Shown piece by piece: positions 1 through 32,000 of a DNA stretch of 32,000 bases (its first letter is position 1; each line of letters begins with the position of its first letter). The notes below the pieces were generated by a model that ran no database searches, was not told the DNA's origin, and worked only from the letters and a program-made list of their open reading frames with translations. Source of the stretch: Acholeplasma laidlawii PG-8A (GTDB lineage: Bacteria; Bacillota_I; Bacilli_A; Acholeplasmatales; Acholeplasmataceae); assembly GCF_000018785.1 (NCBI RefSeq), contig NC_010163.1, positions 210,001 to 242,000 of the forward strand. The letters are read 5' to 3'. The translations under genes were made by a program, and so were the position numbers.

Positions 1-2
1 TA

Positions 3-218
3 GAATTAGGCATTAAAGCAAAGATTACACCAGCACATCTTTTTGATGATGTTAAAAACATTTTATTAAGATTAGAACTAGTTAAAGAACCTTTATTAGA
101 TAAAAAACAATTTATAGAATATATAGGTTTTGACAAGAAAAACCTAGCGGATGGTTTACGTTTTGTTTATATCAAAAACATAGGTGAACCAATCATTAAG
201 AAAGGTGTTGAAATATAA
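3..218 (+). CDS. aroB: 3-dehydroquinate synthase, C-terminal fragment (5' end outside window)
   Basis: The frame is open from the window edge to TAA 216-218. The translation ...FIEYIGFDKKNLADGLRFVYIKNIGEPIIKKGVEI resembles AroB C-termini (DKK...g.l.fV.l..iG). It lies directly upstream of aroA, aroE and aroC. Confidence 0.55.
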   Translation, partial: ELGIKAKITPAHLFDDVKNILLRLELVKEPLLDKKQFIEYIGFDKKNLADGLRFVYIKNIGEPIIKKGVEI

Positions 219-219
219 A

Positions 220-1461
220 GTGCTAGAAATTATTCCAACCAATTTATCAGGTGAAGTAAAGATTGTTTCATCTAAATCTTTATCACACCGATATGTACTT
301 GCAGCAGCTCTTGCACATGGACAATCAAAGATTGATAACATATTAGACTCTGATGATTTAATAGCCACACAAAGCGCTTTAAAAAGTTTAGGTGCAACCA
401 TTAATCAAGGATTAATTACAGGTGGTAAGGTTCAAAGAGTACATGAAACTATTGATTGTTTTGAGTCTGGTTCTACATTAAGATTTTTAATTCCGGTCGC
501 AATGCTTCAAGATAAACCTGTGACATTCACGGGTAAAAATCAACTACCATTTCGTACTCAAGAAATGTATGAAAACCTCTTTAAAGAAACTTATCAATTT
601 GAGCATCCAAAAGATAAGTGGTTACCACTTACTGTAAGTGGTCCACTTAAAGGTGGTACATATCACTTAAGAGGTGATGTAAGTAGCCAGTTTATTACAG
701 GCTTACTTTATGCTTTACCACTTGCACCAAATGATTCTGAAATTATTTTAACCTCGCACTTAGAATCTGTTGGTTATGTAGATATGACACTCGATGTATT
801 AGATAAATTTGGTATTAAGATTATTAAAACTGTAAATGGTTATAAGATACCTGGAAACCAACACTATAATCCGGGCAACTACAGTGTAGAAGGTGATTTT
901 AGTGGGGCAGCATTTTTTGTTGCAGCAGGCTTACTTGCTGGACCAATTCACTTAACTAATTTAAATCACCATAGTTTACAAGGTGATAAAGAAATTATTG
1001 ATCTTGCAGTGAAGATGGGTGGAGATATTACACCCACAAGTGAAGGTTATTTGGTTAAACCATCTAAATTAAAAGGTATTTCTATTGATGTCGGACAAAT
1101 TCCAGATTTAGGTCCGATACTTATGGTACTTGGTGCACTTGCAGAAGGTACTACAATTATTCATAACGCATCTAGATTACGTATTAAAGAATCTGATAGA
1201 TTAAATGCTATGGTAACAAACCTTAAAGCACTTGGTGCAAACATTAAAGAAATAGGGGATACTGTAGAAATTAAAGGTGTTTCTAAACTAAAAGGCGGCG
1301 TTCTAGTTTCAAGTTATAAAGATCATAGAATTGCCATGTCGATGGCGGTTGCCTCCATCATGTGCGAACAACCAATTACACTAGATGATGAGACTGTAGT
1401 GTCTAAAAGTTATCCAAATTTCTTTGAAAGTTTTAAAGCGTTAGGAGGTCAAGTAAAGTGA
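220..1461 (+). CDS. aroA: 3-phosphoshikimate 1-carboxyvinyltransferase (EPSP synthase)
   Basis: Full-length EPSP-synthase-like protein (SKSLSHR, ESGSTLRF, LRIKESDR, DHRIAMS motifs). The ORF opens at GTG 184, but that start overlaps aroB by 35 nt. In-frame GTG 220 follows the aroB stop and an AAAGGTG SD (201-207). The true start is uncertain within 184-220. Confidence 0.9.
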   Translation: MLEIIPTNLSGEVKIVSSKSLSHRYVLAAALAHGQSKIDNILDSDDLIATQSALKSLGATINQGLITGGKVQRVHETIDCFESGSTLRFLIPVAMLQDKPVTFTGKNQLPFRTQEMYENLFKETYQFEHPKDKWLPLTVSGPLKGGTYHLRGDVSSQFITGLLYALPLAPNDSEIILTSHLESVGYVDMTLDVLDKFGIKIIKTVNGYKIPGNQHYNPGNYSVEGDFSGAAFFVAAGLLAGPIHLTNLNHHSLQGDKEIIDLAVKMGGDITPTSEGYLVKPSKLKGISIDVGQIPDLGPILMVLGALAEGTTIIHNASRLRIKESDRLNAMVTNLKALGANIKEIGDTVEIKGVSKLKGGVLVSSYKDHRIAMSMAVASIMCEQPITLDDETVVSKSYPNFFESFKALGGQVK

Positions 1462-1712
1462 GTTTAGAACCCTTAAGAAATGAAATTGATAAAGTGGATA
1501 AAGAACTTGTCAAATTATTAGAGCGCCGTTTTGAATTAGTAAAAGAAATTGGCGACTATAAGAAGTTACATAACTTGCCAGTTCTAGATCTAGCAAGAGA
1601 ACAACAAGTACTTCAAAAGAAAAAGGAACAACTCTCCAATAAGGACTTATGGCCTCACTTTGAAAAGTTGTTTCAACATATTATGAATATCTCAAAAGAA
1701 TTAGAAAAATGA
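1458..1712 (+). CDS. chorismate mutase, AroQ (CM_2) type, monofunctional
   Basis: 84-aa all-helical protein with an N-terminus typical of AroQ mutases (LRNEIDKVDKELVKLLERRFELVKEIG). GGAGG SD at 1444-1448. GTG start overlaps the aroA stop (GTGA). Confidence 0.85.
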   Translation: MSLEPLRNEIDKVDKELVKLLERRFELVKEIGDYKKLHNLPVLDLAREQQVLQKKKEQLSNKDLWPHFEKLFQHIMNISKELEK

Positions 1713-2491
1713 AAGTATTTGGATTAATTGGACATCCATTAGGGCACTCTAAGTCGCCTAAATTACATAAAATCATTGCTAGTTATTTTAGTAGACAACT
1801 AGTTTATAAATTATTTGATATGGATCACATCGATAAAGTAAAACCATTGATTGAAGGGTTAAAAAATGGTACATATCATGGTTTTAATGTAACCATTCCA
1901 TATAAGGAAGCAGTGCTTCCCTTTTTGGATATCATAACACCTAAAGCTCAAAAGATAGGTGCAGTAAACACTATCTATTTTAAAGATAATCAAGTCATAG
2001 GTGACAACACTGATTATGATGGTTTTTTATATTTAATTAAACAACAATCTATAATAAAAAAAATCATGAACCCTATTATATTAGGTAGTGGTGGTGCAGC
2101 AAAATCAAGTTATGCGGTGTTAAAAGATCTTGGATTTGACTCGGTTGTTGTATCAAGAAATCCAAAGGATAATGTGCACTTTAATCACATCATAAGTTAT
2201 GATAAACTACCAAGTTACTCATATGATTTGGTTGTAAACACGACACCAATTGGGATGCATCCAAATATTAACCAATCGCCACTGGATGAAAGTTTAGTAC
2301 ATGATAAATTTGTTATAGATCTCATCTATAATCCACTGGAAACTACTTTAATGAAATATGCTAAACATAGTATTGGTGGACTTGATATGCTCATTGTTCA
2401 AGCATTTAAAGCTCAAAATATATGGTTTGGTGAAGAAAAAGAATTAAAAGATGATATATTAAATCATATCAAGGAGGACGTATATGAATAG
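1709..2491 (+). CDS. aroE: shikimate dehydrogenase
   Basis: N-terminal GHPLGHSKSP motif, NVTIPYK, GAVNT, NTDYDGF and a GSGGAAKS Rossmann loop. The ATG overlaps the upstream TGA (ATGA). Confidence 0.9.
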   Translation: MKVFGLIGHPLGHSKSPKLHKIIASYFSRQLVYKLFDMDHIDKVKPLIEGLKNGTYHGFNVTIPYKEAVLPFLDIITPKAQKIGAVNTIYFKDNQVIGDNTDYDGFLYLIKQQSIIKKIMNPIILGSGGAAKSSYAVLKDLGFDSVVVSRNPKDNVHFNHIISYDKLPSYSYDLVVNTTPIGMHPNINQSPLDESLVHDKFVIDLIYNPLETTLMKYAKHSIGGLDMLIVQAFKAQNIWFGEEKELKDDILNHIKEDVYE

Positions 2492-3470
2492 TTTCGGCAC
2501 TTTATTTAAAGTAACTTTATATGGTGAATCACATCAAGATGCTATAGGTATAGTTATTGATGGTGTAAAACCCGGTCTTAAAATTAACTGGGATGATGTA
2601 GAAGGCGACCTAGCTAAAAGAAGACCAGGTGCTGTAGGTACAACACCAAGAGTTGAAAAAGATAAACTAGAAGTTACATCTGGTATATTTAATGAATATA
2701 CTACAGGTTCTCCACTACATATTATGATCAGAAATGAAAATGTTATTTCTAAAGACTATAGTCATCTTAAAAGTCAACCAAGACCAGGACATGCAGACTT
2801 TGTAGCTAGTATGAAGTATCAAGGATTTCATGACTACCGAGGTGGGGGTCGTTTTTCTGGAAGACTAACTGCACCACTTGTGGTTGCAGGTAGTATTGCA
2901 AAACAAATGTTACCGTTTGAGTTTAGTCATGAACTGATTCAAGTGGGATCTCTTACAGATATGTCACAACTCGATACATATTTACGTGAAGTACATAACC
3001 AAGGAGAATCTGTTGGTGGCATCGTTGAAGTTCGAGTAAAAAATATGATAGTTGGACTAGGCGAACCTATGTTTGAAAAGTTAGATGCTAAAATTGGTCA
3101 AATGATGTTTTCAATACCGGCTGTAAAAGGTGTTGAAATTGGTACAGGTTTTAGTGGCGCAACTCTCTATGGTTCTGAGTTTAATGATGTCTATGAAGAT
3201 GAAACCGGAAAGACTTTAACCAATCATTCTGGTGGAGTATCTGGTGGTATTTCTAATGGTAATGATTTAGTCGTAAAGGTTTTTGTTAAGCCAACTAGCA
3301 GTATTGGTAAAGCACAATCTTCATTCAATTTAGAAAGTAAACAAAAACAGTCTTTTGAAATTGGTGGTAGACATGATACTGCAATTGTAAGACGTGTAGG
3401 TATTGTACTAGAAAATGCACTTGCTATTGTATTAGCAGACCTATATTTATGGAGTAAAATATATAAATGA
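2484..3470 (+). CDS. aroC: chorismate synthase (short form, 328 aa)
   Basis: GESHQ, RRPG, RPGHAD, GGGRFSGR and GGRHD motifs. AAGGAGG SD upstream. 8-nt overlap with aroE. Confidence 0.92.
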   Translation: MNSFGTLFKVTLYGESHQDAIGIVIDGVKPGLKINWDDVEGDLAKRRPGAVGTTPRVEKDKLEVTSGIFNEYTTGSPLHIMIRNENVISKDYSHLKSQPRPGHADFVASMKYQGFHDYRGGGRFSGRLTAPLVVAGSIAKQMLPFEFSHELIQVGSLTDMSQLDTYLREVHNQGESVGGIVEVRVKNMIVGLGEPMFEKLDAKIGQMMFSIPAVKGVEIGTGFSGATLYGSEFNDVYEDETGKTLTNHSGGVSGGISNGNDLVVKVFVKPTSSIGKAQSSFNLESKQKQSFEIGGRHDTAIVRRVGIVLENALAIVLADLYLWSKIYK

Positions 3471-4453
3471 TGTTTTATAAACAAGTGTTACACACAACAA
3501 TTAAATTAGTCGTTGTAGCAATTATATCAGCAACTATAGCCTATTTTGTTGGTATAAATGACTACATACTTGTTGGTACAATAGGTATTTTATCTGTATC
3601 ACTTACAAAAAAAGACACCATTAAAGATAACATCAATAGATATCTAGATGTATTGTTAGGTTTAGCACTATCCGCATCTATCTTCTTTATATTTGGTTTT
3701 AATTTATATGCACTGATTATATTTTTAGTCCTATTTATTTTTGCATCATATGCCTTTAAAATAAACATTGGATTAATACCTGCGCTTGTTTTAGCAAAAC
3801 ACTTATTTGATGCACAAAATATCGAATGGCTATTTATTTTTGAACGTGTAGCAATTATTACAATTAGTGTTGGTACAGCACTCATTATGAATATGCTATA
3901 TCCTGAATTCCATAATAAACGTATGATTTATTATGTGAGTGAAGTTGATGAGAAATTAAAAGACCATTTATTTATGTTAAGTATATATCTAGTTAAAAAA
4001 GAAGGCAGTAAAGACTTCTTAAAACATTATGATTTATTAAATGAAGAAATCAGTAAAATGATTATGCTTGCTGAAGCAAGTGATAAAGATAAGTTATTTG
4101 ATAACGATCATAGATATCTTGCATATCTTTATATGAGACGCAATCAATTAAACTATATAAATAATATGTATCAAAGTGTTCAGAGAATGGATACTTCACA
4201 TCCATATGAAAATACCATTTCGAACTTTATTAAAGAACTTATTCTAGATATAGGTATTGATGATAAAGCGACTAAACAATTAAGTAAATTAGATAACATG
4301 AAAAAGGTATTTAAAGAAGAGTCTTTGCCTAAGACAAGAGATGAATTTGAAACGCGTGCATTACTCTTTCATATGTTAGAAGATTTAGAAGAACTACTTC
4401 ACGTTAAGGTAAGATTTCATGAACGTTACCCCAACTTCATATTAACACTTTAA
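3467..4453 (+). CDS. aromatic acid exporter (ArAE_1/UPF0421, YgaE-like) family membrane protein
   Basis: The N-terminal ~150 aa has 4-5 hydrophobic helices and the C-terminus is a charged helical domain. This is the architecture and N-terminal pattern of the ArAE_1 family. The ATG overlaps the aroC stop (ATGA). The family call rests on recalled similarity only. Confidence 0.65.
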   Translation: MMFYKQVLHTTIKLVVVAIISATIAYFVGINDYILVGTIGILSVSLTKKDTIKDNINRYLDVLLGLALSASIFFIFGFNLYALIIFLVLFIFASYAFKINIGLIPALVLAKHLFDAQNIEWLFIFERVAIITISVGTALIMNMLYPEFHNKRMIYYVSEVDEKLKDHLFMLSIYLVKKEGSKDFLKHYDLLNEEISKMIMLAEASDKDKLFDNDHRYLAYLYMRRNQLNYINNMYQSVQRMDTSHPYENTISNFIKELILDIGIDDKATKQLSKLDNMKKVFKEESLPKTRDEFETRALLFHMLEDLEELLHVKVRFHERYPNFILTL

Positions 4454-4455
4454 AA

Positions 4456-4497
4456 AAATAAGGATAACTTATCAAATTTGATAGGTTATCCTTATTT
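4456..4497. terminator. bidirectional intrinsic terminator between convergent genes
   Basis: Near-perfect 21-bp inverted repeat AAATAAGGATAACTTATCAAA/TTTGATAGGTTATCCTTATTT (one G-U), flanked by an A-run and a T-run. It sits between the stops at 4453 (+) and 4499 (-). Confidence 0.8.
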
Positions 4498-4498
4498 A

Positions 4499-5728
4499 TT
4501 ATGACAGGGTCTTTATAAATTCTTTGGCGTTTGCCACTGTAATTTCTTTACTAGTGACTAAATGGTTTACAACTTCATTAATGTTTGAAGGTTGTGCACC
4601 AGCTTCAAGTGCAACGTTTCTTGCATGTAATCTCATATGACCTTTATTAATACCGTCTGTAGTAAGTGCATAAAGTGCTGCAAAGTTTTGAGCAAGCCCA
4701 AGACATGCTGCAACTTTCATAAGCTCCATCGCATTTTTAACACCGAGTATTTTATGTGATAACTTAACCTTTGGTAGAATTCCCATAGAACCACCAACTG
4801 TACCAAGTGCCAAAGGTATTTTTATTTCACCAACTAAAAAATCATCTTTAACATACCACTTGGTCAGTGGAATGTATTTACCACTAACTGAAGCATAAGC
4901 ATGCGCACCAGCCTCAATTGAACGGGTGTCATTACCTGTTGCAAGCATTAGAGCACTAATACCATTCATAATTCCTTTATTGTGTGTTGCTGCTCTATAC
5001 GGGTCAATATGTGCATATGTAGAAGCAGCTGCAATATCTTTATGAATAACATCGGAGTTCTTTAAGTGTTTTGGATCAATTTTTACAGAAGCAGATACTA
5101 ATGCATCCACGGCTAGGTTGGATAGAATACTCATTAAAACTTCAGCCTTATAATCAATAGTTACAAAATGACTAATAGCTTCTAAAATGGTATTGATGGT
5201 GTTTGCACCCATGGCATCTAGTGTATTGATACTTGCATAAAAGCATACAAAGCCTTGAGTTTTATCTTCGACTTTAAATGACAATAAACCACCACCCAAA
5301 TTATGAATTTGTGGGTGTGCTTTATAAGCAATATCTTTAAATGTTTCTTTATGACTATTTAAGTAATCAATTAATGCTTTTGGATCAGATACGTTTTTAA
5401 AAATAATTTGACCAATCATTACACGATTGATTTCATCAATTTTAAAACCACCATTACGATAAATTATTTTAGCGGCATGAGCAGCACCAGCAATGACTGA
5501 AGGTTCTTCAGTTGCCATCGGTATATGGTATAAGACATCGTCAATTAAAAAGTCTGGAGCAACGCCTAAACCCACTTCATACGTCGTAATAAAGTTTTCA
5601 ATCAAGTGGTCAAAAACAATATCACCTGCACTTTTGTTTAGACTTGCATCGAATCTATCAATAGATTCTAATGCTTCAATACGTTCTTCAATAGATTTTT
5701 TGTAAAAGTTTTTTAGTAATTTATTCAT
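4499..5728 (-). CDS. mvaA: hydroxymethylglutaryl-CoA reductase, class II
   Basis: 409-aa protein with class-II HMGR hallmarks (EEPSVIAGA, DAMGAN, GTVGG, NKGHM..H). AGAGGTG SD upstream of the ATG. Confidence 0.9.
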   Translation of the reverse strand: MNKLLKNFYKKSIEERIEALESIDRFDASLNKSAGDIVFDHLIENFITTYEVGLGVAPDFLIDDVLYHIPMATEEPSVIAGAAHAAKIIYRNGGFKIDEINRVMIGQIIFKNVSDPKALIDYLNSHKETFKDIAYKAHPQIHNLGGGLLSFKVEDKTQGFVCFYASINTLDAMGANTINTILEAISHFVTIDYKAEVLMSILSNLAVDALVSASVKIDPKHLKNSDVIHKDIAAASTYAHIDPYRAATHNKGIMNGISALMLATGNDTRSIEAGAHAYASVSGKYIPLTKWYVKDDFLVGEIKIPLALGTVGGSMGILPKVKLSHKILGVKNAMELMKVAACLGLAQNFAALYALTTDGINKGHMRLHARNVALEAGAQPSNINEVVNHLVTSKEITVANAKEFIKTLS

Positions 5729-5785
5729 AATTCACCTCTAGTCCATTTATTATAACATGCAAAATCTACAAAACCTTAACTCTTG

Positions 5786-5794
5786 TGTTATAAT
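5786..5794 (+). promoter_or_regulatory. candidate extended -10 promoter (TGtTATAAT) for mvaS
   Basis: TGTTATAAT at 5786-5794, about 38 nt upstream of the mvaS ATG. A weak -35-like TCTACA lies 18 nt upstream. Confidence 0.4.
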
Positions 5795-5831
5795 TTCTTA
5801 TACATGTTAAAAACATATTTAGGAGCAACGC

Positions 5832-6974
5832 ATGAAAATTGGTATTCATAAAATGTCGTTTTATGTCCCAAAGTTTTACTTGGATATAAACACTTTAGCA
5901 CATGCTAGAGGTATTGACCCGTTAAAATATACAAATGGCTTACTTACACATAAAATGAGTGTAGCACCATTTAATCAAGACATCGTGACACTTGCAGCAA
6001 ACGCAACTTTAAACTATCTAACTAAAGAAGATATCAAAGCAATCGATTTAATACTATTTACAACAGAAAGTGGTATAGATTATTCCAAATCAGCAGCAAC
6101 ACATCTTATCAGTATCTTAGGTTTAAGAAATGATGTGAGAGCACTTGAGATGAAACAAGCGTGTTACGCTACAACTGCTGCCCTTTATTTTGCTAAAGGA
6201 CATATTTTACAACATCCTGAATCTAAAGTATTAGTGATAGCTTCAGATATTGCAAAATATGGGTTAAATAGTTCTGGTGAACCAACTCAAGGCGCTGGTG
6301 CAGTGTCTATGATTGTGTCTAGAGAACCTAACATTATGGTGTTAGAAGATCAATATGGTATTCATTCAGAGGATATCTACGATTTTTGGAGACCAGATGG
6401 TTTAGATTATGCCCAAGTGGATGGTAAGTTCTCAAATGAAATGTATAAAAAGTTTTTCTTAAAAACATTTGATAACTACAAAATGCAAACCAAACATACG
6501 CTAGATGATTTTGCTGCATTAACATTCCATATACCTTATCCGAAAATTGGATTAAGAAGTTTAGAATTGGTTGCAGATAAAGCAAACAATCCTAGCCTAT
6601 TTGAAAACTTCTATACAAGTATTTCATACAACAAATATATTGGTAATATCTATACAGGTTCCCTATTCTTATCTATTATTGCTTTACTTGAACAAGGTAA
6701 CTTAAAAGCAGGTGAGCGTATCGGGATGTTTGGATATGGTTCAGGTGCTGTTGCAGAGTTTTTCTCAGCAAAACTTGTTGAGGGTTATAAAGCACATCTA
6801 AACAAAGAACTACATGAAAAACAACTTTCAAATAGAACTGAACTGGATATGGAAAAATACGCTGTATACTTAACTCGAAAAGTTACAAATGACACTGTAT
6901 TAGAAGATGATCTTGATGTTAAAGTTCAATTAAAATCAATCACAGATTATAAGAGAAATTATCAAAATAATTAA
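5832..6974 (+). CDS. mvaS: hydroxymethylglutaryl-CoA synthase
   Basis: 380-aa thiolase-fold protein typical of MvaS, with active-site context EMKQACYATT and GYGSGAV near the C-terminus. AGGAG SD. Divergent from mvaA. Confidence 0.92.
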   Translation: MKIGIHKMSFYVPKFYLDINTLAHARGIDPLKYTNGLLTHKMSVAPFNQDIVTLAANATLNYLTKEDIKAIDLILFTTESGIDYSKSAATHLISILGLRNDVRALEMKQACYATTAALYFAKGHILQHPESKVLVIASDIAKYGLNSSGEPTQGAGAVSMIVSREPNIMVLEDQYGIHSEDIYDFWRPDGLDYAQVDGKFSNEMYKKFFLKTFDNYKMQTKHTLDDFAALTFHIPYPKIGLRSLELVADKANNPSLFENFYTSISYNKYIGNIYTGSLFLSIIALLEQGNLKAGERIGMFGYGSGAVAEFFSAKLVEGYKAHLNKELHEKQLSNRTELDMEKYAVYLTRKVTNDTVLEDDLDVKVQLKSITDYKRNYQNN

Positions 6975-7018
6975 AAAAAATACGCATATACTGGAGATGT
7001 ATATGCGTATTATTATTT
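6973..7018. terminator. bidirectional intrinsic terminator
   Basis: 13-bp stem AATACGCATATAC / GTATATGCGTATT with a 7-nt loop. A8 lies on the left, which reads as a U-tract on the minus strand, and a T-rich tail on the right. It follows the mvaS stop and lies downstream of the minus-strand sORF 7056-7121. Confidence 0.75.
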
Positions 7019-7055
7019 ATATATTTAGGACATTAAATCATGTTATATTAAAAAA

Positions 7056-7121
7056 CTATTTTTTTACCGGTTTTTTAGGAGCAGGTGCTTGTTTAGCAGC
7101 TGGTTTTTGTGGAGCAGCCAT
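7056..7121 (-). CDS. unannotated small ORF, 21 aa, Lys/Pro/Ala-rich (MAAPQKPAAKQAPAPKKPVKK)
   Basis: SD GAAAGGGG lies 7 nt upstream of the ATG (7119-7121 on the minus strand) and the stop is TAG. By my count it has 28/66 G+C, inside a much more AT-rich spacer. A terminator with a U-tract in the same orientation lies 38 nt downstream. Confidence 0.4.
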   Translation of the reverse strand: MAAPQKPAAKQAPAPKKPVKK

Positions 7122-7412
7122 GATTATTCCCCTTTCGTTATTCATGATAAATAGCCAAATCTTTTAACTCATCTTTCAATCTCCACTTAGAAATTAAGTT
7201 AAATGATTATGTGTAATTAGTGTTAACCAAAATTACCACTTCAACTATATTATACGCCTATAAAATGAGGAATTCTTGATAAATAATTACATAAAACATG
7301 AATAAATATTCATAATATATAATGACTGATTTTTGGTATGAAACTTATACCTTTTTAGGTATGAAATTCTTTAAGTAAAATAGCTTACTATGACCTGAAC
7401 TTGAACTATACA

Positions 7413-7421
7413 TGCTATAAT
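7413..7421 (+). promoter_or_regulatory. candidate extended -10 promoter (TGcTATAAT) abutting the recG start
   Basis: TGCTATAAT at 7413-7421. The first ATG of the conserved RecG N-terminus is at 7428, only 6 nt downstream, with no SD in between. Confidence 0.4.
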
Positions 7422-7427
7422 TTAGTT

Positions 7428-9377
7428 ATGATTAGAGATCTTAGTTTAATCCCAGGTGTGGGACCTAAAAATTTAAAAACATTTAAGCGTCATGGTATTT
7501 CTAATACTTATGATCTTGTAACTAATTTACCTAAGAAATATGAAAACTTTTCTCTGGTAGATGTAGAAAATCTAAAGCACTTAGAAGAAGCTACCATTAT
7601 TGGTTTAATTAGTGCGCCTTTTTATACTGTAAAAAAGCGTGTTGTGTTAACAACTACGACCTTACTTGTTCAAGATAAGGTTGTTAAACTACTTATCTTT
7701 GGAAGAGACTACATTTCAAAAGAGTTTAGTCTCAATGATAAGGTCATCGTAAAGGGTAAGTATAATATGTTTAAAAACGAGATCAATGTCACATATATCT
7801 CAAAAAAAATAGATACACCCAATATTCAACCTAAATATCAAATTGAACATATAAGTGACAGAACCATTCAAAAAATGATTGAATACGTATTTTCAAATAA
7901 CTTGGTAGATGTTTTTGAAACACTACCAACTAAGTTTATTGAACATGAAAAACTTATGCATAGAAAAACTGCAATTTTAACGATGCATTTTCCTAAAAAT
8001 GAAACGGATTTAGAAATTGCTCAATATAGATTTAAAGTAGAAGAAGCTTTCTTCCATCTTATGAAATATCATTTGAGTATGCCACCTAAACTAAAAAGAA
8101 CACCACTATCATATGATATCGGTTGGGTTAAGGAACAAATTAGTTTATTACCTTACCAATTGACATTAGATCAACAAGAAGCTGTCAATGATTGTTTTAG
8201 AGATTTTAAAAGTGATTATTCAATGTATAGATTAATTCAAGGTGATGTTGGTACTGGTAAAACATTTGTCACATTCATTGCAGCATTAGGTGCAATATCA
8301 GCGGGATACCAAGTAGCCTTTTTAGCACCAACAGAAATTTTAGCAAGACAACACTATGAAAACTTTAATAAGCATTTTGGTCATCTACCAAGTGGATTAC
8401 TGACATCCTCATTAAAGGATAAGAAAGAAACCATGAATCGTTTAAATTCAAATGATGTCAACATTGTTTTTGGTACCCATATCCTAAGTTCAGAAGCTGT
8501 TATCTTTGACAAACTTGGATTAGTTGTGATTGATGAACAGCACAAATTTGGCGTTGAAACTAGAGAAAGTCTAATTAAAAAAAGCGTCACAGGTGATACG
8601 ATTTATCTTTCTGCAACACCAATTCCAAGAAGTTTATCACTGACCTATTTTGGCAGTTTAGAAGTGTCCAACATCAAACAAAAACCGGTTAACACACCAC
8701 CAATTGAATCTTACTTATTAGATGACAAAGATATATCTAAAATTATTGCAGCACTTAAGGTTGCAGGGCAAAACAATGAACAAAGTTTTATTGTAGTACC
8801 TGCAATTTCAGAAGGGAATAAATCACACTCTATTCACAGCGTATTTTCAATTTTAGAACCTCACTTTAACCCGGATAACTTTTATGTCATTCATGGTCAA
8901 CTAAAATATGAGGAAATTGAACTTATTATGGACAGATTCATGCAAAATCCCAAAGGTATATTATTATCAACAACCATCATTGAAGTTGGTATCGATGTTA
9001 AAAATGCCAGTACAATCATCATTATGGGTGCAGATAACTTTGGGTTATCTCAACTACACCAATTACGTGGACGTGTTGGTAGAGGTTCTATTCCAGGTAA
9101 GTGTTATTTTGTAAGTTCTAAAAAGGATGTTGAAAGACTAAACTTTTTACTACAGACAACTGATGGATTCTTACTCAGTCAATATGACTTAAAACTTCGT
9201 GGCCCGGGTGTTTTTTCATCGATTATTCAAAGTGGTTATACAAGGTTCGAATATCTTGATTTAAATACAGATTTAAAACTTTTACAAGGCATTGTAAAGG
9301 ATGTAAAGTACTATGTAGAAAATATTGAAAAATATCCGTATTTGAAAAAAAGAATTTTCAAATCGAACGTGATATAA
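7428..9377 (+). CDS. recG: ATP-dependent DNA helicase RecG
   Basis: Wedge domain plus SF2 helicase motifs (GDVGTGKT, DEQHKFG, SATPIPR, QLRGRVGRG). The ORF-track start (TTG 7401) has no SD. ATG 7428 (MIRDLSLIPGVGPK...) is preferred. Confidence 0.9.
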   Translation: MIRDLSLIPGVGPKNLKTFKRHGISNTYDLVTNLPKKYENFSLVDVENLKHLEEATIIGLISAPFYTVKKRVVLTTTTLLVQDKVVKLLIFGRDYISKEFSLNDKVIVKGKYNMFKNEINVTYISKKIDTPNIQPKYQIEHISDRTIQKMIEYVFSNNLVDVFETLPTKFIEHEKLMHRKTAILTMHFPKNETDLEIAQYRFKVEEAFFHLMKYHLSMPPKLKRTPLSYDIGWVKEQISLLPYQLTLDQQEAVNDCFRDFKSDYSMYRLIQGDVGTGKTFVTFIAALGAISAGYQVAFLAPTEILARQHYENFNKHFGHLPSGLLTSSLKDKKETMNRLNSNDVNIVFGTHILSSEAVIFDKLGLVVIDEQHKFGVETRESLIKKSVTGDTIYLSATPIPRSLSLTYFGSLEVSNIKQKPVNTPPIESYLLDDKDISKIIAALKVAGQNNEQSFIVVPAISEGNKSHSIHSVFSILEPHFNPDNFYVIHGQLKYEEIELIMDRFMQNPKGILLSTTIIEVGIDVKNASTIIIMGADNFGLSQLHQLRGRVGRGSIPGKCYFVSSKKDVERLNFLLQTTDGFLLSQYDLKLRGPGVFSSIIQSGYTRFEYLDLNTDLKLLQGIVKDVKYYVENIEKYPYLKKRIFKSNVI

Positions 9378-9414
9378 TCAATATAGTAATGCTTTAGAAG
9401 GGATGATTTAATAT

Positions 9415-10419
9415 ATGATAAAACTAGCAATTGATGGTATGGGTGGCGACAACGCACCTAAAGAAATAGTAGAGGGCTCTATTTTAGCTTTAAAGCAGTT
9501 TGATGACATTGAACTTACTATTTTTGGTGATGTTGATAAAATGAAACCATATTTAATTGAACATCCAAGATTAAAGGTAGTTCATACACCGAAATATTTT
9601 GAAATGGGTGTAAAAGATATTGGAAGACACACCTTAAGAGATGATAAAGATACATCGATGTTAATGGCGATTAATCATGTAAAAGAAGGTTTAGCGGATG
9701 GTGTAGTGTCCAGTGGTCCTACACAAGCACTTATTTTTGCATCATTTTTTATGATTCGTCCGATGAAAGAAATGAAACGTGTAGCGATTGCACCCATGGT
9801 ACCAACCGTGATTGGAAAACCTACAATCTTACTTGATGCAGGTGGAAATATTGATGCAAAAGCTGAGCATCTTTTAGACTTTGCAATATTTTCAACAATT
9901 GCCTTAAAAGAAGTTTATGGTGTTAAATCCCCTAAAGTTGGATTAATTAATATTGGTACAGAACCCGGAAAAGGTAGAGATATTGATAAAGAAACTTTTG
10001 AGTTATTAAGTAAGCATCCATTAATTGATTTTTACGGCAACTTAGAACCAAAAGAAATTTTAACATCTGATGCACAGATCTTACTTTCTGACGGATTTAC
10101 TGCAAATATCGTCATGAAAACCATGGAAGGTACAGCAAGTGCCTTAGGTAAAATTCTAAAAAGAGAAATTAAAGCAAGCTTCTGGGGTAAACTCGCAGCA
10201 GTTTTATTCTTGAAAAAACCATTAAAGAGATTTAAACAATCCATGTCTGCTGATGAAGTAGGTGGAGCATTAATTGCAGGGCTTGATAAAGTTGTAGTTA
10301 AAGCACACGGTTCTAGCGAGGCTTACGCATTTATGAATGCTATTAGACAAGCTAAAACAATGGTTTCACATGACGTGATTGGTAAAGTAAAAAATGTATT
10401 GAGGGGTCAAGATGAATGA
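9415..10419 (+). CDS. plsX: phosphate acyltransferase PlsX
   Basis: N-terminal AIDGMGGDNAP motif and full-length PlsX-like sequence. GAAGGGA SD. Confidence 0.95.
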   Translation: MIKLAIDGMGGDNAPKEIVEGSILALKQFDDIELTIFGDVDKMKPYLIEHPRLKVVHTPKYFEMGVKDIGRHTLRDDKDTSMLMAINHVKEGLADGVVSSGPTQALIFASFFMIRPMKEMKRVAIAPMVPTVIGKPTILLDAGGNIDAKAEHLLDFAIFSTIALKEVYGVKSPKVGLINIGTEPGKGRDIDKETFELLSKHPLIDFYGNLEPKEILTSDAQILLSDGFTANIVMKTMEGTASALGKILKREIKASFWGKLAAVLFLKKPLKRFKQSMSADEVGGALIAGLDKVVVKAHGSSEAYAFMNAIRQAKTMVSHDVIGKVKNVLRGQDE

Positions 10420-11071
10420 TTTATTGAAACAACTTAATATTGAAACAAAACATATAGATTTATACCTTCAAGCATTAACGCATACATCTTATGCGCATGA
10501 AAACCAAACAGATCATAATGAACGATTAGAGTTTTTAGGTGATGCAGTGATTGAATTAATGATGAGTACATACCTATTTACTCATGATCAATCCAATCAA
10601 GGTGTTTTAACTAAAAGACGTGCTCAAGCAGTTCGTGAAGAAGCACTTGTTTTGTATGCCCAAAAAATGGATTTAGAATCGAAGATGCGTTTAGGCAATG
10701 GTGAGCAAATAGCAAAACCAAGCATGATCGCCGATGCATTTGAAGCGTTTTTTGGTGCACTATATATGGATCAAGGATTTGATAAGACTTATGAAATCTT
10801 TAATAAGGTAGTCATACCACATTTAAATTTAGTGGAGCACATTAAAGACTATAAAACTCAACTTCAAGAATTTATTCAACTTGAAAGGAAAAGTTTATCT
10901 TATAAAACAGTTAAAGTGGGTGGACCATCACATCGCCCAATATTTAAGTCTGAAGTATTTTTAGAAAACAGTATTATGTTGGGCACAGGACAAGGTAGTT
11001 CCACCAAGGAAGCCGAACAAAATGCTGCAAAAGAAGCACTAAGTAAAGTAGTAAAGGAGCGTAGTTTATGA
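10412..11071 (+). CDS. rnc: ribonuclease III
   Basis: ERLEFLGDAV signature and a C-terminal dsRBD (GPSHRPIF...GSSTKEAEQNAA). 8-nt overlap with plsX. Confidence 0.95.
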   Translation: MNDLLKQLNIETKHIDLYLQALTHTSYAHENQTDHNERLEFLGDAVIELMMSTYLFTHDQSNQGVLTKRRAQAVREEALVLYAQKMDLESKMRLGNGEQIAKPSMIADAFEAFFGALYMDQGFDKTYEIFNKVVIPHLNLVEHIKDYKTQLQEFIQLERKSLSYKTVKVGGPSHRPIFKSEVFLENSIMLGTGQGSSTKEAEQNAAKEALSKVVKERSL

Positions 11072-11679
11072 TTAGAAAATTATATGAAGAGCATTTTTTA
11101 GAAATTGATGCACTATTAACTAAAGAATGTAAGCGACTAAAATTAAGTCCTAATGAAGTGGTTGTTTTAAAAACATTGTTTCAAAACTACAAAAAACGCA
11201 CCTTTTCTATCTTAAGTATTACAAGAAAAATTGAACTTTCAAGTAACGATGTTGCTAAGTGTGTAGATAAACTTATTAATAAAGGTTTTATATCTTTAGG
11301 ATTAGAAACTAGAAATGATAAAGAAGTTGAAGTGTTTGACTTATCAGGCACATTTGATAGAATCACAGAGCTTTATGAATCTGATATGGAAGATATTAAA
11401 CGTGAACGTTATGAAACTCAAATTTCACACACCATCGAACTTTTAGAAAAGCATTTAGGTAAGGCATTATCTAGTTTAGAACTTGACATAGTTCGCTCAT
11501 GGTATGACGAATCTTTATATACGCATGACGCTATTATTTCTAAAATTGAAGAAATAGGACCATCTGGAAAGTTTTCACTTAAGTTTTTAGAAAGAACATT
11601 AAATAGAGAAAAATATATCGCAGAACCACTTGATGAACAAGCAGAACGCGCGATTGATGAAATATTTAAGGCTATCTAA
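11068..11679 (+). CDS. dnaD: DnaD domain-containing replication initiation protein
   Basis: N-terminal winged-helix-like region plus a C-terminal DnaD/DnaB_2-type repeat (LSSLELDIVRSWYDE...FLERTL). The ATG overlaps the rnc TGA. It lies immediately upstream of nth, as dnaD-nth does in Bacillus. Confidence 0.7.
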   Translation: MIRKLYEEHFLEIDALLTKECKRLKLSPNEVVVLKTLFQNYKKRTFSILSITRKIELSSNDVAKCVDKLINKGFISLGLETRNDKEVEVFDLSGTFDRITELYESDMEDIKRERYETQISHTIELLEKHLGKALSSLELDIVRSWYDESLYTHDAIISKIEEIGPSGKFSLKFLERTLNREKYIAEPLDEQAERAIDEIFKAI

Positions 11680-12323
11680 TGACTAAAAGTCAACGTATAT
11701 TTTTCAGTCACTATTTAGAAGAGCTTTTCCCAGATGCAAAAGCAGAACTAGATTTCACAAATAATTTTGAACTGATTGTTGCAGTTGTACTATCGGCACA
11801 AACAACAGATATCGCGGTCAACAAAGTCACAAAGGATCTATTTAGAAAATATCCCACTCCAAACGATCTCATGCATGCAGATGTTGATGATGTTATGGAC
11901 ACAATTAAAACAATTGGTCTATATAAAACAAAATCCAAAAATATCATTGGTCTTGCTAAAAGATTAGTTGAAGATTATGATGGACTTGTACCAAGTGAAA
12001 GAAAAGATTTAGAATCACTACCAGGTGTTGGTAGAAAGACAGCGAATGTTGTATTATCTAATGCATTTGGTATACCAGCGCTAGCTGTAGATACGCATAT
12101 CTTAAGAATTTCTAAAAGACTAGGGCTTGCAGATGAAACAGATGATGTACTCGAAGTTGAAATGAAATTGAATAAACAATTTCCTAAAGAACTGTGGCAT
12201 AAACTTCATCATCAACTTATCTTTTTTGGACGATATCATTGTATTGCTAGAAAACCTAATTGTGATACGTGTAAGATGCAAGATATGTGTCCACACTTTA
12301 AAAATGTAATTTCTAAACAATAA
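11679..12323 (+). CDS. nth: endonuclease III
   Basis: HhH-GPD motif (LPGVGRKTANVV), catalytic Asp context (AVDTH) and a C-terminal 4Fe-4S cluster loop C-X6-C-X2-C-X5-C (CIARKPNCDTCKMQDMC). The start overlaps the dnaD stop (TAATG). Confidence 0.95.
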   Translation: MTKSQRIFFSHYLEELFPDAKAELDFTNNFELIVAVVLSAQTTDIAVNKVTKDLFRKYPTPNDLMHADVDDVMDTIKTIGLYKTKSKNIIGLAKRLVEDYDGLVPSERKDLESLPGVGRKTANVVLSNAFGIPALAVDTHILRISKRLGLADETDDVLEVEMKLNKQFPKELWHKLHHQLIFFGRYHCIARKPNCDTCKMQDMCPHFKNVISKQ

Positions 12324-12343
12324 AAAAATATCAAATAACAAAA

Positions 12344-12383
12344 TAAAAATCTACATTTTTCTTTGAGAAGATGTAGATTTTTA
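12344..12383 (+). terminator. intrinsic terminator after nth
   Basis: 13-bp stem TAAAAATCTACAT / ATGTAGATTTTTA with a 14-nt loop and T-rich 3' flank, 21 nt after the nth stop. Confidence 0.7.
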
Positions 12384-12425
12384 TTATTGTAAACACTATA
12401 ATGAAGCCAAAAAGGGAGATTTTCA

Positions 12426-13655
12426 ATGTATATAAATTTGGGATATTTAAGAGGGCAGATAAGATTACGAAACCCAGAGATAACAAACAATAGTGACAAC
12501 ATAGGTTCTATGTTGAAATACCACCGGTTGAAACTTAATTTAACACTCGAAGATAGTTCCGATGGTATTTGTAGCGTAAGTTATTTATCTAAAATAGAAA
12601 ACAGTCTAATTAGACCAAGTGAAAAATACATACTACAGCTTGAAGAAAGATATAATGCTAAATTCTTTAACATAGGTAACCAGCACAATGAACTACTACA
12701 TCAACTTATAGAAAATTTGTTCTATGAACAAGAAGAAGTAATTGATGATGCTTTGTTTACCGAAGATACGTATCAATCTAGATTAAACAAAACTGGATAC
12801 CTAATTAGTCGAAACAAGTTTAACGAAGCCAAACTAAACCACCAAGAACTCAATCCATATATTAAAAATTTAAATGGTATTGAACTTAAATTTTATATAT
12901 TTCTAACATCTAAACTACTTAGCTTTGAAGGTAGACTAAAGGATGCTTTTTCTGTTTTAAATATAGAAACAGATCATTATCCACTATTACATCTAGATAT
13001 ACTCATAGCTTCTGAAAGAATACACTTAGCAACTAAAATGAATCATCATCCATACATTGTACTTACCTATGAAGCATTGATAGATCAATGTATAGAAAAT
13101 GAATTTTATCATAAAGTACACGAACTTAAATATCACTATCTAACCTACATGGTTCAATTTATTAATGAGCCAATGCTTAATGAACTCTTGGATAAATCTA
13201 AAAACTTAAAACCCGATCAAAGAGCTTTTGTAAAGGCTAAATATTTCTTCATGAATATGGACTATGAACTAGCTATTGAAACGCTTAATAGTGAACCTTT
13301 AAACAGTAAGGCGTCACTCGAATTAAAACTCCTTATTCTAAATAGGCTAAACCAATCTTCTATCATGAATGAATCACTTAAATCATTGTCTAATATTGAC
13401 AACAAGCAACTTAAATTAATACACGCCTACTTAGTACTTAAAAATACCAGAGCTACAAATATTGAGTCCTTAGTTCAATTTATTCTAACAGAGGTTTTAA
13501 AATCAAATGATCTACCAGATGACATCTTATATTTAAATTTTTGGTACGAAGAAGGGTTGCAATGTTTAAAGAAAGTAGGCTATTATAAAGACGCAACTAA
13601 GTTGGGTAGATTAATATTTAGAAAAATAAAAGATTTAACGACTATTTTTGATTAA
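12426..13655 (+). CDS. XRE-family HTH transcriptional regulator with long helical-repeat (TPR/RNPP-like) C-terminal domain
   Basis: The HTH_XRE pattern IGSMLKYHRLKLNLTLEDSSDGICSVSYLSKIENSLIRPS is followed by about 330 aa of helix-rich repeats. SD AAGGGAG lies 7 nt upstream of the ATG. Confidence 0.8.
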   Translation: MYINLGYLRGQIRLRNPEITNNSDNIGSMLKYHRLKLNLTLEDSSDGICSVSYLSKIENSLIRPSEKYILQLEERYNAKFFNIGNQHNELLHQLIENLFYEQEEVIDDALFTEDTYQSRLNKTGYLISRNKFNEAKLNHQELNPYIKNLNGIELKFYIFLTSKLLSFEGRLKDAFSVLNIETDHYPLLHLDILIASERIHLATKMNHHPYIVLTYEALIDQCIENEFYHKVHELKYHYLTYMVQFINEPMLNELLDKSKNLKPDQRAFVKAKYFFMNMDYELAIETLNSEPLNSKASLELKLLILNRLNQSSIMNESLKSLSNIDNKQLKLIHAYLVLKNTRATNIESLVQFILTEVLKSNDLPDDILYLNFWYEEGLQCLKKVGYYKDATKLGRLIFRKIKDLTTIFD

Positions 13656-13721
13656 ATAACTAAATAATGTGATACACTATAAATAGTTTAATAAACTAAA
13701 AAAGATGAGTGGGAGGTTTAC

Positions 13722-13769
13722 ATGGTTATAAAAAAATGTACACTATTCATTATAGGTAACAATAAATAA
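13722..13769 (+). CDS. unannotated small ORF, 15 aa (MVIKKCTLFIIGNNK): candidate signalling pro-peptide or regulatory leader peptide
   Basis: Consensus SD GGGAGG (13711-13716), a 5-nt spacer, then ATG. TAA stop at 13767-13769. It lies 66 nt after the regulator stop on the same strand, with no terminator in between. Confidence 0.4.
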   Translation: MVIKKCTLFIIGNNK

Positions 13770-13854
13770 TTTATTTGTAGGACTTATAATGAAGGCTTAT
13801 TTATTTATAAAATACCCTTCATTCAGATATAAAAGCTTTTTTATATGTATCTTT

Positions 13855-13878
13855 AAGAGGGGAAACCCTCTTTTTATT
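13855..13878 (+). terminator. intrinsic terminator / possible attenuator upstream of ABC operon
   Basis: Stem AAGAGGG / CCCTCTT closed by a GAAA tetraloop and followed by TTTATT. It sits 32 nt upstream of the ABC gene ATG. Confidence 0.65.
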
Positions 13879-13909
13879 ATCTAAAAACACGACGAACAAG
13901 GAGAACATC

Positions 13910-15739
13910 ATGAAATTTAAATCCCTTATGAAACTAGCCAAAGGACACTTGTGGGGCTATATTATCTTAATTATCTTAACGATATTCCACCGCTTCTCAT
14001 ACTCCTATGTGCCTTTATTCACTCAATATATTATTCGTACTTTAACGCTTCGTTTAAGTACTGACCCATTACCTCCTGATTTACAAACGGTCAATCTACC
14101 AGCATTTGTAGTAAACTTCTTTGAATCCGGTGAAACGATTTTAATGATCGTGTTTTATGTTGCGATTACATTAATATTTTATCAAGCATTTAGATACTTG
14201 ATGATGTATTTTGAATTAAGTTTACGTGGTCGTATTCAAGAAAGTATTGCAAAAAAATTACGTAATAGATTATATGATCACATTCAAAACTTAAGTTACA
14301 AATATCACAACAATGCAGATAGTGGTGACTTAATACAAAGAGTTACATCAGACGTTGAAACTACAACAGGTTTTGTAGTCTTACAGTTTATGCAACTTAT
14401 TGGACTATTTGCATCACTATTTAGTGGTGTATTCCAAATGTATCATATTAATACCACCATCATGTGGGTGTGTTTAGCAGTTATTCCCGTCTATGCGATC
14501 TCATCTATTTTCTACTTTACAAGAATTGAAAAGATATTTGAAAAAGTTGAACATGATGAATCAGAGATGATGACAGTCATTCAAGAAAATGTGAGTGCTT
14601 CAAAAGTTGTTAAAGCATTTGCTAATGAACCATTTGAATTAGAGAAAATGGAAAAGAAGAACAAGCAATACACCAACAGTAATATACGTGCTAACAAAGT
14701 AGTAGCAATATATTGGGGAAGTATGGACTTTATCTCAATGGCACAATATGCACTTGTTACTGTATTAGCCATCCACTTTGTAAGAACTGGTGAAATGGAT
14801 GGTGCAAGTTTTGCTGCATCCTTAATGCTAATTGGTTTATTAGTATGGCCAATTCGTGGGTTAGGTCGATTAATTAATGAATTTACTAAAGCGTTTGTTG
14901 CGATTGGTCGTATCAACCATATATTTGAAGAAAAAACTGAATATGAACAAGATGGTCATTTAGAACCAGAGATTCATGGTCATATTGTTTTCAACAAAGT
15001 AAGTTTTAAATTTGAAGATGATGCAAACTATTTATTAAAAGATATCTCATTTGAAATTAAACCAGGTGAAACAGTTGCAATTATTGGTAAAACTGGCAGT
15101 GGTAAAACCACAGTTATTAATCTATTAATGCGTATGTATGAATATGAAGGATCCATTACAATCGACGGTGTTGAGTTAAGAGAAATCAAAAAACAACACA
15201 TGAGAAAATCCATTGGAGCTGTCCTTCAAGATCCATTCCTTTATTCTAGAACGGTCTATGAAAATATATCGATTACAAATAAAACAGCAAGTAAAGATAA
15301 AATTATTACAGCAGCTCAAACTGCAGCACTTCAAAATGATATTCATACCTTTAAAAATGGTTATGAAACGATGGTTGGAGAAAAAGGTACTACGTTATCT
15401 GGTGGACAAAAACAAAGAGTTGCGATTGCGCGTGTACTAGTAAGTGATAAACCAATACTTATATTTGATGATGCACTATCTGCTGTTGATAATAAAACAG
15501 ATATGATGATTCGTGGTGCATTAAACCAAAAGGAACATCAATCCACAAACATTATTATTACACACCGTATTACAACAGCGAAAGAAGCTCACAAGATTAT
15601 TGTCATAAATAATGGACAAATTGAAGACATCGGTACACATAAAGAGCTCGCACATAAAGATGGTCTTTATAACAAATTATGGGGCATTCAAGGTAAACTT
15701 GAACAAGAATTCCTAGACTTAATTGAGGAGGGTGCTTAA
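13910..15739 (+). CDS. ABC transporter ATP-binding/permease protein (type I exporter half-transporter, degenerate-site subunit)
   Basis: Six-helix TMD plus an NBD. Walker A is GKTGSGKTT and the signature LSGGQ is canonical. Walker B is ILIFDD, with Asp (15470-15472) replacing the catalytic Glu. AAGGAG SD 6 nt upstream. Confidence 0.9.
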   Translation: MKFKSLMKLAKGHLWGYIILIILTIFHRFSYSYVPLFTQYIIRTLTLRLSTDPLPPDLQTVNLPAFVVNFFESGETILMIVFYVAITLIFYQAFRYLMMYFELSLRGRIQESIAKKLRNRLYDHIQNLSYKYHNNADSGDLIQRVTSDVETTTGFVVLQFMQLIGLFASLFSGVFQMYHINTTIMWVCLAVIPVYAISSIFYFTRIEKIFEKVEHDESEMMTVIQENVSASKVVKAFANEPFELEKMEKKNKQYTNSNIRANKVVAIYWGSMDFISMAQYALVTVLAIHFVRTGEMDGASFAASLMLIGLLVWPIRGLGRLINEFTKAFVAIGRINHIFEEKTEYEQDGHLEPEIHGHIVFNKVSFKFEDDANYLLKDISFEIKPGETVAIIGKTGSGKTTVINLLMRMYEYEGSITIDGVELREIKKQHMRKSIGAVLQDPFLYSRTVYENISITNKTASKDKIITAAQTAALQNDIHTFKNGYETMVGEKGTTLSGGQKQRVAIARVLVSDKPILIFDDALSAVDNKTDMMIRGALNQKEHQSTNIIITHRITTAKEAHKIIVINNGQIEDIGTHKELAHKDGLYNKLWGIQGKLEQEFLDLIEEGA

Positions 15740-15740
15740 G

Positions 15741-17579
15741 ATGCAACATCAAGAACAAGAAAACGAAATTAAAAAAGTATCACTTCCTGTTTGGGGTAGA
15801 TTATTTAAAATAATATTAAAAGATAAACGTAGTTTTATCATCATGATTTCTATTGGTGTATTTGTTGCACTTCTAGATGCACTCACTGTAGTCATTCAAC
15901 AATATGCACTAGATACATTTATTGAAAAAGGTGATTATACATTCTTTACTCAGTACACAATTCTAAACATCCTTGTTGCACTAGGGTTTGGTTTAGGGAT
16001 TTGGGGTTTTATTTACCAAAGTGGAAAAATTGAAGCCAATGTCAATTACCTATTAAGAAAAGAAGCGTTTAGAACACTTCAAAGATTGCCATTCTCATAC
16101 TATGATAAAACCCCACAGGGTTGGATCATGGCTCGTATGACAAGTGACTCAAAAAGGCTTGCTAACATCATTTCATGGGGTATCGTTGATGTCATTTGGT
16201 CACTGCTACTTATGATATTTACACTAACCATTCTTTATTTTTATTTTTGGAAATTAGCAATCATTGTGACACTTGCAATACCTATGATGTTTCTAGTTAC
16301 ATTGCTATTTAGAAAGCGTGTATTAAAAAGACACCGTCAAGCAAGACACTATAACTCTGAGATTACCGCAAAATATTCTGAAAGTTTTCATGGTGCTAAA
16401 ACATCTAAGTCCCTCGTTATTGAATCTGAAAACCTAAATGAATTTAAACAAACAACAAACAAGATGTATAAGGCAAGTGTTAAAGCGCAAAGCCTATCAG
16501 CAATGTATTCTGCTGTATTATTACTCGCTTGTTATATCTTTGTAGCGATTGTCATGTATACGGGTTCAAGCTTTACCATTGAAGGTGCAATCACCATCGG
16601 GGTAGTATACTTATTCATTAGATCAACAGTGAGTTTCTTTGATCCAATTATTAACTTATCTAACTTTATTTCCCAACTCCAACAAGCACAAGCAAGTGCA
16701 GAACGTATCTTAGAGCTTATTATGACAGAATCTCAAATTAAAGATAGTGATGAAGTCGTATCTAAATACGGGGACTGGTTTCATAAGAAAAAAGAAAATT
16801 GGGAACCACTTAATGGTGATATTGAATTCAAAGATGTTACATTCTCATACAATGAAAATGAAATCATCTTAGATAACTTTAATATAAACATAAAAGCAGG
16901 TATGAGTGTTGCATTAGTGGGACATACAGGTAGTGGTAAGACAACCATTGTAAACTTAATCTCAAGATTTTACGAACCAACTCAAGGTCAAATCTTATTA
17001 GATGGCGTAGACTATAAAGATAGAAGTATCTCATGGCTACATGAGAAATTAGGCTATGTATTACAATCACCACATCTATTTTCAACAACCATTCTAGAAA
17101 ATATCCGTTATGGACGTTTAGATGCAACAGATGAAGAAGTCATTGAAGCCTCAAAAGCAATCGGATTACATCCGTTTGTAGAAAAATTAGAAAACGGCTA
17201 CCAAACACATGTAGGTGAAGGTGGTGGCTTGCTTTCTATGGGACAAAAACAGCTCATCTCGTTTGCTAGAGCAATCCTTGCAGAACCAAGTATCTTAATT
17301 TTGGATGAGGCAACTTCATCGATTGATAGTGAAGCAGAATCATTAATTCAAGATGCTACTAAGAAATTATTAAAAGGGCGTACGAGTTTAATCGTTGCTC
17401 ATAGATTATCAACGATTGTAGACTCTGATTTAATTGTCATGTTAGATCAAGGTAAGATTACTGAACAAGGTACTCACCATGAACTGTTATTAAAACGAGG
17501 GGCTTACTACGATCTTTATAGAAATCAATTTTTAGAAGAAAAATCAAAAGTTTATGAAGCTGAAATGAATAAACTATAA
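15741..17579 (+). CDS. ABC transporter ATP-binding/permease protein (type I exporter half-transporter, consensus-site subunit)
   Basis: TMD plus NBD. Walker A is GHTGSGKTT and Walker B ILILDE is canonical. The signature is deviant: LSMGQ (17232-17246). ATG 15741 has a GGAGGG SD 8 nt upstream. The ORF-track TTG 15723 is unlikely to be the start. Confidence 0.9.
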   Translation: MQHQEQENEIKKVSLPVWGRLFKIILKDKRSFIIMISIGVFVALLDALTVVIQQYALDTFIEKGDYTFFTQYTILNILVALGFGLGIWGFIYQSGKIEANVNYLLRKEAFRTLQRLPFSYYDKTPQGWIMARMTSDSKRLANIISWGIVDVIWSLLLMIFTLTILYFYFWKLAIIVTLAIPMMFLVTLLFRKRVLKRHRQARHYNSEITAKYSESFHGAKTSKSLVIESENLNEFKQTTNKMYKASVKAQSLSAMYSAVLLLACYIFVAIVMYTGSSFTIEGAITIGVVYLFIRSTVSFFDPIINLSNFISQLQQAQASAERILELIMTESQIKDSDEVVSKYGDWFHKKKENWEPLNGDIEFKDVTFSYNENEIILDNFNINIKAGMSVALVGHTGSGKTTIVNLISRFYEPTQGQILLDGVDYKDRSISWLHEKLGYVLQSPHLFSTTILENIRYGRLDATDEEVIEASKAIGLHPFVEKLENGYQTHVGEGGGLLSMGQKQLISFARAILAEPSILILDEATSSIDSEAESLIQDATKKLLKGRTSLIVAHRLSTIVDSDLIVMLDQGKITEQGTHHELLLKRGAYYDLYRNQFLEEKSKVYEAEMNKL

Positions 17580-17588
17580 AATAAAAGT

Positions 17589-17647
17589 AAAAAGACAGTA
17601 TGTTTCCTACTATATAATAGGAGGTAAAAAACATGCTGTCTTTTTTT
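17589..17647 (+). terminator. terminator-like two-tier hairpin that contains the SD and AUG of the downstream gene
   Basis: The outer stem has 14 bp (17589-17602 / 17632-17645, one G-U) and is followed by T7. The inner stem has 7 bp (17603-17609 / 17618-17624) and pairs TTTCCTA with the SD region TAGGAGG. ATG 17633 lies in the outer stem. Confidence 0.55.
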
Positions 17648-19699
17648 AATCTACTTATGAATATTGCTATTTTATGGACCAATGAAGTGATTTTAATGCC
17701 TATTGGAGCATCACTGGATAAGTATAAGAATTTGCCCGAGGCTACTTTATATGTAAATGATGAAGTTGCAGTAGATAAATTAATGTATTATGAATATGAA
17801 ATCAACTACACAAGTTTTAGCGTCATTAGAACCCATGTAGTAGGTACGTACACGGTTTGGTACCGAGCGCACTTTCCTACCTTAGGATTTGAAAGTGAAG
17901 TAGCTATTACTTTTATTGTCAAGGATACGATGCCACCAACGATAACTGGTCCTATGGATTTTTATGTAGATGTTGGAACTAAATCCATTGATTATAAAAC
18001 ACTTATTAACTATACAGATAACTATACGGTAGATAAGGATTTAATTTTAAACATCTATGCTGGTCAAGTGAACTTGAATCAACTGGGTAGTTATCAAGTG
18101 ACATACAGTGTAAAAGATAAAGCATTTAATGAATCGATTTGGGTAACAACTATCCATGTAGTAGATAATGTAAAACCCGTAATCAAGCAAAAAGCGGGTA
18201 TCACAATTTTAATAGGAGAGGCCTTAAATTTAGATAAGTTTTTTACCTTTAGTGATAACTATGACACTGTGCTTGATGTAAGTTATGATGATACATTGAT
18301 CCACTATCAAAATCCCGGAAGCTATCCTTTATCAGTTACTGTAAAAGATCAATCAGGAAATGAAGTCACTGTAGATGTTCAAGTACAAGTAGTCGACACA
18401 ACAAGTCCGGTTATTGTATTAAAAACGAACAATATAAAGGTAAATTACTTAACCGACCTCACTAATGATTATCTAAGGTCCTTTATCATAGATGTTAAAG
18501 ATAATGTGGATAGTTTAAACATAGAAGATGTTTTAATAACAAGCTACATCGATACCCACATACTTGGTAAATATGAAGTGATTTATAACATAAGAGATTC
18601 AAATAGCTTAATAGGAGAAGCAAAACTTGCTGTTGAAGTTATAGATAACGAAGCACCTAAAGTAAGTATGAGAGAAGATATTTATGTTGATGTACATAGT
18701 TTAGAGCCATATATTTATGACTACTTAATCATTGAAGATAACTACAACAAATTAGAAGATTTAACAATCACTAAAACAGGAAGTATCACGATGTCAAAGT
18801 TGGGTGCTTACCGGGTCATTATAAAAGTAGTTGATCAAGCAAAAAATGTGGCAGAGTATCCAGTGATTGTAAACGTCATTGACCAGATAGCACCAGTCTT
18901 AAAAGTACCTAGTGAACTTATGATAACAAACTTTTTAAGACCGGACTATCTAAAAATAATCGAAGTCAAAGACAATTATGATAAGGATATAGTAGTTATC
19001 ATAGAAGATGCTGATATGAACTATAAAGAGCTTGGTGAACACCAAGTTACAATACGTGCTATAGATAGTTCTTTAAATGAAACAGTAGAACACATAGTGA
19101 TTAAAATCATTGATTTAAGTTATCCTGAAATTATTTTAAAGACACATCAGGTATATCTTCCTTACGGTGTAGATAGTGTTGACTATCTATCGTATGTAGA
19201 AAGTGTGTTTGACAGTTATGATAAAGATTTATCTATCTTTGATATAAAATATAAGTCTACTTTAGATTTTAATAAAGTGGGCTTATATCAGGTGATATAT
19301 GAGTTAACTGATAAATCGAATAATGTAGGAACACAACTACTTTATATCTACTTAACTGATTTTGAAAAACCAGTGATTGAAGCAACCCATATCACCATCA
19401 AAAAAGGTGCATACTTTAACTATAAAGATCATGTAACTGCTTATGATAACTATGATGGTGATATATCTAATTTAGTTAAAATGAACCCGCAATTTGTACC
19501 TATCCAACAAGTGGGTTACTATGAAATACTATTTTATGTACATGATTCATCCGGAAATTACTCAGAAATTAAAGTCTTACTCACCATAGAAGCTACAAAT
19601 GATGTAATGGATTACATATATTATATTGTTGGTGGTGTAATTATTTTAGGTAGTATCATAATTTACTACATATACATCAAAAAACGTGAAAATATCTAG
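17633..19699 (+). CDS. membrane-anchored surface protein with ~8 tandem Ig-like (DUF5011-type) domains
   Basis: AGGAGG SD 8 nt upstream. The N-terminus is hydrophobic. Repeated ~77-83-aa modules each end in V.V.D...P.I and contain DNYD...G.Y.V.Y...D..GN. A single C-terminal TM helix (YIYYIVGGVIILGSIIIYYIYI) is followed by KKRENI. Confidence 0.8.
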   Translation: MLSFFNLLMNIAILWTNEVILMPIGASLDKYKNLPEATLYVNDEVAVDKLMYYEYEINYTSFSVIRTHVVGTYTVWYRAHFPTLGFESEVAITFIVKDTMPPTITGPMDFYVDVGTKSIDYKTLINYTDNYTVDKDLILNIYAGQVNLNQLGSYQVTYSVKDKAFNESIWVTTIHVVDNVKPVIKQKAGITILIGEALNLDKFFTFSDNYDTVLDVSYDDTLIHYQNPGSYPLSVTVKDQSGNEVTVDVQVQVVDTTSPVIVLKTNNIKVNYLTDLTNDYLRSFIIDVKDNVDSLNIEDVLITSYIDTHILGKYEVIYNIRDSNSLIGEAKLAVEVIDNEAPKVSMREDIYVDVHSLEPYIYDYLIIEDNYNKLEDLTITKTGSITMSKLGAYRVIIKVVDQAKNVAEYPVIVNVIDQIAPVLKVPSELMITNFLRPDYLKIIEVKDNYDKDIVVIIEDADMNYKELGEHQVTIRAIDSSLNETVEHIVIKIIDLSYPEIILKTHQVYLPYGVDSVDYLSYVESVFDSYDKDLSIFDIKYKSTLDFNKVGLYQVIYELTDKSNNVGTQLLYIYLTDFEKPVIEATHITIKKGAYFNYKDHVTAYDNYDGDISNLVKMNPQFVPIQQVGYYEILFYVHDSSGNYSEIKVLLTIEATNDVMDYIYYIVGGVIILGSIIIYYIYIKKRENI
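17924..19591 (+). repeat. seven clear tandem protein-level repeats (period 77-83 codons), plus a degenerate eighth upstream
   Basis: The boundary motif D-x-x-x-P occurs at residues 98, 178, 255, 338, 417, 494 and 576. The repeats are diverged at the DNA level. Confidence 0.7.
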
Positions 19700-19754
19700 T
19701 ATTTTTAGTATAATATGAACTAGTATAATAATGAATGTAGAAAGTGTGTATGAT

Positions 19755-20180
19755 ATGGCAATTTTAGTTGTATACTGGACCGGAACAGGGAATACAGAAG
19801 TCATGGCTAAGAATATCTATGATGGTATTATCGCTGCAGGGGTTGAAGCAGATTTAAAACAAATAGATGATTGTTTAGCAGATGATATTTTAAATTATGA
19901 AAAAGTGGCAATTGGTTGTCCATCTATGGGTATTGAAGAGTTGGAACCTGAAGAATTCTTACCATGGTATGAAGAAGTAGAACCTATTTTAGGTGATATG
20001 CCACTACTCTTATTTGGTTCTTATGGTTGGGGCGAAGGTGAATGGATGGATTACTGGGAAGAGCGTGTACACGATCTTGGCTTAAACCTTTTTGAAAAGG
20101 GTATAAAAATTGCATCCATGCCATCAAGAAAAGAATCAGAAGAGATTAAAGAGATTGCTAAAAGATTTGCTCAAAGCTAA
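19755..20180 (+). CDS. flavodoxin (short-chain)
   Basis: MAILVVYWTGTGNTEVMA...FGSYGWGEGEWM matches the short-chain flavodoxin pattern from residue 1. The ORF-track ATG 19731 sits 1 nt after a TATAAT box and lacks an SD. ATG 19755 has GAAAGTG 8 nt upstream. Confidence 0.85.
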   Translation: MAILVVYWTGTGNTEVMAKNIYDGIIAAGVEADLKQIDDCLADDILNYEKVAIGCPSMGIEELEPEEFLPWYEEVEPILGDMPLLLFGSYGWGEGEWMDYWEERVHDLGLNLFEKGIKIASMPSRKESEEIKEIAKRFAQS

Positions 20181-20200
20181 AAGGATTTTAATCCTTTTTT
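20179..20200 (+). terminator. weak intrinsic terminator after flavodoxin
   Basis: AAAAGGAT / ATCCTTTT stem (8 bp, only 2 G-C pairs) with a 4-nt loop, running into a T-run. Confidence 0.4.
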
Positions 20201-20239
20201 GCTATTTTAGGTATAATAGTAATATGAGGTGTGACTAAT

Positions 20240-23179
20240 TTGATTGGATCGCTATATACGCAAAGTTCATATTCTATCTTAAAATCTACGCTCCATCTGG
20301 AGACTATTTTTAAGCATGCAAAACAGGAAAACCTAGACTTTGTAGCAATTACTGATGATAATAATTTACACGGTTTATATAAAGCTTTAGTCTTAAGTAA
20401 AAAATATCAAATACCTTTAATTTTAGGATTTCAAAAAACATTTAAAGTACTTGGTTATGATTTAGATTTACTCATCTATGCACAAAATGATGAAGCATTA
20501 AAATCACTGATTGAATTAAACTCATTAACAGCTAGAACACCGGATATACCATTTGAATCCTGTGTTCAACTATTAAATAAGTTGATCATTGTTTTACCAA
20601 GTACTCAAAGTTTTATCTACCAACATTATGAGATGAGTGAGCGTATTTATGAAGTTATTTCTTCATTACATAAATCACTAAAAAACTTCTATTTAGGACT
20701 GGGTAATGCAACAGATTTTGAAGTTGATAAGATAACACCTATTTTGAAGAAAATCGCCTTAAATGAAGATTTAAAGTATTTACCTACATATCAACAAAGT
20801 TATGAGGATGAAGAAAATAAAACAACTTATGACATTGTAAATACAATTAAAGATAGTCAGTTTAAATCATTAAATGTTTCCATGCATTTATTGAGTAAAA
20901 ATGAATTAGTTAAAAAATATGAACAAGAAAAGAATATATTTAAAAACGTAGACGCTGTCTTTGGTCGTGTAAACTATACGTATTTAGATAATACCCAAAG
21001 CCTACCTGTTTTTCCAACAAAGGATAATGTTGAAAGCCATATTTATTTATATGCACTTGCACATAAAGGACTAGAAAAAAGGTTGGAAAATAGTGGTGTT
21101 AGAAAATCAACCGACTATATTCAAAGATTAAATGAAGAATTAGAAGTTATACACCAAATGGGTTATGACGATTACTTTTTAATTGTCTATGATTTTGTAA
21201 GGTTTGCTAAAACAAACGATATATTAGTTGGTCCCGGTCGTGGTAGTGCGGCAGGTAGTTTGGTTGCCTACTGCTTAGGTATTACAGAAGTAGATCCCAT
21301 ACAATATGATTTATTATTTGAACGTTTCTTAAACATCGATAGAAAATCCATGCCGGATATCGATTTAGATTTTCCAGATGTTAAAAGAGATTTAGTGATT
21401 GACTATGTTAAAGAAAAATATGGACTTAATCATGTTGTAACGATGACTACATTTACAAACTTAACAACCAAAACATCCATGCGTGATATTGCAAGACAAA
21501 TGAATTTAAGTCAAGAACGTATTAATGCAATTATTGCAAGTCACACCAAGGGTATCTTAGATGAAAGTGATAGAGAAGCACAAAAATTAGTTAAAGTAGC
21601 TTCTACAATTGAAGGTATACCTCGTCAAACAGGGACCCATCCAGCAGGTATCATCTTATCTAAACAAGACTTAACTACTTTAGTACCGTTAATGAATGGT
21701 CCTAAAGATATATATCAATCTCAATTGGAGGCGAGTGATCTAGAGTCACTTGGATTCTTAAAAATTGATTTTCTAGGCTTAAAGAATCTAACCATGATTG
21801 AAGATATATTAAAGTTAGAACAAAACAAATTAAAATTATCTGACATGCCTTTAGATGATAAAAAGACATTTGAATTACTATCCAATGCCGATGTAGAAGG
21901 TGTCTTTCAACTAGAATCTCAAGGTATGAGAAATGTGATTAGAAAGTTAAGACCGTCTCACTTTGAAGATATTGTTGCATTACTTGCATTATTTAGGCCG
22001 GGGCCGATGCAGTTTATCGATGATTATATAAAGAGGCGACATGGTGATACATATGAAAAGTTAGATAGTGATATTGATGAAATCTTAAAACCTACGTATG
22101 GGATTATTGTCTATCAAGAACAGATCATGAAAATCTTTCAAGTGTATGCGGGCTATAAACTAAGTGAAGCAGATATTATAAGACGTGCGATTTCTAAGAA
22201 GAATAGAGATATGATTGATAGAGAAAAGGCGCGGTTTATAGAAAAATCCGTACGACTAAATCGTGATGCCGAAACTGCTGAAAAAATCTATAATCACATA
22301 GAAAAATTTGCTGATTACGGATTTAACAGAAGTCATAGTGTGGCATACGCATTTATCGCTTATTACATGGCATATTTAAAAACACACTATTATGCATCCT
22401 TTATATCCGTGCTTATGAGTCAAAACACTTCAAACACTGCCTACTTAAAAGAGTTAGTGCTTGATGCTCAAAATAAAGGTTTAGTTGTTTATCCACCAAA
22501 CATTAATTTATCAAAATTAGACTTTATACCTTATAAATCAGGTATCTTAGCTCCGCTTACGATGATTAAAGGCATTGGTTTAACAACAGCTAAAAAAATA
22601 GTTGAACTTCAACCATTTGATTCGTATGATCATTTTAAAGAAAAAGTGTTTAAGGTATTAAATGAAAAATCTATTGAAATCTTAATTCATGCAAATGCAT
22701 TAGATGTCTTTGGTCTGAATCATAAAGAACTCTTAGATCAAAATAATTTAAATCAAACAGGATTTGAACAGTTTTTAGATGATTATAAGAAAACAAGGTT
22801 AGAAGAATTGCCGTTTAATACACTGAAGGAAAAAGAGATTGAAGTCTTAGGGTTTAATTTGAAATATTTAAAGGATGAAGTACTCATACGTTTAAATGAA
22901 ACACACAAATTAAAGCCATTATCACTAAAAGAACAGTCAATTCGCACCATTGGTATGATAGAAAGTGTTAAAATAATAACAACTAAAAAAGGTGATGAAA
23001 TGGCATTTATTACCTTTAGTAATGGTATAAGTTTAGATTTAACCGTATTTCCAAATCAATATAAGTCATATAAAGAACTACTAAGTGATACCTATGTTTA
23101 TATTGAAGCAACAAAGGATCAAACCCAAGCAGTAGAAAATAAATATATTATAAATAAAATAAAGAAAGTTAAGGTGTAG
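20240..23179 (+). CDS. dnaE: DNA polymerase III alpha subunit (DnaE type)
   Basis: Full-length DnaE-like protein: PHP region, palm (GPGRGSAAGSLV, PDIDLDF), fingers and a C-terminal OB domain. TTG 20240 has a GAGGTG SD 8 nt upstream. The ORF-track GTG 20231 overlaps that SD. Confidence 0.9.
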   Translation: MIGSLYTQSSYSILKSTLHLETIFKHAKQENLDFVAITDDNNLHGLYKALVLSKKYQIPLILGFQKTFKVLGYDLDLLIYAQNDEALKSLIELNSLTARTPDIPFESCVQLLNKLIIVLPSTQSFIYQHYEMSERIYEVISSLHKSLKNFYLGLGNATDFEVDKITPILKKIALNEDLKYLPTYQQSYEDEENKTTYDIVNTIKDSQFKSLNVSMHLLSKNELVKKYEQEKNIFKNVDAVFGRVNYTYLDNTQSLPVFPTKDNVESHIYLYALAHKGLEKRLENSGVRKSTDYIQRLNEELEVIHQMGYDDYFLIVYDFVRFAKTNDILVGPGRGSAAGSLVAYCLGITEVDPIQYDLLFERFLNIDRKSMPDIDLDFPDVKRDLVIDYVKEKYGLNHVVTMTTFTNLTTKTSMRDIARQMNLSQERINAIIASHTKGILDESDREAQKLVKVASTIEGIPRQTGTHPAGIILSKQDLTTLVPLMNGPKDIYQSQLEASDLESLGFLKIDFLGLKNLTMIEDILKLEQNKLKLSDMPLDDKKTFELLSNADVEGVFQLESQGMRNVIRKLRPSHFEDIVALLALFRPGPMQFIDDYIKRRHGDTYEKLDSDIDEILKPTYGIIVYQEQIMKIFQVYAGYKLSEADIIRRAISKKNRDMIDREKARFIEKSVRLNRDAETAEKIYNHIEKFADYGFNRSHSVAYAFIAYYMAYLKTHYYASFISVLMSQNTSNTAYLKELVLDAQNKGLVVYPPNINLSKLDFIPYKSGILAPLTMIKGIGLTTAKKIVELQPFDSYDHFKEKVFKVLNEKSIEILIHANALDVFGLNHKELLDQNNLNQTGFEQFLDDYKKTRLEELPFNTLKEKEIEVLGFNLKYLKDEVLIRLNETHKLKPLSLKEQSIRTIGMIESVKIITTKKGDEMAFITFSNGISLDLTVFPNQYKSYKELLSDTYVYIEATKDQTQAVENKYIINKIKKVKV

Positions 23180-23182
23180 AAC

Positions 23183-24418
23183 ATGCCAAACAAAATATTA
23201 TTAGAAAAATATGCAAGACTTGCTGTAGTTACAGGTGCAAACGTACAACCTGGTCAAGTAGTTGTCTTACGTACATCAACAGAAGCTGTTGAATTAACAA
23301 GAGAAGTAGCAAAACAAGCTTATATCGCTGGTGCTAAAAAAGTACATATCATTTGGGGTGATGAAATTGTTTCTAAACACTCATATGATTATGCAACAAC
23401 AGAAAATTTAAAAGAAATGCCACAATGGTCTATTGATCAATACAAATATTATGTAGATCAAAATGCAGCATTCATTTCTATTGTTTCACCAATTCCTAAT
23501 GCATTAGCTGGTGTTGATAGCAAGAAAATGCAAGAAGTAATGATTGAATCTTCAAAAATGCTTAAGTTCTTTAGAGAACACACGATGGGTAACAAATCAC
23601 AATGGACAATTGTTGCTGCATCTAATCCAAGCTGGGCTAAAAAATTATTCCCTAATTTACAAGTTGAAAATGGTATTGAGAAATTATGGGATGCAATCTT
23701 TAATGCATGTAGAGTAAGAATTGATAATGATCCAGTTCAAGATTGGGTTAAACATAATGAATACTTAGCAAGAAATAATAAAATATTAAATGATGCTAAC
23801 TTTAAAAATTTACATTTCACAAACAGTTTAGGTACAGACCTTATTGTTGAACTTATCCAAGACCATGTTTGGGCTGGTGGTAGTGAAAAAGCTGGTAACG
23901 GTGTAGTATTTAACCCAAATATTCCAACTGAAGAATCCTTTACAATGCCATACAAATTTGGTACTCAAGGTAAAGTAGTAGCAACTAAACCATTAAATAA
24001 CTCAGGTGTAATTATTGAAGATTTCTGGTTAGAATTTAAAGATGGTAAAGTCGTTGATTTTGATGCTCGTGTAGAAAAAGACGCATTAAAGAATATCTTA
24101 GACTTTGATGCAAACTCAAGATACATTGGTGAAATTGCACTTATTTCACACAACTCACCAATATCAAATATGGATATCTTATTCTTAAACACTTTATTTG
24201 ATGAAAACGCAAGTTGCCATATGGCACTTGGTCGTGCATATCCAATGAACATTAAAAATGGTAACCAAACACCAATTGAAGAACTAGAAAAGAAGGGTTA
24301 CAATAATTCTATGACACACGTTGACTTCATGTTTGGTTCTAAAGACTTAAAAATTGTAGGTACAAAACAAGACGGTACTAAAGTTGTAGTCTTTGAAGAC
24401 GGTAATTTTGTTATTTAA
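23183..24418 (+). CDS. aminopeptidase, M29 (AmpS/PepS/aminopeptidase T) family
   Basis: 411 aa. The N-terminus LEKYARLAVVTGANVQPGQ, and later EESFT, GEIALISH and HMALG, are typical of the M29 family. AAGGTG SD. Confidence 0.85.
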   Translation: MPNKILLEKYARLAVVTGANVQPGQVVVLRTSTEAVELTREVAKQAYIAGAKKVHIIWGDEIVSKHSYDYATTENLKEMPQWSIDQYKYYVDQNAAFISIVSPIPNALAGVDSKKMQEVMIESSKMLKFFREHTMGNKSQWTIVAASNPSWAKKLFPNLQVENGIEKLWDAIFNACRVRIDNDPVQDWVKHNEYLARNNKILNDANFKNLHFTNSLGTDLIVELIQDHVWAGGSEKAGNGVVFNPNIPTEESFTMPYKFGTQGKVVATKPLNNSGVIIEDFWLEFKDGKVVDFDARVEKDALKNILDFDANSRYIGEIALISHNSPISNMDILFLNTLFDENASCHMALGRAYPMNIKNGNQTPIEELEKKGYNNSMTHVDFMFGSKDLKIVGTKQDGTKVVVFEDGNFVI

Positions 24419-24448
24419 CACATAAAGTAGAGCCTTGAAGCACATAGT

Positions 24449-24477
24449 TTGAATATATTTCGAATTCGTAATATTAT
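24449..24477 (+). promoter_or_regulatory. candidate sigma-A promoter (TTGAAT-17-TATTAT) with embedded 20-bp palindrome
   Basis: -35 TTGAAT at 24449-24454 and -10 TATTAT at 24472-24477. The spacer and -10 carry ATATTTCGAATTCGTAATAT (24455-24474), with 9 of 10 palindromic pairs. Confidence 0.5.
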
Positions 24478-24516
24478 AGATGCATAACATTAGATTATGA
24501 AGGAGAAACAAAAACT

Positions 24517-25095
24517 ATGAGTTTAAAAATAGGTATTATTATTGCTTCTGTTAGAGAAGGAAGAAATGGAAAAGTTGTTGCTGATTGGGTTTTAGAAAAT
24601 GGTCAAAAAAGAAATGACAAAGATGTTACTTATGAATTAGTAGATTTAAAATCATTTGATTTACCACTATTAGGTGCTACACCAACTGAAAGTCAAGGAA
24701 TTGCTTTAAAAAACTGGAGCGAAACAATGGCTTCATATGATGGCTACATCTTAGTAACACCAGAATACAACCACCTTGTACCAGGTGCTTTAGTGAATGC
24801 ATTTAACTTTTTAAATGCTGAAGTTAACAATAAAGCATTAGCATTCGTAGGATATGGCTTCTTAGGAGCTGCTCGTGGTATTGTAGGCTTTAGAGCACAC
24901 TTAGCATATCAACAAATTGCTATGACACAACAACAAATCAACATTTCATTCGTATCAGACTTTAAAAATGCAATGACACCTGAACAAGAATTTGCACCAG
25001 GCGCATGGCATACTCCAGAACTAGAAGCGTTATTTACACAATTACTAGGCTGGTCAAAAGCATTAAAAGCTTTACGTAACGGCGAAATTAAATAA
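24517..25095 (+). CDS. NAD(P)H-dependent FMN reductase family oxidoreductase
   Basis: Flavodoxin-like fold pattern: IGIIIASVREGRNG, then TPEYNH. GAAGGAG SD. Confidence 0.8.
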   Translation: MSLKIGIIIASVREGRNGKVVADWVLENGQKRNDKDVTYELVDLKSFDLPLLGATPTESQGIALKNWSETMASYDGYILVTPEYNHLVPGALVNAFNFLNAEVNNKALAFVGYGFLGAARGIVGFRAHLAYQQIAMTQQQINISFVSDFKNAMTPEQEFAPGAWHTPELEALFTQLLGWSKALKALRNGEIK

Positions 25096-25106
25096 TTAAT
25101 ATACTA

Positions 25107-25143
25107 AAAAAACGAATCCTAAAATTTCAAGGATTCGTTTTTT
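25107..25143. terminator. bidirectional intrinsic terminator
   Basis: 14-bp stem AAAAAACGAATCCT / AGGATTCGTTTTTT with a 9-nt loop. It lies between convergent genes and overlaps the minus-strand stop codon 25142-25144. Confidence 0.8.
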
Positions 25144-25483
25144 ATAGATGAAGTGAGGTTTTAATTATTTTTTCTATAAGCATGAGATCTAGTGGTTTAT
25201 CTAGTGGAAACTGGATAGTGCCCTTAGATACTTTGTAGGACTGTAACGGTTCTTTGTAAAGCTTAATCACATCCGATATTGGTCCATAGATACCGACGTG
25301 ATTAGCAAATCCTCCAATATAGCATGTATATCCATTCACTTTATAAGCTAATAATCCGTATGCTGAGTACTCATGAATATCTTTGTTTAAATTCAATATA
25401 AGTGAACGTATTGTTTCGACATATTTAAGAGATTTACCACTTAAACTATTTAAATAACTTTCTACAGATTCAAACTTTGCCAC
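25142..25483 (-). CDS. DUF1801 (YdhG-like) domain protein
   Basis: FESVESYLNS... and the C-terminal KGTIQFPLDKPL are typical of DUF1801. GTG 25483 is preceded by SD AAAGAGGTG with a 6-nt spacer. The upstream in-frame ATG 25507 has no SD. Confidence 0.7.
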   Translation of the reverse strand: MAKFESVESYLNSLSGKSLKYVETIRSLILNLNKDIHEYSAYGLLAYKVNGYTCYIGGFANHVGIYGPISDVIKLYKEPLQSYKVSKGTIQFPLDKPLDLMLIEKIIKTSLHL

Positions 25484-25532
25484 AAAAACCACCTCTTTTA
25501 CTGACATATTACCATATTTTATAAAAGTATAT

Positions 25533-25563
25533 AAAAAAACTCCTTTGGATTAAAAAGGAGTTT
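25533..25563 (-). terminator. intrinsic terminator after the lactonase gene
   Basis: 10-bp stem AAACTCCTTT / AAAGGAGTTT with a 7-nt loop. On the minus strand it is followed by a T-run. Confidence 0.7.
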
Positions 25564-25570
25564 ATATATA

Positions 25571-26494
25571 TTATGTAGTAAATACGATACAGCTTGGTTC
25601 TGGAACATTTATAGTTTTTAAAAACTTAAGTGCACCTGTTTCTTGATTTCTTTCAAAGATAGCAACATTATTTGAATGCATATTACCTACTACTAAATGA
25701 GATTCATCTAATGAGATATTAAAATCTCTTGGATGTTTACCATTTGTATTATAAATTCGTTTTTGACGTAATGAACCGTCTTCTAAAACTTCAAAGTGTG
25801 TAATCGCATCAAAGCCTCTATTAGAAACATATAAGTGTTTACCGTTTTCTGTAATACGGATTGCAGCACCACTAATACCTTGAAAATTTTTATCTAAGGT
25901 TTTATATTTCTTAACAAAATCTAATTTTTCATTGAATACATAGATTTCACGTGAGTGTTCTGTTAAACAATAAACAAAGCCTTTATCAGATACAACCAAG
26001 TGTCTTGGTCCTACACCTTTATGAAGCGTTAAATCTTTTTTAGGTACTAACTTTAAGTCTTGACCGATTGTATAAGTAAAAATTGTATCTAAACCTAAAT
26101 CACATACAAATAATGTTTGGCTAGCACTATCATAGTATGCTTGGTGTGCATGAGAACCAGTCGGATAAATCATTGTTTGAATCTTTTTGGTCAATGTACC
26201 ATCAAATTTATAAGTAGAGATTTGGCCAGCATGATAGTTTGCTGTAAAAATCATTTCTAACGACGGTTCATAAAATAAATGACAAGGACTGCTATATTCA
26301 GAGTGATCTTCATAAATTAAAGTTTCACCTTGATAAATTTCAATACCACCGTGTGCTAATGTAAATAAATAACCATCTTGAACTGTAAAATAGGTAGGGT
26401 TGAATAATTTTTGATGTAAAGAAACTTTGCCCTCATCGACTAAATATATACCCTCTGAAGTGTTTCTTGTATAAGTTCCAACTAAAAATTTCAT
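25571..26494 (-). CDS. lactonase family protein (7-bladed beta-propeller, 6-phosphogluconolactonase-like)
   Basis: Repetitive beta-strand-rich sequence with an N-terminus VGTYT.. and GPRH, as in the YbhE/Pgl-type lactonase family. ATG 26494 has a GAGGA SD 5 nt upstream. Confidence 0.7.
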   Translation of the reverse strand: MKFLVGTYTRNTSEGIYLVDEGKVSLHQKLFNPTYFTVQDGYLFTLAHGGIEIYQGETLIYEDHSEYSSPCHLFYEPSLEMIFTANYHAGQISTYKFDGTLTKKIQTMIYPTGSHAHQAYYDSASQTLFVCDLGLDTIFTYTIGQDLKLVPKKDLTLHKGVGPRHLVVSDKGFVYCLTEHSREIYVFNEKLDFVKKYKTLDKNFQGISGAAIRITENGKHLYVSNRGFDAITHFEVLEDGSLRQKRIYNTNGKHPRDFNISLDESHLVVGNMHSNNVAIFERNQETGALKFLKTINVPEPSCIVFTT

Positions 26495-26629
26495 AATCAT
26501 CCTCAACTTTCAACAACTATTATATCATGTATTTCATAGTGGATAAACACTATAAATTCGTAATATTTTTATAAATACTTTGAACTTAAAACTTTTGTGA
26601 TATCAAAACACTATACAAAAGATTTTTTA

Positions 26630-26638
26630 TGATATAAT
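26630..26638 (+). promoter_or_regulatory. candidate extended -10 promoter (TGaTATAAT) for acpP
   Basis: TGATATAAT lies 40 nt upstream of the acpP ATG. A GTAGGAGG SD follows. Confidence 0.4.
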
Positions 26639-26677
26639 TAACTGTACAAATTAGGAAAACTGTAGGAGGTTTTTAAT

Positions 26678-26908
26678 ATGGATATTTTTGATAAAGTCAA
26701 AGGACTTATCGTTGATGAACTTGCAGTAGATGCATCTTTAGTAAATCCTGATGCTAGATTAGTAGAAGATTTAGGTGCAGATTCAATCGATGCTGTAGAG
26801 TTAATCATGACTGTAGAAGACGCATTCTCAATTGAAATTTCAGACGAAGTTCTACAAAATATCAAAACTGTGAATGATTTGGTTTCATATATCAAAGACA
26901 ATCAATAG
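26678..26908 (+). CDS. acpP: acyl carrier protein
   Basis: 76-aa acidic four-helix protein with the phosphopantetheine site LGADSIDAVEL. Strong SD (GGAGG). Confidence 0.92.
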   Translation: MDIFDKVKGLIVDELAVDASLVNPDARLVEDLGADSIDAVELIMTVEDAFSIEISDEVLQNIKTVNDLVSYIKDNQ

Positions 26909-26916
26909 TAAAAATT

Positions 26917-26943
26917 ATCTCCTCTATAGAGGGGATTTTTTTT
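26917..26943 (+). terminator. intrinsic terminator after acpP
   Basis: Stem ATCTCCTC / GAGGGGAT (one G-U) with loop TATA, followed by T8. Confidence 0.8.
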
Positions 26944-26946
26944 GCA

Positions 26947-26975
26947 TTGAAAAAAGTCCTAGAATTGTATATAAT
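26947..26975 (+). promoter_or_regulatory. candidate sigma-A promoter for leuS (TTGAAA-17-TATAAT)
   Basis: -35 TTGAAA at 26947-26952, a 17-nt spacer, and -10 TATAAT at 26970-26975. It lies about 25 nt upstream of the leuS ATG. Confidence 0.55.
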
Positions 26976-27000
26976 AGAGTGAATGAGTGAGGTTAAAAAT

Positions 27001-29412
27001 ATGCATAAATATGAACACAGAAAAATAGAAGAAAAATGGCAAAAACATTGGTTAGACAATAAGTTGTTTAAAACCAAAAACGATAGATTTCATCAGAAAT
27101 ACTATGTTTTAGATATGTTTCCATACCCTTCGGCCTCAGGACTACATGTAGGGCACATTGAAGGATATACAGCAACAGATATCGTGTCACGTTTTAAACG
27201 TATGCAAGGATATAATGTATTACATCCAATGGGATGGGATGCATATGGGTTACCTTCTGAGCAATATGCGCTCGCAACCGGAAAAGATCCAAAATCTTTC
27301 ACATACCAAAATATTAGTAATTTCAAAAGACAAATTATTGAAATGGGTAAAGGTGTAGATTGGGATAAAGAGCTAGCTACAACAGACCCTGAGTATTTTA
27401 AATGGACTCAGTGGATTTTTAAACGCCTTTATGAGAAGGGTTTAGCGGTCTTAAAAGATGTTGAAGTCAACTGGTGTGAAGGTTTAGGTACAGTACTTGC
27501 TAATGATGAAATTGAAATCATTAATGGACAAATGGTATCCGAACGCGGACATTACCCAGTTATTAAAAAACCAATGCGTCAATGGGTATTAAGAATCACT
27601 GAGTATGCAGATCGACTACTTGATGATCTTGCTTTAGTGGATTGGCCTGAAAACCTAAAAGAAATGCAACGCAACTGGATTGGTAAATCCAGTGGTGCCG
27701 TGATTGAATTTGAAGTGGCATCCACAGATTATAAATTTGAAATATTTACTACAAGACCTGATACTATCTACGGTGTGACTTACTGTGTACTTTCCCCAGA
27801 ACACCCACTAGTAGAAAAAATTGTGACTCAAGATGAAGAAAAAGATGTATTAAGATACATTGAACAAACTAAAATGAAGTCAGATTTAGATCGTATTGCA
27901 GATAAATCTAAAACAGGTGTGTTTACTGGTGCTTTTGCAAAACACCCACTAACAAACCAATTAATTCCAATTTGGATTGGTGACTATGTACTACCTCAAT
28001 ATGGGATGGGCGCTGTTATGGCAGTACCAGCACATGATGATAGAGACTATGAGTTTGCTATGCAATATGGTTTAAACATTATTGAAGTTATTAAAGGTGG
28101 TAGCGAAGGTGCTTATACTGGAGACGGTATCCATCATCACTCAGGCATTATTGATGGTTTATATAATGAAGAAGCTATTGAAAAAATAACTAAACATTTA
28201 GAAGATCGCAAAAAAGGGTACAAACACTACACTTATAAGTTAAGAGACTGGGTATTTAGTCGTCAAAGATATTGGGGTGAACCATTCCCTGTAATTTATG
28301 ATGAAGATGGACAAATTCATTTAGTACCAGATGATGAATTACCACTAGAATTACCTTATCTTGAATTTATAAAACCAAGTGGAACAGGTGAATCACCACT
28401 AGCTAACGCACGTGATTGGTTATATGTAGATATCAACGGTAAAAAAGGTAGACGTGATACCAACACCATGCCACAACTAGCAGGTTCAAGCTGGTATTAT
28501 ATTGGCTACATCCTAAAATCTAATTTAGGTTATATCCCACTTGACTCTAAGGAAGCTAAAGCAGTACTTGATCAGTTCTTACCAGTCGATCTTTATGTTG
28601 GTGGAACAGAACATGCAGTAGGTCACTTACTTTATGCAAGATTCTGGCATAAATTCTTCTATGACCTAGGTTTTGTAAGTTCTAAAGAACCTTTCATGAA
28701 ACTTGTAAACCAAGGTATGATTTTAGGTGCTGACCACTCTAAGATGAGTAAATCAAAAGGAAATAGTGTCTCACCCGATGACTTTATTCAAAGTCATGGT
28801 GCAGATGCACTAAGACTATTTGAAATGTTTATGGGACCTTTAGAAGCTGAAAAACCTTGGAGTAATGAAGGACTAGAGGGTGCAAAACGTTTCTTAGACC
28901 GTGTTTGGCGAATGTTTGATTTTGAAATCACACAACAACCAGTAGATGCGCTTCAAACGGTTTATCACCAAACAGTCAAAAAAGTTACAGAAGATTATGA
29001 AAAGTTAGCATTTAATACTGCAATCTCACAAATGATGATCTTTGTTAATGAAGTTTATAAGACTAAAGTAATTGGTGCAGCTCAAGCAAGAGGATTCTTA
29101 AAATTATTAAATCCAATTGCACCACACTTAACAGAAGAAATTAATGAGACTGTGTTAAAACATCATGAAGATTTAGTTTATTCTGAATGGCCAACCTATG
29201 ATGAATCATTCTTAATTGAAACTGAAGTTGAAGTCGCTATCCAAGTAAACGGAAAACTACGTGGTAGACTTCAAGTGAAAAAAGATATGGTCGAAGAAGA
29301 TCTTAAAAAGTTAGCACTTGAACATGAAAATGTCATCAAGCATGTTGAAGGATTAACAATTGTTAAAGTTATTGTTATACCAAATAAGATTGTAAATATC
29401 GTCGTAAGATAA
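27001..29412 (+). CDS. leuS: leucine--tRNA ligase
   Basis: Class-I signatures HVGH ([10 protein letters not shown]) and KMSKS, plus a CP1 editing domain. The N-terminus [17 protein letters not shown] aligns with typical LeuS starts. GTGAGG SD 8 nt upstream of ATG 27001, whereas the ORF-track 26983 has no SD. Confidence 0.95.
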
Positions 29413-29425
29413 AATAAATAAAGTG

Positions 29426-29475
29426 TGCTTCTATTTAAAATCATATTAAGTGATATGAATAGAAGCACTTTTTTA
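29426..29475 (+). terminator. intrinsic terminator after leuS
   Basis: 11-bp stem GTGCTTCTATT / AATAGAAGCAC with a 22-nt loop, followed by T6. Confidence 0.65.
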
Positions 29476-29545
29476 TTATATGAAATATAAAAAAATAAAT
29501 TTTATAAAGTATAATAGATTTAAAACATAGAGTAAGGGGATTCGT

Positions 29546-30073
29546 ATGGCAAAATTTATATTAATTAGACACGCAGAACCAAGATATGATGAAGTAGACG
29601 AAAGAGGCTACTTTGGCATGGGACATGACTTAGGCAGATTAACTGTTAACGGTGAGCAACAAGCAGAATTTAGAGGTCAAGATGAGACGTTATTAGGTGC
29701 TGACATCATTATTTCATCACCTTACACGAGAGCACTTCAAACTGCTGCTACAATCTCAAGGATAACAAACATTAAGTTAGTCGTGGAAAATGACTTGCAC
29801 GAATGGATGCCAGATATGACGCACAAATTTCAAATTGATGATTTTAGAAAACTTTACCAGGAATATCGTGATTCAAAAGGTATAAGGAATGAAACTACCG
29901 TGTATCACTGGGAAACTTATGAACACTTAAAATCTAGGTTATTTAATGTTTTAGATAAGTACAAACATCTAGATAAAGTGATTGTAGTATGTCATGGACT
30001 TATCATGTCAGCCGCAAGTGATTTTGAACAATTATTTGATTTTGTAGAAAAATTGGAAATTGATTATAAATAA
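29546..30073 (+). CDS. histidine phosphatase (phosphoglycerate mutase-like) family protein
   Basis: N-terminal LIRHAEP catalytic RH motif, SSPYTRALQTA, and a late CHG motif. AAGGGGA SD. Confidence 0.8.
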   Translation: MAKFILIRHAEPRYDEVDERGYFGMGHDLGRLTVNGEQQAEFRGQDETLLGADIIISSPYTRALQTAATISRITNIKLVVENDLHEWMPDMTHKFQIDDFRKLYQEYRDSKGIRNETTVYHWETYEHLKSRLFNVLDKYKHLDKVIVVCHGLIMSAASDFEQLFDFVEKLEIDYK

Positions 30074-30084
30074 TAAGATAAAAA

Positions 30085-30116
30085 ATAGAGACAATTTAAT
30101 CGTCTCTGTTTTTTAT
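30085..30116. terminator. bidirectional intrinsic terminator
   Basis: Stem ATAGAGAC / GTCTCTGT with a 9-nt loop, A5 upstream and T6 downstream. It lies between convergent genes. Confidence 0.7.
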
Positions 30117-30127
30117 AATGTATGTAT

Positions 30128-30652
30128 TTAGTATGTATAAAAATAAATTAGCGGTGCATCTTTTTTTGTAATATGAGGAAGTCTTATGACTTCATACTTA
30201 ATATCTTGTTTATCTAAAAAAGATTGTAGAGCGACTTGTTCAATTATGCCTTCAGTATGGCCTGGGTAAGCAACAATCAAGACAAATCCTTGATTTTTTT
30301 CATGTAAGGATTTTAAAGTGTTTACAGTAGATATGTGGTGAGTAGTAATACTTTTATCACCTTTTGGTAGGTAACCCAGATTAAAGATGACACCATCATA
30401 ATTTGAGATGAGTTTTGTTATATGTTCATGTGATGTATGATGGTATGTAATATTGTCTAAATCTTTCGTGAGAGATCTAGTATTATCTAGTGCCTCTTGT
30501 TGAATATCAAATGCATGTACATGTTCTACTCTAGATGCCAAAAACAAAGTATCATGACCATTACCACAGGTAGCATCAACAATCGTCATATGTGGTTTAA
30601 TATGTTTTAATAAGATATTGTGTGCGAGATCAATTACGTTTGCTTTCTTCAT
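30128..30652 (-). CDS. mnmM: class I SAM-dependent methyltransferase, YtqB/MnmM-like
   Basis: SAM motif VDATCGNGHDTLFLA. The ~170-aa size and 23-nt overlap with the upstream TIGR01212-type radical SAM gene reproduce the Bacillus ytqA-ytqB pair. The functional name is by analogy only. Confidence 0.6.
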   Translation of the reverse strand: MKKANVIDLAHNILLKHIKPHMTIVDATCGNGHDTLFLASRVEHVHAFDIQQEALDNTRSLTKDLDNITYHHTSHEHITKLISNYDGVIFNLGYLPKGDKSITTHHISTVNTLKSLHEKNQGFVLIVAYPGHTEGIIEQVALQSFLDKQDIKYEVIRLPHITKKDAPLIYFYTY

Positions 30653-31574
30653 AGTAAGCTCCTTGAAATAGCCCTAATTTTCTTAATCGCTTATCAATTT
30701 CATTAGAAACAACAAACTTCTTTTTTGTCCAAAGTGGCGCGATTAACATCTCTTCTGGTGCATCACCAGTGACACGGTGAACAATGATATCCGGTCTTAA
30801 CCAAAGAAGTTGGTCAGTTGTAATATCAACATACTCTTCAAGTGTTAATAACTCCCAAGGGTTTTGTATGTAATCATAACCCATCTTTGTTTTTTCCATT
30901 AAGTGAAGCATATGGATTTTAATGCCTTGAATAGGTAGCGTATTTAAGTGTTTAACAGTATCTAACATCATCTTTTTATCTTCTGTTGGAAGACCGTTAA
31001 TAATGTGTACAACCACTTCAATACCACGTTTATGTAACCTTAAAACCGCATCATCAAAGGTTTTTAGGTCGTGAGCACGATTGATCAAATCACTAGTAGA
31101 CTGGTGTATCGTTTGAAGTCCTAGTTCCACTTGAACAGGCATTCTAGTATTTAGTTCTTCTAAGTAATCTAAAACATCCTCAGGTAATGAATCAGGTCTA
31201 GTACCTAGTGATATCATCACGATTTTTGGATCAAGTGTAATTGCTTCTTCATAAATTTCTTTTAATCTAGGAAGTGGTGCATGGGTGTTTGTGTTTGCTT
31301 GGAAGTAGGCAATGTATAAGCCGTCTTTCCATTTTTTATGCATTTGTTGTTTGATGTTTTCAAACTGCACTTTTAAAGAATCTCTTTTATCTCCGGCAAA
31401 GTCACCTGAACCCATCCAAGAACAAAAGGTGCATCCACCGGATGCAACTGTTCCATCAATGTTTGGGCAAGTAAAGCCTGCGTTTAAAGCAACTTTAAAC
31501 ACTTTTTGATTATAAGTTTTTCTGTAATAATTATTTAATGTGTTGTAATGTTTTTCTTTTGTTAGTAAGTTCAT
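30630..31574 (-). CDS. ytqA: radical SAM protein, TIGR01212 (YtqA/MnmL-like) family
   Basis: N-terminal cluster motif CPNIDGTVASGGCTFCS and a TIM-barrel-like remainder of 314 aa. Confidence 0.8.
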   Translation of the reverse strand: MNLLTKEKHYNTLNNYYRKTYNQKVFKVALNAGFTCPNIDGTVASGGCTFCSWMGSGDFAGDKRDSLKVQFENIKQQMHKKWKDGLYIAYFQANTNTHAPLPRLKEIYEEAITLDPKIVMISLGTRPDSLPEDVLDYLEELNTRMPVQVELGLQTIHQSTSDLINRAHDLKTFDDAVLRLHKRGIEVVVHIINGLPTEDKKMMLDTVKHLNTLPIQGIKIHMLHLMEKTKMGYDYIQNPWELLTLEEYVDITTDQLLWLRPDIIVHRVTGDAPEEMLIAPLWTKKKFVVSNEIDKRLRKLGLFQGAYYEESKRN

Positions 31575-31646
31575 AGTTTCACCAATATTAATTTTATCAT
31601 AACTGTCCTATTATGTTATAATAATTTAAGAAGGAAGTATAACAAT

Positions 31647-32000
31647 ATGTACCAAAGATTTAAAAGAGCTCTGTTAATACCAAGTGAATTATACTTATAC
31701 CTAAAAGACTCATGGCTAAATGTTTGGGTTTACTTTTTTTTAATGCTCATGCTTACTGCACTACCTTTTATGATGATAAGCTGGGCAAACAATGGATTTA
31801 GTGATCGTAATAAAATAGAAATTAAAGATCAATTTGTTGAAAAACTAAGTGGAACTCACATCATAGTAGATGGTGAACTGATCGTTGAACAAGCATTTTT
31901 AAATCAAGATAAATACATGAATATAGATATCTATACGATTGGTATTGTCAATACACCAACAAGTCCAGAATACCAAGGTATTCGCATCATTTTAGTCAAA
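31647..32000 (+). CDS. membrane protein, N-terminal fragment (3' end outside window); tentatively DUF1189-like
   Basis: It is not in the ORF track because it runs off the window. ATG 31647 is preceded by a GAAGGAAG SD and a TGTTATAAT extended -10. 118 codons are open to the window edge. The N-terminus MYQRFKRALLIPSELYLYLKDSW is followed by a TM helix. The family call is weak. Confidence 0.55.
   Translation, partial: MYQRFKRALLIPSELYLYLKDSWLNVWVYFFLMLMLTALPFMMISWANNGFSDRNKIEIKDQFVEKLSGTHIIVDGELIVEQAFLNQDKYMNIDIYTIGIVNTPTSPEYQGIRIILVK

Follow-up and report, generated by a model that had tools for sequence, protein, structure and literature searches.

A 15-codon open reading frame (sORF) lies directly behind the gene of a helix-turn-helix (HTH) regulator and ahead of an ABC exporter operon in the window, the 32-kb stretch of DNA analyzed here. 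This arrangement raises the question of whether the frame encodes a signaling peptide sensed by its neighbor, as a sequence-only reading had proposed, or acts within its own transcript. We favor, with moderate confidence, the view that a ribosome-sensing transcription attenuator, with the sORF as its leader peptide, gates the exporter operon (13910-19699), beside a regulator with an RNPP fold. The locus comprises the following genes:

12426-13655, + strand: XRE-HTH regulator, 409 aa, an ORF with an RNPP-like helical-repeat domain
13722-13769, + strand: 15-codon sORF, MVIKKCTLFIIGNNK, proposed leader peptide, with a conserved in-frame ATG
13910-15739, + strand: ABC exporter subunit 1, 609 aa (Pfam ABC_membrane and ABC_tran; Walker B ILIFDD, degenerate site)
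15723-17579, + strand: ABC exporter subunit 2, 618 aa counted from TTG 15723 (Walker B ILILDE)
17633-19699, + strand: 688-aa surface protein with Ig-like domains (Pfam Bact_surface_Ig-like and Big_3), the conserved last gene of the module

Structure prediction places the regulator close to the peptide-sensing RNPP receptors. As anticipated from its sequence, the 409-aa protein combines an XRE HTH with a helical-repeat domain, on which the ORF, a Pfam HTH_3 match at residues 30-77 (E 1.4e-5, above the cut-off) and a confident AlphaFold model (pLDDT 88.9, pTM 0.87) agree; SinR-type HTH domains were matched in a PDB profile search, and everything outside the HTH is all-helical. When this model was compared with Foldseek, the structural check proposed earlier for the C-terminal domain, the best matches were RNPP receptors only, headed by NprR (5dbk_A, E 1e-4, TM 0.57/0.65) and followed in order by PlcR, PrgX, ComR, Rgg2, and AimR. 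The protein thus has the N-terminal HTH DNA-binding domain found in all RNPP members except Rap and, in the fold model, the C-terminal TPR or TPR-like superhelical domain. By sequence, it falls into none of the Rgg, ComR, PrgX, NprR, PlcR, AimR, or Rap subfamilies; no NCBIfam or Pfam family was found beyond the HTH, and sequence and profile searches of the PDB matched the HTH and nothing outside it. As modeled, the regulator resembles peptide-sensing RNPP receptors by fold only. Published surveys place the RNPP family almost entirely in Bacilli and leave Mollicutes unmentioned, and a literature search for RRNPP systems in Acholeplasma, Mollicutes, or Tenericutes gave nothing relevant. The earlier guess of a wall-less Mollicute relative was right: the regulator is 88% identical to its A. 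laidlawii counterpart, with 96% for nth and 98% for ABC2. A 409-aa ORF on the minus strand (4499-5728), considered as a paralogue of the regulator, was rejected, being an HMG-CoA reductase.

The genes downstream form a conserved module. Subunit 1 has Sav1866 (9e-82), BmrC/YheI (5e-81), and TM288 as its best bacterial half-transporters in the PDB, while subunit 2, for which an alternative start exists at ATG 15741 behind GGAGGG, is 56-97% identical among Acholeplasmataceae loci. Together they are a predicted asymmetric heterodimer, BmrCD-like and near BmrC. The surface protein follows the exporter in 14 listed loci, distant clade included, at 27-90% identity. The exporter genes are a strongly conserved core pair, accompanied by a surface protein that is conserved as well, and no obvious accessory drug pump. 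Throughout the family, the RNPP-fold regulator goes with this exporter: in most of the Acholeplasmataceae loci inspected, the two occur with no sORF at all, and in the distant-clade loci inspected the regulator directly precedes the exporter, again with no sORF between them.

Where it is present, the sORF is conserved. It begins 66 nt past the regulator stop on the same strand, exactly as first described, and its Shine-Dalgarno sequence (SD; GGGAGG, 13711-13716, 5-nt spacer) had been ranked among the best of the window, of which it is indeed the sole GGGAGG; the shorter GGAGG occurs seven times on the + strand, with an ATG 4-10 nt downstream in five cases. The proposed comparison across orthologous regulators bore out frame, SD, and F-I core alike: ATG-started ORFs of 14-18 codons behind a GGAGG-type SD were found downstream of the regulator in 13 sources, corresponding to 12 distinct leader sequences and regulator identities down to 35-36%. 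A short ORF with its own SD is what a leader-peptide attenuator requires, and here the SD-to-ATG spacing is 5-10 nt in all 12 leaders. The distance from the ATG to the Phe codon is 24, 27, or 30 nt and the in-frame ATG, which we took as the start (other starts were checked by eye only), is always kept, the frame surviving length changes of +3 and +6 nt. These comparisons indicate a conserved sORF in excess of chance occurrence, and it is probably translated. The only conserved residues are F-I-[IMG]-[GD], which are the codons of RNA segment 1 (below), while the remaining residues vary freely; the Phe codon is TTC in 12 of 12 leaders, in a genome of 32% GC, and we read this invariance as a constraint on the RNA. 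The peptide itself has a basic N-terminus followed by a hydrophobic core and carries no signal sequence. Elsewhere in the window, a strong SD at 26665 was considered as a second leader and rejected, as it precedes a 76-codon ORF read by eye as an acyl carrier protein.

Between the regulator and the exporter, the leader contains these elements:

13668-13678, + strand: extended -10 promoter TGTGATACACT (TG at 13670-71, hexamer TACACT at 13673-78), conserved
13700-13717, + strand: segment 0, purine-rich GATGAGTGGGAGG including the SD GGGAGG; pairs with segment 1 or 3
13743-13757, + strand: segment 1, CTATTCATTATAGGT, codons L-F-I-I-G; pairs with segment 0 or 2
13783-13795, + strand: segment 2, CTTATAATGAAGG; pairs with segment 1 or 3
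13815-13824, + strand: segment 3, CCCTTCATTC; pairs with segment 0 or 2 or, as antiterminator, with the terminator 5' arm
13825-13852, + strand: AT-rich hairpin separating segment 3 from the terminator, in both minimum-free-energy and centroid structures
13855-13876, + strand: intrinsic terminator AAGAGGG-GAAA-CCCTCTT plus T tract, from the terminator scan; segment 4 is its 5' arm and segment 5 its 3' arm

The extended -10 element occupies an equivalent position in each of the 12 leaders, as T[GA]TGATA[CG]AA/CT or AGTGCTAAAAT, and is also kept in L007, L008, and L010, all of which lack a FIIG-type sORF. Leader transcription would start near 13685-13687, and the sORF is not simply co-transcribed with the regulator, given this predicted conserved promoter of its own; the TATAAA previously noted between the genes is not the conserved promoter element. 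The overlapping palindrome ACTATAAATAGT (13676-13687) does exist, but perfect 5-2-5 palindromes number 72 in the window (2.25 per kb) and this one is not conserved in orthologous leaders, so that we rejected it as an operator candidate. Reading the close clade by eye revealed no shared operator motif. The regulator probably sets promoter activity upon sensing a ligand other than the sORF peptide.

The initial reading had correctly seen no terminator between regulator and sORF, but had overlooked the terminator and hairpins that separate sORF from exporter. The sole terminator-like site found lies past the sORF, at 13855-13872, and none separates the regulator stop from it. The terminator lies 37 nt before the exporter, and 34-41 nt before the exporter ATG in 12 of 12 leaders, placing it between leader ORF and first structural gene as in an attenuator. 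Its stems, compared by eye and without a formal count, differ in both arms (AAGAGGG/CCCTCTT, ACGAGGGG/CCCTCGT, ACGAAGGG/CCCTTCGT). The AT-rich hairpin carries a conserved T-rich motif, TTTTTTATATG, and is predicted to bring segments 3 and 4 together.

Upstream of the terminator, the segments can form a chain of mutually exclusive helices (0:1, 1:2, 2:3, 3:4, and 4:5) that is possible in every leader, with duplex energies for the five neighbor pairings of -5.8 to -15.7 kcal/mol. The best supported is 1:2 (-9.9 to -13.1 kcal/mol), in which 93% of alignment cells are paired, with compensatory UA>CG and AU>GC changes and an equal score in 0 of 500 shuffles, compared to just 35-59% pairing in slid registers. 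For 0:1 (-5.8 to -12.6 kcal/mol), 91% of cells are paired, two pairs have changed on both sides, and 12 of 500 shuffles scored equally. Changes of ATA>ATG or ATT>ATC within segment 1 are mirrored in its pairing partner, and 2:3 pairing survives sequence rearrangement (GAAGG/CCTTC, GAGGG/CCCTC, GAAAGAA/TTCTTTC, AGAAGGC/GCCTTCT). Segment 0 can also pair with segment 3 in all leaders (-8.9 to -12.5 kcal/mol). Helix 3:4, the antiterminator, is feasible in all leaders (-6.6 to -12.0 kcal/mol). It is short, at 5-8 bp, its z-scores are modest (-0.3 to -3.2), and the terminator is the stronger helix; on visual inspection, 3:4 seems weak in A. hippikon. Covariation statistics are weak because just 11-12 related sequences were available. 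Overall, mutually exclusive helices join a translated segment to the terminator, as in an attenuator, with covariation backing 1:2 and 0:1. The leader folds better than shuffled sequences (z = -2.99), and its nucleotides are more conserved than those of the regulator gene (98 vs 87%, 72 vs 67%, 70 vs 67%, and 68 vs 63%). It matched no Rfam family, either with the whole window at gathering thresholds or with 13600-13950 at E <= 1, and thus does not correspond to a described RNA family.

These helices suggest how a ribosome-sensing attenuator might work. With no ribosome, the nascent RNA would fold into 0:1, 2:3, and the terminator, and transcription would end at about 13873. A ribosome stalled on the SD, the start, or the first codons would mask segment 0 and leave segment 1 free, since the latter starts 21 nt past the A of the ATG; 1:2 could then form, leaving segment 3 to pair with the terminator 5' arm and allowing read-through into the exporter genes. 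A ribosome reaching the stop codon, which is always within the loop between segments 1 and 2, would release segment 2 to segment 3, and the terminator would form again. The likely trigger would be a slowdown or arrest of translation at an early stage, such as ribosome-targeting antibiotics bring about in bmrB-bmrCD. This is the least certain step, and because the exporter is core-like and not an obvious drug pump, the inducing signal is a guess.

Modeling of ribosome positions bears on this scheme in two ways. When transcripts were truncated ahead of the terminator 3' arm, placing a ribosome on the start codon gave P(3:4) of at least 0.98 in 9 of 12 leaders, and this footprint gave the highest 3:4 value, or one within 0.01 of it, in 10 of 12. 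In the window, L001, L002, and L003, 3:4 forms at any ribosome position, so that the switch logic is not discriminated there, and in L005 and L089 it never formed in this shortened-transcript model. Equilibrium folding of the full leader under a ribosome mask kept the terminator (P about 0.8-0.95) at every ribosome position in all leaders scored except L081, with unreliable values for L082, and the switch would thus have to be kinetic. Under the proposed scheme, read-through would depend on the ribosome's position on the leader ORF.

Relatives without the FIIG sORF help separate leader from regulator. Regulators of sORF-less lineages keep 49/53 and 50/53 (92-94%) of the residues invariant among sORF-bearing regulators, and no FIIG-type sORF was found in the flanks retrieved for these lineages. 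Leaders of the L007 type keep the terminator and an SD-like hairpin in the absence of the sORF. L010, a distant relative whose regulator is 28% identical, has an unrelated hydrophilic sORF of which codons 10-13 pair with the terminator 5' arm, a predicted pairing that amounts to the same antiterminator logic with a different peptide.

The chief competing explanation is a signaling cassette, in which the sORF encodes a communication peptide, short and hydrophobic or leaderless. After export and re-import, this peptide would bind the regulator and so enable it to activate the sORF/exporter promoter. In favor of this view, RNPP receptors make up all of the top structural hits of the regulator, the sORF lies directly downstream on the same strand with a strong SD, and a frame kept through two length changes together with a basic-then-hydrophobic peptide would also be expected of a signaling peptide. 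The RNA of the prgQ peptide of pCF10 likewise bears a terminator gating downstream genes. Leaderless peptides of 8-10 aa encoded beside RopB-type receptors and upstream of their targets are known (PMC10518010). The conserved residues of the sORF peptide are, however, exactly those fixed by RNA pairing. They form an internal core followed by 2-7 variable residues, whereas the active peptide is C-terminal in most RNPP systems, NprX being an exception. The peptide also lacks a secretion signal, its core stays unchanged though the receptor diverges to 35-36% identity, and the L010 sORF is hydrophilic and unrelated. As for the regulator, its sequence assigns it to neither Rgg nor NprR nor any other family; it remains intact and under equal constraint where lineages lack the sORF, and likewise in the distant-clade loci inspected, from which the sORF is absent. 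Of the peptide-signaling pair first proposed, the RNPP fold and the conserved sORF therefore stand, but signaling does not as the leading reading, since the core coincides with an RNA-paired segment and the sORF has a terminator behind it and a promoter of its own. We regard such a cassette as unlikely, even with dual-use versions counted in. Slightly less likely still is a dual role proper, in which translation of the sORF would set the attenuator and its L-F-I-I-G product would be a leaderless peptide sensed by the adjacent regulator.

Two further explanations dispense with signaling. On a par with the dual role, and so improbable to us, is a riboswitch-like or protein-binding attenuator whose pairing segments give rise incidentally to the SD-like GGGAGG and the ORF, with no purposeful translation. 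The GGAGG does lie within segment 0 and pairs with segment 1 or 3, the leader is more conserved than the regulator gene, and L007-type leaders preserve terminator and SD-like hairpin without any sORF. Such an RNA would nevertheless have to account for an ATG 5-10 nt from the SD in every leader, 14-18 codons staying open in AT-rich sequence where stops make up ~9% of codons (a rough estimate), the frame maintained across the +3 and +6 nt changes, the stop always falling in the same loop, and the missing Rfam match even at E <= 1. Finally, the sORF could be a small membrane or accessory peptide, or a substrate of the exporter, with the hairpins and terminator setting transcript stoichiometry or stability only. 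Although the core is hydrophobic and the sORF heads the exporter operon, 14-18 aa with polar ends fall short of the length of a membrane helix, the peptide is missing from the related distant-clade exporter loci inspected, and a hydrophilic one takes its place in L010; we consider this very improbable.

If the attenuator is real, an RNA switch in Acholeplasma ties a core ABC exporter operon to the state of translation, and control of the bmrB-bmrCD type reaches Mollicutes. The proposed switch is absent from Rfam and from the literature searched, and its unusually explicit five-helix design, with one helix containing the SD, makes it easily tested by mutation. In addition, a well-modeled RNPP-fold regulator fixed beside an exporter across Acholeplasmataceae extends the known range of this fold outside Bacilli and prompts the question of its ligand. 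If the dual role were true, wall-less Acholeplasma would have a peptide circuit of the cell-cell or autocrine kind, of which the literature searched gave no example in this lineage; in a weaker form, the RNPP-fold family would be a new peptide-sensing subfamily with its ligand encoded elsewhere. This family is conserved with the ABC exporter and the Ig-like surface protein across Acholeplasmataceae. The locus also holds a caution for automated detectors of receptors paired with small ORFs, as a conserved sORF beside an RNPP-like receptor is not by itself proof of a signaling pair.

In the ermC and cat leaders, ribosome occupancy of a short leader ORF picks between alternative hairpins, freeing or forming an SD or a terminator. 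Their targets are methylases, acetyltransferases, and ABC-F proteins, unlike the type I ABC exporter operon and surface protein found here, and no known arrest motif was recognized in the sORF peptide. Both ermC and vmlR are cited as leader-controlled resistance genes in PMC4191407. With NprR-NprX, PlcR-PapR, ComR-ComS, and Rgg-SHP, the locus shares an N-terminal XRE HTH joined to a TPR-like superhelical domain (PMC9765709), NprR being the closest solved structure and of similar size, and, as with nprX, papR, and comS, a small ORF just downstream on the same strand. It differs from these pairs in that the regulator has no sequence similarity past the HTH, the sORF lacks a signal sequence and has a conserved core dictated by RNA pairing, and lineages without the sORF retain the receptor unchanged. 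RopB and its leaderless peptides (LCPs), as presented in the parts of PMC10518010 used here, offer another likeness, a tiny ORF with no secretion or processing signals that adjoins an RNPP-type regulator and precedes the genes under control; LCPs, however, are mostly 8-10 aa and hydrophobic throughout, compared to 14-18 aa with polar ends here, their receptor is of the RopB/Rgg type by sequence while ours is not, and those parts make no mention of an attenuator RNA.

The closest parallel is bmrB-bmrCD of B. subtilis, in which BmrCD is controlled by leader-peptide attenuation (PMC4191407) and to which the Acholeplasma leader is likened by architecture. In both, a leader ORF preceded by an SD comes right before the genes of a heterodimeric ABC exporter, and an intrinsic terminator is combined with anti- and anti-anti-terminator structures, translation and switching being predicted in our case; the antiterminator is the weaker of the two structures in each, the terminator the stronger (PMC4191407). 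Subunit 1 matches BmrC/YheI (as above), and one ATP site is degenerate. Antibiotic induction, shown for bmrB, is only inferred here. The 162-nt bmrB has its terminator inside the coding region, whereas the 15 codons here are followed by a terminator ~85 nt past the stop. AbrB controls the promoter in B. subtilis, while an RNPP-fold regulator adjoins the leader in Acholeplasma, where the SD region is itself a switching segment in the predicted five-helix chain.

The 15-codon ORF (sORF) that the sequence-only reading had placed downstream of the regulator, with a GGGAGG Shine-Dalgarno (SD) motif and a 5-nt spacer, is present exactly as described, and no second GGGAGG occurs anywhere in the 32-kb window. 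That reading was silent on what follows the sORF, namely hairpins, an intrinsic terminator detected by a terminator scan, two ABC half-transporter genes, the first starting 37 nt after the terminator, and a gene for a 688-aa Ig-like surface protein. The features are as follows.

12426-13655, + strand: regulator ORF, 409 aa, Pfam HTH_3 at residues 30-77 and no other match
13668-13678: conserved extended -10 element TGTGATACACT, immediately 3' of the regulator stop
13704-13716: SD-bearing purine run GATGAGTGGGAGG (seg0)
13722 (ATG) to 13767-13769 (stop), + strand: sORF, peptide MVIKKCTLFIIGNNK, GGGAGG 5 nt upstream of the ATG
13743-13757: F-I-I-G codons CTATTCATTATAGGT (seg1), beginning 21 nt past the A of the sORF ATG
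13783-13795: CTTATAATGAAGG (seg2)
13815-13824: CCCTTCATTC (seg3)
13855-13872 plus T tract: intrinsic terminator (5' arm seg4, 3' arm seg5)
13910-15739 and 15723-17579: half-transporters ABC1 and ABC2
17633-19699: Ig-like surface protein

Housekeeping genes flank the locus (upstream recG, plsX, rnc, dnaD and nth; downstream flavodoxin and dnaE). The order nth, HTH-TPR regulator, ABC1, ABC2 and ~690-aa Ig-like protein (11679-19699 in the window) is Acholeplasmataceae-wide (related loci L001-L023 and L161-L164), with identities of 56-97% for ABC2, 27-90% for the Ig-like protein and only 25-88% for the regulator; exporter and surface protein look like a core functional unit. The window is chromosomal DNA, and its regulator is 88% identical to its counterpart in A. 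laidlawii strain 8195, as against 96% for nth and 98% for ABC2. Separately, an AT-rich hairpin with a T run 3' of nth (AAAATCTACAT...ATGTAGATTTT, 12346-12384), too poor in G-C pairs for the terminator scan to pick up, probably ends the upstream operon, so that the regulator would be transcribed from a separate promoter. The ABC2 start is ambiguous: the ORF finder chose TTG at 15723, giving a 17-nt overlap with ABC1, and ATG 15741, which sits 9 nt past GGAGGG (15727-15732), may be the true start.

Across 160 related loci of genomic and metagenomic origin, plus four added by exact protein look-up, an sORF with a GGAGG-type SD follows the regulator in 13 sources, 12 of them distinct, at regulator identities down to 35-36%; several metagenome loci are duplicates (L084 of L002, L163 of L004).

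sORF peptides in the window and in related loci (L numbers)
Window and L001 (A. laidlawii): MVIKKCTLFIIGNNK
L081: MLIKNCTLFIIGSNK
L164: MLIKDCTLFIIGSNK
L082: MVIKKCILFIMGDNN
L002: MYTQKSLLFIIGYLYL
L003 (A. granularum): MKSTKNHHFIIDRGIIIT
L004: MLTIKRKLFIMGEDY
L005 (A. oculi): MLKNTLILFIIGGLN
L006: MLIINAKLFIMGDQY
L088: MSGIIKTIKLFIIGDSLL
L009: MLKIRRGNPFIIGDLV
L089: MLKIRRSNPFVIGDLV
L161 (A. hippikon): MLIIRVKPFIGGNY

The conserved part of the peptide is F-I-[IMG]-[GD] alone, and the remainder is variable. The frame is preserved despite ATG-to-Phe distances of 24, 27 or 30 nt (the ATG being picked as the in-frame one, and other starts checked by eye alone), and the stop always lies 2-7 codons past the G/D. 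We take the sORF to be genuine, and its translation to be probable; that the leader acts as an RNA-only element is distinctly unlikely in our judgement.

The F-I-I-G codons pair with seg2 to make a hairpin stem. In this 12-bp helix, 93% of cells are standard pairs (11 distinct sequences), compared with 35-59% in slid registers; two positions changed on both sides (UA to CG in L009 and L089, AU to GC in L082 and L004), and the covariation score was reached by 0 of 500 shuffles. The Phe codon is TTC in 12 of 12 leaders, at a genome GC content of 32%. Each segment has an alternative partner: seg1 can pair with seg0 (91% of cells paired, two pairs changed on both sides, score reached by 12 of 500 shuffles), seg2 with seg3, a pairing kept across quite different sequences, and seg3 with the terminator 5' arm (GAGGGG). 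By RNAduplex, all five neighbour pairings are possible in every leader (-5.8 to -15.7 kcal/mol). Terminator stems vary between lineages on both arms while their distance to the exporter ATG is fixed, whole-leader folding beats shuffles (z = -2.99), and the leader is more conserved in nucleotide sequence than the regulator gene. Since the conserved extended -10 element opens the leader, the sORF is served by a separate promoter and comes first on the transcript of the exporter genes. Ranking SDs by strength also surfaced a 76-codon ORF (26678-26908), which from its sequence we read as a putative acyl carrier protein; its SD (GGAGG) is strong, and its extended -10 (TGATATAAT) illustrates the use of TGn-type extended -10 promoters in this genome.

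We favour, with reasonable though not strong confidence, an attenuator that has the sORF product as its leader peptide and controls a BmrCD-like exporter operon, next to an RNPP-fold regulator. With no ribosome, sequential folding would give the terminator together with seg0:seg1 and seg2:seg3; a ribosome stalled over the SD and the first few codons would cover seg0 and free seg1 to pair with seg2, leaving seg3 for the terminator 5' arm; and one reaching the stop codon would expose seg2 to seg3, so that the terminator would form again. Modelling offers only partial support for such a switch. In modelled transcripts stopping before the terminator 3' arm, the seg3:seg4 probability was at least 0.98 in 9 of 12 leaders when the ribosome footprint covered the start codon, and lower or variable in other ribosome states; in the window and its closest relatives it was high whatever the state. 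At equilibrium, full-length folds kept the terminator in every state, L081 excepted, which means that the switch would have to be kinetic.

The regulator had also been called RNPP/Rgg-like, a description that stands for the fold and not for the sequence. Its AlphaFold model (20 homologues) is confident and all-helical (pLDDT 88.9, pTM 0.87), and RNPP receptors come first in a Foldseek search of the PDB, headed by NprR (5dbk_A, E 1e-4, TM 0.57/0.65) and followed by PlcR (3u3w), PrgX (2aw6, 2axu), ComR (5jub), Rgg2 (4yv9) and AimR (6hp3), which supports "RNPP-like" at fold level. NCBIfam, Pfam and PDB sequence/profile searches recognised the HTH alone, with no match to Rgg, NprR or another family, and on this sequence evidence the regulator should not be assigned to any described RNPP subfamily. 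The published RNPP surveys consulted assign nearly the whole family to Bacilli, with no mention of Mollicutes. Partial matches to the N-terminal 120-170 residues in the Bacillales genus Alkalibacillus (L069, L072, L076; 29-34% identity) may link the regulator family to regulators of Bacilli.

A peptide-signalling cassette, as originally proposed, has in its favour that the regulator fold is RNPP-like and that the sORF is conserved, and the RopB-LCP precedent (PMC10518010) is a very short, unprocessed peptide encoded upstream of target genes, so that signalling is not dismissible on sORF size alone. We nevertheless consider a signalling role, dual use with an attenuator included, rather unlikely, because the conserved codons are one arm of a covarying RNA hairpin and because the regulator is kept where the sORF is not. 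The sORF is missing from two lineages, the A. equifetale type (L007, L086, L162), whose leader is of another kind but includes a terminator, and L008/L087, with a 66-nt leader; no FIIG-type sORF was found elsewhere in the L007- and L008-type loci. Of the 53 residues that are invariant in the 13 sORF-bearing regulators, those of the two lineages retain 49 and 50, inside the leave-one-out range of the sORF-bearing members (80-98%). The module is also conserved in a distant clade (Mariniplasma, Peloplasma and others; regulator ~25% identical), where the loci inspected have the exporter ~65-140 nt past the regulator, a TTGACT...TATACT promoter and no sORF. Further against signalling, an uncultured Acholeplasma (L010:7213-7410, regulator 28% identical) keeps the TGTGATACAAT promoter, a GGAGG SD and a terminator (GGTTGTGTAT-AAAC-ATACACGACC) in a different leader, and its sORF peptide MMNVFNKNKPTQHQTLSDFYLK is hydrophilic and unrelated to the FIIG type. 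There, in a transcript that does not yet include the terminator 3' arm, ACACAAC of sORF codons 10-13 base-pairs with GUUGUGU of the 5' arm: the same logic with another peptide.

These relatives show other putative regulatory features. In the A. equifetale-type leader (L007:4230-4380; also L086, L162), from which the sORF is lost, an SD-like GGGAG remains, sequestered by a short stem-loop (GGAG-AUGA-CUCC), and the exporter comes after a strong terminator, ACATGCAAGGAAGTCATTCTTTGCATGTTTTTT. In the distant clade (L015, L018, L019, L016), a near-perfect palindrome, C[CT]TATATACTTATATA[GA]G, overlaps the -10/start site of the exporter promoter (TTGACT-17-TATACT, ~60-110 nt past the regulator stop) and may be the operator at which the regulator binds; the window's clade showed no conserved palindrome of this sort. 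A TATCAAA-N6/7-TTTGAT(T) inverted repeat around a TTGATT -35, ~40-70 nt before the regulator start (L018, L019, L028, L059 and others of that clade), may be an autoregulatory site; no repeat of this form precedes the regulator in the window.

For a signalling role, the closest systems would be RNPP receptor-peptide pairs and the leaderless peptides of RopB-LCP. For the attenuator, comparison begins with the exporter, an asymmetric heterodimer with Walker B ILIFDD in subunit 1 and ILILDE in subunit 2, whose best bacterial half-transporter matches include BmrC/YheI (5e-81). In ABC1, Asp replaces the catalytic Glu after Walker B and a canonical LSGGQ is present, and a pattern search found no canonical LSGGQ in ABC2, which together imply that one ATP site is degenerate and the other consensus, an arrangement shared with BmrCD, TM287/288 and LmrCD. 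By analogy in mode of action, bmrB-bmrCD is the closest known system. Unlike bmrB, which has 53 codons, the leader ORF here has 15, the terminator lies outside it, and the SD is itself a switching segment. BmrCD is controlled through the leader peptide BmrB by ribosome-mediated transcription attenuation, with ribosome-targeting antibiotics as inducers, and its switch is likewise stated to be kinetic, the antiterminator being, as here, weaker than the terminator (PMC4191407).

Follow-up and report, generated by a model that had tools for sequence, protein, structure and literature searches.

Leader-ORF attenuation of multidrug-type ABC exporters is well documented in Bacillus and its relatives, and Mollicutes are regarded as poor in regulatory mechanisms. 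In the bmrB leader of Bacillus subtilis bmrBCD, efficient translation leads to termination and impaired translation to read-through (Reilman et al. 2014, PMC4191407). In the B. subtilis vmlR leader with its uORF(MIN), and in related lmo0919-type attenuators, read-through follows when the ribosome is arrested at initiation (Takada et al. 2022, PMC9226507). Here, we describe a window (the whole 32,000-nucleotide stretch of DNA that was analysed, from an Acholeplasma close to A. laidlawii) in which two ABC genes, abc1 and abc2, are preceded by a ~190-base conserved leader RNA that combines a mini-gene, mutually exclusive hairpins and a terminator. With a probability of roughly 0.6, positions 13668–13909 comprise the promoter and ~225-nt 5′ leader of the abc1–abc2 operon and act as a ribosome-dependent transcription attenuator. 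This reading draws support from the upstream promoter and transcription start site (TSS), the kept ORF and SD, the covariation of one leader helix (A:B, between segments A and B) and of the terminator, and the partner matching of two further helices (S:A and B:C). A search of the literature on ACL_0231 to ACL_0233 and on leader-peptide attenuation in Mollicutes or Acholeplasma returned no description; hence, the switch is of a known kind but apparently undescribed in this group of bacteria.

An initial annotation of the locus had proposed a bmrBCD-like ribosome-mediated attenuator from a leader ORF, alternative hairpins and a terminator, and comparative evidence now supports this reading. As with bmrB–bmrCD, a heterodimeric ABC exporter stands behind a leader ORF and an intrinsic terminator, and the structural type and the logic (here predicted) are the same. 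What is shared is analogous logic and not homology: BmrB has 53 codons, with terminator, antiterminator and anti-antiterminator inside the ORF, whereas the 15-codon ORF here takes in segment A alone and stops short of segment B. The terminator lies outside the ORF and starts 86 nt past its stop codon, there is no similarity in sequence or peptide, and an extra SD segment and an extra helix layer are present. The vmlR leader has an anti-antiterminator, an antiterminator with a hairpin at its apex and a terminator, the arrangement proposed here, and its initiation arrest corresponds to the ribosome position predicted here for read-through. However, the vmlR uORF consists of 3 codons inside the anti-antiterminator and its target is an ABCF ribosome-protection factor, in contrast to 15 codons, an exporter and two further helices (S:A and A:B) at this locus.

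The ErmCL leader of ermC is also a short peptide; it too carries a hydrophobic beta-branched motif whose spacing from the start is fixed, and has alternative hairpins over the ORF. But in ermC the stall frees a downstream SD and there is no terminator, whereas here a terminator is present, abc1 has an unpaired SD and termination is what a stall on the motif would favour. Escherichia coli trpL resembles the locus in having consecutive exclusive helices, the choice among which depends on where the ribosome stands along a leader ORF of ~14 codons, although trpL senses Trp codons with four segments, and here no codon is conserved outside helix A and six segments invert the parity. Finally, RNPP cassettes (ComR/ComS, Rgg/SHP, NprR/NprX) place a very short ORF, with a promoter and a terminator of its own, behind an RNPP-like receptor, as is the case here; unlike in those cassettes, what is conserved at this locus is RNA that falls on a helix, and most of the family keeps the regulator but has no such ORF.

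Layout and conservation of the leader

All features are on the plus strand. The promoter lies directly 3′ of the upstream regulator gene (12426–13655), which is outside the leader and gives its context. It is an extended −10 element, TGTG-A-TACACT (13668–13678), kept as TRTG-N-TAnAAT in 18/18 leaders, and it fits the Mollicutes promoter consensus of a TRTG element plus TAWAAT (PMC5138195). The TSS of the leader and the ABC operon is at 13685 (± ~1–2 nt), 5′ of the small ORF. It corresponds to the published A. laidlawii PG-8A TSS 223686, tagged ACL_0232, and was anchored through neighbouring published TSSs, 12/12 of which fall 3–8 nt past a −10-like box in the window. A TSS 3′ of the terminator, which the initial annotation had named as evidence that would count against the attenuator, is absent from the published A. 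laidlawii map, in which none lies between the terminator and the ABC genes. The same annotation had considered that a TTAAGA-16-TATTAT element over the terminator could drive the ABC genes independently, but such matches are at chance level (40 in 8.5 kb, 47 expected) and no TSS is reported there, and we rejected it.

The small ORF, MVIKKCTLFIIGNNK, has 15 codons (13722–13769; ATG 13722, TAA 13769). Its frame is open in 12/12 lineages, compared with 0/12 and 3/12 for the other two frames, and its length across lineages is 14–18 codons. The SD GGAGG (13712–13716) is invariant in the leaders, the ATG follows 5–10 nt 3′ of it, ATGAA is nearly invariant and 10/12 lineages share a spacing of 24 nt between the AUG and helix A. 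The N-terminal codons have an A-N-N three-base periodicity, although they have diverged. Judged from these sequence patterns, selection maintains a short ORF whose SD and start codon are usable, and its translation is predicted. Codons L8–G12 (LFIIG) coincide with helix A and are invariant at all three codon positions, wobble included, which places the constraint on the RNA and not on the peptide; amino-acid changes within LFI(I/M)G (I to M, I to V, IIG to IGG) accompany compensating bases in B. No amino acid or codon of the ORF is conserved outside helix A. The LFII motif that the initial annotation compared with IFVI of ErmCL is thus present, but this RNA constraint explains it best. Two further reading frames, one of 31 amino acids at 13789–13884 and a mini-ORF from 13705, are conserved in neither length, frame nor SD and were set aside as spurious.

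Six segments follow one another along the leader. Segment S, AGATGAGTGGGAGG (13703–13716), includes the SD and can pair with C or with A′, CTATTCAT (13743–13750), a part of segment A; the S motif is found just once within the window. This extra segment at the SD extends the chain beyond what the initial annotation described. Segment A, CTATTCATTATAGG (13743–13756), lies within the small ORF. Segment B, CTTATAATGAAGG (13783–13795), pairs with either A or C, which are mutually exclusive, and the stop codon of the ORF sits in the A:B loop. Segment C, CCCTTCATT (13815–13823), pairs with B as an anti-antiterminator, with S, or with D as an antiterminator. An AU-rich hairpin, H (13825–13852), stands at the apex of the C:D antiterminator and has a U-rich stretch 3′ of it. 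Segment D, AAGAGGGG (13855–13862), serves as 5′ arm in the terminator and as 3′ arm in the antiterminator, and with segment E (CCCTCTT at 13866–13872, plus the T-run to 13878) it forms the intrinsic terminator, as located by a terminator scan. The abc1 SD AAGGAG (13899–13904), abc1 (13910–15739) and abc2 (15723–17579) follow as the genes that would be regulated.

The structural elements in the initial annotation were recovered: the small ORF, the 8-bp hairpin AATGAAGG (13788–13795)/CCTTCATT (13816–13823), and the terminator AAGAGGG (13855–13861)/CCCTCTT with its GAAA loop and a T-run that ends ~32 nt before the ABC ATG at 13910. The proposed pairing of CCCTTC (13815–13820) with GAGGGG (13857–13862) is possible in the sequence, and that of TTATAGG with CTTATAA turned out to be part of a longer helix of 11 bp, TTCATTATAGG (13746–13756)/CTTATAATGAA (13783–13793).

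The leader was found in 18 distinct sequences from 12 lineages, with 58–98% identity to the window and a common layout of promoter, SD, ORF, the six segments S-A-B-C-D-E, T-run and ABC start. The leader of the window has 97.7% identity to that of A. laidlawii, compared with 87–94% for the flanking genes and 74–85% for their third codon positions. One lineage (L010) has a non-homologous leader 5′ of an orthologous ABC pair, in which the 5′ arm of the antiterminator lies inside an ORF of 21–22 codons. Another (L008) has no leader and carries the same promoter type immediately 5′ of the ABC gene. Lineages without the leader carry the palindrome CCTATATA-CT-TATATAGG.

Both abc1 and abc2 contain the Pfam domains ABC_membrane and ABC_tran, and the best bacterial PDB matches are YheI/BmrC for abc1 and TM_0288 and YheH/BmrD for abc2. 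Their products are thus the half-transporters of a heterodimeric ABC exporter, in type like BmrC/BmrD (YheI/YheH). The regulator (409 aa) combines Pfam HTH_3 with helical repeats, and its predicted structure (pLDDT 88.9) has its best PDB matches in NprR (E 1e-4, TM 0.57/0.65), PlcR, PrgX, ComR, Rgg/Rgg2 and AimR, which suggests an HTH plus TPR-like (RNPP) fold. NCBIfam yielded no equivalog for the ABC proteins and no family for the regulator, and the transcription-factor table of PMC5138195 gives no binding site for it. The regulator is syntenic across Acholeplasmataceae.

Exclusive helices and their folding

The helices between neighbouring segments are more stable than expected by chance. 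Neighbouring pairs reach −10 to −13.5 kcal/mol, compared with −4 to −6.7 for shuffled partners, and non-neighbouring combinations are at the level of the shuffles. The 10 pairs of A:B are paired in 100% of 180 cells, with compensatory changes at 3 pairs and a covariation score reached by 0/500 shuffles. S:A is paired in 95%. The terminator is present in all lineages as a 7-bp GC-rich stem with GAAA loop and T-run; 6 sequences have C-G in place of A-U in D:E, whose covariation score is likewise reached by 0/500 shuffles. In a register-free permutation test, in which own partners were compared with partners swapped between lineages (20000 permutations), the swapped partners matched the own partners in 36/20000 permutations for S:A, 112/20000 for A:B, 8/20000 for B:C and 0/20000 for D:E. 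Fixed-register covariation counts were not significant for B:C and C:D, and B:C is significant in the partner-swap test only.

The antiterminator C:D is conserved and paired in 94% of cells, at −6.6 to −12 kcal/mol, but with zero compensatory changes and no partner specificity, as 2137/20000 permutations do as well as the own partners. Hence, the match between C and D could arise incidentally, from the need of C to pair with B and S and of D to pair with E. In the window, C:D is only 6 bp, one of them G-U; the C-H-D stem-loop has −11.9 kcal/mol and the terminator −11.0. All five local hairpins are predicted in each of the 12 lineages with comparable energies, and a hairpin is predicted at the position of H in 12/12 lineages despite replaced sequence.

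Folding of the leader region, which the initial annotation had recommended, showed that the 213-nt region is more stable than its shuffles (z = −2.99; 1/200 shuffles as stable). The ribosome masking recommended along with it did not show a switch: in equilibrium folds of the full leader the terminator forms under every mask, with the limitation that for several sequences the assumed terminator register differed from the MFE register. As the terminator wins at equilibrium whatever the mask, the switch must be kinetic. In transcripts ending before E, mean C:D occupancy is 0.94 with a ribosome on the AUG, 0.38 with none and 0.42–0.48 with a ribosome on A or on the stop codon, and it peaks with the ribosome on the AUG in 9/12 lineages. 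The window and lineage L002 are high in all conditions. Because the window sequence gives C:D in every condition, the ribosome logic for this sequence rests on the order of synthesis and on the other lineages.

The proposed attenuator and its alternatives

The locus has the parts expected of a ribosome-mediated attenuator: a promoter 5′ of the small ORF, a maintained ORF, a terminator between the ORF and the ABC genes, and structural segments (A and S) in the ribosome footprint. We propose that transcription starts at ~13685 and that the segments S, A, B, C, D and E would pair only with their neighbours, giving two alternative folds. In the first, S:A, B:C and D:E would form together, and the resulting terminator would end a leader RNA of ~190 nt at the T-run near 13873–13878. 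In the second, A:B and C:D would form with hairpin H as a cap, and this antiterminator would allow read-through to the ABC genes. During normal translation, the ribosome would cover A, or would have reached the stop codon 13 nt beyond it, as B and C emerge; B:C and then D:E would form and transcription would terminate. Termination is also predicted when no ribosome is bound, with S holding A (or C). A ribosome held on the SD, the start codon or the first few codons, by contrast, would mask S and leave A free for A:B, and C, then single-stranded, would capture D before E is made, so that RNA polymerase would read through. The natural trigger would most likely be a translation inhibitor under which ribosomes arrest at initiation or early in elongation. 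Amino-acid-starvation sensing is unlikely, given that the early codons have no conserved amino acid and a stall at the Ile codons would favour termination.

The small ORF may instead be a gene of its own whose product is a propeptide; the pheromone made from it would act on the RNPP-like regulator, as in the ComR/ComS or Rgg/SHP layout, and would perhaps be exported by the ABC pair, the promoter at 13668–13678 and the terminator merely bounding a small gene. This is compatible with attenuation, but we regard it as unlikely. The regulator model does match NprR, PlcR, PrgX, ComR, Rgg2 and AimR, the ORF lies directly 3′ of the regulator with its own promoter and terminator, the peptide is short with a basic N-terminus and a hydrophobic core, and the regulator evolves fast (88% identity, compared with 96–98% for its neighbours). 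However, regulator orthologues occupy the same position without the small ORF in more than 60 lineages, including L007 and L008, which are in or next to the ORF-bearing clade. Co-occurrence of receptor and peptide and conservation at the peptide level, as expected of a receptor–propeptide cassette, are thus not seen. Residue conservation is confined to LFI(I/M)G, whose codons fall on helix A, do not vary at the wobble position and change together with compensating B bases. C-terminal residues are usually the active part of SHP/XIP-type peptides, and here they are not conserved. The pheromone explanation also leaves unaccounted for why S:A, A:B and B:C exclude one another in a chain that reaches the terminator arm, and no separate TSS of the ABC genes is reported. 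That the ORF has a dual role, in which RNA and ribosome run the attenuator and the peptide is the precursor of the regulator's ligand and is exported by the ABC pair, is in our view very improbable.

Somewhat less likely than a pheromone gene is an RNA switch or attenuator that is run by a trans factor other than the ribosome (protein, small molecule or RNA) with the small ORF as an incidental feature. The S:A, A:B and B:C helices are real regardless of translation, and translation of the small ORF is predicted rather than directly evidenced, both of which such a factor would accommodate. On the other hand, it would not account for an invariant SD, a fixed spacing between AUG and helix A, or a frame open in 12/12 lineages despite diverged N-terminal codons, with the other frames closed and a three-base periodicity in those codons. 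Rfam scans of the leader gave no match at gathering scores and only chance-level ones at E up to 10, and the leader has no apparent conserved unpaired core resembling a ligand pocket.

Very unlikely, in our view, is nascent-peptide sensing of the erm type, in which a drug-bound ribosome would stall on L-F-I-I-G (codons 8–12) and the stall would induce the ABC genes. In 10/12 lineages the hydrophobic motif does keep a constant spacing of 8 residues from the start, similar to the length of the nascent chain where macrolides arrest the ribosome, and IFVI of ErmCL is at positions 6–9. But a ribosome stalled on the LFIIG codons would mask A and free B for C, leaving D:E intact, so that termination and not induction would be favoured. 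What is conserved of the motif is its RNA, at all three codon positions, and residues can change in it as long as the bases still pair. Moreover, the abc1 SD (13899–13904) is unpaired in the MFE and centroid folds and unsequestered in all predicted folds, and hence erm-type translational attenuation does not apply.

That D:E merely terminates the upstream plsX-rnc-dnaD-nth-regulator operon, with the other complementarities arising by chance in AT-rich DNA and the ABC genes using TTAAGA-16-TATTAT, is scarcely credible: read-through from upstream must indeed stop at D:E as well, given that no terminator separates the leader from the regulator stop codon, and the promoter-like match does overlap the terminator, but a promoter and a mapped TSS lie between regulator and small ORF, the complementarities are conserved, covarying, partner-matched and above shuffled controls, and the promoter-like match is at chance frequency with no TSS.

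Significance for Acholeplasma

Under the ribosome-dependent attenuator reading, the six-segment chain predicts termination both under normal translation and without a ribosome, and read-through only with a ribosome held at the start. The locus also points to an RNPP-like regulator that is syntenic across the whole family Acholeplasmataceae and, if the dual role of the small ORF were true, translation stress and peptide signalling would be coupled in one locus of a wall-less bacterium. A. laidlawii has both a TSS map and genetic tools (PMC5138195, PMC10805103), and the leader would provide a natural sensor for initiation-arresting antibiotics.

Architecture and transcription of the leader

The ABC exporter pair abc1 (13910-15739) and abc2 (15723-17579) is preceded by a leader in which every element listed by the initial annotation is present. 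These are a small ORF (MVIKKCTLFIIGNNK, 13722-13769) behind a Shine-Dalgarno sequence (SD; GGAGG, 13712-13716), a hairpin (AATGAAGG, 13788-13795; CCTTCATT, 13816-13823) and a terminator (AAGAGGG-GAAA-CCCTCTT, 13855-13872, then a T-run), the last picked up by a terminator scan that found 7 such sites in 8.5 kb versus 2.8 expected. CCCTTC (13815-13820) is indeed complementary to GAGGGG (13857-13862), and the pairing claimed between the 3' part of the small ORF and 13783-13789 proved longer than proposed, forming an 11-bp helix (TTCATTATAGG/CTTATAATGAA). Folding of the leader region, which had been suggested as a check, beats shuffled sequences (z = -2.99).

Fisunov et al. mapped 607 transcription start sites (TSSs) in A. 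laidlawii PG-8A, tagging the + strand TSS 223686 as ACL_0232, and described Mollicutes promoters as combining a TRTG element with TAWAAT and usually lying 6 nt upstream of the TSS (PMC5138195). We anchored TSS 223686 at window position 13685, 6 nt past TACACT. With that anchor the other 11 published TSSs (215742-236645) sit 3-8 nt after a TATAAT-like box on the correct strand, so the leader TSS at 13685 is secure to about 1-2 nt; window 5741-26644 is colinear with the published map, all 12 TSSs following -10-like boxes. The published table holds no TSS between that of the leader and that of the Ig-like surface-protein gene (227591, window ~17590), and hence none just downstream of the terminator, so ABC transcription comes through the leader. 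The TTAAGA-16-TATTAT match, raised as an independent ABC promoter, does exist, but such matches occur at chance frequency (40 found versus 47 expected) and it is not supported as a promoter. No terminator lies between the regulator stop codon and the leader promoter (13653-13685), so read-through from the plsX-rnc-dnaD-nth-regulator operon (TSS ~9385) would enter the leader and meet the same terminator. Elsewhere in the window, a - strand TSS at ~7240 has no annotated ORF of at least 40 aa behind it and may mark a gene for a small RNA or a small protein.

Both abc1 and abc2 encode half-transporters with ABC_membrane and ABC_tran domains, and neither reached an NCBIfam equivalog. The best matches among bacterial structures include YheI/BmrC for abc1 and, for abc2, TM_0288 and YheH/BmrD. 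The listed abc2 start is a TTG, and the gene shares 17 nt (15723-15739) with the end of abc1, which, going by that start, suggests translational coupling of both halves.

Distribution of the leader

The gene order dnaD-nth-regulator-abc1-abc2-Ig-like surface protein-flavodoxin-dnaE is kept across Acholeplasmataceae. Six lineages (L043, L047, L050, L054, L057 and L065) lack the ABC pair, and there the Ig-like surface-protein gene, flavodoxin and dnaE come next after the regulator. The long intergenic region bearing the small ORF (~255-315 nt) is confined to the clade of A. laidlawii, A. granularum, A. oculi and A. hippikon, from which we compared 18 distinct leader versions in 12 lineages. All 18 have the same order of parts: an extended -10 promoter (TRTG-N-TAnAAT) directly 3' of the regulator stop codon, a ATGAAnGGGAGG that hardly varies and, 5-10 nt beyond it, the ATG of an ORF of 14-18 codons, then the hairpin segments, the terminator with its T-run and, after a spacer of ~30-45 nt, the SD and start codon of the ABC gene. 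The window is from an Acholeplasma close to A. laidlawii, and a comparison of the two gives 97.7% identity for the leader, against 87-94% for the flanking genes and 74-85% at the third codon positions of those genes.

The leader is absent from more distant Acholeplasmataceae, where a regulator terminator is followed by a TTGACT-17-TATACT promoter and a UTR of ~25 nt. A perfect palindrome, CCTATATA-CT-TATATAGG, overlaps the -10 box and TSS of these leaderless promoters (L018:7317-7353 and 37 other loci, for example in L015, L024, L027 and L059); it is probably an operator, possibly one recognised by the adjacent regulator. In two lineages that belong to the ORF-bearing clade or adjoin it, the attenuator seems to have been lost or replaced: in L008 the leader is gone, leaving only 66 nt (4519-4584) and a same-type promoter (TATGATAAAAT) immediately before the ABC gene, and L007 (A. 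equifetale, 4230-4379) has a 150-nt leader with a terminator and without the FIIG small ORF.

A chain of overlapping helices

The leader RNA contains segments S (13703-13716, including the SD), A (13743-13756, small-ORF codons 8-12), B (13783-13795), C (13815-13823), D (13855-13862, terminator 5' arm) and E (13866-13872, terminator 3' arm), with an AU-rich hairpin, H (13825-13852), between C and D. Mean duplex energies over the 12 lineages are -10.4 kcal/mol for S:A, -13.5 for A:B, -10.6 for B:C, -10.0 for C:D, -12.5 for D:E and -10.4 for S:C, all well below shuffled controls (-4.0 to -6.7), and every other combination of segments is at shuffle level. Five local hairpins are predicted in every lineage (window values -9.6, -13.9, -8.5, -11.9 and -11.0). 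Because neighbouring helices share nucleotides, only two folds are available, S:A + B:C + D:E or A:B + C:D.

Covariation is strongest for A:B, with 180/180 cells paired (100%) and three pairs changed on both sides, and for D:E, with an A-U to C-G exchange in six sequences; neither score was reached by any of 500 shuffles. S:A is 95% paired with weak covariation, and in a fixed register neither B:C nor C:D (94% of cells paired) is significant. In a register-free test in which partners were exchanged among lineages (20000 permutations), own partners paired better for S:A (36/20000), A:B (112/20000), B:C (8/20000) and D:E (0/20000), an advantage absent for S:C (2111/20000) and C:D (2137/20000). 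Two-sided changes in B:C include AAUGAAAGAA:UUCUUUCAUU in L088 and L165, GAGGG:CCCUC in L002 and AGAAGGC:GCCUUCU in L009. C:D is thus the weakest link of the chain, conserved but not covarying. Once capped by H it equals the terminator in stability, and the vmlR antiterminator likewise carries a hairpin at its apex (PMC9226507). The terminator pair that varies is not part of the C:D overlap, and the pairs inside that overlap hardly change, a pattern consistent with, though short of proof of, a double constraint on D. All lineages have a U-rich stretch after H (UCUUUAA, AAUUUUUG and similar; window 13837-13854), which, by analogy with the vmlR pause hairpin, might be an RNA polymerase pause site synchronising translation and transcription.

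In 12/12 lineages the small-ORF frame stays open between the ATG and the end of the G codon (0/12 and 3/12 for the other frames), and its N-terminal codons show A-N-N periodicity, which together argue that ribosomes read it. Its stop codon is in every case inside the A-B loop, and the AUG lies exactly 24 nt from helix A in 10/12 lineages, with SD-to-AUG spacing varying from 5 to 10 nt. Only (L/H/P)-F-I-(I/M/G)-(G/D) is common to the peptides, whose N- and C-terminal residues vary freely. These conserved codons are fixed at all three positions (mean entropy 0.18/0.54/0.61, against 0.92/1.27/1.50 for N-terminal codons), and amino-acid changes (I to M, I to V, IIG to IGG) are accompanied by a changed partner base in B; what constrains LFIIG is thus the pairing of the RNA rather than the sequence of the peptide. 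The resemblance of LFII to the ErmCL peptide, remarked on earlier, is best explained by this pairing.

Ribosome position, the regulator and known attenuators

Equilibrium folding of the full-length leader always forms the terminator, so a switch could only be kinetic, as it is in other attenuators. We computed C:D occupancy on transcripts ending before E with a ribosome footprint at varied positions. Mean occupancy was 0.94 with the footprint on SD and AUG, 0.38 without a ribosome and 0.42-0.48 with a ribosome on A or at the stop codon, peaking with the ribosome on the AUG in 9/12 lineages. Two more, the window and L002, show high occupancy under all conditions, and for the window the argument rests on the order of synthesis: with A masked, B:C would form ~35 nt before D exists, and with A free, A:B would form before C exists. 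Normal translation, placing a ribosome on A or at the stop codon, would then lead through B:C to D:E and termination, as would the absence of a ribosome through S:A (or S:C) and B:C, and a ribosome held at the start or the first ~3 codons would allow A:B, then C:D and read-through by RNA polymerase. A ribosome on the AUG gives a toeprint at about +16 (PMC9226507), and the fixed 24-nt spacing, which would leave A just clear of it, fits this model. An erm-like variant is disfavoured, since a ribosome stalled on the LFIIG codons would promote termination.

A rival reading, in which the small ORF is a peptide gene paired with the upstream regulator (12426-13655, 409 aa), has gained weight from structural modelling. 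The regulator matches only HTH_3 in Pfam and no NCBIfam family, yet the best matches to its predicted structure (pLDDT 88.9) are RNPP peptide-pheromone receptors, namely NprR (TM 0.57/0.65), then PlcR, PrgX, ComR, Rgg2 and AimR; the ComR/ComS layout also places a short ORF with its own promoter and terminator behind a receptor gene. Against an obligate pair, more than 60 lineages have the regulator at the same position without the small ORF, among them L007 and L008, which rough NJ trees place inside the ORF-bearing clade or next to it. Moreover, the only conserved part of the peptide is the RNA helix, and its C-terminus is not conserved. The regulator is a syntenic core gene of Acholeplasmataceae (dnaD-nth-regulator) that evolves much faster than its neighbours (88% identity to strain 8195, versus 96-98%). 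The small ORF may also serve both roles, in the attenuator and as a regulator peptide.

We put the probability that the leader is an attenuator of the ABC pair at about 0.6, and hold the proposed mechanism, read-through upon an early stall, with less confidence. The same logic has been proposed for bmrB, where slowed translation lets an antiterminator form (PMC4191407), and applies to the vmlR uORF, where an initiation-arrested ribosome acts (PMC9226507). An uncultured Acholeplasma (L010, 7213-7408) has an unrelated leader before the orthologous ABC pair, with a same-type promoter, an S-like AATGAAAGCGGAGG, an ORF of 21-22 codons holding the 5' arm of a predicted antiterminator, and an 11-bp terminator with a T-run. 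The middle of this ORF (ACACAAC) pairs with the terminator 5' arm, and the leader would be an independent instance of the same strategy. No Rfam family matches the leader of the window, and our literature search turned up no account of these genes or of leader-ORF attenuation in Mollicutes. From its sequence, we classify the leader as a putative new, non-homologous addition to the known ribosome-dependent transcription attenuators of drug-type ABC systems.
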